The position numbers and the translations under genes were made by a program. A DNA stretch of 32,000 nucleotides, taken from positions 660,001-692,000 of the forward strand of contig NC_017039.1 of assembly GCF_000284455.1 (NCBI RefSeq), read 5' to 3'. Positions within the stretch are counted from its first letter, which is position 1, and the number at the start of each line of letters is the position of its first letter. Below the pieces are notes generated by a model that saw only the letters and a list, made by a program, of their open reading frames with translations, did not search any database and had not been told where the DNA came from. Shown in pieces: positions 1 through 32,000 of this stretch. The stretch is from Synechocystis sp. PCC 6803 substr. PCC-P. GTDB lineage: Bacteria; Cyanobacteriota; Cyanobacteriia; Cyanobacteriales; Microcystaceae.

Positions 1-686
1 TTCTTTACCCTTTAATGCAGGGGTATGATTCTGTCGCTGTAAATGCAGATGTGGAATTGGGGGGCACTGATCAAAAGTTTAATATTGCGGTGGGCCGGGA
101 TTTACAACGGCATTTTGGCAAAACTCCTCAATTTGGTTTACTGTTGCCGATTTTGCTGGGGACAGATGGACAACAAAAAATGTCCAAGTCTCTGAACAAT
201 TATGTGGGTTTACAGGAAGATGCTTTATCCATGTACTCCAAGCTGGAGAAGACGCCTGATCGCCTGTTGGGGGAATATTTCGAGTTACTAACTAACTTGG
301 ACTTGGCCGAGTTACCGGAGAATCCCAGGGAGTGCCAAAAGTTGCTCGCCAAGGAAGTTACAGCCCAGTTCCATGGAGTTGCAGGGGCGATCGCCGCCCA
401 AAAAACAGCGGAGGATATTGTCACCCAAGGTAAGGCGGGTAATACGGACAGTGTGCCGGAATTTTCCCTAGCTGAAATTACTTTTCCGGTGAAATTGGCC
501 TATCTCCTCAGTGCCAGTGGCCTGTGCCCCAGTAGTAGTGAAGGGAGAAGGCAAATCAAGGGGGGGGCTGTGCGCTTAGATGGCGATCGCCTAGAGGATG
601 TTAATCAGGAATATGCCGATCCCAAAATGTTAATTAATAAGGTGTTGCAAATGGGCAAGAAAAAATTTATTCGTCTGATTTCTTAA
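1..686 (+). CDS. tyrS: Tyrosyl-tRNA synthetase, C-terminal ~228 codons (5' end lies upstream of the window)
   Basis: The frame is open from the window edge ([10 protein letters not shown]...). It has the class I KMSKS signature ([11 protein letters not shown]) and a C-terminal S4-like RNA-binding tail ([15 protein letters not shown]). Confidence 0.9.
386..686 (+). repeat. Direct repeat copy A: the 3' end of the intact tyrS
   Basis: Aligns by hand to 2987-3290 (offset 2601, becoming 2604 at the end). There are 6 mismatches in 386-452, none in 453-538 (an 86-bp perfect core) and 9 in 539-614. The tail after that is strongly diverged and differs in length by 3 nt. Confidence 0.9.
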
Positions 687-853
687 TCTCCAAGGCGATC
701 AGCTTCTTAACTTTCACAAAAAGCGATCATTCTATTCGTAACAAGCTCACACTCGAAAAAAGAGGTTTAACGCTTTCCCAAAAATCGCACTGCGATATTG
801 TAGATCACACCAGCATAGATAGTATGCTGATGAGCAGGTTTTTTAGTTATGAG

Positions 854-859
854 TATAAT
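854..859 (+). promoter_or_regulatory. Candidate -10 hexamer (perfect TATAAT) 15 nt upstream of the first islet ORF
   Basis: TATAAT sits at 854-859. There is no Shine-Dalgarno sequence between it and the ATG at 874, so the transcript could be leaderless or short-leadered. The -35 region (tgagca, 831-836) is only a weak match. An alternative pair is TTGTAG 798-803 with TAGTAT 820-825 (16-nt spacer). Confidence 0.3.
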
Positions 860-873
860 CAAACGAATTTGAT

Positions 874-1227
874 ATGCCCACCCCACAAGCACTGTATCGC
901 GGGGCTGTACAAGCTCAAGGTGACGACATTACACAAAATGGGGGCTATACTCGCTCTTGGGCGCGGGGTACTCCTGTGACGGCTCAAGAGGGATTAGACT
1001 TTCTTGCTAAGATTGAGGAACAATGCAATGAGTCTCAGAAAGAACAACGAAATTCAGCTTTTGTCAAAGCTGAACGTTTTATCAAGAATGCTAGTAAAAA
1101 TGGAGGTGTTGATCAAAATTCTCAACCTCATCCTTTTCAAAATCCTAGACGTACTGTTCCAAACGCTCGTGTTGATATTGAAATTCGCAAAGGTTTGACT
1201 TTTATTCCTGCTAAAAATTTGGAATGA
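874..1227 (+). CDS. Hypothetical protein, 117 aa (islet ORF1)
   Basis: ATG-initiated ORF. Its stop overlaps the next start in ATGA (1224-1227). I recognise no motif. Composition switches sharply inside the ORF: 69/120 G+C in 874-993 versus 42/120 in 994-1113. Confidence 0.55.
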   Translation: MPTPQALYRGAVQAQGDDITQNGGYTRSWARGTPVTAQEGLDFLAKIEEQCNESQKEQRNSAFVKAERFIKNASKNGGVDQNSQPHPFQNPRRTVPNARVDIEIRKGLTFIPAKNLE

Positions 1228-2921
1228 CAATACTTTTTACCAAAATTCAAGCAATGTCAGACTCTACCGATTTGGATAGAGCAATAGATAAGCTTGACAA
1301 AATTTCTATTAATTTTGGTGCCGTAGATGAACAGATAAGGTGTTTTGCATTTTTATTAGCAATTGCCGAAGAAAATATTGCTGAGATTGTCTTAGGTATA
1401 TTAGTTAGAGGAATCATGAAATATGAACCAAATAGGGTTAATAATGAAGTTCTTTGGCTATTTTTGGCAGCCGTTTTGTCTCGTTCAAATATTACGCCTG
1501 CCAGTGCTTTAAGAATTAGTCTTTTAGGAATAGTATCTCGTATTGAAGATTGGGCATCACCCATTTTTGCATTACTAGTTACCGCATTAGATAGTTTTTT
1601 ACGTAATAGCCTGGAATATGGAGACCCTTTAATTGCAGAGCAAACTTTAGATTTTCTTGCCACTTGGGGCGAGAATTATGCTCAAGCACCTCGTACTTTA
1701 GAGCAAGTTGCAAAGATTAACTCTTTAGCTCGTTTAGTTTTACAAAAAGTTGATGAACCTATTCTTCAGGAGGAATGGTCAGAAGGGTTAGATTTATTTT
1801 TAAATATTGCTCATATTGCTTGTAAAATAAAATATTCAGATCAACGTATTTGGTCGTCTTCAGTAGAACTACTTAAGGATCTCTATCCTGTAAATATTTT
1901 AAATAATAATAATGAATATTCAGACAAGCACCGTCAAGTTCAAAAAAATATTCTAAAATTAATTGATTCTTCTCTGGCTGTAATCGGAACTATTTTTGTT
2001 AGAGGAGGCTTGTCGGTCGTAGTACACATTGAGCATTTAAATCAGGAACTAACATGGTCACTTGGAGCTAGCGCAATAGATAGAATCGAGCGTTTTTTTC
2101 AGGAAGTATCAAGCATTTTCAAACTAGGATTTCCTAAATTTAATCAAATACAATCAATTCAAGGTTCTTGGATTCAGGTTCTTAATCTTCCTCTAACTCC
2201 TAGGGAAGCTAATATTTTAGCAACAGAAATTGCTTCTTTATCCTCAAAAAATTACGAACAAAGTGAGATTAATCAAAATACTATTGATAGTTGGCGAGAA
2301 TGTGCAGAAATCCTTAGTGAAAAGGACTTTAAGATTAACTTATCTGTTTCCACAAAGGATATAGGATTACAGATTATTCCTCCCATTTCTACAGAGAATT
2401 TTGCCAATATCTCTACAGGAGCAACTACTGATTTTAATGAACAAGAAAGAACACACATTAGAATTCTCTCTTGTGATGTTCCACAAGCTAATAATATTGA
2501 AAGAATTTTGGAGCTTGCACAATTATTTGTTCAATATTCATCTTCAACTCAAACTATTAGTGATAAGTTTCTTGAGATAAGAGGAACAAAATCTAGAGAT
2601 TTTTTCTATTATCGTAGAGCAATTGAAATTCTTAACCTTATTGATTGGCGTGGGCATCCGACCAACGTCTGTTCTGCTTTGTTTCGCTTATCTAAAAAAG
2701 AGGCAAAAATGAGACTTCTTGCCTATCAATTTATTTCTTCTAATGTTGGTTCTGCTTGGCTACTGTGGAAAAATGCCAATGATCTTTCAGAGATTAATCC
2801 TGACAGTGCAGAAGAATTTTTAACGGCAACTTGTCCATCACTTTCTCAAAAAACAATTGAACGACGTTCACAAACATTAAAAGCATGGCTCACTATCTTT
2901 CTGCAATACTGGGATTCTTAA
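1224..2921 (+). CDS. Hypothetical protein, 565 aa (islet ORF2)
   Basis: A 565-codon open frame in very AT-rich DNA, where stops should be frequent, argues for real coding sequence. It is coupled to ORF1 by the ATGA overlap. I see no P-loop, no recognisable nuclease, methylase or peptidase motif, no signal peptide and no obvious TM segment. The basic, aromatic C-terminal ~110 aa (RDFFYYRRAIEILNLIDWRG...KAWLTIFLQYW) could be a nucleic-acid-binding module; that is an inference. Confidence 0.7.
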   Translation: MTILFTKIQAMSDSTDLDRAIDKLDKISINFGAVDEQIRCFAFLLAIAEENIAEIVLGILVRGIMKYEPNRVNNEVLWLFLAAVLSRSNITPASALRISLLGIVSRIEDWASPIFALLVTALDSFLRNSLEYGDPLIAEQTLDFLATWGENYAQAPRTLEQVAKINSLARLVLQKVDEPILQEEWSEGLDLFLNIAHIACKIKYSDQRIWSSSVELLKDLYPVNILNNNNEYSDKHRQVQKNILKLIDSSLAVIGTIFVRGGLSVVVHIEHLNQELTWSLGASAIDRIERFFQEVSSIFKLGFPKFNQIQSIQGSWIQVLNLPLTPREANILATEIASLSSKNYEQSEINQNTIDSWRECAEILSEKDFKINLSVSTKDIGLQIIPPISTENFANISTGATTDFNEQERTHIRILSCDVPQANNIERILELAQLFVQYSSSTQTISDKFLEIRGTKSRDFFYYRRAIEILNLIDWRGHPTNVCSALFRLSKKEAKMRLLAYQFISSNVGSAWLLWKNANDLSEINPDSAEEFLTATCPSLSQKTIERRSQTLKAWLTIFLQYWDS

Positions 2922-2984
2922 CGATTTGAGTTAGAACTACGACTGATTTTCATATTCTGGGGTTCATAAAGGGAAAAAATTTAA

Positions 2985-3290
2985 GAGGCGATCGCCGCCC
3001 AAAAAACAGCGGAGGATATTGTCACCCAGGGGAAAGCGGGCAATACGGATAGCGTGCCGGAATTTTCCCTAGCTGAAATTACTTTTCCGGTGAAATTGGC
3101 CTATCTCCTCAGTGCCAGTGGCCTGTGCCCCAGTAGTAGCGAAGGGAGAAGGCAAATCAAGGGAGGAGCGGTGCGCTTAGATGGTGATCGCCTGGGGGAT
3201 GTTAACCAGGAATACCAGAAACCGCAGGATTTGGACGGTAAGGTGCTCCAGGTAGGCAAGAAAAAATTTATTCGCTTCACTGCGAATTAG
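2985..3290 (+). pseudogene. Orphan tyrS 3' fragment (S4-like domain only); direct repeat copy B
   Basis: 101 sense codons in the tyrS frame ([27 protein letters not shown]...[11 protein letters not shown]) are closed upstream by TAA at 2982-2984. There is no catalytic domain and no ATG; the track's 3054 start is a GTG. Confidence 0.8.
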
Positions 3291-3443
3291 CAATTAAAAT
3301 AGTAATTTATAACTACTCTCTCCGTCGGCGATCGAGGTAGAATTGGGGCGAACTGATTTGACCGGTCAATCCTGCCCATTCCTGCCTGATCCGTCCAGAT
3401 TCAACCAATTACTGCCCAACCTTAGAATTGAGGTTATCGCCCC

Positions 3444-3833
3444 ATGAACAGTTTTGTTTTAATGGCCACCGTTATTCGGGAACCGGAACTGCGCTTCACC
3501 AAAGAAAATCAAACCCCCGTCTGCGAATTTCTAGTAGAATTCCCCGGCATGAGGGATGATTCCCCCAAGGAAAGTTTGAAAGTAGTTGGTTGGGGCAATT
3601 TGGCCAACACCATCAAAGAAACCTATCACCCTGGCGATCGCCTAATTATCGAAGGACGCTTAGGTATGAATATGATAGAACGGCAGGAAGGCTTTAAGGA
3701 AAAACGAGCTGAGCTAACTGCTTCCCGCATTAGTTTGGTGGATAGCGGCAATGGCATTAATCCTGGTGAGTTGTCTTCTCCTCCAGAACCTGAAGCAGTG
3801 GACCTTAGTAACACCGATGATATTCCGTTCTAA
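3444..3833 (+). CDS. Single-stranded DNA-binding (OB-fold) protein-like, 129 aa
   Basis: The N-terminal region is SSB-like (LMATVIREPELRFTKENQTPVCEF...GDRLIIEGRL). A disordered acidic tail ends in the canonical SSB tip DDIPF. I recall this as a ycf41-type cyanobacterial protein, unverified. Confidence 0.75.
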   Translation: MNSFVLMATVIREPELRFTKENQTPVCEFLVEFPGMRDDSPKESLKVVGWGNLANTIKETYHPGDRLIIEGRLGMNMIERQEGFKEKRAELTASRISLVDSGNGINPGELSSPPEPEAVDLSNTDDIPF

Positions 3834-3889
3834 CATCCACAATTCAGCTACTCCCAGTCAGATTTTTCCTTGAACTTGAAATTTCCACA

Positions 3890-4417
3890 ATGGCGGATTC
3901 CCTTCCCAATTTAGTCGATCTCAACTTCTTACCTTTTTTAACGGAGGCTGGGGAAATTGATCCGAACTACGAAAAACGTATTGGGGTTTACGCCATTTTT
4001 GACCAGCATCAGAATCTACAATACGTAGGCTATTCCCGTAATTTAGCCATTAGCCTGCTGCAACATTTGGTGCGTCAACCAGAGCATTGCCATGGGCTCA
4101 AAGTACACATCATCGACCGCCCCGATCGCCAATTATTAGTTCAAATTCAAAACCATTGGTTGGTGGGGCAAAATCCTCCTGGCAATGGTGAAAGTCAGAA
4201 AATTTGGGCTGAATCGATTAATGTGCAGGATTATTGGACTCCAGAAGAGGCCGCCACCGTTGCTAAAAGTGAACCAGGGGACACGCCCAAACTTTTGAAA
4301 AAAATTGCCCGTAGGCTAGAGGCAGAAGTGTTGGCAAAACTGGAAGCCAGGGGAGTGGCACAACAAATTCGCTTCAATCCCAAGCTGAAAGAACAAGGGC
4401 TGTTGGACATCACCTAG
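3890..4417 (+). CDS. GIY-YIG-like domain hypothetical protein, 175 aa
   Basis: GVYAIFDQHQNLQYVGYSRNL fits the GIY-x(9-11)-YIG spacing. The rest of the protein is unassigned. Confidence 0.5.
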   Translation: MADSLPNLVDLNFLPFLTEAGEIDPNYEKRIGVYAIFDQHQNLQYVGYSRNLAISLLQHLVRQPEHCHGLKVHIIDRPDRQLLVQIQNHWLVGQNPPGNGESQKIWAESINVQDYWTPEEAATVAKSEPGDTPKLLKKIARRLEAEVLAKLEARGVAQQIRFNPKLKEQGLLDIT

Positions 4418-4495
4418 GATTCGCCCATAGCTGTCCATTAAAATATAAGGGGATCCAAGATGACCCTGACTGAAAAAAATGGACATTCGAGAGTT

Positions 4496-4882
4496 TCAAG
4501 AAAGTAATGAGAGGCGCCAGTTGCGTAGTAGTTCTATGTTACCATTGACCCTAAATTCGGCAAATATTGCCATGGTGATATCAACCATGTGGGCTGACCT
4601 GGAGACAACTTTCGTGGGGCGATGAAATCTAGCAAACCAATGACGGTTATCTGAGTTGTTTCTCTCAATTCCTACTGTTTCTCTTTTGCTAATCCCATGA
4701 AACGCATCGGGATGTTCATCCAGCAGTTGTTGATAGGGCCTCCAGTCATCGGTGCAGTACACCGTCACTTTCCACTTTGCCAGTCTCTCCAGCAAACGAC
4801 TCAGGGTTTGACTATCACGATTTCCCAGTTCCCAGTTCCCAGTCGATGAGTCTCCCAGTAACACGCTCATATGCCTTATCAT
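4496..4882 (-). mobile_element. IS1-family-like transposase, C-terminal part only (5'-truncated IS remnant)
   Basis: YCTDDWRPYQQLL and GIERNNSDNRHWFARFHRPTKVVSRS match the IS1-type DDE C-terminal pattern (TD-W--Y ... IER-N---R----R--RKT---S). Only about 120 nt separate this ORF from the next gene, so the N-terminal HTH/first-D region has no room. No convincing terminal inverted repeats are visible. Confidence 0.65.
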
Positions 4883-5004
4883 TATCTATTTGAAACTCTC
4901 CATTATTGATTTACAGAGCTTTCCTTTCTTCGTTTCTGGCCCAGTTTCAGGGATCCGCCTCACTCTTCGTTTCTTCGTTGTTGTGAGTTCACGCTCAGCC
5001 GGTA

Positions 5005-7107
5005 CTATTTTTCCCCGTCTTTAGAGGCACGTTCTTTTTCATCTCCATACAAAGGAGAAGTTCCGGTTCCTGTCATTAATAATTGTTGTTGGGGCACCCC
5101 AATGGCAATTTCCTGGGATTCAAAGGCCACTTTCACCCGCAGTCGCAATTCTCTGGCCACGTCCCATTGTTCCCCCGGCAGGGTCTTAAGCCAAATACGA
5201 ATAAGAATACCTTGGTGAGAAACCTCTTCAATACCCTTGAGTTCCGGTGCCTGGAGCATTTTAGGATGCCACCACGGATCGTGGTACAGACCCAGCGCCA
5301 CCTGTTGCAAAACGGCGATCGCCTTTTTGGGATCAGCATCAGCCGCCACCATAACGGAATAATCTACCCTGGACCAGTCTTTAGTTTGATTACACACTGT
5401 GCCAATGGCTCCGTTGGGAATGGTGACTAAATCCCCGTTGGGACAACGGATGCGAGTAACAAATAGGTTTGTATCTTCCACTACTCCTTCAAACTCGCCA
5501 ATCAGAACGAAATCATTAATGGCGAAGGCATCACTCATCAGATTAGAAATACCGGCAATTAAATCCTTGATCAAGTTTTGGGAACCGAAAGACACCGCAA
5601 AACCGATGATCCCTGCCCCAGCCAGTACTGTGGCCACCGGCACATCGAACAAACTAAGGGAAAAGACAAAGGCAGTAAAAATACAGACCACCAGGTTAAT
5701 GCCCCTGACAGCACTACTGACAGTGTTAATTCTAATTTTTCTTCGTGTATATTTGGCAGTTTGTAAAATAGCATAATCGTTTTCAATGGTATGGAAAAAA
5801 GACTCAATTAAAAAATCAGATATTTTAATTAAAATTATTGCCGATAACCAAATTAAAGTTAAAGAAATGGGAGTGCCCGATAACTGTCGTCCTAAACGTC
5901 GAGTGTTAGGAAAAACCTGCAGAAAAAAAGCACTACCACGGATCCAGATAATAAACAGGAAAAAAATTAGTATTCTCCGGGTAAATACAACTTGTTTGAG
6001 GCGGTTTTTCAGGAAGTCGTAAAAATCCTTGCCTTGGAAAAGTTCAAGAATATTTTCAAAAATTTTCTGGTTATCCAAAGAAAATGTCAGGGGAGGATTT
6101 TTTTTACTGTCCCCCCAGCCAACATTTCCGAATAGTATAGTTTTGGAGTAAGCACTTAAATAATAAAGAAAAATAGCTATCCGGTCTAAAATTTGAAAAG
6201 CGAAGGAATAGCGGGGAATGGCAGCAATATTTTTAAAAATAGACGCATCAATGTAATTATAATCAAAATTTGGGTCTTCCTCCTCCGCCTTAACTAAACA
6301 ATTAATAGCCATCTTTAGTAAGTGAATTCTGTGTCCCAGCCACCGATAAATAAATAGCACTACCAACGAAACTGTGACCACAATGGTGACAATTACTAGG
6401 GCAACTTTTATTTGTCTTCTCAGGGCTTCTGGTTGTCGTTCCCGCCTCGCTCGCATCAGGGCATTGCGGACTTGATCTACGGTTTCGGACGCTAAATCTT
6501 CCGGGGTAAGGGCGTATAAATCAGCATCAGCTTTGGTAATGGTGCGAAGAATTTGTGGCCGGAGATTTTTGTCATCGCTAATTTGAATAATGATCGCCCC
6601 ATTGAGAATAGAACTAGCAACATTTAAGGTTTCTGGATCAAAACCCCGCTGGACAATTTCTTTAAACTTACTTTCAATACGTTGTTGACGATAAACAATT
6701 GGACTAAGGGAAGAATCTCCTTCTTTACTAGCATTTCCTGTGGGCACAGCAATCAAAAAAATTGGCTCTCCATCTACCCTAACGGTGGTGTAATCCAAGT
6801 TACCAATTCTACCGGATAAATCTGATTCAAAGCCTAGATTAAAAGCTTTATTTTGCAGGGGGAAATCAGACTTGACGGGATCCACTAGGTCAATTTGGGG
6901 CGGTAGTTGACTAAGGAGAGTTTGTGCCGACTGGGCTTGGGCAAAACCTAGGCTTAGCAGTAAGGTGAGCAGAGTAAGGGCGATTAATTGACTTAAATTT
7001 AATCTTTGATGGCGAAAAATATAATTTTTTCTATTTGTTGGGAGCACTCTGACAACGAATAAATTCCAAAGGGAGGTTATCACTATCGGCAATGAATAAA
7101 ACTTCAT
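5005..7107 (-). CDS. MscS-family mechanosensitive channel protein with a large N-terminal extracytoplasmic/membrane extension
   Basis: The C-terminal MscS core is present (LAGAGIIGFAVSFGSQNLIKDLIAGISNLMSDAFAINDFVLIGEFEGVVEDTNLFVTRIR). There is a signal-like segment (LIALTLLTLLLSLGFAQA) and several TM stretches. The start is uncertain: TTG 7122, ATG 7107 or GTG 7047, all of which overlap the upstream gene. Confidence 0.8.
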   Translation of the reverse strand: MKFYSLPIVITSLWNLFVVRVLPTNRKNYIFRHQRLNLSQLIALTLLTLLLSLGFAQAQSAQTLLSQLPPQIDLVDPVKSDFPLQNKAFNLGFESDLSGRIGNLDYTTVRVDGEPIFLIAVPTGNASKEGDSSLSPIVYRQQRIESKFKEIVQRGFDPETLNVASSILNGAIIIQISDDKNLRPQILRTITKADADLYALTPEDLASETVDQVRNALMRARRERQPEALRRQIKVALVIVTIVVTVSLVVLFIYRWLGHRIHLLKMAINCLVKAEEEDPNFDYNYIDASIFKNIAAIPRYSFAFQILDRIAIFLYYLSAYSKTILFGNVGWGDSKKNPPLTFSLDNQKIFENILELFQGKDFYDFLKNRLKQVVFTRRILIFFLFIIWIRGSAFFLQVFPNTRRLGRQLSGTPISLTLIWLSAIILIKISDFLIESFFHTIENDYAILQTAKYTRRKIRINTVSSAVRGINLVVCIFTAFVFSLSLFDVPVATVLAGAGIIGFAVSFGSQNLIKDLIAGISNLMSDAFAINDFVLIGEFEGVVEDTNLFVTRIRCPNGDLVTIPNGAIGTVCNQTKDWSRVDYSVMVAADADPKKAIAVLQQVALGLYHDPWWHPKMLQAPELKGIEEVSHQGILIRIWLKTLPGEQWDVARELRLRVKVAFESQEIAIGVPQQQLLMTGTGTSPLYGDEKERASKDGEK

Positions 7108-7477
7108 AAATATGATCACCAATTTGTTGTTGCTGGGGATTTAAAAGAATTTTTAACGGCTCAATTTGTTCTGGATTGGTTTGATAGGCTTGGCTAAAAC
7201 TTTGGCTGAGATTATTCAACCATTCCGGTAAACTTTCTACCTGGTCTGTTAGATCAAAGGAGATATGATAGTAGCCCACGTAATGTTCATCTTTGAAGGC
7301 ATCAGGGGCGGGTTGGGGTTGGGGAATTTGAATTAATTCAATGCGTCCCCCCAGACCAGTCAACCAGCAAGCTAAGGTATAACCAGTGGTGAACCTTTCC
7401 CCCACGGTAAAACCCAATAGCTCATAAAAGGCGATCGCCCGATGGATATTAGCAGTACGAATAGAAACATGGTGCAT
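7031..7477 (-). CDS. VOC/glyoxalase-bleomycin-resistance family protein
   Basis: MHHVSIRTANIHRAIAFYELLGFTV is a typical VOC N-terminal beta-alpha-beta motif. The start is an ATG. Confidence 0.7.
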   Translation of the reverse strand: MHHVSIRTANIHRAIAFYELLGFTVGERFTTGYTLACWLTGLGGRIELIQIPQPQPAPDAFKDEHYVGYYHISFDLTDQVESLPEWLNNLSQSFSQAYQTNPEQIEPLKILLNPQQQQIGDHIYEVLFIADSDNLPLEFIRCQSAPNK

Positions 7478-7548
7478 GATGCTTTATGCTGGGGGAGTTA
7501 AGGGGAAATTAACTTTTCAGCGGTGCTCAATTTATTACAACCTTACCA

Positions 7549-7944
7549 ATGTCCGAACTGAAAATCCTAATTGTTGACGACGAACCCCACATTGTAATTC
7601 TGCTGGAAGAGGTGTTTGAGCTTTTAGAAGAAGATTACGGGGTGGAGTTATTGACCGCCATGGATGGGGAAAAAGCCTTGGCTTTAGCAGTGGAACATCA
7701 ACCCCAATTGGTTATTTTAGATGTGATGTTGCCCAAGATTAGTGGTTTAGCAGTTTGTCAACGTATTAAAGAAAATCCTGAGCTAGCTAATACCACGGTG
7801 ATTTTGCTCACGGCCAAGGGCCAACAGTTCGATCGCCAGGCAGGGTTAGCCGCGGGGGCGGATTGCTACGTAACTAAACCCTTTGGCCCCAGGGATTTAT
7901 TGGCCCAAGCGAAGGGAATTTTGGGTATTGAAGAAGAGGATTAA
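7549..7944 (+). CDS. Stand-alone CheY-like response regulator receiver
   Basis: ILIVDDEP..., LVILDVMLPKISG (phospho-acceptor Asp), LLTAKG and YVTKPF. There is no output domain. Confidence 0.85.
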   Translation: MSELKILIVDDEPHIVILLEEVFELLEEDYGVELLTAMDGEKALALAVEHQPQLVILDVMLPKISGLAVCQRIKENPELANTTVILLTAKGQQFDRQAGLAAGADCYVTKPFGPRDLLAQAKGILGIEEED

Positions 7945-7953
7945 TAGTCCATT

Positions 7954-8874
7954 TTAGAAAGATTCAGAGTTAGGGGTATGGTTAATCTCCTGGTCGAGCC
8001 AACGTTTTTTCCAGCGGCTGGTGGGCTCCAATGTACTTTTGCTCTGTTCCGCTCGACGACGGGCCAGAATTACTTCCGCTGGATCTGTTCCTGAAGGATC
8101 ACGGTAGGGGATGGCCGCCTTAGTTTGCAGATGTTCCATTTCCCAGGGGGCAAATATTGATGGGGGTGATGGCTGGTGGCTAGCCAGGGTACCCAGGGGC
8201 CGACGACGGGGATGGGGCGGTTGACCGTCTCCCATGGTGGCAATGGACAGTCCGGCCAGTTGTAAACCATGACGCACCGCCGCCGCACTGCAATAGGTGG
8301 CTAAACGGCCTGTTGGGGCTAGACGATCGCCTAAATGACAGAGAAATTCCACTGTCCACAGTTGGGGACATTTGGGCGGTGAGAAGGGATCGAGGAAAAT
8401 AGCATCGACCTTAATATCTCGGGGCACAACGGATAGTAATGTTTGCCGGGCATCCCCGATCGCCAGATGGGCAGTTAAAAATTCCCTGGCAACCATTTCT
8501 CTTTGAGCTAGATCCTGCAAAATCTCCTGCACCAAATCCGGCCAACCCTGGAGCAAGCCATTGGCGATCGCCTGGCGGGGCACTTGCAGATCGTTTTCCA
8601 AACTGTACAGAGTTACGTGGCAATGGGGATTAATTTGCCAGATGGCTGTTAGGGCCGCCGCTGTGTTGTAGCCCAAGCCATAGCAGACATCAATAATAGT
8701 TAACCTGGATTTTTTGGCCGCCAACTGGGGCAAAAGACAGGGATGAACAAACTTTTCGTCCGCCTCCGCCTTAGCACCCCGCTGGGAATGGAACGTTTCC
8801 CCAAATTGGGGCGAATAGAACGTAAAAGAACCATCCGCCGTCAACTGGGGAGTAAAAGGGGCCGCACTGGTCAA
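7954..8874 (-). CDS. MnmC/MnmD-like SAM-dependent tRNA (mnm5s2U34) methyltransferase domain protein (DUF752-type)
   Basis: DGSFTFYSPQFGETFHSQRGA, IIDVCYGLGYN (SAM motif I-like) and DAIFLDPFSPPKCPQLWT match the MnmC methyltransferase domain. The apparent start is a TTG 3 nt after the upstream stop. Confidence 0.6.
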   Translation of the reverse strand: MTSAAPFTPQLTADGSFTFYSPQFGETFHSQRGAKAEADEKFVHPCLLPQLAAKKSRLTIIDVCYGLGYNTAAALTAIWQINPHCHVTLYSLENDLQVPRQAIANGLLQGWPDLVQEILQDLAQREMVAREFLTAHLAIGDARQTLLSVVPRDIKVDAIFLDPFSPPKCPQLWTVEFLCHLGDRLAPTGRLATYCSAAAVRHGLQLAGLSIATMGDGQPPHPRRRPLGTLASHQPSPPSIFAPWEMEHLQTKAAIPYRDPSGTDPAEVILARRRAEQSKSTLEPTSRWKKRWLDQEINHTPNSESF

Positions 8875-8877
8875 AAA

Positions 8878-9264
8878 TTAGCCCTCCGTTCCCGGTTTAT
8901 CCTGGGCCAATTCCCCTTTCAAGGTGGCAATTTCCTCCGTCAGGCGATCGAGTTCCCTTTTCGCCGTCGCAAAATCGATGATGTTATTGGAACCAGTGGC
9001 AGTGGTTTTGCTAAGGGGGTTGGGCAGGGATTGTCGCCATTGTGCGAGCAATTGATCCACATACTGACGGGCTTCCGTTTCCGTAGTAGTGCCCTTTTGG
9101 GCCCATTGGCTGGCCCGTTGGTCCCATTCCTGTTGCAAATCCTGGAAAGTACCCTGGCGTTTTTGCGGATCCTGCAATGTTTCCACCAAACTAGCGGTGG
9201 CTCCCACCGTAATCCGAAAACCTTGCTGGATAGTGTCTAACAAAGTGCTGTTGTTGGTAGTCAT
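8878..9264 (-). CDS. Hypothetical protein, 128 aa, Q/T-rich helical with a C-terminal coiled-coil-like end
   Basis: ATG start. It lies in tandem with flanking minus-strand genes. No motif recognised. Confidence 0.5.
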   Translation of the reverse strand: MTTNNSTLLDTIQQGFRITVGATASLVETLQDPQKRQGTFQDLQQEWDQRASQWAQKGTTTETEARQYVDQLLAQWRQSLPNPLSKTTATGSNNIIDFATAKRELDRLTEEIATLKGELAQDKPGTEG

Positions 9265-9355
9265 CGTTAAAACTTAAGGTAGTTGAAGGTCAGGATTGAG
9301 TTCTCCAATGGTCGTTGCATTCAACAAGAACACCGTGGGTGAACCACGTTTGACC

Positions 9356-9853
9356 CTAAGCTAAACCAAAATGTCCTGTTTCCGCCACTGGACGGGGCAC
9401 CAAGCCAGTTTCCCAACAGAGTTTCTGGAAATCTTTGATCAACCCACTGCGCTCAATTTGCGAGTACCTATTCAGGTGACCTTTTTGGTTATAGACCAGC
9501 AACAGATCAAGTTCCGGTAGGGTGGCAAAATGCAACAATAAATTAAAAATGTCGATGGACCTAATTTGATATTCCTCCTTGGCAAAATTGGGGTGTCTTT
9601 GGGCATCCTGTTTATTACTAAAGCAAAATATGGCGGCCGCAGTTTTATTGCCCCCTTGGGCGCTCAGGGTGAGTTTGACTAGATTGTCATTGTGGCGACC
9701 AGTCCAAATATAAAGCGTATCCACATTCAGCTTTTTGCCGATTTCTTCAAACAGGGGAGTCATCACCAACTGCACCGCTTTTTTCTCTTCCTCGCTCCCT
9801 TGCGCTTGTTGGGACTGTTGTAGGAATTCTTCCTTAAATTTTTTCAGGCTCAT
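9356..9853 (-). CDS. Hypothetical protein, 165 aa
   Basis: ATG start, 7 nt downstream of the stop of the RNase H-like gene. No motif recognised. Confidence 0.5.
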   Translation of the reverse strand: MSLKKFKEEFLQQSQQAQGSEEEKKAVQLVMTPLFEEIGKKLNVDTLYIWTGRHNDNLVKLTLSAQGGNKTAAAIFCFSNKQDAQRHPNFAKEEYQIRSIDIFNLLLHFATLPELDLLLVYNQKGHLNRYSQIERSGLIKDFQKLCWETGLVPRPVAETGHFGLA

Positions 9854-9860
9854 AGCTTTT

Positions 9861-11051
9861 TCAATTTCCAGAGGGTTTAAGACGGTCGGCGATCGCCGTG
9901 AGGAACTGATTGCTTAATTCGGGCAACTGGGCTAAATTCTTCACCAGCCGAGTTTTCTCCCCCAAGGACAAATCCATAATCATGCTAACAATTTGTTGAA
10001 CTTGGTCCACTGTGGGCACCGTGTCTTTGGCTTCACTCGGTCCTTCTTGGTAAGAGTCGCCGTGGTCGGTGGCAAAGGGATCGGAGGCGGTGGAGGCCAT
10101 GGCTGGTTCAACAAGGCCAGGCTCTGTGGGGGAAAAACCTTGCCTAGTTAACAGATTTCCTTCTTCCAAGGGCGCAAAAAATGGCGGTGGTGGAGGGGGC
10201 ACAAACTCAATATGACCAAGGTGCTCCCTCGCATCGGTAAGTTTCTGGGCAGTGAAATCCCCAGGGTGGGGAGTCATTTGGCTCAGTAACTGGTCTTCCC
10301 AGGGTAATTTCTGCTGCCGGCCGGGGGCTAGGGCTTCTAGCTGAAATTTGCGGACAATGAAGTCCGGAGGCAGTCCCCTTAAATACCAGCGATACATCTC
10401 CGCTAACTGGGACTCATCACCATTCCACTCCAAAGCCAATCTGTCCTGTACCTGCACCGGAATGCGGCGACGCAGGGTGGAGAGAGATTGCTGAGAAAAT
10501 TCGTCAAACTTACCCTGTAACGCCTGAAAATCCTTGGCCGTGGCCTGACTGCCTAATTTGATTAATCGCACAATTTCCGGGGCGATCGGTCTGGGTAACC
10601 CATCGACTTTGGGGGAACGGGCCGCTGTTGCCAAACATTTTTGCACGGTCTGGTAGGCTGGACGGTTTTGATCCAGGGGAATCCATTCCACCATCACCCG
10701 CTCAAATTGCTTCATCACTGTCATCACCTCCCGATGGAGATGACGCAGGGGAGGTTGGTCAATTTCCTCTAGTCCGTTGACCTGGTCAAAGACCTTTTCA
10801 TTGTGGCCCTTGACTTCAATGTTGTGGATGCCCAATTGCCGCGCTTTTTGCAAACCAATTAATAAGGCTCGATAGGACGCTTCTGTGCCGGTGGCCGAGG
10901 CCAGTAACTGTTTAACGCTGGTTCTTTTCCCCGTGGGCAATAGCAAAATGGCCACTGCGGCCCCTTGACCTTTTTGTCCTAGGGCTTCCCCGGCATAGAA
11001 CAAAATTGGTATCGAATTACCTGTGCCATTGGGGGGAGAAGAATTAGCCAT
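9861..11051 (-). CDS. RNase H-like (RVT_3/RNase HI-type) domain protein with a long C-terminal region of unknown function
   Basis: AAVAILLLPTGKRTS...TEASYRALLIGLQKARQLGIHNIEVKGHNEKVFDQVNG...EWIPLDQNRPAYQ follows the RNase HI-fold pattern. I chose ATG 11051 (MANSSPP...) because the track's 11159 start would overlap the divergent gene. The C-terminal ~290 aa includes a PPPPPP tract. Confidence 0.6.
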   Translation of the reverse strand: MANSSPPNGTGNSIPILFYAGEALGQKGQGAAVAILLLPTGKRTSVKQLLASATGTEASYRALLIGLQKARQLGIHNIEVKGHNEKVFDQVNGLEEIDQPPLRHLHREVMTVMKQFERVMVEWIPLDQNRPAYQTVQKCLATAARSPKVDGLPRPIAPEIVRLIKLGSQATAKDFQALQGKFDEFSQQSLSTLRRRIPVQVQDRLALEWNGDESQLAEMYRWYLRGLPPDFIVRKFQLEALAPGRQQKLPWEDQLLSQMTPHPGDFTAQKLTDAREHLGHIEFVPPPPPPFFAPLEEGNLLTRQGFSPTEPGLVEPAMASTASDPFATDHGDSYQEGPSEAKDTVPTVDQVQQIVSMIMDLSLGEKTRLVKNLAQLPELSNQFLTAIADRLKPSGN

Positions 11052-11107
11052 TGCTGGTGGTGTGGGGTGTTTACAATAACAGGGCAACCAGTTGGAGTAA
11101 TTGACCG

Positions 11108-11809
11108 ATGTTGGAAAGAATTCTGGAGCCAGAGGTAATGGACACCGAAGCAGAAGCAATGGACTACGATGCCATGGACTTTCAAGCGGTTAATCTGGCT
11201 TTTGCCCAGAGAGCTTGCCAACTCGGCCCAAGCAAAGCCACAGTGTTAGATGCCGGTACTGGTACGGCCCGTATTCCCATTCTACTCGCCCAGTTACGTC
11301 CTGCATGGCAAATCACTGCCATCGATTTTGCTCGTTCTATGTTGGCGATCGCCAAGGAAAATGTGATCGCAGCGGGGTGTGAAACTCAAATTTGCCTGGA
11401 ATTTGTCGATGCAAAACAATTGCCCTACGCCAATGGTTCCTTTGACGGAGTGATTGCCAATAGCCTCTGTCATCATTTGCCCAGGCCGCTGGATTTTTTG
11501 CGGGAGGTAAAACGGGTGCTCAAGCCCCACGGTTTCCTATTAATTAGGGATTTAATTCGCCCCGAATCCCCGGAAAAATTAGCTGATTTCGTAACGGCGA
11601 TCGGCTCCGACTACAACGACCAGCAGAGGAAACTTTTTGCTGATTCCCTCCACGCTTCCCTAACTATCGCTGAAATACAAGACTATCTCCAGCATTTGGG
11701 TTGGGTCGGTGATGATGGTCCCAACCTGGAGTTACACCTTTACCAGTCTTCCGATCGCCATTGGACATTGGAGAAGAAGTTCCAAAGTTCAACCATAGTA
11801 CAGCGATAG
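11108..11809 (+). CDS. Class I SAM-dependent methyltransferase
   Basis: VLDAGTGTARIP (motif I), FDGVIANSLCHHL and LKPHGFLLIRD. Confidence 0.75.
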   Translation: MLERILEPEVMDTEAEAMDYDAMDFQAVNLAFAQRACQLGPSKATVLDAGTGTARIPILLAQLRPAWQITAIDFARSMLAIAKENVIAAGCETQICLEFVDAKQLPYANGSFDGVIANSLCHHLPRPLDFLREVKRVLKPHGFLLIRDLIRPESPEKLADFVTAIGSDYNDQQRKLFADSLHASLTIAEIQDYLQHLGWVGDDGPNLELHLYQSSDRHWTLEKKFQSSTIVQR

Positions 11810-12013
11810 GACTGCAACGAAGGGAATCAGGTTTCCGCTGATTTGCGTTAAAATTCTCGTAAGCTTTCCCCATCAGGGATTTTTCTCTCGATCCATATGC
11901 TACTTTTTTTGGCCCATCCGGCACCAACCTCCCACCAGTACCCTCCAAGACGGATACCCTAAGGCCCTGTTTCGCCCCGTCCCGTCCTCCCACTGCTATC
12001 TAGGAGCTTGCCC

Positions 12014-12346
12014 ATGCTACACCGGAAAATCTATCAACTTTGTACCGATGGCCACGAAGTCAGTCTTTACCTGAGGGACCAACAAAGGTGGGTAGAAAAT
12101 GCCAAAATTCTGACACTGGAGGGGGATTTGGTCACTTTCCGCTATGAGACCGAAGAAGAGGATGAGGTCTGTGCCTGGGAAGAAATGGTGCGCCTGGAAA
12201 GCATTGGCTCCGTTAACCGTAAGTTGGCCTCCGTTTCCCGCCTTGGTCATGAACTGCTAATTTCTGAAGATTGTCCAGAGGCGGAACAGTTACTAGCCCG
12301 ATCGCCAAAGTCCCACCAGGAAGAAGAAGAGGAAGACTGCGACTAA
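12014..12346 (+). CDS. Hypothetical protein, ~110 aa, with an acidic C-terminus
   Basis: ATG at 12014; the track start at 12008 is a TTG. No motif recognised. Confidence 0.45.
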   Translation: MLHRKIYQLCTDGHEVSLYLRDQQRWVENAKILTLEGDLVTFRYETEEEDEVCAWEEMVRLESIGSVNRKLASVSRLGHELLISEDCPEAEQLLARSPKSHQEEEEEDCD

Positions 12347-12392
12347 ACTGGAACAGATTAAAATAAATTCCCCTATTTTTCCCGGCCCCACT

Positions 12393-13049
12393 ATGACCGA
12401 AAATATTGTCCGCGAAACCAGCAAGAAAAAAGAAAGCCCCCCGGAAAATACCTGGTTAGAGTTGGGCAAAACCATGGTTACCGCGGTTATCCTGGCGATC
12501 GGTATTCGGACTTTTGTGGCCGAAGCTCGCTACATTCCCTCTTCCTCCATGGAGCCGACCCTGCAGATTAACGATCGCCTGATCATTGAAAAGATCAGTT
12601 ACCGATTGCGGGATCCGGAGCGGGGAGAAATTGTGGTCTTTAACCCCACTGACGCCCTAAAAGCAAAAAACTTCCACGATGCTTTTATTAAGCGCATTAT
12701 CGGTTTACCGGGGGATGAAGTTAGGGTTTCCCAAGGCAACGTTTATGTCAACGGCAAAATGCTGGACGAAAATTACATTGCGGCTCCTCCCGCCTATGAA
12801 TATGGCCCAGTGAAAGTGCCCGATGATCAGTATTTAGTGTTAGGGGATAACCGCAACAACAGCTATGACTCCCACTATTGGGGCTTTGTCCCCCGGGAAA
12901 AATTGCTCGGCCGTGCCTTTGTCCGTTTTTGGCCCGTACCCCGGGTAGGCCTGTTGACTGATGATGCTGAGCGAGAAGCAGTAGAAATTAGCCCCCAAGC
13001 ATGGGAAAGTCCAGCCATTTCCCCCCAGACAGTGCCGGAGAGTCGTTAG
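12393..13049 (+). CDS. lepB: Signal peptidase I
   Basis: One N-terminal TM segment. Catalytic Ser box IPSSSMEPTL, Lys box FIKRIIGLPGD, and GDNRNNSYDSHYWGFVP. Confidence 0.9.
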   Translation: MTENIVRETSKKKESPPENTWLELGKTMVTAVILAIGIRTFVAEARYIPSSSMEPTLQINDRLIIEKISYRLRDPERGEIVVFNPTDALKAKNFHDAFIKRIIGLPGDEVRVSQGNVYVNGKMLDENYIAAPPAYEYGPVKVPDDQYLVLGDNRNNSYDSHYWGFVPREKLLGRAFVRFWPVPRVGLLTDDAEREAVEISPQAWESPAISPQTVPESR

Positions 13050-13090
13050 ATTATAAGCAATCACCACTGTGCGGAGAGAATCAAATAATT

Positions 13091-13714
13091 ATGGTTACCC
13101 CCACCCTCGTTAAAACCATCGCCACTGCTGCTCCCCAAACCTTTGACCAATTTTTGAAGCAATGTCCCGAAGAAGGCCGCTTTGAGTGGGTAAATGGAAA
13201 AATCATCGAAATGGTTAACACCCGCGAACATAAACTGATTGCTGAGTTCATTCTTTTCGCTTTCCATGACGAAATACGTCGTCTCTCATTAAACTTTGAT
13301 GTCACCACCCAGGCCACCATCAGAACTGAGATTAAGACCGGCGGTTTTCATGGACGCATTCCGGATGTGAGTGTTATCGATCGCCATGTATGGCGCTCCG
13401 ATCCCGGTGACTACAGAGCTTTAACTGAGCCAGTCCAGTTAGCAGTGGAGGTGGTTTCTAGTAACTGGGAAACGGATTATTTTGATAAATTGGATGAGTA
13501 TCAACGCCTTGGCATCAAAGAATATTGGATTGTCGATTATCTGGCGATCGGTAGTCGGGACATTTTAGGGGAACCAAAGCAGCCCACCGTTTCCATCTAT
13601 ACCCTCAATCCAGAAGGAGTTTACGATCGCCAAGCTTTTCAAGGGCAAGAAACCTTAGTATCCCCCACGTTTGCGGAACTGGTATTGACCCCAGAGCAAA
13701 TTTTTAACGCTTAG
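13091..13714 (+). CDS. Uma2-family (DUF820) restriction-endonuclease-like protein
   Basis: FEWVNGKIIEM, PDVSVI, LAVEVVSSN and KEYWIVD are the typical Uma2 blocks. ATG 13091 is preferred over 13001, which overlaps lepB. Confidence 0.7.
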   Translation: MVTPTLVKTIATAAPQTFDQFLKQCPEEGRFEWVNGKIIEMVNTREHKLIAEFILFAFHDEIRRLSLNFDVTTQATIRTEIKTGGFHGRIPDVSVIDRHVWRSDPGDYRALTEPVQLAVEVVSSNWETDYFDKLDEYQRLGIKEYWIVDYLAIGSRDILGEPKQPTVSIYTLNPEGVYDRQAFQGQETLVSPTFAELVLTPEQIFNA

Positions 13715-13990
13715 TATTGGCATCAACAAGACAAAAAGTGGGGGTTGTATCGCGTCTCAGCCAGGATGGGGCGGAGAGTTTGGTAGAGGCTTAACTATAA
13801 GTCCACCAAAAGATAGAACTTCCTCAATTATTCACCTATGGCGTGAGTCAGCAGAAGAGGAATGTAGCTGACAATACAGAGACTTTACCTGGGATTTCTG
13901 TTAGTTTTGAGCAGGGGATAGGGTGGGCACAACTCTCTTCTTTTTTTAAACTCTAACTATCAGAAAACCATTTAGGAGCGCTCTTTACAG

Positions 13991-15442
13991 ATGCAGGATT
14001 TTTTGAGTAACACAGTGGCGTTGTCGCGGCTACAATTTGCCGTCACTGCCATTTTCCATATGCTTTGGCCGGTATTAACCACTGGTATGGGCATTTATTT
14101 AGTAATTATTGAAGGATTATGGCTGAAAACTCGTAATTTAGACTATTATCACCATGCTCGCTTTTGGGCTCGGCTCTACGTTTTAAATTTCGGTATTGGA
14201 GTAGCTACCGGTTTGCCCATGGCCTTTCAATTCGGTCTAAACTGGGCTCCTTTTTCGGAATCCGTAGGGGACTTCTTCGGCACAGTGCTGGGCTTTGAGG
14301 GCACCATGGCCTTTATGCTCGAAGCCAGTTTTTTAGGCATTATGCTATTTGGTTGGGACCGGGTTCCGCCCTTAATTCATTACCTCGCCACCATTTTGGT
14401 AGCCATTGGAGCAAATCTTTCCACCTTTTGGATTCTTTCGGCTAATTCCTGGTTACAGACCCCCGCTGGGGGCATTTTTGTCGATGGAAAATTTGTGGTG
14501 CAGGACTATTTTGCGGCGATCGCCAATCCGTTTATGGTTAATAGTTTCCTGCACATGTTCTTTGCCACTTTAGAAACCTCTATGTTTGTCATTGGGGGTA
14601 TCAGTGCTTGGTGTATTCTCACCGGTCGTCAACCGCAATTTTTTGCCCGCTCTTTGCAGGTAATTTTAGTGGTGGTGATGGCGGTGGCCCCTCTGCAAAT
14701 TTTCATTGGTCATTTGAGTGCGGAACAAGTATCAGTGCATCAACCGGCTAAACTTGCGGCCATGGAAGCTCTCTGGGAAACGGTGCCAGCCAAAACCCCC
14801 GCGGCTTGGAGTGTGGTGGCTTTACCCAACGATAAAGCAGAAAAAAATGACTGGGAACTGAGCATTCCCGGCGCATTGAGCTACATTTTGGAACTTAAAC
14901 CCCAACTGGATAAACCCATTCAAGGCCTGAAAGATTGGGCCCCGGTTGATCGCCCGAGGATGGTGGGCTTAATTTACTATTCTTTCCGCATTATGGTGGC
15001 CATTGGACTCTTTTTTGCCGCTCTCATGGCCGTGACAGTACTGCAATGGTTGCGGGGGAAATTGAAACCGGAAATTATCAGCCAACAAAAATGGCTACTG
15101 CGGGCTTGGGTCTTTGCCGCTCCGTTGGGTTATTTAGCAGTGGAAACGGGCTGGATTGTTCGTTGTGTGGGGCGACAACCCTGGATCGTTTACGGAGAGA
15201 TGCGGACAGCAGAATCGGCCTCCAACCTGCCCCCCGGTGAAATTCTTTTTTCCCTAACCGGGTTGAGTGTAATGTATATCGTCTTTTTAATTGCCACTCT
15301 CTATTTCGGCAGTCGCATTATCCGCAATGGGCCGGATTTAACCTTGCCTGCTCCCCGAGGTTCCGAAGCTTCCCTTTGGGGCACTGTGACCAAGCATGAA
15401 ACCAACCGCCGTCCCGCTGAAATTGCTGAAGTTAAGGAGTAA
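13991..15442 (+). CDS. cydA: Cytochrome bd quinol oxidase subunit I
   Basis: LSRLQFAVTAIFHMLWP..., GWIVRCVGRQPW. It is polytopic and is immediately followed by subunit II. Confidence 0.9.
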   Translation: MQDFLSNTVALSRLQFAVTAIFHMLWPVLTTGMGIYLVIIEGLWLKTRNLDYYHHARFWARLYVLNFGIGVATGLPMAFQFGLNWAPFSESVGDFFGTVLGFEGTMAFMLEASFLGIMLFGWDRVPPLIHYLATILVAIGANLSTFWILSANSWLQTPAGGIFVDGKFVVQDYFAAIANPFMVNSFLHMFFATLETSMFVIGGISAWCILTGRQPQFFARSLQVILVVVMAVAPLQIFIGHLSAEQVSVHQPAKLAAMEALWETVPAKTPAAWSVVALPNDKAEKNDWELSIPGALSYILELKPQLDKPIQGLKDWAPVDRPRMVGLIYYSFRIMVAIGLFFAALMAVTVLQWLRGKLKPEIISQQKWLLRAWVFAAPLGYLAVETGWIVRCVGRQPWIVYGEMRTAESASNLPPGEILFSLTGLSVMYIVFLIATLYFGSRIIRNGPDLTLPAPRGSEASLWGTVTKHETNRRPAEIAEVKE

Positions 15443-15445
15443 CCC

Positions 15446-16456
15446 ATGGAACCGTTAGAACCGCTACAACATTTTCTGCCCCAGGTTTGGTTTTTCATTT
15501 TGGGGTTATTTCTCTTTCTCTATGTCCTGTTGGATGGGTTTGATCTGGGGGTGGGGATTTTGTCCCTTACGGCTTCCAGCGAAGAACGGCGCAGTATTCT
15601 GATGACCAGTTTGGGTAATGTTTGGGATGCCAACGAAACCTGGTTAGTTTTAATGGGCGGCTCTTTATTTGGGGCTTTTCCCCTGGCCTACGCCACCATT
15701 TTGAATGCTCTCTATTTACCGGCGGTGATTATGGTGGTGGGGTTAATTCTCCGGGCAGTGTCCTTTGAGTTTCGGGAAAATGCTAATCGTAAATTAGTCT
15801 GGAACATCGCCTTTGGGGTCGGTAGTTTCCTCGCCGCCCTAGGTCAAGGTTTTGCCCTTGGCAGTGTGTTTGAAGGCATTACCGTCGATGCCCAGGGACA
15901 TTTTGCCGGCACCATGTGGGATTGGCTGACTTGGCGATCGGTCATTGTGGCCCTTACCCTCATCCAGGGTTATGTGTTGATCGGCTCCACCTATCTCATT
16001 TTGAAGACGGAAGGAGAATTGCAAAAAACCTATTTCAAGACGGCGGCGATCGCCACTTGGACCACTTTGGCGGGGGCGGTGTTTATTACCATTAGCACTC
16101 CAGCTTTTTCCGAAGAGGCCAGGGCCCAATTGTTTACCGCTCCGTTGGTGTACATTTTTGCCGCCATTCCCCTGGTGGGCTTACTGTTCATTGGCCTACT
16201 GTTGCGGAGTTTGTATCTGCGGGAAGAAAATACCCCGATTATCTGGACATTTTTAGTCTTTTCCCTTTCCTTTATTGGTTTGGGTTTCATTATTTTCCCC
16301 AACATCATTCCCCCCAGCGTCACTATTTATGAAGCGGCGGCGGCCCCCAGTTCCCTAGTGTTTATGCTGACTTTCATTGGTTTCCTGATCCCGATCCTGT
16401 TGTTCTACAACATCTACAATTACTTAGTTTTCCGGGGCAAAATTGTCACCGACTAG
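15446..16456 (+). CDS. cydB: Cytochrome bd quinol oxidase subunit II
   Basis: VWFFILGLFLFLYVLLDGFDLGVGIL and WDANETWLV. It starts 3 nt after the cydA stop. Confidence 0.9.
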   Translation: MEPLEPLQHFLPQVWFFILGLFLFLYVLLDGFDLGVGILSLTASSEERRSILMTSLGNVWDANETWLVLMGGSLFGAFPLAYATILNALYLPAVIMVVGLILRAVSFEFRENANRKLVWNIAFGVGSFLAALGQGFALGSVFEGITVDAQGHFAGTMWDWLTWRSVIVALTLIQGYVLIGSTYLILKTEGELQKTYFKTAAIATWTTLAGAVFITISTPAFSEEARAQLFTAPLVYIFAAIPLVGLLFIGLLLRSLYLREENTPIIWTFLVFSLSFIGLGFIIFPNIIPPSVTIYEAAAAPSSLVFMLTFIGFLIPILLFYNIYNYLVFRGKIVTD

Positions 16457-17088
16457 GGAGTTCGTTGCAATAAACAGCGATACACCGGACGTTGCAAATT
16501 AAAACAGGCAATTTCCCTTTCTGTGGGTACCCCCAGTGGATTTTCTGCCAACCAAGGGGTGTCATGGGTAAAAACAAAATTGTCATTTTCGGCAAAACGG
16601 TCCCTCATATCCTGGGCCACGGGCTCCACATCCGATTGCAGTAAAACTTCCCCTCCTGGAGGCAATGCGTTGGCGATCGCCGTCACTAGTTCTGGTTGGG
16701 CCACTCGGCGTTTATTATGTCGTTGCTTAAACCAGGGATCGGGAAATTGGATGCTGACCCGTTGCAGAGTGGGGGGAAAGGCGGAAAAGAATTTTTCTGG
16801 CTCCACATTGATGTTGCCAAACAGGTAATGGAGATTTTTTAACCCCAGACGATCGCCGGTTTCGTTGGCCTCTAGCACCAAGGGTTGACGGATTTCCACC
16901 CCTAAAAAATTCCAGTCGGGGTGTTGTTGAGCCATTTTGAGGGGAAAGCGACCCCGGGCACAGCCAATATCTAGATGCAATGGTCGTTGGACATCGTCAT
17001 AAACGGTGGCCCAATCGGGACAGGCCAACACCTGCCGATATTTTTCACTGAGGGGGTTGACGTGTTGGCGGATGCGGACTCTAGCCAA
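16453..17088 (-). CDS. trmB: tRNA (guanine-N7)-methyltransferase
   Basis: RIRQHVNPL..., LDIGCARG, FPDPWFKQRHNKRR. The apparent start is a TTG. Confidence 0.85.
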   Translation of the reverse strand: MARVRIRQHVNPLSEKYRQVLACPDWATVYDDVQRPLHLDIGCARGRFPLKMAQQHPDWNFLGVEIRQPLVLEANETGDRLGLKNLHYLFGNINVEPEKFFSAFPPTLQRVSIQFPDPWFKQRHNKRRVAQPELVTAIANALPPGGEVLLQSDVEPVAQDMRDRFAENDNFVFTHDTPWLAENPLGVPTEREIACFNLQRPVYRCLLQRTP

Positions 17089-17146
17089 GGAAATTTAGCC
17101 TAATTCAACATTTATCTTCACAGCCATTTTCTAACATTTTCGCAAT

Positions 17147-18388
17147 TTACGATTGCTTTCTCTGTCCCTGGCTATGCCACCAGTGCCAACAATCCTGGGC
17201 GATCGCCCAATCTTCTTCGGTGTGGACAATCAACACCGTCACCAAGGAGTCGGAGTGAGAAATGACAGTATCCCTTGGCGATCGGTTATTCAACTCTGGA
17301 TCAAGTTTTAAACCTAGAAATTCAAAAGCTTGGCAAACATCTGCCCGCACAGTGGCGGCATTTTCCCCCACCCCGGCGGTAAACACCAACGTATCCAAAC
17401 CTTCCAAGGAAGCAATCATTTGCCCCAAACAACTCCGGAAGCGATGGATATACATGACATAAGCCAATTGAGCTTGTTCATTACCCTCTGCTTTGGCCTG
17501 CAAAATGGTACGAAGATCCGCCGACAGCCCAGAGACTCCGAGCAAACCGGATTTTTTATTGAGGGTGGTGTTAATTTCCGCCGGGGTTAACCCTTGGGTT
17601 TCTTGCAAAAAAAGTAGAATTGCCGGGTCAATGGAACCGCTCCGGGCCCCCATCATCAAGCCTTCTAGGGGAGTGAAGCCCATAGTGGTATCAATGCTGA
17701 CCCCATTTTTAATCGCCGTTAGGGAGGCACCGTTACCAATGTGGCAGGTGATGAGTTTTAAATCCGCCAAAGGTTTACCTAAAATTTCCGCAGTTTTCTG
17801 GGCACAATATTTGTGGCTAGTGCCGTGGAACCCATAGCGACGGATGCCTAAATTAGTCCAGGCTTGAGGAATGGGATATTCGGCAGCAGGGGTGGGAATG
17901 GTGCGGTGAAAAGCCGTGTCGAACACAGCGATCTGGGGCACTTCCCCCAACACCAACAGTGCGCTGATTGCTTCAATGCCCTCTAGGTGAGCAGGATTAT
18001 GGGCTGGAGCCAGGGGAATTAAGTCTGCAATGGCCTGTTGCACTTCCGGCGTGATCAAAGTGGCTTCGGCATGATCCGTTCCTCCATGGACCACTCGATG
18101 GCCCACCAGGTCAATCTCTGCCAAACTTTTCAACACTGCATCATCCCCCGTTACCAGGGTGTCCAACATTCGGGCTATACCTTGTTGGCGATCGCCAGTT
18201 TCCAGAATGATCACTTGTTTTTGGCCAGCAGTTTCCACCGTTAACCGCCCCTGATTTGCCAACACCGTCCAATCAATGAAAGCCTCCCATAAGGGCTCCG
18301 GTATCGTCTCCGGTAGGCGATCGCCAGTCAGCTCATAAAGACAACTTTTTTGACTGCTGGAACCGGCATTGAGAATCAGGAATTTCAT
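17147..18388 (-). CDS. ackA: Acetate kinase
   Basis: MKFLILNAGSSSQK, VGHRVVHGG, YGFHGTSH, ITCHIGNGASL. ATG 18388 is preferred; it overlaps the upstream stop in ATGA. Confidence 0.92.
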   Translation of the reverse strand: MKFLILNAGSSSQKSCLYELTGDRLPETIPEPLWEAFIDWTVLANQGRLTVETAGQKQVIILETGDRQQGIARMLDTLVTGDDAVLKSLAEIDLVGHRVVHGGTDHAEATLITPEVQQAIADLIPLAPAHNPAHLEGIEAISALLVLGEVPQIAVFDTAFHRTIPTPAAEYPIPQAWTNLGIRRYGFHGTSHKYCAQKTAEILGKPLADLKLITCHIGNGASLTAIKNGVSIDTTMGFTPLEGLMMGARSGSIDPAILLFLQETQGLTPAEINTTLNKKSGLLGVSGLSADLRTILQAKAEGNEQAQLAYVMYIHRFRSCLGQMIASLEGLDTLVFTAGVGENAATVRADVCQAFEFLGLKLDPELNNRSPRDTVISHSDSLVTVLIVHTEEDWAIAQDCWHWWHSQGQRKQS

Positions 18389-19125
18389 TTCAATTCGGTT
18401 TGGAAAAGTTGTTTCACTTTTTGCCAAGCATCGGCGGCCGCTTCGGCGTTATAGCTAGCCCTTTGGTCACAGAAAAAGCCATGGTCTGCGCCTGGGTAAC
18501 GGAAAATTTTATGGTTCACCTGATACTTGGTTAAAGCCTGTTCAATCTGCTCCGTATCTGCCATGGGAATGCTGGTATCTTCCAAGCCGAAGAAGGCGTA
18601 TAAAGTGCCCTGAATTTTATCGGTATAGGTAATGGGCGGTTCCGCTGTCCCTGGAGCCCAATGGGGAATACCCGCGCCGTAAAAGGAAGCCGTGGCCTTG
18701 ACTGTGGGTAAACTAGCCCCTAAATAGACAATCCAACCACCAAAACAAAAACCAATTAATCCTACTTCTTCCGGTTTAACGTTGGGTAAAGTTTGGGCGT
18801 AGGCAATGGTGGCTTCCAGATCGCTCAAAATTTCTGCACTACTAGTCTGATCTTTGAGCTTTCTACCCGCTTCAATACCTTCTGGGGTATAACCCTCTTC
18901 AAAACCTGGCGCTTGCCGTTGATAAATGGCCGGGGCGATCGCCACGTAACCTTCTTTAGCCACCCGTTCTGTCACGTCCCGGATATGGCTATTAACTCCA
19001 AAAATTTCCTGAATCACAATCACCACGGGATATTGACCCACGGCCACCGGCTCGGCCAAATAGCCTGCAATTTGCAAATTTTGGTTGGGAATGGTGACCA
19101 AGGTGGTCTTGATGTCAACAGTCAT
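18385..19125 (-). CDS. Dienelactone hydrolase family protein (carboxymethylenebutenolidase-like)
   Basis: PVVIVIQEIFGVNSHIRDV, a nucleophile-elbow region GLIGFCFGG, and the C-terminal YPGADHGF. Confidence 0.85.
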   Translation of the reverse strand: MTVDIKTTLVTIPNQNLQIAGYLAEPVAVGQYPVVIVIQEIFGVNSHIRDVTERVAKEGYVAIAPAIYQRQAPGFEEGYTPEGIEAGRKLKDQTSSAEILSDLEATIAYAQTLPNVKPEEVGLIGFCFGGWIVYLGASLPTVKATASFYGAGIPHWAPGTAEPPITYTDKIQGTLYAFFGLEDTSIPMADTEQIEQALTKYQVNHKIFRYPGADHGFFCDQRASYNAEAAADAWQKVKQLFQTELK

Positions 19126-19396
19126 AAACTACCCGGAAATAATAACTCCTAGCCTATCTCAAAATCTGTACTGAAAGCCCTGTCTGAGAACGGCGATCGC
19201 TTCTGTCGGCTACTAATTCCGCTTGTGGGCCCCATGAAAAAGCAATAGGAGAAATTTACGTCTGCTGGATTTAGGCTCCCAGAGGGAAAACATTATCTGC
19301 CAACGCCGGGAAAAACGTTAAAATCACAAATTGTAACTGTTGTTACTTAAAGGTAACCACCGTTGTGTTTTTTGCAATCTAAGGGAATTGAAAATA

Positions 19397-19612
19397 ATGT
19401 TTAAACCCAGCTTACTTTTGTCTTTGCTTGTTGTGGGCTGTTTGCTAACGGTTACCGGTTGCGGTGGTGGCAATCAGAGGGAGGAAGGTCAACCCACTCA
19501 ACAGAACATCGAACAGCAAGAAAATAACAACGGGAATGCCAATACCAATGATGATGATAATGACAATAACGACGACGATGAGGAAGATGACAACAAAGAT
19601 GGAGATGATTAA
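19397..19612 (+). CDS. Small lipoprotein with an extremely acidic D/N-rich tail (71 aa)
   Basis: The signal peptide MFKPSLLLSLLVVGCLLTVTGC has lipobox-like VVGC/VTGC. AAGGGA lies ~10 nt upstream of the ATG. The tail is NNNGNANTNDDDNDNNDDDEEDDNKDGDD. Confidence 0.6.
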   Translation: MFKPSLLLSLLVVGCLLTVTGCGGGNQREEGQPTQQNIEQQENNNGNANTNDDDNDNNDDDEEDDNKDGDD

Positions 19613-19629
19613 GGCGGTTTGATTCCAAC

Positions 19630-19773
19630 TACCCCAGTGAAGATTCTTTTCATTAGCAACGGCCACGGAGAAGACCTCAACGCCGGCCTGATCATCGATG
19701 CCCTGCAACGGTGATCGCCGGAATTTGATCTATTTGTTCTGCCTTTGGTGGGAGAAAGTAAAGCCTATCAAAA
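19630..19773 (+). pseudogene. Duplicated 5' end of the LpxB-related gene with an in-frame stop (direct repeat copy 1)
   Basis: 134 of 144 nt are identical to 20492-20635. The GTG at 19637 opens the same frame (VKILFISNGHGEDLNAGLIIDALQR), then TGA at 19712-19714 replaces the CGA of the intact copy. Confidence 0.85.
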
Positions 19774-19791
19774 GGCCCTTTGATCTAAACC

Positions 19792-20280
19792 ATGAAAAGT
19801 ACGGTTTACATTGAAACTAGTGTGATTAGCTATCTTGCGGCTCGTCCCAGTCGGGATGTCGTTGCGGCTGGACATCAACAGGTCAGCTACGAATGGTGGG
19901 ATACAGAGCGCACGAAGTTTTCCCTTTACACTTCAACTCTAGTCCTTCGGGAGGCCAGTAGCGGTAACCCAGAGGCCGCATCAGCCCGTTTAGAATGGTT
20001 GCAGGGGATTCCCGTTATTGCTATCACCCAAGAGGCTGAGGCTCTTTCTGAATATCTTATTCAAAGAGCAGCCCTTCCCCAGAAAGCAGTGGCAGACGCA
20101 TTACATATTGCAACGGCGGCTTATCACCAACTTAATTTTTTGCTTACTTGGAATTGTAAGCACATTGCCAACGCAGCTAAACGTCACCGTATTGAATGTG
20201 CCTGCCGAGAATTTGGCTTTGAGTCCCCTATCCTTTGTACCCCCGAGGAATTACTCGGAGTTAATTCTGATGTGGAATGA
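19792..20280 (+). CDS. PIN-like (VapC-type) nuclease domain protein, putative toxin
   Basis: VYIETSVISYL (acidic residue after beta1), DALHIATAA, LLTWNCKHI, and a C-terminal ILCTPEELL. This is a variant PIN pattern, with E instead of the first D. Confidence 0.55.
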   Translation: MKSTVYIETSVISYLAARPSRDVVAAGHQQVSYEWWDTERTKFSLYTSTLVLREASSGNPEAASARLEWLQGIPVIAITQEAEALSEYLIQRAALPQKAVADALHIATAAYHQLNFLLTWNCKHIANAAKRHRIECACREFGFESPILCTPEELLGVNSDVE

Positions 20281-20470
20281 CCCTATAGTTGAAGAAACAC
20301 GACGGTTACGAGACGAGTATGCGGCCAAACATGGTCACAACATCCACGCTATTGTGGCAGATCTCAAGAGTTGGCAAGAGCAAGGCTTTCCCCTTGTAGG
20401 CCAGAAAACTGAAGTGCTTCAGCCTAAACTTTTATCCTCCCTAAATCCTCACGATCAAGAGTCAGAATGA
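20270..20470 (+). CDS. Small partner protein (66 aa), putative antitoxin/regulator of the PIN-like gene
   Basis: ATG 20270 overlaps the PIN ORF end by 11 nt. MWNDPIVEETRRLRDEYAAKHGHNIHAIVADLK resembles small proteins I recall next to this PIN subtype, unverified. The longer 150-aa ORF in the track is an in-frame upstream extension inside the PIN gene. Confidence 0.45.
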   Translation: MWNDPIVEETRRLRDEYAAKHGHNIHAIVADLKSWQEQGFPLVGQKTEVLQPKLLSSLNPHDQESE

Positions 20471-20491
20471 CCAAAGTGGCTCTATCAGAAT

Positions 20492-20635
20492 TACCCCAGT
20501 GAAGATTCTTTTCATTAGCAACGGCCACGGAGAAGACCTCAACGCTGGCCTGATCATCGATGCCCTGCAACGGCGATCACCAGAATTTGAGTTATTTGCT
20601 CTGCCCTTGGTGGGGGAAGGTAAAGCCTATCAAAA
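20492..20635 (+). repeat. Direct repeat copy 2: the 5' end of the intact LpxB-related gene
   Basis: See 19630-19773. The first 54 nt are identical; 10 differences follow. Confidence 0.85.
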
Positions 20636-21674
20636 TAGGGGAATTAGCATCATTGCGCCTACCCAACCTTTACCCTCGGGAGGGATCATTTACACTGGCT
20701 TTTTAACCTGGTGGCGGGACATTGTTGGGGGTTTAGTGGGTCTAACTATTAAGCAAATTAAGGCCCTACTCAAACAAAAACATCAGTTTGACCTGATTGT
20801 GGCGATCGGGGACATTGTGCCCCTGGCTTTCGCCCGTCTAAGTGGGAAACCCTACCTAAGTTTTTTGGTGGCCAATTCCAGTTACTACGAAGGCCGGTTG
20901 TCCCTACCCTTTACCGTGACCTGGTGTTTAAAATCTCGTCATTGCCTAGGGGCGATCGCCAAAGATAATTTTACTGCCCAAGATTTAAGTCAACGGGGCA
21001 TCAACATCCGCTGGTTGGGCTATCCCATTATGGACGCTTTACAACCGACGGGACAGCAGCTACGACGGGACAGCAAAACTCTCATTGCCCTTTTGCCCGG
21101 TAGCCGGGTGCCGGAAGCGGTACATAATTTGGCTCAATTATTGCCCTTGTGTGGAGCCATTGCCCAGGAAAAAGCAGTGGATTTTTGGGCTGCCCTCGTG
21201 CCGGCAGTGACGGTGGAACATTTACAAAACCTAGCAAGGGAGCATGGTTGGCAATACCACGGCGATCGCCTGGAAAAAGATAATTGCACCATTCATTGCT
21301 CCTGGGATCAATTTGCTGACATTTTGCACCAAGCGGATTTAGTGTTGGGTATGGCGGGGACCGCGGTGGAGCAGGCCGTGGGTTTAGGCAAGCCAGTGTT
21401 GCAAATCCCTGGTCATGGTCCCCAATTTACCTATGGTTTTGCCGAAGCTCAAATGCGATTATTGGGCTGTTCCGTCACCACCGTCGGCAAAAATCCCCAG
21501 GAAGCTAATTTAATCAGTCAAGCTAGTCAGAAAGCGCTGGCAATTCTGGCGGATCAACATTATCAGCAACGCTGTCGGCACAATGGACAAGAGCGCATTG
21601 GCTCCCCCGGTGGTTCCCTGGCGATCGCCAACCACATTGCCGCAACTGCCAAAACTTTGGCTGACAAGGGGTAG
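20499..21674 (+). CDS. Lipid-A-disaccharide synthase (LpxB)-related GT-B glycosyltransferase-like protein
   Basis: KILFISNGHGEDL N-terminus, LLPGSRVPEAV (LpxB-type LLPGSR motif), GTAVEQAVGLGKP. GTG start. Confidence 0.6.
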   Translation: MKILFISNGHGEDLNAGLIIDALQRRSPEFELFALPLVGEGKAYQNRGISIIAPTQPLPSGGIIYTGFLTWWRDIVGGLVGLTIKQIKALLKQKHQFDLIVAIGDIVPLAFARLSGKPYLSFLVANSSYYEGRLSLPFTVTWCLKSRHCLGAIAKDNFTAQDLSQRGINIRWLGYPIMDALQPTGQQLRRDSKTLIALLPGSRVPEAVHNLAQLLPLCGAIAQEKAVDFWAALVPAVTVEHLQNLAREHGWQYHGDRLEKDNCTIHCSWDQFADILHQADLVLGMAGTAVEQAVGLGKPVLQIPGHGPQFTYGFAEAQMRLLGCSVTTVGKNPQEANLISQASQKALAILADQHYQQRCRHNGQERIGSPGGSLAIANHIAATAKTLADKG

Positions 21675-21808
21675 AATGCGGTCAACATAGCCGTGATTTA
21701 CTGCCACTAACTGAACAAATCAAGGAAAAGTCTTCCCTTTAACAACCCGAAAATCCCCAAGAAGATTAGGATAAAAACATCTAGGCCAATTTTAATCGTC
21801 CTCCGCGT

Positions 21809-22777
21809 ATGAGTATCTACGATCCCAACCCAGATCAGTCTCTAGCCAGAATCGACGCCCTAGAGAAGGAGTTGGCCAACCTCAAAGCCAGTCATAACAC
21901 CCTGGACATCCAAAATAAAATTCTGAAAGGCTTTATCTCCCTCACCAACGTCTCGGCGGGGCGGATGTTAATTAAGGCCACGTTGCAAAAAACCATGGAA
22001 GCCTCCATTCACCAAACGGGGGCCCAATTGGGCAGTCTTTTCTTACTAGATGGGGACGGCAGGGTCACGGAGAGTATTTTAGCCAGGGGAGCCACCGACC
22101 AAAGCCAGAAAAAGAATATTGTCGGCCAAGTGCTGGACAAGGGGCTAGCGGGTTGGGTCAGGGAAAATAAAAGAACTGGTCTCATCAACGACACCACCAA
22201 GGATTACCGTTGGCTAAAACTGCCCGACGAACCTTACCAGGCCCTGTCCGCCCTGGGGGTCCCTATTGTTTGGGGGGACGAACTGTTGGGGATTTTGACT
22301 CTGATGCATTCCCAGGTGAATCATTTCACCCCGGCCTGTGCCACTGCCATGGAAAAAACGGCAGAATTAATTGCTCTAGTCTTGAACAATGCTCGCATTC
22401 AAACCAAGCATAAGCAAAATGAAACTCTGATTCAACAGGAAGACGACTTATTAAACCAAGCTATTCTCTGGTTTCCCAGTATAATTTTTATCCTAGATAA
22501 CCAGGGAGTATTGCTCAAATGTGGGGGCAAATATTTAGCCCAGATTGGTCTTGACCCTAAGGAAAGCATTGGTAAATCAATTTATTATTTATTACCTGAG
22601 GCTAATGAACTAAAAAGCCTGACCAGCCATGCCCTAGCTAACAACATTATTGAGTCTGTGAGCGTGCAGATGGAACGAGTCGACCACGGCACTTGGTTCT
22701 ATGATGCTTGGTTTTCTCCTATCCTAGATAACCATGGCCAGGTTTCTAATGTTGTTTGTATGCTTTTACCAGCCTAA
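21809..22777 (+). CDS. GAF plus PAS-like sensor protein without an output domain
   Basis: An N-terminal coiled coil is followed by a GAF-like core (LGSLFLLDGDGRV...LAGWVRENKRTGLINDT...SALGVPIVWGDELLGILTLMH). The C-terminal ~110 aa are PAS-like (IIFILDNQGVLLKCGG...). Confidence 0.6.
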   Translation: MSIYDPNPDQSLARIDALEKELANLKASHNTLDIQNKILKGFISLTNVSAGRMLIKATLQKTMEASIHQTGAQLGSLFLLDGDGRVTESILARGATDQSQKKNIVGQVLDKGLAGWVRENKRTGLINDTTKDYRWLKLPDEPYQALSALGVPIVWGDELLGILTLMHSQVNHFTPACATAMEKTAELIALVLNNARIQTKHKQNETLIQQEDDLLNQAILWFPSIIFILDNQGVLLKCGGKYLAQIGLDPKESIGKSIYYLLPEANELKSLTSHALANNIIESVSVQMERVDHGTWFYDAWFSPILDNHGQVSNVVCMLLPA

Positions 22778-23241
22778 AACAGGGAGTAAAGATCTAGAGT
22801 AATCTTTTTCATCATTGTCTATATTTTAGTTATACTTTTGCTGCGCTTTTCTTACCATTTACGTGTATGAAACAAGGTAAACTTTCACAGCTCATTGGGG
22901 AGCTGGGATAAATAGAATTACAAGGATAAATTCTAGGAGCAAAACAGTACACATCATGAAGAGTTACCGGCGCTTGAAACAATTACTTTTCTTTACCAAT
23001 ATTGGCGATAAGTCTAAGCAAATTAGACAAAAGACTGGGGCGGGAAAAACAAAAATTTATCTAAGCATGGCGGTGTTTCTCCTCTGTCCCCTCACCCTCT
23101 GGGGCACCACCCAGAATTTTAATTTAACTATGATGGCCCTGACTACTTTTACCATAGCTTATCTGGGCAAAGGTCTGCGTCGGACTAAGCCCGGTGCTGG
23201 GGAAAATTGGCCTCATTAAATTGACGATCAACATCAAACAT

Positions 23242-24255
23242 CTATACGTAAAAAGTCACTTCTACAGTTTTATCTGGCAACTGTCGAGGATCTTCTCCCT
23301 TGGCGATCGCCGTGCGGATAGATTCCACAAAAATATGGATAGTATCGGCGGGGGTATGGTTAAAATTAGTACCGTATTTGGCGATTACTTCCTGTTGAAT
23401 GGCGAGAATCTTTAGGTCCTGGGCAATAATCCGTTTAGCGGTCCACCAAACTAAGGGAATGGCAAAGAAATTCCACATGCCATAATTGAAAGCAACGTCG
23501 GTGTAAACGAGGGTAGATTGTTCTGTTATTGGCACCGATTGACTAGTAATAAATAAATGACGTTGGGAACTAAATTTATATTCCACAGAAGTTACATTCG
23601 GCATAATAAATCGGTCAGTATGGCTAATTTCATTGCCCTGGGAATTAAGAAATTTACCCCACCAGCCCAAATTATTATTTTCGTTATAATACTCAGCTTT
23701 GACCTGGCCTTGATGGCGATCCACAATCATTTTTATGGCTTGCCGTTGGGCGGTGCGAAAAATGCCTGGGTGCACCGAAGCTGTATGGGGAATGTCGATG
23801 AAATTCTCCACGCAGTTGGTGACATTATTAGCAAATCGATGGATTAGTCTGATTCTCTGCCAACCTTTTTTACCATACTGGGGTAACGCAAAAGGGGGTT
23901 GTATCGGTTCCCCTAAACAGACATAAATAAAGCCTTCCTGCTCCATTGTTGGGTAACATTTCGTCCGTAAATTTTCCCTTGGTTTAAACTGTTGATCTTC
24001 CGCTGGCACACCAATGACTTGACCACGATGATCATAAATCCAACCGTGGTAAGGACAGTGAAGATTTCCTTGCTTGATTAAACCACAGGAAAGGCGACTG
24101 TGGCGATGGACACAACGATCTTCCAAGGCGATCGCCATACCATGCTGGTCTCGAAAAATTGCTAGCCATTGCCCCAAAATTTGCCGAGCTAAAACTTTAC
24201 CAGGCTTCAAATTCCTACTTTCAGCCACCACATACCAAAAATCTTCAAATTTCAT
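23242..24255 (-). CDS. Rieske [2Fe-2S] non-heme iron oxygenase (alpha-subunit type)
   Basis: Rieske motif CVHRHSRLSCG...HCPYHGW and mononuclear iron motif ENFIDIPHTASVH. ATG 24255 is preferred; the track start at 24279 is a TTG. Confidence 0.85.
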   Translation of the reverse strand: MKFEDFWYVVAESRNLKPGKVLARQILGQWLAIFRDQHGMAIALEDRCVHRHSRLSCGLIKQGNLHCPYHGWIYDHRGQVIGVPAEDQQFKPRENLRTKCYPTMEQEGFIYVCLGEPIQPPFALPQYGKKGWQRIRLIHRFANNVTNCVENFIDIPHTASVHPGIFRTAQRQAIKMIVDRHQGQVKAEYYNENNNLGWWGKFLNSQGNEISHTDRFIMPNVTSVEYKFSSQRHLFITSQSVPITEQSTLVYTDVAFNYGMWNFFAIPLVWWTAKRIIAQDLKILAIQQEVIAKYGTNFNHTPADTIHIFVESIRTAIAKGEDPRQLPDKTVEVTFYV

Positions 24256-24541
24256 CACTTTGATAAGCTCTAATGGCAATATCTCCTGTTAACTTAATTT
24301 GACAAGCCAATCTAGCCTGAACATCATCAGGAGCCAGAATAGCCAAAATTTCCCTTTCCTCGGCCTCTGGGGAGAGGATTTCCCCCACGACTTTCACTAG
24401 ACAGGTACCACATAATCCTGTGCGACAACCGAATAAAATTGGCGAATTGTCTGGGGTTAAATATTCCGCTAGACAAGCGTTAAATTCTAGTGATAGGGGC
24501 AAAAATTTAGTTTGAGGAAAAGAAATTACGCAATTATTCAT
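24245..24541 (-). CDS. Plant-type [2Fe-2S] ferredoxin-like protein (98 aa)
   Basis: CRTGLCGTCLVKV (C-x4-C-x2-C) plus a distal LACQ cysteine. ATG 24541 is preferred. The gene overlaps the Rieske gene start by 11 nt. Confidence 0.75.
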   Translation of the reverse strand: MNNCVISFPQTKFLPLSLEFNACLAEYLTPDNSPILFGCRTGLCGTCLVKVVGEILSPEAEEREILAILAPDDVQARLACQIKLTGDIAIRAYQSDEI

Positions 24542-24551
24542 AATTTTCAAG

Positions 24552-24567
24552 GTCGGCGATCGCCGAC
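24552..24567. repeat. 16-bp perfect palindrome, an extended HIP1 (GTCGGCGATCGCCGAC)
   Basis: Read directly from the sequence. It lies 11-26 nt upstream of the ferredoxin ATG, in the 120-nt gap after the CheA-like gene. Confidence 0.9.
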
Positions 24568-24661
24568 ATAGAACAATACCGATAATTGTCCGATGGAACC
24601 TAAGCAAACATCACGGCAATGGGGGATCAAAAAACTGAAAGGAAATGCTTTTTAGGAGTGA

Positions 24662-27436
24662 TTAGCGTTGGGCAGATTCTGCCAAAAATTGATCGATGGT
24701 GCTTAACAATTGATTGGGTTGGAATGGTTTGGTGAGGTAACCATCAGCCCCAAGAGCTTTGGCCCGATTGCGATGGAGGGGATTTTCCCTAGAGGTGAGC
24801 ATCACTACCGTTAAGCTATGCCAAACTCGGTGAGCCCGCACCAGTTGCAGCAGACTAAACCCATCCATATTGGGCATTTCAATGTCACACAGAGCTAAAT
24901 CAATGCCTTGGTTTTGCCGGTTGAGTAAATCCCAAGCTTCTTTGCCGTCCCGACATTGGATGAGGCGGAAACTGCCTCCCAGCACCCGTTGTAAAGTTCG
25001 CCGCACTGTGACGGAATCGTCAATAACCAGGATTGTGGTCTGACCACCAGCGGATCCCGCCGCATCCTGGGGCAAGGTAGGCTCAGTACGCCAAAGCACA
25101 GCAAAATTGTTGGGAATTAATACGGGCACCACTTCTCCAGTACCCAAAACGGTACAGCCCGCCACATAGGAAGGAATGGGGGTAATGGCGTCCAGAGCTT
25201 TGACCACCAAGGTCCGTTCATCGACAATTTGCTCCACTGTCAACAATGCCGAGCGATCGCCAAGGTTAACCATCAGTCCGACTTTATGGGGTAAACCGGG
25301 GGAAGGACTAAAACCCTGGGGATAAATTTGGGGCAACACTTCATCCAGAGGGCAAGCTTCCATAATTTGGGATTGCCATTCCACCCGACCATTTTTAATC
25401 GGGTAATCGTCCAGGGGCAAAATTCGCAACACACTTTCGGAAGGAAACGCCAGTAACCGTTGCTGATAGCGCACCAGCAGTAGGGGCACAATATTCAAAC
25501 TTAGGGGAATACGGATCAGAAAACGACTGCCTTGGCCCAATTTGGTTTCCACCGTCAAGGTACCCCGCAGGGATTCAATCATTTGCTTGACAATGTCCAG
25601 TCCTAATCCCCGCCCGGACAGATTGCTCACTTCCGCTGCGGTGGAAAATCCCGGCTGAAAAAGAAAATCCAACATTTGAGCTTCCCCGATGGTGCCCAAC
25701 TGCTCTGGGGTTAGCCAACCCAATTCCATTGCTTTGCGGCTAATTTTTTCTGGGTCAATGCCCCGACCGTCGTCACTTACTGTAATTAAAACTTGGTTAT
25801 TGGCCGTGCTAGCGCTGAGGGTAATGGTCCCTTCGGGAAGTTTGCCCTGGGCTTGGCGTTCTGGCACAAATTCCAAACCGTGGTCAAAGGCGTTGCGAAT
25901 TAAATGGGTTAGGGGGGTGCGTAACTGGTCCAAAATGGCCACTTCGACTAGGGTGTTTTCCCCTTCAATGACAAACTGCACCGGTTTTTTATGGCGATCG
26001 CCTAGCTTTTCCAACGGCTGGGCAAAGGATTGGGCTAGACCCCGAAAGGGCACCAGGCGGGATTGGGTCAATTCACTGTCCAATTGATGGAGGGACTGAC
26101 TCATCTGGATCAGGGTTTCCTGTAAATCCCGTTCCACTAAATCCACGTCTTCCTGGATTTCCTGCACCTGCACCATCAGTTCCTGGAACCTTTGCAGAAT
26201 GCCATGGACAGCAGTGTAACTATCCATTTCCAGGGCATCAAAATCCACCAATCCCGCTATGCCCAAACTGCTTTGACTATCACCGTTTTGGTTACCGCCA
26301 CCGTTACTTGGACTGATCTTGGTTTGGTCGCTGAAAGAAAGTTCATCGTAGAGGGATTCCACTTGCTCCCGCATGGGGATTAACTGTTGCCCCCGCCTTT
26401 TTAGGTTCCGACTAGCTTGCCGTAGCTGTTTGTCATATTCCAACAACCTTTCCTGGTTAATTAGCAATTCACTAACTGTATTACTTAATTTATTCAGGCG
26501 ATCGAGGGGAATCCGTAAAGTCTGCCTGGTGCTGGGGGCAGGGGAAGCTTTGGCGGTCACGACAGCGGGAATTGGAACGCCGGGGACGGGGGGCGCAATT
26601 ACTGCCGTTACTGGCTTAACCTCTGGTAATGGTTCGGGATCCGGTTCCGCAACAATTTCCGGCGCTGGGGGGGTCAACTCGCCCGCTAAAAACTGCTCCC
26701 TTAAAGATCTCAATTCGGCGATCGCCGTGGGTAAAAGGGTGAGCAAATCCACCTGGGGCCGCACCAATTCTCCCCGCCAACGGTTCCCGGCCTCCTCCAA
26801 CCAATCACAACTAAGAGCTTGGCCTAACAGGGTACATTCCTCTAGCAAAAGACTAAAACTTTCCCGTAGCTCCGTGGCAGTCCCTCCCCGTTCCAGTCGC
26901 CGTTCTACCCGCTCTAAACAAGCTTCTAGCTCCACAGTTAAGGAAGTACGCACAAATTGGGACACATCTCCTGCGATCGCCTCCTCTTGGGAAGGTTGAG
27001 GTTGACATGTTTCTAAAAACTCCCCCAGGGCCAGGGCAAGTTCCGGCGGCTCATCCGTGTCCTGTAAACGACCACTGTTGGCCAACTCCACCATGGCCTG
27101 GGTTTCCTCGATGGTCATGGCAATCAAACCCACTGCCATGGATTTATCTTCCACCCTTCCCTGTTCTAGAGCCTCAAATAAATCCTCCAACCGGTGACAG
27201 AGGGTCTGCAGAGGGGTTAAAGCCGACATTCCCGCTCCCCCCTTGAGGGAATGGGCCGCCCGTCCCATATCCTGAATCAGCTTTTGCCGTTGTTGGGAAT
27301 CCCCAGCGGGGCCTAACACCCGTTCCAAGGACTGGAAACCCACTGTCAACTGTGCTAGACATTCCGGCGCGTCTTCCTCCAAAAAGGCCTGACGGGCTTC
27401 GGCGGTAATGGCGGCGAGGGTGGCGGCATCAAACAT
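24662..27436 (-). CDS. CheA-like hybrid histidine kinase (Hpt, dimerisation, HATPase, CheW-like, C-terminal receiver)
   Basis: Hpt AAHSLKGGAGMS; N box HLIRNAFDHGLE; G1 DDGRGID; G2 GRGLGLDIVK; receiver ILVIDDS...LALCDIEMPNMDG...YLTKPF. Confidence 0.9.
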   Translation of the reverse strand: MFDAATLAAITAEARQAFLEEDAPECLAQLTVGFQSLERVLGPAGDSQQRQKLIQDMGRAAHSLKGGAGMSALTPLQTLCHRLEDLFEALEQGRVEDKSMAVGLIAMTIEETQAMVELANSGRLQDTDEPPELALALGEFLETCQPQPSQEEAIAGDVSQFVRTSLTVELEACLERVERRLERGGTATELRESFSLLLEECTLLGQALSCDWLEEAGNRWRGELVRPQVDLLTLLPTAIAELRSLREQFLAGELTPPAPEIVAEPDPEPLPEVKPVTAVIAPPVPGVPIPAVVTAKASPAPSTRQTLRIPLDRLNKLSNTVSELLINQERLLEYDKQLRQASRNLKRRGQQLIPMREQVESLYDELSFSDQTKISPSNGGGNQNGDSQSSLGIAGLVDFDALEMDSYTAVHGILQRFQELMVQVQEIQEDVDLVERDLQETLIQMSQSLHQLDSELTQSRLVPFRGLAQSFAQPLEKLGDRHKKPVQFVIEGENTLVEVAILDQLRTPLTHLIRNAFDHGLEFVPERQAQGKLPEGTITLSASTANNQVLITVSDDGRGIDPEKISRKAMELGWLTPEQLGTIGEAQMLDFLFQPGFSTAAEVSNLSGRGLGLDIVKQMIESLRGTLTVETKLGQGSRFLIRIPLSLNIVPLLLVRYQQRLLAFPSESVLRILPLDDYPIKNGRVEWQSQIMEACPLDEVLPQIYPQGFSPSPGLPHKVGLMVNLGDRSALLTVEQIVDERTLVVKALDAITPIPSYVAGCTVLGTGEVVPVLIPNNFAVLWRTEPTLPQDAAGSAGGQTTILVIDDSVTVRRTLQRVLGGSFRLIQCRDGKEAWDLLNRQNQGIDLALCDIEMPNMDGFSLLQLVRAHRVWHSLTVVMLTSRENPLHRNRAKALGADGYLTKPFQPNQLLSTIDQFLAESAQR

Positions 27437-27492
27437 ACGTTGACCAAATTCGGGGTTGGGTGTGTTGACAAGGCATGGAGAAATATTTCCGC

Positions 27493-30354
27493 TTATTCCA
27501 CTTTGAATTTACCGGCGGCGGTTTGCAGATCCACAGCGGTTTTGGCCAGGGATTGCAGGGACTGGGACACCAGTTGGGATTTGTCCGACGTGGCTTTGGC
27601 GACGCTGGCTACGTTTTGTACAGTTTCCGTCACCATTTGAGATGCTAACCGTTGGGATTCCGTGTTGCGGGAGATGGAATCCAGTACAGTGTCAATTTCC
27701 TCACTAATCTGGGCCAGATTTTGCAGGGTTTCCTTGGTTTTTTGTACCAATTGGGTACCGGTGACTACCTCGTTGGTGCTTTCCTCCATCAGTTGGCTCA
27801 TCTGGGAGGTTTCCTCTTGAATACTGAGAATTACCTGCTCAATTTCCTGGGCGGAGAGGGTTACCATTTCCGCCAATCGTCGTACCTCGTCCGCAACGAT
27901 CCGGAAACCCTGACCGTTTTCCCCCGCCCTAGCCGCTTCGATGGAGGCGTTAAAGGCCAATAAGTTGGTTTTTTCGGAAATACCGGAGATAATTCCGACG
28001 ATTTTGGAAATTTCCAAGGAAGATTCCGCCAATCGCTTCGACTTTTTGGAAATTTCTGCCACCCGGCCCCGTACTTTATAAATACTTTCCACCGTTTCGT
28101 CCATGGTGTTTTGCCCCTGTTGGGCCGCTTCGTTGCCCTGTTTGGCGATCGCCGCCGCCGTTTGGGCACTTATAGCTACGGACTCAATGGATTGGGCCAT
28201 TTCTGCTACGGAAGCAGTGGCGAATTCCAGGGCCCGGGCTTGTTCCAGAGCATTGTCAGACAAACTGGTGATTTCTTGGCTATCTTCCTGGGCTTGGCCG
28301 CTCACCTCCGTTGCCGTATCCACCACCTGTTTAACCAGTTTTCTCAACCCCGCCAAAGTGGCATTGAACGCATCGGCGATCGCCCCTACGGCCCCAGCTT
28401 CCACGGAACTACGTACCGTCAAATCCCCCCGGGAAGATTCTTCAATGTCCGTCAACAACCGCACCACCCCGTCTTGGAGTTCTTCTTTTAGTTGCCGTTG
28501 TTTCTCGGCCTCCTGTTGCCGCTCTAGGGACGTTTCCTGTAAAGAACGGGTAGAAGCTTCCACCTGTTCCGCCATGGCGTTGAAGGTGACAGCCAATTGT
28601 CCCACCTCGTCTTTGGATTCCACTTCCGCCCGCACACCGGTTTCCCCTTCTCCTAACTTTTGGGCAGTGGTCTGCAAATTTTTCAGCGGCTTGGTCAAGG
28701 TTTTACCTAACCAATAGGCAATAATCGCCGCCACCAACAGAGCCACTGCCCCCACACCAATTTGCAGCAGAAGAGTTCTTTCTAGGAGGTCATTAAATTC
28801 AACTTCAGAGGTGCCCCGAACAAGCAAAGCGAGGGGTTGGCCTTGAATGTCTTTGATCACTTTAATGGCCACCGTTAAAGGCTCCCCTTCCACGGTAGTT
28901 CTCCCCACTAAGGGCATGTCTGGATTTTCTTGGGCCTTTTTCAGTAACTCTAAATCTGGAAAAGCAACATTCTCATAGACTTTGGTATTCTGACCGCTGC
29001 CAGTTTTTAGGTTGGAGGTAGCTAGTTGAATTTCCCCATTCGGGTCTATGTAATAAACCGCACTGTAGCCCCCATCAAAGTTGTCCACTGTGTTTTTCAC
29101 AATGGCGTCTTTGCCATTAACAATGTCTCCAGCAATTAAGGTACCAATATTCTTTTTGGATTGGGGATCTTGCACCGGGGTGACAGTGTAGCGAATGAGG
29201 GCATTTTCCTGCTCTAAGTTGTCGATGCCTGGGGGTAGTTCCTTTTCCAGTTCTTCTTTGCTGACAATAGTACTAAATTTAATTTGTCCCGGATAACCCA
29301 TCCGCAGAGTCACAAGGTTGCTGGGGTCAAATATTTGTCCGTTCCGTTGGGCATTGGCACTGGCAATAATCCTTTGGTCTTGACCCACCAGGGTGGCGTA
29401 TTCGATATCCCTCGATGCGGTCTCATTTTTTAAAATGTCCCGTACCTGGGCCGCCAAAGGAGCAGGAATAGGTTGCCTTTCGCTGTAGAGTCGAGCCGCT
29501 TGAATAATAGCCAGGTTATCGGATTGACCCCGAAAACCAAAACTCATCTGGTCAATTTTGATGTTGTAGTTGCCCTCGGTGACCACCAACTCCGCCAGAG
29601 TCTGGTTTTTCAGTTGGAATCTACCCGAAGAAATGGCAATCATCATCCCGGTGCCCACCACTGCAACCACAGTTATGGCACTGGAAACCAACAAAGCGGT
29701 GAATTGCTTGGTGGCAATGGGCAAGTTAGCCCAGCGTTTTTGCAATGTTAGGTTAGACCGCTCTTCGTCCAGGGCTAAATCATCGGTGGCGGCGGCGTAT
29801 TTTAAGGTCCCAGTCCAAGCCATGGCCGGGGTAATGCGATTGGGATCCGCTAGTTGGGCCTCAATGCCGGCGATCGCCTGGTCACAGGTGGCATGGAAAA
29901 TCCCCTCCTCATCGTTAATTTTTAAATCTTCGTAGGCTTGGAGAGCATCGGTTAAAAATCCCCCCGCTTCTAGGGCACTGGCGAAACTTATTTGGGCCAC
30001 CAGATCGTCGGGCCTCTCTTGCACCGTCTCCTGGAGCATAAGAATCTCTGGCGGATAGACCTGCTTCTTCTCTTCCTCAGTCAGGGGTTGGGGAATAGCG
30101 GGGATTTCCTCCACCGCTGGTAAATTAGGCTGAATTTCCGCTAAAGCCTTACTGATGGTTTCGCCATAAATGCCGTCACTGTCCAACTCCTGGGCTTGAC
30201 GATAGTATTGGGCCGCTTCCTCCCAAAAACCCTCTTGCTGGAGAGCACCGGCCAGGACGATCTGGGCAAATAGATCATCCGGGGCAGCCATGGCTGCTGC
30301 TTGCAGTTCCAGAATCTCTTGGGAAAATTGGGGTTTAGTGGGGGTGCTAACCAT
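27493..30354 (-). CDS. Methyl-accepting chemotaxis protein with a duplicated N-terminal cytoplasmic module, two TM segments, a ~310-aa extracytoplasmic sensor region and HAMP
   Basis: TM1 [24 protein letters not shown]; TM2 [19 protein letters not shown]; HAMP with [13 protein letters not shown]; MA signalling domain ([35 protein letters not shown]). Confidence 0.9.
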
Positions 30355-30500
30355 GGCGATTAAAAGTAATTAAAAAACAATTGGGCAATGGGTCGGAACA
30401 GTTTCAGGATTAACGATGAAAATTAAGACTCTGTTAAGGTGAAAAAGTAAGGATTAAGACCAAGATTAAGTTGAGCAAAAACTTTGGGGAGGCCCGATAA

Positions 30501-30968
30501 CTATTTCTCCAATGGGTGAAGCGGTTTAATGGAACCCCCACCCTGGAGCCAGGCAAAAATTCGATCCACATCCAAAATCAGAATGGTTTCCCCGTCTTTG
30601 TTGCCTTCTCCCAATAAAAAGGGCTCCCGCAGTGGCTTAATTTCCTCTGTACTAAAGCTAACAATGCCCTTCAATCCTTCGGCGATCGCCGCCACCTGGG
30701 CAGATTCTCCCACCAGTACCACTGCTTTAGTATTGCTCAAGGTACGGTAATTGAGGGGGTTAGCCGTAGCCGGGGACAATAGGCGGGGCAAATCCATCAC
30801 CCAAAGCAGATTTCCCCGTTGATTGCTCACCCCCAATAACTCCGGTCTTACCCCAGGAATGAGACAAAGGGAACTGAGGGGAAAGGACAACACCTCCCGG
30901 GTTTTAGCTAAAGGAATAGCCACCGTCAGGGGCAGACCCAAATCAATCCAAAAATAGTCCTCTACCAT
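30501..30968 (-). CDS. CheW-like coupling protein
   Basis: LLGVSNQRGNLLWVMDLPRLL and ILILDVDRIF follow the CheW-domain pattern. Its position between the receiver genes and the MCP supports the call. Confidence 0.75.
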   Translation of the reverse strand: MVEDYFWIDLGLPLTVAIPLAKTREVLSFPLSSLCLIPGVRPELLGVSNQRGNLLWVMDLPRLLSPATANPLNYRTLSNTKAVVLVGESAQVAAIAEGLKGIVSFSTEEIKPLREPFLLGEGNKDGETILILDVDRIFAWLQGGGSIKPLHPLEK

Positions 30969-31000
30969 AACCTCATCACCGTAGTCAGCATTGGCAAGTT

Positions 31001-31384
31001 CTAGGAAATATAGGGCTTAACGGTTTTCATCAACTCAATGGGGCTATAGGGCTTAATCAAATAAGCATTACCCCCCTGGCGCAGGGCCCAAAAACGGTCG
31101 TAATCCTCATTTTTGGTGGAACAGAAGACAATGGGCACATCTTCTAGGGCCAATTCTCCCCGAATTTTGCGACATAGGTCATAACCACTAATATCCGGCA
31201 TAACGATGTCCAGCATAATTAGGTCAGGCACCGTATTTTTGTTTAACCATTCCAGGGCTTCATCGGCATTGTTACAAATGACAGCCTCTGTGCCCATGGA
31301 CTTTAAAAGCCCCTGAACCAATAACTGGTCAGACTTGGTATCTTCCACAACTAAAACAGTTTTCACTGGTATCCCCCTGGGCAA
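31001..31384 (-). CDS. CheY-like single-domain response regulator
   Basis: VLVVEDT, LIMLDIVMPDISG, FCSTK, YLIKPY. There is no ATG; the start is TTG 31384 or GTG 31366. Confidence 0.85.
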   Translation of the reverse strand: MPRGIPVKTVLVVEDTKSDQLLVQGLLKSMGTEAVICNNADEALEWLNKNTVPDLIMLDIVMPDISGYDLCRKIRGELALEDVPIVFCSTKNEDYDRFWALRQGGNAYLIKPYSPIELMKTVKPYIS

Positions 31385-31472
31385 TTGCTAACGATGATAA
31401 TCATAGGATAGAAGAAGCAAATCAGTAATTAAAACTAACTTATACAAACAACTATCAGTAGTAATTAAGTAA

Positions 31473-32000
31473 TTAAACAGCTGCGGAGATAAAGCTCTGC
31501 ACTGTTTCCACTAATTCCTGGGGCTGGAACGGTTTGCAAATGTAGCCAACGGAGCCGTGCATTTTTGCTTTTACCCGGTCTAAAACTCCACTGCGGCCGG
31601 TCAACATGACAATGGGAATATGCTTGAGGGCTTCGGATTTATTGCAAATACTGCACAGTTGATAGCCGTCGATGTCGGGCATATTGATGTCCATTAAAAT
31701 CAGGGCCGGTTTGGCGTGCATCAAAGTAGTTAGGGCACTAGAGGCTTGTTTGATGTTGATCACCTTAAAACCCGTGGCTTCGAGGGCAAAGCTCACCACC
31801 CGTTGAATGGAAGGACTGTCATCCACACAGGCAATGACCGGGCGGTTATCCTCCTGCTCCGGTTCGTAGGGTCCCATGGTGATGAGACCTAGGCCCACTA
31901 GGGTTTTGAGAATAATGGCCACACTAAGGCTACTGGTGTGCAGAGACTCGGCAATTTCATACACACACATTTCCTGGGCGATTAATTCCGGCAATTTTTG
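31473..32000 (-). CDS. PatA-type response regulator, C-terminal part (N-terminus lies beyond the window)
   Basis: The frame stays open to the window edge. The C-terminal receiver has VIACVDDS, LILMDINMPDIDG, MLTGR and YICKPF, preceded by an HTH-like ISLSVAIILKTLVGLGLI segment typical of PATAN-domain regulators. Confidence 0.8.
   Translation of the reverse strand, partial: QKLPELIAQEMCVYEIAESLHTSSLSVAIILKTLVGLGLITMGPYEPEQEDNRPVIACVDDSPSIQRVVSFALEATGFKVINIKQASSALTTLMHAKPALILMDINMPDIDGYQLCSICNKSEALKHIPIVMLTGRSGVLDRVKAKMHGSVGYICKPFQPQELVETVQSFISAAV

Follow-up and report, generated by a model that had tools for sequence, protein, structure and literature searches.

Synechocystis is naturally transformable. 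Among the routes by which foreign DNA enters a bacterial chromosome, one that is reminiscent of the locus described here is that of integrase islands and prophages at the 3' ends of tRNA, tmRNA or protein-coding genes: the target is a housekeeping 3' end, the element brings its substitute, the original end is left on the far side as a direct repeat, and precise empty sites occur in relatives. Single crossover with a re-circularised molecule (Campbell-type integration) is marked by a 109-950 bp duplication of the homologous locus, there the lacZ end, while canonical homology-facilitated illegitimate recombination (HFIR), known from naturally transformable bacteria, combines an insertion with a deletion at 3-10 bp of microhomology (PMC3240628). 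Donor DNA taken up by natural transformation often ends up as several discontinuous segments near each other, according to a study that also treats the transfer of accessory genes via flanking core genes (PMC13344027). In PCC 7002, integration rose by as much as 7-fold when a homology arm contained a homologous HIP1 site (GCGATCGC), and HIP1 was proposed to act in a Chi-like manner (bioRxiv 10.1101/2024.09.10.611283); the function of HIP1 is described as still unsettled in another account (PMC5861425).

We examined a window of 32,000 nt from the chromosome of Synechocystis sp. PCC 6803 substr. PCC-P (NC_017039.1, positions 660,001 to 692,000 of the forward strand), and all coordinates given here count from its first letter. 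The functional tyrS gene (slr1031) lies on the + strand at 15-686 with its start cut by the window, which holds the 3' two-thirds; the full gene encodes 404 aa (seen in L085 and L086), and Pfam domains tRNA-synt_1b, SYY_C-terminal and S4 were assigned. The tyrS 3' end is present twice, as copy A at 383-686 and copy B at 2984-3290, so the direct repeat of about 300 bp reported in an earlier sequence-only reading was confirmed. The two copies are in register with a spacing of exactly 2601 nt, they are 94% identical with no gaps across the initial 231 nt, and a second block (638-673 and 3239-3274) has the same spacing. A HIP1 decamer, GGCGATCGCC, forms the left edge of the repeat at 386-395 and again at 2987-2996. 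The insert plus one repeat copy makes a closed 2601-nt unit. Downstream of copy B, an ssb-like gene is found at 3444-3833 (+); it is the native neighbour of tyrS in genomes with an empty site and therefore delimits the site of insertion on its far side. Further along, an IS1-family transposase-like fragment, the sole such ORF nearby, is located at 4496-4882, outside the insert.

The DNA between the copies differed strongly from its surroundings in base composition. G+C was 0.354 in 687-2986 compared to 0.481 in the rest of the window (z = -4.4), lower than in every other 2.3-kb stretch of the window, where the minimum was 0.402. The density of GGCC was 0 per kb inside and 5.25 per kb outside. 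The AT-rich, foreign composition noted earlier therefore stands, with a G+C content far outside the range of the window. The accompanying claim that the insert is free of HIP1 was correct as to absence but not as to weight within the window alone: the HIP1-free gap at 583-2988 (2405 nt) has P ~0.1 under a Poisson model, and a longer gap of 3171 nt exists at 11345-14516. The absence is meaningful only across genomes, because there were 0 HIP1 sites in 15 full-length copies of the inserted cassette from different hosts, when ~28 were expected from flank densities.

The stretch 687-2986 is accounted for by two intact ORFs plus flanks of ~190 nt and 65 nt, with nothing left over. An interval at 732-814, not alignable with PCC 6714, separates the tyrS tail from the cassette; PCC 6714 has a different, longer spacer in its place. 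The conserved cassette leader follows at 815-873 (+), where similarity to another copy of the cassette (L084) begins. Cargo gene 1 (slr1032, 117 aa, no family match) lies at 874-1227 (+), and cargo gene 2 (slr1033, a 565-aa ORF annotated as 555 aa) at 1224-2921 (+), overlapping gene 1 through ATGA. The right flank at 2922-2986 is common to PCC 6714 right up to the joint, which is the HIP1 decamer at 2987-2996. Copy B begins with this decamer and runs to 3290 on the + strand; it contains ssr1720, an open 78-codon remnant at 3054-3290 (+).

We compared the locus with relatives. Empty-site alleles, with tyrS followed directly by the ssb-like gene, were found in S. salina LEGE 00031, chromosome CP101709.1 and Logan contig L088, and the insertion at the 3' end of tyrS with a regenerated gene end, as first proposed, was borne out. 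The duplicated arrangement is shared by PCC 6714 and CS-94, but not by these three relatives. L088 is ~99.5% identical to PCC 6803; it is a short-read de Bruijn contig, and a graph jump is possible at the stretches of 42 and 86 nt in which copies A and B do not differ. The native-type sequence of L088 at 299-385 and the long-read chromosome CP101709.1 speak against such an artefact. The tyrS ends of all three empty-site relatives match the downstream copy, so copy B (2987-3290, including ssr1720) is the displaced native end. Over 304 nt it had a single mismatch to the end of tyrS in L088. At the amino acid level, tail identity to S. salina was 89% for copy B and at most 72% for copy A. The original sequence-only reading had described the upstream copy as the end of the intact tyrS; its last 80 nt are foreign.

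Copy A and the sequence before it showed a patchwork of native and foreign segments. PCC 6803 had no mismatch to L088 in 231-298 and was 99.2-99.6% identical to it further upstream; the left homologous exchange was placed at 228-298, with identity to L088 extending up to 298. From 299 to 385 (+), 25 of 87 positions differed. In this foreign patch L088, CP101709, S. salina and PCC 6714 agreed together against PCC 6803, and identity to all other sampled tyrS genes was only 0.64-0.74. The left border of the foreign DNA is thus inside tyrS at ~299, and the boundaries first given, 687-2986, enclose foreign DNA but are too narrow for an imported tract of ~299-2986. The next part, 386-605 (+), is native-like and patchy when aligned with copy B. 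The copies are identical at 386-427 and 453-538, differ six times in 428-452 and eight times in 539-605, and share derived states relative to S. salina in this part, a pattern we interpret as possible gene conversion or heteroduplex repair. The segment 606-731 (+), which comprises the last 27 codons, the stop and ~45 nt beyond it, showed 90-93% identity to the tyrS tail in contig L096, which comes from an unrelated metagenomic cyanobacterium that does not carry the cassette, compared to only 55-60% for native Synechocystis tails. As judged by four-way and eight-way alignments, the working tyrS of PCC 6803 is a chimera of native 5' and imported 3' sequence.

These comparisons bear on a purely local origin, in which a tandem duplication of the tyrS end came first, an unrelated cassette later inserted between the two ends, and divergence of the upstream one followed. 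Such an origin would fit the identical stretches and the derived states that the copies share in 386-605. Divergence in place cannot produce the match of 606-731 to L096, including 45 nt past the stop, in a segment where copy B reaches only 55-60%. The foreign patch at 299-385 is outside the duplication, and no relative was found with the duplication but without the cassette. We therefore regard a local origin as barely credible. The polarity of the insertion accounts for a long-annotated oddity of PCC 6803: ssr1720, described as 'similar to tyrosyl-tRNA synthetase', is the displaced native tyrS end, and the C-terminus of the functional TyrRS in this model strain is foreign.

In PCC 6714 and CS-94 the parts follow one another as in PCC 6803, and the right joint at the HIP1 decamer is the same. 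The repeat of PCC 6714 is also in register, its copies lying 2688 nt apart. Between PCC 6803 and PCC 6714, dS was 0.12 for ORF1 and 0.18 for ORF2 of the cassette, compared to 0.64, 0.68, 0.68 and 1.2 for flanking genes. The cassette is younger than its flanks, and the allele has therefore moved between lineages. The displaced fragments of the two strains gave a dS of 1.3 with a dN/dS of 0.08, which indicates that each belonged to a working tyrS until recently. The strains also share parts outside the cassette, namely the L096-like tail end and the right flank at 2922-2986, so the composite moved whole, as one allele. In PCC 6714, the copy A segment corresponding to 606-660 matched the native tail found in the PCC 6803 clade at 95% identity, and this fits passage of the allele through other hosts.

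The arrangement as a whole has the classic footprint of an integrative element, and the sequence-only reading saw it as such while observing that no integrase, transposase, tRNA or terminal inverted repeat was present. We searched for each of these. Neither ORF matched a recombinase, integrase or transposase family in Pfam, NCBIfam or PADLOC, and confident predicted models of both proteins gave no recombinase fold when compared with PDB and BFVD. Integrases were absent from the gene lists within +/-8 kb of the locus in PCC 6803 and PCC 6714, and from the neighbourhood of the cassette in its other genomic contexts. No tRNA was found at the locus. These searches agreed with the original observation, as did the search for terminal inverted repeats: there was no convincing one, and the best end-to-end match was 21 nt at 71% identity, built around the HIP1 palindrome. 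The insert ends do carry HIP1 or HIP1-like motifs followed by CTTAA in inverted orientation, at 694-714 and 2976-2996. An insertion sequence or transposon was rejected as the source, with no transposase, no proper terminal repeats and a duplication of 304 nt, not the few bases of a short target-site duplication.

A decayed element would be a phage-like or island-like unit with a tyrosine or serine integrase that entered site-specifically at the tyrS 3' end, with the replacement tail on its attP, and later lost its integrase and most of its other DNA, leaving the cassette between attL and attR. The housekeeping 3' end, the regenerated frame, the direct repeats and the precise empty site are all as such an element would leave them. 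The identical joint in two lineages and the native-type displaced fragments, functional until recently, also agree with it, as does a homologue of part of cargo gene 2 in Microcystis phages. Against this, 687-2986 is fully used by the two ORFs and their flanks, with no integrase or excisionase remnant in it or nearby. The repeat is a mosaic of ~300 nt and not a short identical core, and the patch at 299-385 falls outside any att-like repeat. The gene end and the cassette differ in divergence: the element-borne tyrS segments of PCC 6803 and PCC 6714 are 56-81% identical, the cassettes 90-93%. The cassette was also found in at least six unrelated contexts in other cyanobacteria with neither a target duplication nor any att-like structure. 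With its defining recombinase absent, the reading as a classic integrative element was not upheld, and in its decayed form we consider it unlikely.

The cassette itself could be the mobile agent. In this case slr1032 and slr1033 would provide a new activity, unrelated to integrases, that inserts at HIP1 palindromes, and the joint would have arisen independently in the PCC 6803 and PCC 6714 lineages. Consistent with this, the flanks are much older than the cassette, both lineages have a native copy B, and in each the joint is exactly at HIP1. The inverted HIP1-like and CTTAA motifs at the insert ends, the HIP1-free and AT-rich character of the cassette in all 15 hosts examined, and two proteins of no known fold or family also fit. 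If true, this would give HIP1 a concrete role as a recombination target. In other genomes, however, no duplication flanks the cassette, and HIP1 is not consistently present at its ends. Similarity to the L084 copy begins ~60 nt before ORF1 and ends ~20 nt past the ORF2 stop, and conserved termini were not found beyond these points. No nuclease or recombinase motif was detected in either protein, many copies elsewhere are truncated or decaying, and the tail end and right flank shared with PCC 6714 show that the composite moved as one allele. We consider self-mobilisation very improbable.

Our preferred reading, which we hold to be probable, is that the locus is a recombination-made insertion of a foreign two-gene cassette that arrived with its own tyrS end and no integrase of its own. 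Splicing into tyrS by the host's own recombination is the most likely mechanism, and the locus is a clean natural example of this, not a new kind of mobile element. The foreign segment, now ~299-2986, would have consisted of the tyrS 3' end of another cyanobacterium, a short piece of the DNA downstream of it and the AT-rich slr1032-slr1033 pair. The left join would be a homologous exchange inside tyrS (228-298), and the right join a single illegitimate joint that links the flank of the cassette to the HIP1 decamer at position 386 in tyrS. Since homology continues past this point, the last 100 native codons escaped deletion. They now lie 2.6 kb downstream as the dead fragment ssr1720, and the imported tail completes the working gene. 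The route of acquisition, previously left unexplained, is then no longer wholly so, as the topology is the product of host homologous recombination plus one illegitimate joint. The donor arrangement proposed, an L096-like tyrS followed by the cassette, is hypothetical, since none of 80 tyrS, 38 metagenomic cassette and 34 viral loci shows it.

Two routes could lead to this topology. A Campbell-type single crossover between the chromosome and circularised DNA carrying the tyrS 3' end and the cassette would yield exactly the observed order. As in Campbell integration generally, the homologous segment is directly duplicated around the insert, one gene copy is intact and host recombination suffices. 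Here, in contrast, the event was natural and the circle is hypothetical; no circular donor molecule for the composite was found in the phage collection or the viral contigs. A pure Campbell model also predicts that both copies are hybrid, but copy B is wholly native, with no donor part, and the duplication does not include the patch at 299-385, so the model needs in addition at least one subsequent transfer and a step of conversion. On the sequence pattern, copy B would fit only if the crossover was at the extreme left or conversion followed. The second route is a one-sided homologous and illegitimate event during natural transformation, which would give the same topology. It resembles HFIR in its one-sided homologous anchor (tyrS) and its single illegitimate joint, where the HIP1 decamer is a candidate for the short microhomology, and differs in that the recipient segment was duplicated, not deleted. 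Either a Campbell-type or an HFIR-like origin appears plausible, and natural transformation was probably the vehicle.

The composite allele would then have formed once and spread between Synechocystis lineages by ordinary homologous recombination, in which tyrS provided homology on the left and the displaced fragment, together with downstream DNA, on the right. Patches may since have been exchanged between the two tyrS ends, with gene conversion as the probable cause of the mosaic. Transfer of accessory genes through flanking core genes (PMC13344027) offers a close parallel: a young cassette, its presence or absence in near-identical strains, and discontinuous donor patches adjoining the insert. 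The difference here is that the right arm is a duplicated piece of the left gene, so that tyrS homology is found on both sides. The locus is a well-resolved natural case of an accessory cassette entering an essential gene and spreading between lineages by host recombination alone, for which alleles with an empty site, the lineage that supplied the replacement tail and a second lineage that carries the insertion have all been identified.

With regard to the Chi-like proposal for HIP1 (bioRxiv 10.1101/2024.09.10.611283), a HIP1 decamer is exactly at the joint and at the edge of homology. Other HIP1 or HIP1-like sites were near mosaic breakpoints, at 255-264 and 582-591; with three sites in 350 nt, this proximity is likely due to chance, and an active role of HIP1 is conjectural. 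The switch in copy A at 386 is forced in any case because the edge of homology is there. If a diverged donor passed the allele to the PCC 6803 lineage, the right exchange must have fallen within ~40 nt of the joint, which would be coincidental or else hint that HIP1 is a preferred site. With joint and homology edge both on a HIP1 decamer, the locus is a ready natural substrate for testing the Chi-like proposal.

The cargo proteins gave few matches. The structure of slr1032 was predicted with confidence (pLDDT 89), but it had no structural match, just as it had no family match. Among PADLOC models for anti-phage defence, ORF1 had only a chance-level match (E = 0.02) and ORF2 had none. Distant relatives that share the C-terminal half of ORF2 have a PD-T4-10_B-like N-terminus, which ORF2 lacks. 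The C-terminal part of ORF2 weakly matched DUF7226, and its N-terminal helical domain matched phrog_38246 and Ma-LMM01 gp104. The two cargo genes form an AT-rich pair that lacks HIP1 and is widespread in cyanobacteria, and one of its domains has a homologue in Microcystis phages, which makes the pair a candidate for studies of phage-host interaction.

The end of tyrS was present twice in the window. Positions 383-613 aligned with 2984-3214 at 94% identity and without gaps, and a second repeat block (638-673 / 3239-3274) again had a spacing of 2601 nt in the alignment, confirming the direct repeat proposed by the sequence-only reading. The decamer GGCGATCGCC, an instance of the palindromic motif HIP1 that is abundant in cyanobacterial DNA, formed the exact left edge of the repeat at 386-395 and 2987-2996. 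We refer to the 3' end of the working tyrS (383-686) as copy A, to the displaced downstream copy (2984-3290) as copy B, and to the right insert edge at 2987 as the joint. The tyrS 3' part (15-686) matched the Pfam families tRNA-synt_1b, SYY_C-terminal and S4. Copy B retained 78 open codons (3054-3290) matching SYY_C-terminal and S4; it is annotated as ssr1720, 'similar to tyrosyl tRNA synthetase', and ssr1720 appeared in the literature searched in one expression table only. Between the copies lie ORF1 (874-1227; 117 aa; named slr1032 by one source) and ORF2 (1224-2921; 565 aa; slr1033), joined by an ATGA overlap and here called the cassette. Downstream of copy B are an ssb-like gene at 3444-3833, a gene for a 175-aa protein that weakly matched GIY-YIG, and a 128-aa ORF for an IS1-family transposase fragment (4496-4882, minus strand). 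No tRNA was found within 8 kb of the locus, in line with the absence already remarked on.

The suspicion of foreign composition was borne out. G+C of the DNA between the copies was 0.354, compared to 0.481 in the remaining window, and lay below that of every other 2.3-kb stretch of the window (minimum 0.402; z = -4.4); GGCC did not occur in the insert, against 5.25 per kb outside. The insert was also correctly described as free of HIP1 (gap of 2405 nt), but this absence was not significant alone (Poisson P ~0.1), and a longer gap, the longest in the window, was seen at 11345-14516 (3171 nt). That gap had normal G+C (0.44-0.51), in contrast to the insert. A second low-G+C stretch at 5500-6100 (0.34-0.38), the lowest outside the insert, fell within the 5' part of an mscS-like gene (5005-7122, minus strand). 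A promoter and terminator scan showed no difference from shuffled sequence.

Empty sites were found in very close relatives. In S. salina LEGE 00031 the ssb-like and GIY-YIG-like genes directly followed tyrS, and two further empty sites were reached via contigs encoding an identical ssb-like protein: the chromosome CP101709.1, which on the downstream side of the joint was 98.6% identical to the window, and the Logan contig L088 (SRR35657378), with 99.35% identity downstream and 99.2-99.6% upstream. All three carried a tyrS of the 405-codon type with a tail of the copy B type. Copy B differed from the L088 tyrS end at 1 of 304 positions and its tail shared 89% amino acid identity with that of S. 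salina; the best match of the copy A tail among 80 cyanobacterial tyrS loci reached at most 72%. On these sequence comparisons, the locus is an insertion, as had been proposed, and copy B is the native tyrS end. L088 is a short-read contig, and copies A and B share identical stretches of 42 nt and 86 nt, so its empty site may reflect an assembly-graph jump; that the site is truly empty is supported by the native-type sequence of L088 at 299-385 and by CP101709.1, a long-read chromosome. In CP101709.1 (L087, ~7700-7850), a 1-nt deletion within a G-run interrupted the tyrS frame, and many neighbours were called as fragments, probably reflecting long-read homopolymer errors and not real pseudogenes. 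Another Logan contig (L089, SRR16464681) matched window 3289-4518 at 100% identity over its positions 3750-4979, a match that begins at the stop codon of the displaced fragment, and to the left carried a hybrid histidine-kinase gene (GAF/PAS/HisKA/HATPase/Response_reg/Hpt) in place of tyrS; strain engineering, a rearrangement or chimeric assembly may account for it.

The working tyrS was a mosaic. Up to position 298, PCC 6803 and L088 were essentially identical; at 299-385 they differed at 25 of 87 positions, with L088, CP101709.1, S. salina and PCC 6714 agreeing against PCC 6803. Copy A was identical to copy B at 386-427 and 453-538, with six differences at 428-452 and eight at 539-605. From 606 to ~731 its tail showed 90-93% identity to the tyrS end of L096, a metagenomic cyanobacterial contig, continuing ~45 nt beyond the stop codon, compared to only 55-60% identity to native tails. 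The C-terminus of the working TyrRS in PCC 6803 is therefore foreign. The imported tract extends from ~299 to 2986, so the extent first assigned to the insert was too small. The L096 match also rules out a local duplication of tyrS followed by divergence of one copy. L096 itself had no cassette, and a convergent ABC-transporter gene followed its tyrS.

Ongoing gene conversion was considered for L093, a PCC 6803-like Logan contig (SRR26090725) in which copy B carried six copy A bases (3029, 3032, 3035, 3041, 3050 and 3053). These bases coincided exactly with the variant 'bubble' between stretches common to both copies; an assembly-graph switch and a substrain gene-conversion patch are equally likely, and the contig was left out of the evidence.

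The PCC 6714 locus, identified via the displaced-fragment protein P0096, had the same organization. In PCC 6714 (CP007542.1) and CS-94 the order tyrS, ORF1, ORF2, 78-codon tyrS fragment and ssb was kept. The right flank of PCC 6714 was homologous up to the identical joint position, where HIP1 was mutated to GTCGATAGCC. Since PCC 6714 shares gene order and right flank up to the joint, the composite arose once. Between PCC 6803 and PCC 6714, dS was 0.12 for ORF1 and 0.18 for ORF2, compared to 0.64 for the chlI-like gene, 0.68 for both the tyrS 5' part and ssb, and 1.2 for the GIY-YIG-like gene, placing the common ancestor of the cassettes much more recently than that of the genomes. The displaced fragments had a dS of 1.3 and a dN/dS of 0.08, so that each was part of a working tyrS for nearly all of its history. 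Copies A and B of PCC 6714 were only 82% identical; its copy A had a native-type tail at 606-660 (95% identity to the PCC 6803-clade tail), and the L096 type was limited to the last few codons and the DNA after the stop. The young cassette and the PCC 6714 mosaic, combined with the empty sites of very close relatives, show a segregating allele. This composite moves between lineages and brings along pieces of previous hosts' tyrS.

ORF1 had a dN/dS of ~0.85 (dN 0.106, dS 0.124; 874-1227 against positions 5833-6186 of the PCC 6714 locus), compared to ~0.25 for ORF2; one of the two lineages may have relaxed selection on ORF1. One PCC 6714 annotation gives an ORF1 product of only 83 aa (P0066). 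Between the tyrS stop and the cassette (5582-5743), PCC 6714 had ~90 extra nt that could not be aligned with PCC 6803 and contained the inverted repeat GGGCACCTCGA … TCGAGGTGCTC, possibly part of a terminator or a small hairpin element.

The ORF1-ORF2 pair with its ATGA overlap recurred in many cyanobacteria (45-82% identity), in surroundings unrelated to one another. In Floridanema it lay in a glycosyltransferase cluster, in Coleofasciculus between unrelated genes and in L084 behind a Uma2-family gene; in Nostocales it stood immediately upstream of alaS (L097-L101, 6001-10825), and in Spirulina it adjoined obg (L102, 6001-9118). Counting tyrS, highly conserved translation genes adjoined the cassette in 3 of ~7 distinct contexts, a pattern that may be accidental or may reflect the use of conserved genes as anchors for recombination. 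Similarity among copies ran from ~60 nt before ORF1 to ~20 nt past ORF2. All 15 full-length copies had a G+C of 0.35-0.42, and HIP1 was absent across them, with ~28 occurrences expected from flank densities.

A self-mobilising cassette that targets HIP1 was suggested by the youth of the cassette, by the native copy B in both the PCC 6803 and PCC 6714 lineages, and by 21-nt inverted insert ends with HIP1. Two findings contradict it: the other cassette sites had no such structure, and flanks outside the cassette were transferred together with it. No target duplication was seen around the cassette in the four other loci inspected (L081, L083, L097, L102), and no consistent HIP1 was found at cassette ends in other genomes. 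The inverted repeat is imperfect (71%; 694-714 and 2976-2996) and combines a HIP1(-like) motif with CTTAA; a head-to-tail junction of the insert ends would give the near-palindrome TTAAGA-GGCGATCGCC-TTCTTAA. In L096, GGTGATCGCCTTCTTAA lay just past the tyrS stop codon.

The arrangement expected of a donor, tyrS beside the cassette, was found in none of 80 tyrS loci from species-representative genomes, none of 38 metagenomic cassette loci, where many copies were truncated, and none of 34 viral contigs. The two closest A-type tyrS tails, in L096 and L176, had other genes downstream, and the right flank at 2946-2986 showed no similarity by eye to the DNA downstream of the L096 tyrS.

Neither cargo protein matched integrase, transposase or nuclease families, in line with the absence of integrase and transposase noted in the sequence-only reading. 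The 'integrative element' label is not supported. An element whose integrase has decayed fits the footprint; no remnant of one was found, and decay leaves the divergence gap unexplained, with the element-borne tyrS segments at 56-81% identity and the cassettes at 90-93%. The locus is a well-documented insertion that segregates in Synechocystis, integrase-free and most likely made by recombination.

Four features define the locus: an in-register direct duplication of the homologous segment on either side of the insert, one homologous exchange in tyrS, one joint of non-homologous origin at the 10-nt palindrome HIP1, and the absence of a recombinase. In canonical homology-facilitated illegitimate recombination (HFIR), insertion is coupled with deletion and 3-10 bp of microhomology; when 109-950 bp of the homologous locus are duplicated, this instead marks one crossover between the locus and a re-circularised molecule that carries part of it (PMC3240628). 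We therefore favour a Campbell-type event, or its topological equivalent, in which a homologous exchange on one side is combined with an illegitimate joint. The incoming DNA would have derived from an L096-like cyanobacterium with the cassette ~50 nt downstream of tyrS, and the predicted 2601-nt circle would have the junction …AAATTTAAGA|GGCGATCGCC…, followed by copy A sequence. The composite allele would then have spread via homologous recombination; natural transformation commonly yields discontinuous donor patches (PMC13344027). Intrachromosomal conversion of copy A by copy B would have produced the native-like sequence at 386-605; the exact start of this patch at 386 would follow from the lack of homology in copy B to the left of that point. 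A homologous HIP1 site in a homology arm raised integration up to 7-fold in PCC 7002 (bioRxiv 10.1101/2024.09.10.611283), and the position of HIP1 at the joint is suggestive in this light. However, 350 nt of tyrS contain three HIP1(-like) sites, and the proximity could be chance. HIP1 at the joint and the phage-linked cargo are the leads worth following.

Neither ORF1 nor ORF2 gave significant matches in Pfam, NCBIfam, PADLOC or PDB sequence profiles, the profiles found no solved relative for either, and no paper on slr1032 or slr1033 was found in the literature searched. Structure models were confident for both (pLDDT 89 for ORF1 and 84 for ORF2). Foldseek searches of PDB and BFVD returned no match with E < 1e-3 for either model: the N-terminal half of ORF2 gave armadillo/HEAT-like noise and ORF1 zero matches. 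ORF2 residues 1-257 (window 1224-1994), an N-terminal helical domain, matched phrog_38246 (E = 1e-62). This family includes gp104 of Microcystis phage Ma-LMM01, a stand-alone protein of 266 aa (L175, 4001-4801) with 43% identity, and the domain also stands alone in MaMV-DC and related Microcystis phages. On some IMG/VR contigs an ORF1 C-terminal remnant preceded the phrog_38246-type domain, as would be expected if a cassette had been captured in truncated form. ORF2 residues ~272-549 were common to a wider family of ~430-aa DUF6575+DUF7226 proteins (P0121, P0124, P0125, P0139, P0142), whose N-termini match PADLOC PD-T4-10_B (E 1e-11 to 4e-7), a part that ORF2 lacks. A role of the cargo in phage-host conflict is plausible.

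The IS1-family fragment downstream of copy B was flanked by 34-nt inverted arms at 4477-4510 and 4879-4912 (74% complementary). Within this remnant, at 4584, one contig (L092) ceased to match the window, and an ABC-transporter gene lay beyond.

Follow-up and report, generated by a model that had tools for sequence, protein, structure and literature searches.

A two-gene cassette between mosaic tyrS ends in Synechocystis sp. PCC 6803, probably inserted without an integrase and reshuffled by homologous recombination

How does the 3′ end of an essential gene come to stand twice on a chromosome, in two diverged versions, with a pair of other genes between them? The question is raised by a stretch of 32,000 nt from Synechocystis sp. 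PCC 6803 (the window, throughout this text). The window opens inside tyrS (slr1031), and the 3′ part of this gene is followed by a 187-nt spacer, slr1032, slr1033, a 65-nt spacer, an orphan tyrS end, a 153-nt spacer and an ssb-like gene. The best explanation, which we consider probable though well short of assured, is the integrase-free insertion of a mobile two-gene cassette, in a structure that was assembled once and that homologous recombination has since exchanged and reshuffled among Synechocystis lineages. The features on which the argument turns are as follows, in window coordinates unless stated otherwise.

1–686, plus strand: tyrS (slr1031), the 3′ 686 nt of a complete gene of 404 aa, containing repeat copy A (ORF 15–686; Pfam tRNA-synt_1b, SYY_C-terminal and S4)
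383–686, plus strand: repeat copy A, the in-gene tyrS 3′ end, a mosaic
386–395, no strand assigned: HIP1 decamer GGCGATCGCC at copy A's left end, conserved in 8 of 8 intact tyrS alleles compared (seven genomes besides 6803)
453–562, plus strand: tract common to both copies (99.1% identical, A versus B), read as a recombination or gene-conversion tract
582–591, no strand assigned: second HIP1 decamer; the lineage switch of copy A at 577–593 falls across this site
593–686, plus strand: L-type tail of copy A, from the tyrS clade of P0051–P0057 and loci L026–L027 (protein alignment and DNA identity)
687–873, plus strand: cassette spacer and promoter region, common to PCC 6714 and partly to L028
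874–1227, plus strand: slr1032 (p117), first cassette gene, without a Pfam family; protein detected in the cell
1224–2921, plus strand: slr1033 (p565), second cassette gene, with an N-terminal phrog_38246 match and a weak C-terminal DUF7226 match
2922–2986, plus strand: cassette 3′ spacer up to the copy B junction, 91% identical to its PCC 6714 counterpart
2984–3290, plus strand: orphan tyrS 3′ fragment (repeat copy B), a mosaic of three parts that meet at the breakpoints 3053/3067 and 3159/3164
2987–2996, no strand assigned: HIP1 decamer at the junction of insert and copy B
3054–3290, plus strand: annotated ORF ssr1720, within copy B
3164–3443, plus strand: native right end, comprising the copy B tail and the 153-nt spacer to ssb, collinear with and 98–100% identical to the tyrS–ssb junction of CACIAM 05
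3444–3833, plus strand: ssb-like gene, the native downstream neighbour of tyrS in 5 of 5 empty-site loci (L022–L025 and L030)
4219–5433 of L002: full-length tyrS

L002 is the 6803-type chromosome locus, identical to the window from tyrS to ssb, and the start of slr1032 at window position 874 corresponds to position 660772 of NC_000911.1. An assembly artefact can be ruled out, as several PCC 6803 assemblies and the finished PCC 6714 genome show the identical structure. Rfam, promoter and terminator scans of the region were uninformative.

The two copies match at 383–613 versus 2984–3214 (94%, at an offset of 2601) and at 638–673 versus 3239–3274 (86%), with homology that reaches both stop codons, and copy B carries the last 100 tyrS codons in frame, at 2988–3290. 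The original prediction, made from the letters of the sequence, described six differences in 386–452, all of them synonymous changes in third position, then a perfect match over 453–538, then nine differences in 539–614, one of which alters the protein. Base-by-base comparison reproduces each part of this description: the six differences lie at 428, 431, 434, 440, 449 and 452, the perfect match covers 86 nt, and the nine differences lie at 539, 563, 566, 569, 584, 593, 595, 605 and 614, with only 595 (GAG/GGG, Glu/Gly) being non-synonymous. By the Nei–Gojobori method, 387–614 holds 14 synonymous differences and 1 non-synonymous difference (dN/dS 0.018), and the entire copy (387–683) has a dN/dS of 0.18; neither value is near 1, the figure set beforehand as telling against the prediction. 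The ratio of 0.018 bears out the view that the copies are orthologous tyrS alleles under purifying selection and not a decaying in-situ duplication. Indels and frame disruptions between the copies are absent from both the ORF list and the base-by-base alignment, and copy B carries just 2 lineage-unique changes, both synonymous. Permuting the 14 third-position differences over the 76 third positions gives a probability of about 0.01 for an identical run of at least 86 nt. Near-identity runs on to 562, however, such that the meaningful tract is the one of about 110 nt (453–562) and not the one of 86 nt.

What brought two such alleles together? According to the original prediction, a circle of 2.6 kb, carrying tyrS 386–686 and the cassette, joined the chromosome of the PCC 6803 lineage through one Campbell-type crossover in the 86-nt core, leaving copy A as host followed by donor and copy B as donor followed by host. 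A good deal agrees with this. The direct repeats equal the homology segment, and the presumed circle junction at 2986/2987 does fall at a HIP1 site, the decamer GGCGATCGCC being found at 2987. The HIP1 site foreseen in the right arm of copy A is also present, as a decamer at 582, and the donor material is cyanobacterial. Both copies are indeed chimeric, for lineage identities give copy A a foreign tail and copy B a native one. Over 593–683, copy B is 98.9% identical to CACIAM 05, the DNA downstream is likewise 97–100% identical, and the C-terminal type of copy B is that of the TyrS end in the empty-site Synechocystis loci. Copy A, over 615–672, is 91.4% identical to the MAG locus L026 and about 60% identical to Synechocystis or host-type tails, and its protein-end motif is confined, in the protein alignment, to the sister clade P0051–P0057 (loci L026 and L027).

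Base composition fits the circle in part. As the prediction had it, the tail of copy A is AT-rich (31.9% GC over 615–686) and that of copy B is host-like (45.3% GC, the whole window having 47.2%). The insert itself has 35.4% GC. In L026 and L027, resemblance to copy A goes no further than the stop codon, and the cassette is missing downstream of tyrS in both, so the AT-rich tail belongs to a foreign tyrS allele and is not insert sequence. The spacer at 687–873 does not resemble what follows tyrS in L026 or L027.

The finer structure of the copies goes against a single crossover. The shared core at 453–562 is only 81–82% identical to CACIAM 05, and no more than 84.5% identical to any other sampled allele; since the genomic baseline between the two strains is 97–100%, this core is foreign to the 6803/CACIAM 05 background. 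Copy A is itself a mosaic, in which 387–452 is too conserved to place, 453–562 belongs to an orphan "U-type" haplotype, a switch from Synechocystis-type to L-type sequence lies between 577 and 593, and 593–686 forms the "L-type" tail. The patchwork extends across the gene: a 5′ patch is nearest to PCC 6714 (87–92%), mid-gene sequence is 92–96% identical to CACIAM 05, window positions 224–592 represent the U-type lineage, which is absent from the sampled alleles, and from 593 the sequence is L-type.

Copy B has two breakpoints where the circle calls for one. Scored against copy A (A) and CACIAM 05 (C), its site pattern reads uuCCuu, then 20 A-type sites, then 35 of 36 C-type sites. In the coordinates of copy A, 387–452 fits neither parent, 466–558 is A-type at 20 of 20 sites, and from 563 onward 35 of 36 sites are of CACIAM 05 type. 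The breakpoint at 558/563 (window 3159/3164) is supported by the maximum chi-square test with a permutation p<1e-4, and the second lies at 452/466 (window 3053/3067). Over 387–452, the left arm of copy A is 97% identical to CACIAM 05 and that of copy B 94%, a difference in the direction that the circle predicts, although there are only six informative sites. The prediction placed the right arm of copy B with the host, which is where it falls, and the left arm with the donor of copy A's tail, which is not: the left arm of copy B is not L-type and does not come from the lineage behind the tail of copy A. These lineage comparisons show that copies A and B are pieced together from no fewer than four orthologous tyrS alleles, all of them shaped by purifying selection, and that the tyrS gene of PCC 6803 is a multi-lineage chimera.

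Related strains without the cassette allow the limits of the foreign DNA to be traced beyond the repeats. Empty sites, in which tyrS (405 aa) is followed by ssb with no cassette between them, are found in five loci (L022, L023, L024, L025 and L030), which come from two LEGE strains, PCC 7338, a Logan assembly and CACIAM 05 (L030). CACIAM 05 is syntenic with PCC 6803 on both flanks. In sliding windows, identity between the two is 97–100% in the flanks, drops to 70–95% from about position 3938 of L002 through copy A, and returns to 98–100% inside copy B. The divergent block, from about 3938 to 7906 of L002 (about −809 to 3159 of the window), has its left edge in the 3′ end of the upstream AAA-ATPase gene, such that divergence starts about 1.5 kb upstream of the repeat. 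Upstream of 386, tyrS is 79–95% identical to CACIAM 05 against the baseline of 97–100%, which represents a change in the host only if CACIAM 05 is not the recombinant. A circle of 386–2986 cannot cause divergence of this kind, 300–1500 nt upstream of the repeat.

The block has the features of allelic replacement: it diverges from a near-identical relative, ends on both sides in homologous DNA and spans the indel. The difference between PCC 6803 and CACIAM 05 is, as far as can be read from the alignments, a double-crossover allelic exchange, with its right end in copy B at 3159–3164. A simple A × B excision in CACIAM 05 is ruled out, as the upstream part of tyrS in this strain is not of copy A type. 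As to direction, the 5′ patch of tyrS in PCC 6803 (L002 3951–4370) groups with that of the carrier PCC 6714 at 87–92%, and its CACIAM 05 counterpart groups with non-carriers at 89–96%. Because the 6803 patches group with the other carrier, and the CACIAM 05 allele lies at baseline distances from non-carriers, gain by PCC 6803 seems slightly favoured over loss by CACIAM 05; this judgment rests on distances to few outgroups. The identity of 92–96% to CACIAM 05 in mid-gene implies several tracts or events and not one clean block.

PCC 6714 is the second of the two carrier genomes available. Its finished chromosome (L029) has tyrS (404 aa), p117, p561, a 78-aa tyrS fragment and then ssb, and both the sequence after the tyrS stop codon and the cassette/HIP1 3′ junction are homologous to those of PCC 6803. 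The boundaries of the chimeras, on the other hand, differ between the two carriers. In PCC 6714, copy A is host-type to 672 and element-type only in its final 14 coding nucleotides and in what follows them, with the lineage switch at about 653–672. Copy B is a different Synechocystis-type allele, whose left arm ("QETAEA") is 91% identical to both L025 and L022. It carries 7 non-synonymous and 6 synonymous unique changes, including Pro→Leu and Arg→His at invariant positions, and both of its HIP1 sites are mutated, the junction decamer being TCGATAGCC; the pattern points to decay under relaxed constraint. Even so, dN/dS between copies A and B of PCC 6714 is about 0.1, which indicates that its copy B, too, derives from an allele that once functioned and did not arise by duplication of the neighbouring copy A. 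Boundaries specific to each carrier are what is expected from homologous recombination, and not from a site-specific recombinase.

The single crossover inside the identical core therefore fails for PCC 6803, on account of the two breakpoints in copy B, the non-host core in both copies, the lineage of copy B's left arm, the divergence reaching about 1.5 kb upstream, and the same insert having other boundaries in PCC 6714. In laboratory form, Campbell-type integration is familiar from suicide plasmids in cyanobacterial genetics; it needs only RecA-type host recombination and predicts repeats equal to the homology, chimeric copies and an internal circle junction, a picture that the tyrS locus resembles. 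The locus differs in that its copies do not form a reciprocal chimera of two parents with a single switch point in each, that divergence reaches far beyond the repeat, and that neither circle nor donor was observed. We consider the circle unlikely as an account of the PCC 6803 locus, but it may describe the original event in some ancestor.

The evidence is better accommodated by the integrase-free reading given at the outset, in which the cassette would travel with its own replacement tyrS 3′ end. The structure would then run from tyrS with a foreign tail through the cassette and a HIP1 site to the displaced tyrS 3′ fragment. We infer a single founding assembly, which would have combined a joint at the HIP1 decamer inside tyrS with an exchange in the homologous 3′ part of that gene; as founding routes, a circle integrating in Campbell fashion, and one-sided homologous recombination with a microhomology joint, would be indistinguishable here. 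The comparisons show that the structure has since been kept, passed on and overwritten time and again through host homologous recombination in these naturally transformable bacteria, with crossovers varying within the two 300-nt repeats. One exchanged block, which begins about 1.5 kb before the repeat, takes in the cassette and ends at 3159–3164, would account for the difference between PCC 6803 and CACIAM 05, and the 110-nt tract common to A and B would be a recombination or gene-conversion tract inherited with that block.

Synechocystis sp. PCC 6803 is naturally transformable, and this lends some plausibility to a second rival, in which linear DNA was taken up by homology-facilitated illegitimate recombination, with tyrS as the anchor and the joint at the 10-nt HIP1 microhomology. 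Copy B would originally have been the intact recipient end, and the core would be a later product of A-to-B gene conversion. Illegitimate recombination of this kind is known from other competent bacteria (PMC3240628), and the likeness to the tyrS locus would lie in a one-sided anchor and a short GC-rich microhomology joint, here the HIP1 decamer. In support, the joint is, on the recipient side, exactly at GGCGATCGCC, which is conserved in all tyrS alleles compared, and of 11 independent host contexts, 5 have a HIP1 or 1-mismatch HIP1 at 56–81 nt past the stop codon of p565, an interval chosen post hoc. Homology-facilitated illegitimate recombination usually deletes recipient DNA, however, whereas the tyrS locus has a 300-nt duplication instead. 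No donor with the cassette directly behind tyrS was found among the loci recovered from genomes (19), metagenomes (8) and viruses (1), where tblastn with TyrS was also negative (the search used the p565 alignment against genome contigs, P0003 against metagenomes, and viral scans). The left arm of copy B in PCC 6803 fits neither copy A nor CACIAM 05, and the dN/dS of PCC 6714 likewise argues that copy B is no former duplicate of its own copy A. On balance, this route has a low probability, comparable to that of the circle.

A third possibility gives HIP1 a larger part. The cassette could be a non-autonomous, HIP1-bounded mobile unit that uses host recombination only, with HIP1 as a Chi-like or microhomology site and the captured tyrS 3′ end, lying between two HIP1 sites, as a homologous "attachment arm"; integration and excision of the Campbell type would have recurred at variable crossovers. 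If this were true, repeated integration and excision would explain the mosaics of tyrS fragments from multiple lineages. We regard this mobile unit as unlikely.

The evidence on HIP1 also bears on the integrase-free reading preferred here. HIP1 octamers number 31 in the 32-kb window (about 1 per kb) and 0 in 687–2986. About six boundaries could be mapped, and two coincide with HIP1 (the junction at 2987 and the copy A switch at 577–593); those at 452/466, at 558/563, at 653–672 in PCC 6714 and at the left end of the divergent block lie away from it. HIP1 in homology arms raises the efficiency of transformation and recombination in a cyanobacterium (bioRxiv 10.1101/2024.09.10.611283). Given this reported Chi-like effect on transformation, the link between HIP1 and the cassette boundaries is no more than suggestive, and the two coincident boundaries add a little to the 30-year-old debate on the role of HIP1, in keeping with recent experiments that point to a Chi-like one. 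Neither a circular form nor a donor carrying the tyrS 3′ end together with the cassette was seen among the 19 genome, 8 metagenome and 1 viral loci. It counts against the integrase-free reading that no donor genome was found to carry the U-type haplotype, or an L-type tyrS with the cassette right behind it. With two carrier genomes available and no donor, the evidence is thin.

Might the locus instead be the remnant of an island or prophage that an integrase inserted at the tyrS 3′ end, with a replacement gene end (attL/attR) and with the integrase later deleted? A duplicated gene 3′ end that restores the reading frame is a hallmark of such elements, and cyanophage homologues of p565 adjoin tail genes. 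The likeness to integrative islands and prophages at gene 3′ ends is close in other respects: the insert sits at the 3′ end, the element brings a diverged replacement end, and the displaced native end remains as a direct repeat, so that copy A completes the 404-aa TyrS by means of a foreign tail and copy B is an orphan fragment. The tyrS locus differs in having no integrase, no fixed core, and about 300 nt of homology flanking the identical tract on both sides. Instead of a fixed att core there are switches at 577–593 in copy A, at 452/466 and 558/563 in copy B, and at about 653–672 in copy A of PCC 6714, and the boundaries thus vary between PCC 6803 and PCC 6714. The insert is just a two-gene cassette of 2.3 kb, whose limits are those of the cassette in other genera. 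Searches of the insert with Pfam, PHROG and PADLOC found no recombinase domain, and none was found in PCC 6714, Floridaenema or the other cassette loci examined. An integrase remnant is accordingly very improbable. An in-situ tandem duplication of the tyrS 3′ end, decaying and with cargo inserted independently between the copies, has nothing in its favour beyond the existence of a direct repeat, and with a dN/dS of 0.018–0.18, tails from different tyrS clades, and no indels or frame disruptions, it is refuted by the substitution pattern and has next to no probability left.

The locus is an integrase-free variant of the familiar gene-3′-end island with a duplicated gene end, driven by host homologous recombination. 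Gain and loss of islands by transformation through flanking homology has been described as allelic replacement, or "chromosomal curing" (PMC4795794), and the tyrS locus shares with that process an empty site in a sister strain, a sharp-ended divergent block across the insertion and natural competence. The difference is that copy B, a terminal repeat of the island itself, holds one end of the block and so serves as a recombination arm. Under the integrase-free reading, this would be a natural, sequence-resolved case of how an island without a recombinase comes to be inserted, retained and transferred in a cyanobacterium that is polyploid and open to natural transformation. The terminal repeats of the island, which are pieces of an essential gene, would serve as recombination arms, and island-bearing and island-free alleles would be swapped between lineages.

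The cassette itself has a life beyond Synechocystis. The insert at 687–2986 (about 2.3 kb) has only two ORFs of more than 100 aa, and the p117–p565 unit that they form is conserved in more than 25 further cyanobacterial loci, whose hosts include Nostocales, Coleofasciculus, Floridaenema, Snowella, Spirulina, Microcystis and Pseudanabaenales, among others. In none of these loci does tyrS adjoin the cassette, and none has long flanking repeats; target duplications around the cassette in other genomes are likewise absent, save for a 27-nt direct repeat ending in HIP1 that flanks p565 in L012. Between genera, nucleotide similarity does not extend past about 2.1 kb (L004 and L006, for instance, are 85% identical there and nowhere beyond), and in nearly every host the cassette is low in GC and almost free of HIP1. 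The closest metagenomic cassette, P0003, is 81% identical, and on the P0004 contig (L028) the gene upstream of the cassette is Uma2, not tyrS.

With respect to the cargo, the N-terminal domain of p565 matches phrog_38246, the family of gp104 of Microcystis phage Ma-LMM01, and a viral contig of 90 kb carries a full-length p565 homologue next to a tail gene. Neither protein matched a known defence or toxin–antitoxin family: in PADLOC, p117 gave a sub-threshold hit (E 0.02) and p565 none, and Pfam gave only the weak DUF7226 match. AlphaFold2 gave confident models (pLDDT 81 and 86), and no PDB match was obtained by sequence or, with Foldseek, by fold. Pfam, PADLOC, PHROGs, PDB sequence search and AlphaFold2 with Foldseek thus yielded no functional assignment for either gene. 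For the slr1032 protein, six peptides have been detected.

Finally, the duplicated end bears on an annotated gene. No peptides have been detected for ssr1720, its ribosome-profiling signal is low and it is weakly transcribed. Given also that the PCC 6714 counterpart is altered at invariant residues, ssr1720 is unlikely to be a functional stand-alone S4 protein. In this model strain, the ORF annotated as "similar to tyrosyl tRNA synthetase" is the displaced end of a gene.

Comparison of the carriers' sequences indicates that the slr1032–slr1033 cassette (p117 and p565, respectively) is itself a mosaic. The cassettes compared are:

Window 874-2921, cassette of PCC 6803
L029 7502-9537, cassette of PCC 6714
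Proteins P0003/P0201, encoded on a single metagenome contig

Between 6803 and 6714, p565 is 90% identical and p117 only 80%. For the proteins of the metagenome contig, identity to the 6803 counterparts is 81% (p565) and just 64% (p117). Relatives of p565 are also found in phage and viral sequences:

L041 8001-9668, full-length p565 homologue on a 90-kb viral contig (IMGVR_UViG_3300042486_001390)
L001 4001-4801, Ma-LMM01 gp104, p565 N-terminal domain only

In the L041 homologue, which lies immediately 3′ of a tail-protein gene with an IS605 OrfB/TnpB nearby, DUF7226 exceeds the Pfam cut-off; p117 is absent beside this gene on the contig. Microcystis phages of the Ma-LMM01 type carry the p565 N-terminal domain only.

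Of 11 independent host contexts, 5 have HIP1, or HIP1 with one mismatch, 56-81 nt past the stop codon of p565, a distance range chosen after the data were seen. The loci with such a site are the 6803-type chromosome (L002) and the cyanobacterial cassette loci L028, L007, L011/L021/L012 and L006. At L012, p565 is flanked by a 27-nt direct repeat, each copy ending in HIP1 (9595-9621 and 11624-11650).

PCC 6714 also has an orphan tyrS fragment:

L029 9604-9906, copy B of PCC 6714

Its reading frame is still open, HIP1 is mutated at both sites, and residues invariant in TyrS are substituted (P to L and R to H). A short patch (LED.N; A-coordinates 593-605) resembles the L-type, or sister-clade, tail. 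In another TyrS, P0183 (P0076 cluster), encoded on a 99-kb MAG contig, a frameshift falls exactly inside the equivalent of the core shared by copies A and B (…KLAYLLGAAASVLVVVKEGDKLKGERCG). This could reflect an error in MAG assembly or another rearrangement at the same spot.

Proteogenomic supplement data contain six peptides of slr1032 (window 874-1227; 65% coverage) and no peptide evidence for ssr1720 (window 3054-3290). Transcripts of ssr1720 are up in a lexA mutant.

Two further features lie downstream of ssb:

Window 3890-4417, + strand, gene for a 175-aa protein, 3′ of ssb
Window 4496-4882, − strand, IS1-family transposase fragment (counterpart, L030 8424-8831)

The N-terminus of the 175-aa protein, which is conserved 3′ of ssb in all Synechocystis loci, matches GIY-YIG weakly and below threshold. 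The transposase fragment sits between the gene for this protein and that of a mechanosensitive channel, and occupies the same site in CACIAM 05.

Follow-up and report, generated by a model that had tools for sequence, protein, structure and literature searches.

In the controller (C) protein operons of restriction-modification (R-M) systems, such as those of PvuII and BamHI, a small ORF lies upstream of the restriction endonuclease gene and is coupled to it. A small and a large subunit together form the active enzyme in the two-subunit Type II restriction enzymes BslI, BsrDI and BtsI. The system PD-T4-10, for which anti-phage activity was shown, consists of two genes with overlapping ORFs, the small one first and the large one second (Vassallo et al. 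2022, PMC9519451). Mobile R-M units were described to spread by "insertion with long target duplication" (Furuta, Abe and Kobayashi 2010, PMC2853133), with documented repeats of 46 to over 400 bp and one case in Microcystis. The criteria used in that study were an insert of <20 kb without a mobility gene, a direct target duplication of >30 bp, and the presence of both R and M genes within the insert (PMC2853133).

We compared these systems with a gene pair located in a 32,000 nt stretch of the Synechocystis 6803 chromosome (in the following called the window). The pair consists of slr1032 (874..1227, forward strand), a 117-aa ORF with a 100% match to the database protein of that name, and a large gene of 565 codons (1224..2921, forward strand), which by its position is most likely slr1033, as we presume. 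As described in the initial annotation, both ORFs are on the same strand and overlap in an ATGA start/stop motif (1224..1227, forward strand), an arrangement typical of translational coupling; the same type of 4-nt overlap is present at seven further loci. The public version of the large protein (P0001, 555 aa) starts 10 codons downstream of position 1224. Conservation of the N-terminus MTxIL... among 43 homologues speaks for the start at 1224. Database searches yielded 47 relatives for the large and 21 for the small protein, and dN/dS values of the pair are 0.2–0.5 (more precisely 0.22–0.47). Both genes are under purifying selection and form a conserved coupled unit; with these relatives and strict co-occurrence, the pair is far beyond chance ORFs. 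The leader inside the insert upstream of slr1032 (687..873, no strand assigned) was scanned for promoters, terminators, RNA families and tRNA genes. No convincing promoter was found there, the promoter and terminator scans being at background level, and neither an Rfam family nor a tRNA was detected. In a full-text literature search, we found no mention of slr1032, slr1033 or DUF7226.

The small gene lies immediately upstream of the large gene in 17 of the 18 cyanobacterial genomes, one copy being a remnant, so that the two genes do co-occur elsewhere as a unit. Beyond these genomes, the order was observed at the loci L019, L023/24, L025, L066 and L067; the non-cyanobacterial contigs showing it number three. 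Coupling and order are maintained in five orders of cyanobacteria as well as beyond the phylum. The copies in Nostocales are syntenic and therefore vertically inherited. The pair does not represent a housekeeping gene set. Its relatives are found in R-M operons, at prophage moron positions and on viral contigs. The conflict-system context initially proposed is supported by these relatives, but not by the position of the cyanobacterial copies, which lie outside of defence islands and have ordinary neighbours, among them alaS, obg, ftsH, argJ and cob genes. The possibility of a tyrS-linked operon was rejected, as the neighbours of the pair change from lineage to lineage.

In the window, the pair resides in an insert of ~33% GC within the 3′ end of the tyrosyl-tRNA synthetase gene tyrS. 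The GC content is 0.32–0.37 over positions 1051–2850, compared with 0.44–0.55 in the flanks and 0.472 in the whole window, in line with the foreign composition noted for the pair before. The tyrS 3′ end at 383–613 recurs at 2984–3214 (231 bp, 94% identity, spacing 2601). The left copy of this duplicated target (383..613, forward strand) consists of tyrS codons with a host-like GC of 0.53 and starts at a HIP1 site, GCGATCGC (387). Next to it follows a surrogate tyrS tail (614..686, forward strand) comprising the last 24 codons and the stop codon, which has an insert-like GC of 0.315 and came with the insert. The right target copy together with the displaced native tyrS tail (2984..3290, forward strand) was recognized by the repeat match and by its S4-domain score: the remnant at 3054–3287 still scores as a TyrRS C-terminal/S4 domain, and the displaced tail at 3215–3290 has a GC of 0.461. 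Because the live tail is insert-like in its GC content, compared with 0.461 for the displaced one, the foreign segment can be delimited to ~614–2983. This segment of ~2.4 kb contains no mobility gene, and slr1032 and the large gene are the only ORFs carried, confirming the initial view that the pair is its sole cargo.

These features resemble the mobile R-M units described by Furuta et al., which are likewise low in GC, a few kb long, free of mobility genes and bordered by a direct target duplication, here of 231 bp. The tyrS insert differs from these units, for which R and M genes are required, in the absence of an M gene, and also in that it provides the gene it interrupts with a substitute 3′ end. 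An integrase-type site-specific island was rejected as an explanation, since there is no integrase and the other loci lack attachment-like repeats: no flanking repeats were found at the other 17 genome loci, except for a 27-nt pair in L011.

The AlphaFold model of the large protein (mean pLDDT 82) agrees with the three-part layout previously suggested from the sequence, with a helical part (aa 1–257), an alpha/beta part (263–377) and a second helical part (425–563). The N-terminal alpha-solenoid (1224..1994, forward strand) was delineated by the AF2 secondary structure and a match to phrog_38246 (E=1e-62), a PHROG of unknown function. This domain was found only together with slr1032-type small proteins. 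The middle alpha/beta domain (2010..2354, forward strand) is common to DUF6575 proteins. G314-S315 are its sole residues invariant across the superfamily, and neither a catalytic motif nor a conserved acidic-lysine motif was found in the alignment of this domain. It is followed by a VPQA(D/N) motif (aa 419–423; 2478..2492, forward strand), in which PQA is invariant across all relatives, including stand-alone and nuclease-fused DUF7226 proteins.

The C-terminal helical part (aa 425–563; 2496..2912, forward strand) corresponds to a DUF7226 domain and is the presumed DNA reader. The window protein matched Pfam PF23871 with 17.1 bits (E=0.005, aa 427–557 on model positions 1–135 of 142), which is under the gathering score of 27 bits; several homologues of 45–51% identity bear a precomputed PF23871 match. 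Over profile positions 402–548, the family profile A1 matched DUF7226 proteins that pass the Pfam threshold (L041, 56 bits; L058, 58 bits), and the cyanobacterial profile alone matched stand-alone and NucS_C-fused DUF7226 proteins with E-values of 1e-8 to 1e-14 when run against a set of 33 sequences. Judged by these profile matches, the C-terminus of the large protein is homologous to bona fide DUF7226 members. The motifs RxFxYYRRAxEIL and TxxRRxxTLxxW of the domain are kept, and every superfamily-invariant residue is present in the window protein. The earlier guess of a nucleic-acid-binding C-terminus gains support from this assignment, because the domain is homologous to one found on PD-(D/E)XK nucleases beside Dam-family methylases. 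A weak match of the DUF7226-only profile A9 to conserved regions of an HsdS protein (Type I specificity subunit) had an E-value of 0.018 with each stretch insignificant and was taken as noise. The full-length model returned HEAT/ARM-repeat proteins alone in Foldseek (TM<0.25), matches that we likewise regard as noise of the structural comparison, and a PDB sequence search with profile A1 found nothing.

The small protein is the most conserved component, with 55–82% conservation compared with 43–51% for the large protein. Its predicted fold consists of two beta strands, three helices and three further strands (AF2, pLDDT 88.8), and QxQGxD, W29-A30 and ARVDI (98–102) are invariant in the family alignment A2. 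Foldseek searches with this model against PDB and BFVD gave no match at E<0.01, and a PDB sequence search with the A2 profile also found nothing. With hhalign, neither PDDEXK_11 nucleases (probability 0.1) nor the small ORF from the DUF6575 operons showed similarity to the small protein. The pair is like C-protein operons in having a small ORF immediately upstream of and coupled to a large gene, and it may be like two-subunit Type II enzymes in that a small and a large subunit would make up the active enzyme. It differs in that slr1032 has no helix-turn-helix and surpasses the large protein in conservation. PDB profile searches and Foldseek revealed no sequence or fold similarity to solved restriction enzymes. 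Neither protein of the pair contains a nuclease, methylase or other catalytic motif according to Pfam, NCBIfam, PADLOC and conservation, and the absence of P-loop, nuclease, methylase and peptidase signatures stated at the outset held up in Pfam, NCBIfam, PADLOC and PHROGs.

An exhaustive profile search identified 487 relatives, the majority of which combine DUF6575 with DUF7226. The DUF6575 proteins are ~430 aa long and homologous at profile positions ~272–550, with E-values down to 1e-30; an example is WP_338025966 of Corallococcus macrosporus, and others are encoded at the loci L026–L034 and L069–L073. The order in these loci is a conserved 250-aa DPPY methylase, a small coupled ORF and then the large gene. 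The methylase, with the motif TDPPY, was found beside the large gene at twelve loci and is 61–75% identical among them. One of these is L025, a deltaproteobacterial MAG, where the same methylase and the 3′ end of a complete pair of the slr1032/large type overlap. This locus is the closest full-length non-cyanobacterial pair and the sole non-cyanobacterial locus of the solenoid type with a methylase. No methylase was found at L066 (2.2 kb upstream, 0.8 kb downstream), at the DUF6575 locus L075 on a Pantoea plasmid, within 6–8 kb in ~24 cyanobacterial loci, or in the 32-kb window. Five triads of methylase, small ORF and large gene are located on viral contigs, and one copy in a prophage is flanked by the Q antiterminator on one side and the lysis genes on the other. 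The metagenome scan for relatives used the narrower alignment A6.

The window pair is like the DUF6575/DUF7226 triads in its homologous middle and DUF7226 domains and in the small ORF coupled upstream. It differs in the N-terminus, which is an alpha-solenoid here and PD-T4-10_B-like there; in the small ORFs, which are unrelated; and in the methylase, which is adjacent there and absent at every cyanobacterial locus.

DUF7226 was found in other bacteria fused to a NucS_C-type PD-(D/E)XK nuclease (~292 aa), or in a split form as a 146-aa protein whose gene has a Dam-family methylase on one side and a PDDEXK_11 nuclease of 132–147 aa on the other. Stand-alone and fused DUF7226 proteins have Dam-family methylases (TIGR00571, 270 bits) and nucleases of the PDDEXK_11 type as neighbours, and a stand-alone DUF7226 protein matched the PADLOC model REase_II PDLC03513. 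The large protein shares with these Dam-linked systems the DUF7226 domain with invariant PQA, R..YY and RR..T..W, and in the split form reader and effector are two polypeptides, as they would be in the window pair. Unlike them, the window pair has neither a PD-(D/E)XK nuclease nor a Dam-family methylase in its operon, and its large protein has two extra domains.

Taken against these relatives, the initial statements that neither protein could be assigned and that the function was completely open were too pessimistic for the large protein, with its DUF7226 domain and R-M-type relatives. We read the pair as akin to known R-M-type systems, differing from them as a methylase-less two-protein module. 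That it is the effector ("R-like") half of an R-M-type system, travelling without its methylase in cyanobacteria, is a reading to which we give about an even chance. In this arrangement, slr1032 and the 565-aa protein would constitute a DNA-directed conflict module, in which DUF7226 would read a DNA site and methylation of this site would mark self. The N-terminal solenoid may dock slr1032, which would provide or gate the damaging activity. In cyanobacteria, self DNA could be protected by a methylase encoded elsewhere, or the module could have been re-tuned. The cassette would have entered tyrS by the long-target-duplication route, carrying the replacement tyrS tail. With regard to the R component of Type II R-M systems, a cognate methylase is absent from the window and present only in L025 and the DUF6575 branch, and no endonuclease domain (PD-(D/E)XK, HNH, GIY-YIG, PLD or half-pipe) was found in the pair.

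The small upstream ORF overlapping the large one and the occurrence of the cyanobacterial pair alone, without a methylase, would also suit a methylase-free toxin-antitoxin or abortive-infection system, in which the large protein is a toxin or DNA-bound sensor-toxin that the small protein neutralises until phage infection. This interpretation, already raised in the initial annotation, is a live rival that we consider unlikely, the effector-half reading being better supported. PD-T4-10, an experimentally shown abortive-infection pair of overlapping ORFs in which the small A protein is the antitoxin and B the toxin (PMC9519451), has the same order of small and large gene, and the DUF6575 relatives resemble PD-T4-10_B in their N-terminal domain (E=2e-8). 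That match is limited to positions 25–127 of 353 and does not align with the DUF7226 part; moreover, the PD-T4-10_B-like domain is absent from the window protein, which has the solenoid in its place, and the PADLOC models detected no similarity of either window protein. Searches of Pfam, NCBIfam and PADLOC placed neither protein in any described family of toxins or antitoxins, and it would be unusual for an antitoxin to be better conserved than its toxin, as the small protein would be here. The phages add a further argument. Microcystis phages encode the solenoid domain alone (gp104 of Ma-LMM01), 92–97% identical to the host copies, and this copy could be a decoy; a decoy of the presumed docking domain would trigger a toxin rather than disarm it.

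Rather unlikely, too, is that the pair is a decaying or domesticated remnant, an orphaned restriction-type module drifting to loss or put to new use as a complex that binds DNA or regulates. The missing methylase partner and the lack of reported restriction activity in 6803 would fit this, as would the frequency of truncated large genes, found at four loci (L013, L014, L016 and L017) and in many 266-aa Microcystis copies, by which many copies may be decaying, and the small gene of L019 with its in-frame stop. Yet both ORFs in the window are intact with all invariant residues kept, the dN/dS values speak for constraint, coupling and order are preserved over five cyanobacterial orders and beyond the phylum, and phages keep a copy of one domain. 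The pair might instead drive its own mobility as a minimal selfish element, with a DNA-binding protein and a cofactor promoting insertion beside essential genes. The insert has no integrase or transposase, the large protein has a DNA-binding-type domain, the contexts differ by lineage and are often near essential genes (tyrS, alaS, obg, ftsH), and the window shows the long target duplication. We regard this as very improbable, as Pfam, NCBIfam and PADLOC detected no recombinase, transposase or nuclease motif, flanking repeats are lacking at the other loci apart from the L011 pair, the Nostocales copies indicate vertical inheritance, and relatives are embedded in methylase operons.

A more specific form of the effector-half reading would be a methylation-gated defence of a new kind, in which DUF7226 senses unmethylated DNA, the small protein, of novel fold and held by the solenoid, causes the damage in place of a nuclease domain, a resident orphan methylase marks self in cyanobacteria, and gp104 counters the system by soaking up the small protein or poisoning the assembly. 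In this complete form, we consider it decidedly unlikely. If true, it would help to account for the failure to delete slr1803 (Dam-type) from Synechocystis 6803, and for the better integration of pre-methylated DNA in a strain without a known restriction enzyme. The GGCC methylase sll0729 was rejected as the missing partner, since it belongs to the D12 class, not PF01555, and is deletable.

Synechocystis 6803 has no known endogenous restriction activity, although methylating the donor DNA improves integration and two of its methylases could not be deleted (PMC6105098). For this strain, the main cyanobacterial model, which is considered to lack restriction enzymes, an intact and conserved restriction-type module in the chromosome is a concrete and readily deletable candidate for the unexplained DNA barrier. 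The one-domain phage copy is a candidate anti-defence decoy in Microcystis and Ma-LMM01, an ecologically important host-phage pair. DUF7226 itself gains a context as a presumed DNA reader on nucleases beside Dam-type methylases. This reader is joined with at least four effector arrangements, and the two of them without a recognisable nuclease suggest that R-M-like systems contain effector chemistry yet to be explored.

The pair consists of a small ORF of 117 aa (874-1227, + strand), identical to the public protein named slr1032, and a large ORF of 565 aa (1224-2921, + strand), which matches a Synechocystis 'hypothetical protein' over 98% of its length and is assumed to be slr1033 from its position beside slr1032. 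Both ORFs share an ATGA at 1224-1227. The N-terminus of the large protein (MTxIL...) is kept in 43 homologues, so the start at 1224 and the overlap of the ORFs are real; the public 555-aa version begins ten codons too late. GC across the pair is 0.32-0.37 compared to 0.472 window-wide. The first third of slr1032 (874-990), which codes for its most conserved, Gly/Ala/Arg-rich segment (YRGAVQAQGDDI...GGY..SWA), has a GC of 0.573 versus ~0.35 in the remaining insert.

Upstream of the pair lies the 3′ part of tyrS (Pfam tRNA-synt_1b, SYY C-terminal, S4); downstream follow, in this order, a 78-aa remnant of the tyrS C-terminus, ssb, an unknown ORF, an IS1-type transposase fragment and an MscS channel gene. 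The sequence 383-613 is repeated at 2984-3214 with 94% identity and a spacing of 2601, and the HIP1 octamer GCGATCGC opens both copies (387, 2988). Past 613, the live tyrS continues with 24 insert-like codons (614-686, GC 0.315), and a native-looking tail (GC 0.461) survives as a remnant 3′ of the right-hand copy (3215-3290). Together with the repeat, these tail compositions delineate a foreign segment of about 614-2983, flanked by a 231-bp target duplication. Within it, a surrogate tyrS tail and a 187-bp leader precede the two genes, and a 62-bp trailer follows them; the initial annotation was right to call the pair the insert's only cargo. Because the live tyrS carries an insert-like tail and the native tail is displaced, the insert repaired the essential gene that it interrupted. 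This pattern is that of the 'insertion with long target duplication' described by Furuta, Abe and Kobayashi for mobile restriction-modification units, whose cases, among them one in Microcystis, are low-GC inserts that lack mobility genes and are flanked by repeats of 46 to over 400 bp (PMC2853133). At a distance of 1.2 kb from the insert lies a degraded insertion sequence, an IS1-family transposase fragment (ORF 4496-4882, - strand; Pfam DDE_Tnp_IS1) with a 34-nt imperfect inverted repeat on either side (4477-4510 and 4879-4912; element 4477-4912).

Both proteins are uncharacterised, and a full-text literature search found no mention of the pair's genes or of DUF7226, the C-terminal domain of the large protein. 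An AlphaFold model of the large protein based on a 44-sequence alignment (pLDDT 82, pTM 0.75) divides into three: a solenoid made up entirely of helices (aa 1-257), an alpha/beta domain (aa 263-377) and, behind a linker predicted to be disordered (aa 394-410), a helical domain (aa 425-563). Foldseek returned only HEAT/ARM repeat proteins from the PDB, at low TM-score, and G314-S315 in the middle domain are the only residues invariant across the superfamily. The predicted fold of slr1032 (two strands, three helices, three strands; pLDDT 88.8) had no counterpart in either the PDB or BFVD. We found no catalytic motif in either protein; the invariant D18, R99 and D101 of slr1032 and its conservation above that of the large protein would fit an active subunit.

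Database searches identified 47 relatives of the large protein (43-91% identity) and 21 of the small one (58-82%), every named source being cyanobacterial. Scanning a single genome of each species yielded 18 cyanobacterial loci spanning Nostocales, Oscillatoriales-type genera, Spirulina, Snowella, Microcystis and Pseudanabaenales. The two genes form a conserved unit: in 17 of these loci the large gene is directly preceded by the small gene, once as a remnant, and only locus L011 lacks the small gene. The gene neighbours, ordinary genes such as those for glycosyltransferases and dehydrogenases, alaS, obg, ftsH, argJ and cobalamin genes, with Uma2 genes near several loci, are not conserved outside Nostocales. 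In Nostocales the pair occurs immediately upstream of alaS (L003, L006, L001, L013, L014), in other lineages beside obg or ftsH, and in Synechocystis inside the tyrS end; this recurrent placement beside essential genes may reflect chance or cassette stabilisation. The large gene occurs without the small gene in two cyanobacterial-type loci: in L068 (8001-9668), an IMG/VR contig with a GC of 0.36, it follows genes for a phage tail-like protein (Rcc01698_C) and TnpB, and in L011 (5830-7587) it is flanked by a 27-nt direct repeat (5595-5621, 7624-7650).

An exhaustive profile search extended the relatives of the large protein to 487, with 308 below 1e-10. Most are ~430 aa long, carry Pfam DUF6575 and DUF7226 and cover profile positions about 272-550; the N-terminus of these DUF6575 proteins resembles PD-T4-10_B, the large toxic protein of the anti-phage pair PD-T4-10. 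Their neighbourhoods are uniform, with a 250-aa PF01555 methylase (TDPPY motif), a coupled ORF of 126-138 aa of unassigned family, and the large gene. We found this triad in Corallococcus (L026, 4781-7296), in the marine or soil metagenome contigs L027 (3855-6308) and L029 (3273-5731), in further metagenome contigs (L031, L034, L035) and in full in all five IMG/VR viral-contig copies (L069-L073). The triad methylases of very different hosts share 61-75% identity with one another, but the large proteins only 20-33%. Exceptions are a Pantoea plasmid (L075), which lacks the methylase, and a Rahnella prophage, in which the pair has the Q antiterminator on one side and the lysis genes on the other; the methylase at 0.9 kb from it is a different one, with a DPPYF motif. 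A full-length solenoid-type homologue (P0074, E=5e-104) is encoded in a deltaproteobacterial MAG downstream of an slr1032 homologue (58% identity), and a convergent, conserved triad-type methylase gene overlaps its 3′ end by 17 nt. Small/large pairs with a 4-nt overlap are also present on two non-cyanobacterial contigs (L066, L067; GC 0.55-0.59) that are too short for methylase linkage to be fully judged.

The metagenome scan also yielded proteins consisting of DUF7226 only (146 aa) and ~292-aa proteins in which DUF7226 is followed by a NucS-type PD-(D/E)XK nuclease domain. A Dam-family methylase gene (PF02086; TIGR00571, 270 bits) precedes and overlaps the genes of both forms. Downstream of stand-alone DUF7226 follows a PDDEXK_11 nuclease of 132-147 aa with a textbook D...ExK motif (L052, 3123-4851; L054, 2709-4429; L047, 213-2045; L048, 3096-4873); the fusion operons are found on L041 (3092-4876) and L058 (3073-4873). 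These are undescribed restriction-type operons and provide a functional context for DUF7226. A stand-alone member matches the C-terminal 145 positions of the PADLOC Type II restriction enzyme model PDLC03513. The profile of the cyanobacterial family alone matches all stand-alone and nuclease-fused proteins over the whole domain, with the invariant PQA, R..YY, RR..T and W residues in common. Judged from this context, the PDLC03513 match and the common residues, DUF7226 is most simply the module by which restriction-type enzymes recognise DNA. Its weak co-hits among winged-helix families (AAA_assoc_C, wHTH-PRTase_assc) point to a fold that binds DNA. The domain occurs in at least four effector arrangements: fused to a nuclease, beside a separate nuclease, with a PD-T4-10_B-like N-terminus plus small ORF, or with the solenoid plus slr1032. 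The slr1032 profile showed no similarity to PDDEXK_11 or to the small ORF family of the DUF6575 operons.

The best-supported reading, in which we place about as much trust as doubt, is that the pair represents the methylase-less effector half of a restriction-modification-type module: DUF7226 would read the DNA, and the solenoid would hold the small protein, which in turn would provide or gate the damaging activity. A rival is a toxin-antitoxin or abortive-infection pair resembling PD-T4-10, with the small protein as a putative neutraliser; its one line of support is the analogy with PD-T4-10 (PMC9519451). Another would see in the pair a decaying or domesticated remnant. Both genes show dN/dS of 0.22-0.47 in three comparisons; the large gene is truncated in four genome loci (L013, L014, L016, L017), and in the closest metagenomic slr1032 relative (L019, 1067-1417; 82% identity), whose large gene is intact, codon 27 is an in-frame TAA, which marks a pseudogene or results from a sequencing error. 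The truncations and this stop indicate that copies of the pair are also being lost. The third rival is a self-mobilising element. The foreign segment contains neither an integrase nor a transposase gene, and neither a tRNA nor an Rfam element. Integrases, defence islands and DNA methylases are likewise absent from the cyanobacterial neighbourhoods of the pair.

On a Leptolyngbyaceae metagenome contig, a solitary triad-type DPPY methylase gene lies directly downstream of polA (L063, 4469-5212; also L064, L065). The L063 enzyme is 77% identical to the methylase beside the deltaproteobacterial pair and is a possible protector in trans. The published methylases of Synechocystis 6803 are one m5C enzyme, two D12-class enzymes (GGCC, GATC) and otherwise only plasmid enzymes, and restriction endonucleases are described as virtually absent from the strain (PMC6105098). 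Segregation failed for the Dam-type slr1803 and slr6050, and donor DNA with CGATCG methylation integrates better (PMC6105098). Both observations would fit a hidden methylation-sensitive activity, among other possible explanations.

Systems of this kind, restriction-modification-like and mobile with long target duplication, are already known. What is new is the architecture: a solenoid and a small partner of unmatched fold, with neither nuclease signature nor linked methylase, of which a single domain is phage-borne. PHROG 38246 corresponds to aa 1-257 of the large protein (E=1e-62), and gp104 of Microcystis phage Ma-LMM01 (L074, 3001-3801; NC_008562.1, 96683-97483) consists of the N-terminal solenoid only, with no small gene beside it. 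Homologues occur in MaMV-DC, DH01, CH01/02 and DL01/02; like gp104 itself, they have 266 aa and end exactly at the solenoid boundary. These phage proteins share 43% identity with the window protein and 92-97% with Microcystis host copies, which include a widespread 266-aa allele with the same tail. gp104 may be a pseudogene that the phages captured, or it may act as a decoy, by sequestering the small protein or by poisoning assembly; if it is a decoy, it would have an anti-defence function.

Follow-up and report, generated by a model that had tools for sequence, protein, structure and literature searches.

One insertion, long target duplication and gene conversion as the probable history of a PIN toxin cassette in Synechocystis

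In Synechocystis sp. PCC 6803 two small genes, slr1383 and ssr2317, stand between two copies of the start of the gene that follows them, which raises the question of how this cassette came to lie there and how the two copies are related to each other. We analyzed the locus in a window of 32,000 nucleotides (the whole stretch of DNA under study, to which all coordinates refer) together with 13-kb loci of relatives. The history that we consider probable is that a two-gene module was inserted once with a long target duplication, that gene conversion later acted on the two copies, and that the module has been kept by selection.

The repeat pair, the cassette and the host operon

The features of the locus are as follows, all on the + strand:

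19297..19324, +, promoter-like site of the host operon, CTGCCA-16-TAAAAT (consensus scan)
19397..19612, +, small acidic lipoprotein-like gene, 71 aa, the upstream neighbor at occupied and empty sites
19605..19773, +, upstream repeat copy: spacer, GTG (19637) and 46 TIGR03492 codons
19774..19791, +, cassette leader of 18 nt, the sole non-coding DNA brought in 5' of the PIN gene
19792..20280, +, slr1383, VapC-like PIN-domain toxin gene, 162 aa (Pfam PIN, fold model)
20270..20470, +, ssr2317, 66-aa partner and presumed antitoxin, a conserved ORF beside the PIN gene
20467..20635, +, downstream repeat copy, which runs on into the functional gene
20499..21674, +, TIGR03492 lipid-A-disaccharide synthase-related gene, 391 aa (NCBIfam, 470.8 bits)

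A direct-repeat search of the window returned the two copies as 169 nt with 88% identity. Within them, the core (19630-19773 and 20492-20635) is identical at 134 of 144 positions (93%), and the first mismatch is at 19684, so that the initial 54 nt are perfect. Blastn aligned 147 nt of the copies at 92.5% (E=1e-57), which rules out chance likeness. In the 25 nt to the left of the core, 14 positions agree between the copies of PCC 6803 (P ~3e-3) and 16 between those of LEGE 06083 (P ~2e-4), and the spacer at the empty site of PCC 6714 matches either copy alike at 14/25. Based on this weaker homology, the duplication spans ~169 nt and the stop codon of ssr2317, which falls within the first bases of the right-hand repeat, lies inside that copy. 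Both copies contain the GTG start and ~46 codons of the TIGR03492 gene; a CGA codon of the functional copy corresponds to TGA in the upstream copy (19712-19714), and the nine further core differences comprise D/E, V/A, S/G and six synonymous changes. Our recount thus bears out an earlier note on this DNA with regard to the identity of the repeats and their perfect first 54 nt, their derivation from the 5' end of the TIGR03492 gene, the dead gene head upstream and the nature of the nine other differences. Whereas PCC 6803 has a dead upstream copy, the one in S. salina is an intact ORF of 45-51 aa. The downstream gene was left whole by the duplication, given that positions 1-394 of the TIGR03492 model are matched starting at residue 4 of its protein. 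The repeat has only two copies in the window and in the loci of relatives, and an assembly artefact is ruled out because the structure is present in all 24 contigs that encode an identical downstream protein, complete genomes among them.

Between the repeats the PIN ORF and the 66-aa ORF stand alone in an insert of ~690 bp, as the ORF list and Pfam agree and as the earlier note had described, and its remark that there is no recombinase gene also holds for the ORFs found there. More generally, no mobility gene was identified within the insert by ORF list or Pfam, and the nearest transposase fragment (IS1) is 15 kb off, at 4496-4882. An Rfam scan of 19100-20800 gave no RNA family. The cassette has a GC3 of 0.40 versus 0.48-0.53 in its flanks. 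Its 18-nt leader is conserved at 15/18 positions between PCC 6803 and LEGE 06083, is absent at empty sites, and has no conservation in related cassettes elsewhere.

The slr1383 protein was assigned to the PIN family by Pfam at 24.7 bits (cut-off 23.6), with nothing from NCBIfam or PADLOC, and its 4722 homologues carry the NCBI name VapC family toxin. A PDB sequence search with the PIN profile returned no relative; the best PDB matches of its AlphaFold2 model (pLDDT 91.3) were VapC20, VapC2 and VapC1, at target-normalised TM values of 0.68-0.72. Residues E8, E54 and D102 are invariant in 39 sequences, and no fourth acidic residue was identified. The ATG of ssr2317 overlaps the slr1383 stop (overlap 11 nt), and, of 80 metagenome loci, nearly all have a conserved partner ORF that directly follows or overlaps the PIN gene. 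Searches of Pfam, NCBIfam and PADLOC assigned ssr2317 to no family; its model, two helices in a hairpin plus a disordered tail, had no PDB match in a fold search, and neither family nor fold searches revealed a recognisable DNA-binding domain. Both genes have dN/dS values near 0.1 (slr1383 0.09, ssr2317 0.12), indicating purifying selection and maintenance of the cassette. The only mention of the pair that we found in the literature is in a table of Kopfmann et al. 2016, where it is listed as a predicted TA pair in the order T-AT; a ribosome-profiling re-annotation preprint of PCC 6803 mentions neither gene.

In the same table the published TSS lies 459 nt before the start of slr1383. The corresponding position, 19333 (19792-459), fits the promoter-like site at 19297..19324, and the consensus scan found no other + strand site of this kind in 19400-20900. 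We regard this site as the putative promoter of the lipoprotein gene and the cassette, and probably of the TIGR03492 gene as well. An orthologous small ORF lies directly 5' of the TIGR03492 gene in PCC 6714 (L014, 5713-5976) and in the relative L019 (4779-4976).

Age of the insertion and exchange between the repeat copies

The same arrangement with the same junctions was identified in S. salina LEGE 00031 and LEGE 06083. Alleles without the cassette, whose absence the earlier note had considered decisive against its reading, do exist: clean empty sites with conserved synteny are present in PCC 6714 (L014-L016) and in the more distant L019, where the lipoprotein gene is followed directly by the TIGR03492 gene and there is a single repeat copy. 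On the tree ((6803,(06083,00031)),6714),(P0131,P0124), the shared junctions and these empty sites point to one gain of the cassette on the stem of the 6803 and salina clade, with the independent occupied lineages numbering two, as LEGE 00031 and 06083 are ~98-99% identical. Synonymous divergence of the cassette (dS 0.43-0.54) equals that of the flanking genes (0.51-0.57), which, together with purifying selection, implies that the insertion is old and has been maintained, and the earlier note was correct that this is not a fresh duplication. Separate insertions in each lineage were considered and rejected, based on the identical junctions, the upstream T shared at column 148 of the repeat alignment, and the agreement of cassette and flank dS.

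The earlier note had further proposed that the two copies are diverged orthologous alleles, and here our results lead us to a different designation. At alignment columns 56, 68, 104, 116 and 143 lineage-specific states occur in both copies of each genome, and the copies within a genome differ at dS 0.17-0.22 versus 0.50 for orthologous functional copies. The combination of shared lineage-specific sites and low within-genome dS indicates gene conversion between the copies and not two orthologous alleles. Consistent with this, the two sites that differ between LEGE 00031 and LEGE 06083 have a pattern expected of a recent conversion tract. The dN/dS of 0.16 among upstream copies of different lineages is a value that repeated overwriting from the selected copy would yield, and the excess of synonymous differences can be attributed to concerted evolution with the functional copy, without an allelic origin being needed.

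A decidedly unlikely alternative is that the cassette arrived linked to a foreign gene head, the donor allele now being upstream and the resident allele downstream; we give no better prospects to the entry it envisages, by homology-facilitated illegitimate recombination or Campbell integration of DNA from another lineage. It would accord with the mostly synonymous or conservative differences between the copies (six synonymous, three conservative, one nonsense), with the strongly diverged distal part of another repeat in the window, at tyrS, and with columns 95, 99 and 141, at which the downstream-type state is that of PCC 6714 and a distinct upstream-type state is common to the lineages. However, the synonymous excess and the upstream omega are also what conversion from a selected copy predicts, the five shared substitutions and the within-genome dS far below the orthologous value run counter to separate alleles, none of the upstream-specific states matches the outgroup alleles of PCC 6714 or L019, and column 148 is the only core site that cleanly parts upstream from downstream copies in all genomes. 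Synonymous sites are near saturation relative to PCC 6714 (dS 0.8-1.1), making the polarisation of single sites unreliable. A slightly diverged foreign copy may have been present when the cassette was inserted.

It is improbable that the cassette is instead ancestral and was lost from the PCC 6714 and L019 lineages by recombination of the repeats, leaving the empty sites as excision scars. Recombination of direct repeats of 144-169 nt would restore exactly such a site, and the repeats are evidently active in recombination, given the gene conversion; but on the tree this history costs two independent losses where a single gain would do, more distant TIGR03492 loci are also without the cassette, and among the 24 PCC 6803-type contigs there is no excised variant. 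Also opposed to it are the low GC3 relative to the flanks and the distribution of the family, in that the closest relatives outside Synechocystis are ~74% identical and those named to a taxon are proteobacterial. The cassette DNA matched none of 72,556 plasmids; at the protein level the PIN family was detected in only 3 plasmid records and in no phage, so that these searches found no vector, and the non-coding flanks of the closest foreign cassettes (L021-L024) have nothing in common with the Synechocystis junctions.

Mode of insertion and comparison with known systems

Under the history that we favor, that of a single insertion with target duplication, an addiction-type module composed of the VapC-like PIN RNase slr1383 and the translationally coupled ssr2317 would have entered once, in the ancestor of PCC 6803 and S. 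salina, landing in an existing operon, 3' of the small lipoprotein gene and 5' of the TIGR03492 gene. The resident DNA duplicated in the process would have measured ~169 bp and taken in the spacer between the genes together with the start codon and 46 initial codons, with the consequence that the downstream gene retained its own translation start and N-terminus and the upstream copy turned into a dead gene head. The insert would be minimal, two ORFs behind a leader of 18 nt, in which there is no attC, no recombinase gene and, by consensus scan, no promoter-like site, and its transcription would come from the host promoter 5' of the lipoprotein gene. The copies would then have traded sequence repeatedly by gene conversion, leaving the 5' ~105 nt nearly identical in each genome and giving the substitutions of the dead copy a selected appearance. 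The repeats should also be a substrate for precise RecA-mediated deletion, and the cassette persists in two lineages at dS ~0.5 under purifying selection. We infer that persistence despite deletable repeats reflects selection against loss, through addiction or some other benefit.

For the duplication itself we prefer, in a judgement that is about evenly balanced, a process mediated by the host, either illegitimate joining or template switching, in which a polyploid and naturally competent cell would have captured the incoming DNA, with two junctions formed ~170 bp apart on resident sequence. Insertion-duplication of the Campbell type, by a single crossover of circular DNA, is routine in Synechocystis genetics. 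A second route, possible but doubtful, is such a crossover by a circle of repeat plus cassette from an earlier site of this kind. The topology would be the same, an insert between two homologous copies that is reversible by their recombination, but a prior circle already joining the cassette to the gene head is needed, and so this route accounts for spread and not for the first association.

The closest precedent is the "insertion with long target duplication" of RM genes (Nobusato et al. 2000, Gene 259:99; Furuta, Abe & Kobayashi 2010, NAR 38:2428, PMC2853133). In those cases duplications of 30-420 bp, often across translation starts or stops, flank insertions without mobility genes, mostly in naturally competent species, Microcystis included (PMC2853133), and Furuta et al. 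2010 delimited them by repeats >30 bp, an empty site in a related genome with one copy of the repeat and similarity on both sides, no mobility gene in or beside the insert, an insert length <20 kb and a repeat that is not multi-copy. The Synechocystis locus has a repeat >30 bp, an empty site in relatives, no mobility gene and an insert of ~690 bp, and its cargo, a PIN toxin and small partner, is not an RM system, so that it is a member of the class only if the class is defined by mode of insertion and not by cargo. The resemblances are otherwise extensive: a small selfish unit without mobility genes, flanking direct repeats from tens to hundreds of bp long, a single-copy empty site in a related genome, repeats that often cross a start or stop with the target gene intact, operon-like targets in some instances, and a prevalence of naturally competent bacteria with one case in the cyanobacterium Microcystis. 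In contrast, the cargo here is of TA type with an RNase-fold toxin, and consequently the proposed common cause, DNA breakage by the cargo, is not directly applicable; the Synechocystis event is ancient (dS ~0.5), and concerted evolution of the repeats was not reported for the RM cases compared. In the literature searched, nothing relevant linked TA modules to long direct repeats or to long duplications of the target, the precedent being in the RM literature only.

With VapBC the locus shares a PIN toxin with a predicted VapC-like fold and conserved acidic residues, a small and tightly coupled neighbor gene, and purifying selection on both genes. It differs from VapBC in that the toxin gene comes first and the partner is downstream (the VapBC antitoxin is usually upstream), in that the partner is without a relative in Pfam, NCBIfam or the PDB and without a recognisable DNA-binding domain, and in that the insert has no promoter-like site of its own by consensus scan.

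Similar signatures were detected at other loci. Bracketing direct repeats of at least 30 nt occur in 12 of 63 members of the cassette family versus 10 of 336 control positions (Fisher P=1.6e-5), a comparison limited by the mutual dependence of the control positions and by the presence among the members of some integron cassettes, whose repeats are attC sites; bracketing inverted repeats were found in 1/63. In four cases (L047, L063, L088 and L036) the repeats are ends of adjacent genes, and their sources are unrelated (HTH/Xre, T2SSF, DUF2442 and WD40), with different lengths and sequences and no common core; L036 has four PIN cassettes with copies of the WD40 gene end between them. In a Synechocystis relative, repeats of 47 nt lie on either side of a BrnT/BrnA module, and the stop codon of the antitoxin gene falls within the right copy. 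In the window itself, a duplication of the tyrS 3' end flanks a low-GC insert; for this and the metagenome examples the likeness is one of repeats, and the empty-site comparison belongs to the slr1383 locus. Judged by motif, members at L045, L048 and L052 have attC-like repeats around them (RYYYAAC ... GTTRRRY, enclosing inverted repeats), and some of them form arrays; those at L044 and L072 probably lie between such repeats likewise. The same PIN-partner family thus resembles integron TA cassettes in several metagenome loci, which fits a family that behaves as a compact mobile cassette, whereas the Synechocystis repeats are target-gene sequence and contain no RYYYAAC/GTTRRRY pair.

These varied examples could be taken as a recombinase-free mobility pathway common to addiction modules (TA and RM) as opposed to rare accidents filtered by selection, a view that we consider unlikely. 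The pathway might be a dedicated host route that sets compact cassettes at gene ends with duplications of 50-400 bp, or the cassette might take part, for example if the PIN protein acts on DNA as a structure-specific nuclease. On this view of a shared pathway, the repeats would allow the cassette to leave as a circle, to insert again, and to accumulate in arrays such as that of L036.

Elements that integrate at gene ends carry a substitute for that end, and their integration results in long direct repeats. SXT at prfC (5' end) and the tRNA/tmRNA islands (3' end) resemble the locus in their gene-end direct repeats and functional target gene, but have an integrase and a defined att core, neither of which is found here. 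It is very improbable that our repeats are the attL and attR of a degraded island from which the integrase and the rest were deleted, leaving a stabilising TA module, although long direct repeats are a known result of carrying a surrogate gene end (PMC2853133) and TA modules often stabilise islands (PMC4963859). No integrase or mobility gene lies between the repeats, ORFs extend up to both junctions of the ~690 bp insert, the structure is identical in both lineages so that any decay would predate their split, and independent insertions of the family have varied repeats from unrelated genes with no common core. Scarcely credible is placement of an integron gene cassette at a secondary site by an integron integrase: despite the relatives between attC-like repeats (L045, L048, L052, and probably L044 and L072), the Synechocystis insert has no attC, the partner stop abuts the repeat with no GTTRRRY core at either junction, the repeats are demonstrably target sequence, and integron integrase insertion does not make a target duplication of ~170 bp.

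Implications for the movement of TA modules

The repeat has a practical side, in that the dead gene head is open to mis-annotation as a small ORF. In addition, several contigs begin ~40-130 nt upstream of the PIN gene, that is, inside the upstream repeat copy, and on this evidence the repeat appears to break short-read assemblies.

The ways in which chromosomal TA modules pass from genome to genome without mobility genes are as yet poorly explained. The slr1383 locus is a clean example with a date, in a model organism that is genetically tractable and naturally transformable, with occupied and empty alleles in sequenced relatives, and it also presents a pseudogene fragment that over a long time would have traded sequence with the 5' end of a functional gene. 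It would widen "insertion with long target duplication" from RM genes to an RNase-type toxin module, which weakens the view that the duplication results from a cargo that cleaves DNA, and it suggests that unstable, repeat-flanked insertions are seen mainly where the cargo penalises its own loss.

Anatomy of the slr1383/ssr2317 cassette

The repeat search returned a single two-copy direct repeat family. The window is chromosomal DNA of Synechocystis sp. PCC 6803, and the features of the cassette region are:

19605-19773 and 20467-20635: direct repeat, 169 nt, 88% identity
19630-19773 and 20492-20635: 144-nt core of the repeat
19792-20280: slr1383, ORF of 162 aa, PIN protein
20270-20470: ssr2317, ORF of 66 aa, partner

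The left and right flanks match with E=1e-57 (blastn). The earlier note had described a PIN cassette between 144-bp repeats made from the head of the next gene, and our recount agreed with it: 134/144 core positions are identical, the perfect stretch is the first 54 nt of the core with mismatches beginning at 19684, and both copies carry the GTG and 46 codons of the TIGR03492 gene. The upstream copy is dead in PCC 6803, where it reads VKILFISNGHGEDLNAGLIIDALQR* with the TGA at 19712-19714, and the other differences between the copies are D/E, V/A, S/G and six synonymous changes. Only the two ORFs lie between the copies; the ATG of the second overlaps the stop of the first (ATGTGGAATGA), and its own TGA is among the opening bases of the right copy. 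In the 25 nt to the left of the core, between-copy identities are 14/25 and 16/25 and the spacer of PCC 6714 matches either copy at 14/25, so the duplication spans ~169 nt. Several short-read assemblies of PCC 6803 type (L010, L011, L013 and L104) have contigs whose starts lie about 40-130 nt ahead of the PIN gene. Judging by position, these starts are inside the upstream copy, and the 144-169-nt repeat probably fragments assemblies here.

The PIN protein, which is identical in CP129343.1 (673194-685682) and other PCC 6803-derived records, scores 24.7 bits against a Pfam PIN cut-off of 23.6 and has 4722 homologues, labelled VapC family toxins by NCBI. Its structural model is confident (pLDDT 91.3) with VapC20, VapC2 and VapC1 as the top PDB matches, and 39 compared sequences all share E8, E54 and D102. 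The 66-aa partner had no family in Pfam, NCBIfam or PADLOC searches, its homologues are all annotated "hypothetical", and its model, in which residues 5-38 form a two-helix hairpin and a disordered tail follows, had no match in a fold search of the PDB. In nearly all of 80 metagenome loci with PIN homologues at 47-69% identity, an ORF with the motif MW-DPIVEE-R--R--YAA-FNYDL-AI--DLK directly follows or overlaps the PIN stop, and PIN-then-partner is therefore a conserved two-gene module. In the partner gene of S. salina LEGE 00031 (L001 5775-5946), one nucleotide is missing after codon ~42 (GFPL), which alters and shortens the C-terminal tail; the gene of Synechocystis sp. LEGE 06083 is intact and otherwise identical. 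Either the disordered tail is decaying or the assembly is wrong here. The gene downstream of the cassette encodes a lipid-A-disaccharide synthase-related protein (TIGR03492), complete from residue 4.

slr1383/ssr2317 was previously predicted to be a type II toxin-antitoxin system of the order T-AT, with a transcription start site 459 nt upstream of slr1383 and with no mention of the repeats (Kopfmann et al. 2016, PMC4963859). That start corresponds to window ~19333, shortly after a promoter-like site (19297-19324), and a consensus scan found no further + strand promoter-like site ahead of the PIN or TIGR03492 genes. Judged from the scan and the one published start, the insert seems to rely on the promoter of the host operon. 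The interval ~19195-19340, upstream of the lipoprotein gene, holds a remnant, the final ~90-140 nt, of a Ser/Thr kinase gene that is intact at the same position in S. salina, LEGE 06083, PCC 6714 and L019 (a more distant relative); a GGCGATCGC (HIP1) site lies close to where the homology begins, the -10 box of the operon overlies what was the stop region of the kinase, and PCC 6803 instead has a dienelactone hydrolase/acetate kinase cluster next to the remnant. This interval looks like a PCC 6803-specific rearrangement breakpoint.

Occupied and empty sites, age and conversion

LEGE 00031 and LEGE 06083 have the same order as PCC 6803 (lipoprotein gene, gene-head copy, PIN, partner, TIGR03492 gene) and the same junctions. 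Their upstream copy is an uninterrupted ORF of 45-51 aa, and the TGA is thus confined to PCC 6803. In PCC 6714 (CP007542.1 and two more assemblies) the TIGR03492 gene comes directly after the lipoprotein gene, and the surrounding synteny is conserved (V4R, Fer2, phycobilisome, Fer2, TPR, kinase), and the 279-kb contig L019 has the same synteny and is also empty; the duplicated arrangement is thus not universal, and alleles without the cassette exist. Given the TIGR03492 protein tree, ((6803,(06083,00031)),6714),(P0131,P0124), one gain on the stem of the 6803 and salina clade is most parsimonious. The cassette was present in 24/24 contigs encoding the identical TIGR03492 protein, with no excised variant among them.

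Divergence between PCC 6803 and LEGE 06083, per gene
Gene: dS; dN/dS
PIN (slr1383): 0.43; 0.09
Partner (ssr2317): 0.54; 0.12
TIGR03492 gene (rest): 0.51; 0.12
GAF-PAS gene: 0.57; 0.06

The dS of the cassette is close to that of its flanks, which argues that it has diverged in step with them since the common ancestor of the two independent occupied lineages (PCC 6803; LEGE 00031 with LEGE 06083). By their dN/dS, both cassette genes are under purifying selection. The GC3 of the cassette (0.40) is lower than that of its neighbours (0.48-0.53) and its nearest relatives outside Synechocystis reach only about 74% identity, which is consistent with an old foreign origin; the taxon-named nearest relatives are proteobacteria (Competibacteraceae, Kentrum, Electrothrix and Thiodictyon).

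The repeat copies were aligned over seven sequences. At columns 56, 68, 104, 116 and 143, PCC 6803 and S. salina differ in both copies at once, and only column 148 (GTT vs GCx) splits upstream from downstream copies cleanly in all genomes; the remaining upstream-specific changes are lineage-specific and lie within the last ~40 nt. Within a genome the copies differ by dS 0.17-0.22, as against 0.50 between orthologous functional copies, and upstream copies compared between lineages have a dN/dS of 0.16, although they are dead or truncated. These patterns indicate recurrent gene conversion between the copies, which also accounts for the "selected" look of the differences between them. Consistent with a recent conversion tract, two columns, 99 and 128, differ between the downstream copies of LEGE 06083 and LEGE 00031, whose overall identity is about 98-99%; there LEGE 00031 has the upstream-type state. 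The earlier note had read the copies as two diverged orthologous alleles. Such an origin is not needed and drew no support from the two outgroup alleles, PCC 6714 and L019; with synonymous sites saturated against PCC 6714 (dS 0.8-1.1), it counts as unlikely and not as disproved.

The same signature at other loci

Bracketing direct repeats, scored as at least 30 nt and within 1 kb on both sides, were found at 12/63 metagenome loci (those of the 80 that have 150 nt or more of flanking sequence to either side) versus 10/336 control positions (Fisher P=1.6e-5; controls not independent), and bracketing inverted repeats at 1/63. At L045, L048 and L052, and probably L044 and L072, the repeats are attC-like by motif only (RYYYAAC ... 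GTTRRRY with internal inverted repeats), partly in multi-cassette arrays, which suggests that integron cassettes are a further form in which the family travels. At L047, L063, L088 and L036 the repeats are the ends of neighbouring genes. Over about 92 kb of cyanobacterial loci, every dispersed direct repeat of 40 nt or more bracketed a toxin-antitoxin module, either the cassette in L001 or a BrnT/BrnA pair in L017. The additional cases, whose signature was read from occupied sites alone, are as follows:

L047 (metagenome): repeat of an HTH/Xre gene 3' end, 153 nt
L063 (metagenome): repeat of a T2SSF gene 3' end, 71 nt
L088 (metagenome): repeat of a DUF2442 gene 5' end, 54 nt
L036 (metagenome), 3768-7104: four successive PIN-type cassettes downstream of a 1275-aa WD40-repeat gene
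L017 (Synechocystis-like relative), 2664-3342: BrnT/BrnA pair between thiC and an rlmL-like gene
Window, 383-613 and 2984-3214: tyrS 3'-end direct repeat, 231 nt, 94%
Window, 687-2983: insert between the tyrS repeats, ORFs 874-1227 and 1224-2921
Window, 3054-3290: remnant tyrS C-terminal S4 domain ORF, 78 aa, after the insert

In L036, copies of the WD40 gene 3' end (...RLTCAERKQFFLEEV..; about 55-107 nt, 90-97%) separate the four cassettes, with one further copy between the gene end and the first cassette, and these remnants are closer to each other than to the resident gene end. The locus looks as though toxin-antitoxin cassettes have been arrayed on a repeated gene-end unit. The repeats around BrnT/BrnA are 47 nt (87%), the left copy lies after a GCGATCGC site, and the right copy contains the antitoxin stop codon, a feature shared with the PCC 6803 locus. 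The tyrS insert would be a second case in the window of the same anatomy as the PIN cassette. It is low in GC (GC3 0.20-0.25), its two ORFs are unassigned in function apart from one weak DUF7226 match, and PADLOC gave no match; divergence in the last ~25 codons of the two tyrS copies is far above that of the 231-nt core. A 128-aa ORF (4496-4882, - strand) 15 kb from the cassette and about 1.2 kb downstream of the tyrS remnant has a match to the IS1 transposase family (DDE_Tnp_IS1, 44.8 bits); it appears to be a fragment.

Mode of insertion

In its anatomy, the cassette matches the "insertion with long target duplication" known for restriction-modification genes (Nobusato et al. 2000; Furuta et al. 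2010, PMC2853133). The restriction-modification inserts lack mobility genes and are flanked by direct repeats of 30-420 bp, of which a related genome has a single copy; a translation start or stop is often included in the repeats, leaving the target gene intact, and some insertions are into operon-like structures (PMC2853133). The cases are biased to naturally competent species, with one in Microcystis, and DNA breakage by the restriction-modification system was suggested as the cause of the duplication (PMC2853133). In the literature searched, coverage of which was incomplete, no account of toxin-antitoxin modules inserted in this way came up. The slr1383/ssr2317 feature is real, ancient and explained in outline, and is an example of an already described insertion mode, not a separate kind.

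For the founding event we favour host-mediated illegitimate joining or template switching, which would have captured incoming DNA at junctions ~170 bp apart on the resident sequence. This is plausible because Synechocystis is naturally competent and polyploid. A Campbell-type single crossover of a circle carrying repeat and cassette would yield the observed topology, but it needs an earlier joining of the cassette to the TIGR03492 gene head. Site-specific integration is unlikely, as there is neither an integrase nor a shared core and the repeats are variable and from unrelated genes, and so, in Synechocystis, is integron insertion, as the repeats are target sequence and attC is absent.

The structure is inherently deletable, and its retention over a dS of about 0.5 under purifying selection is best explained by a cost of loss. 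Such a cost could also account for this mode being seen with restriction-modification and toxin-antitoxin cargo, slr1383/ssr2317 being a predicted toxin-antitoxin pair.
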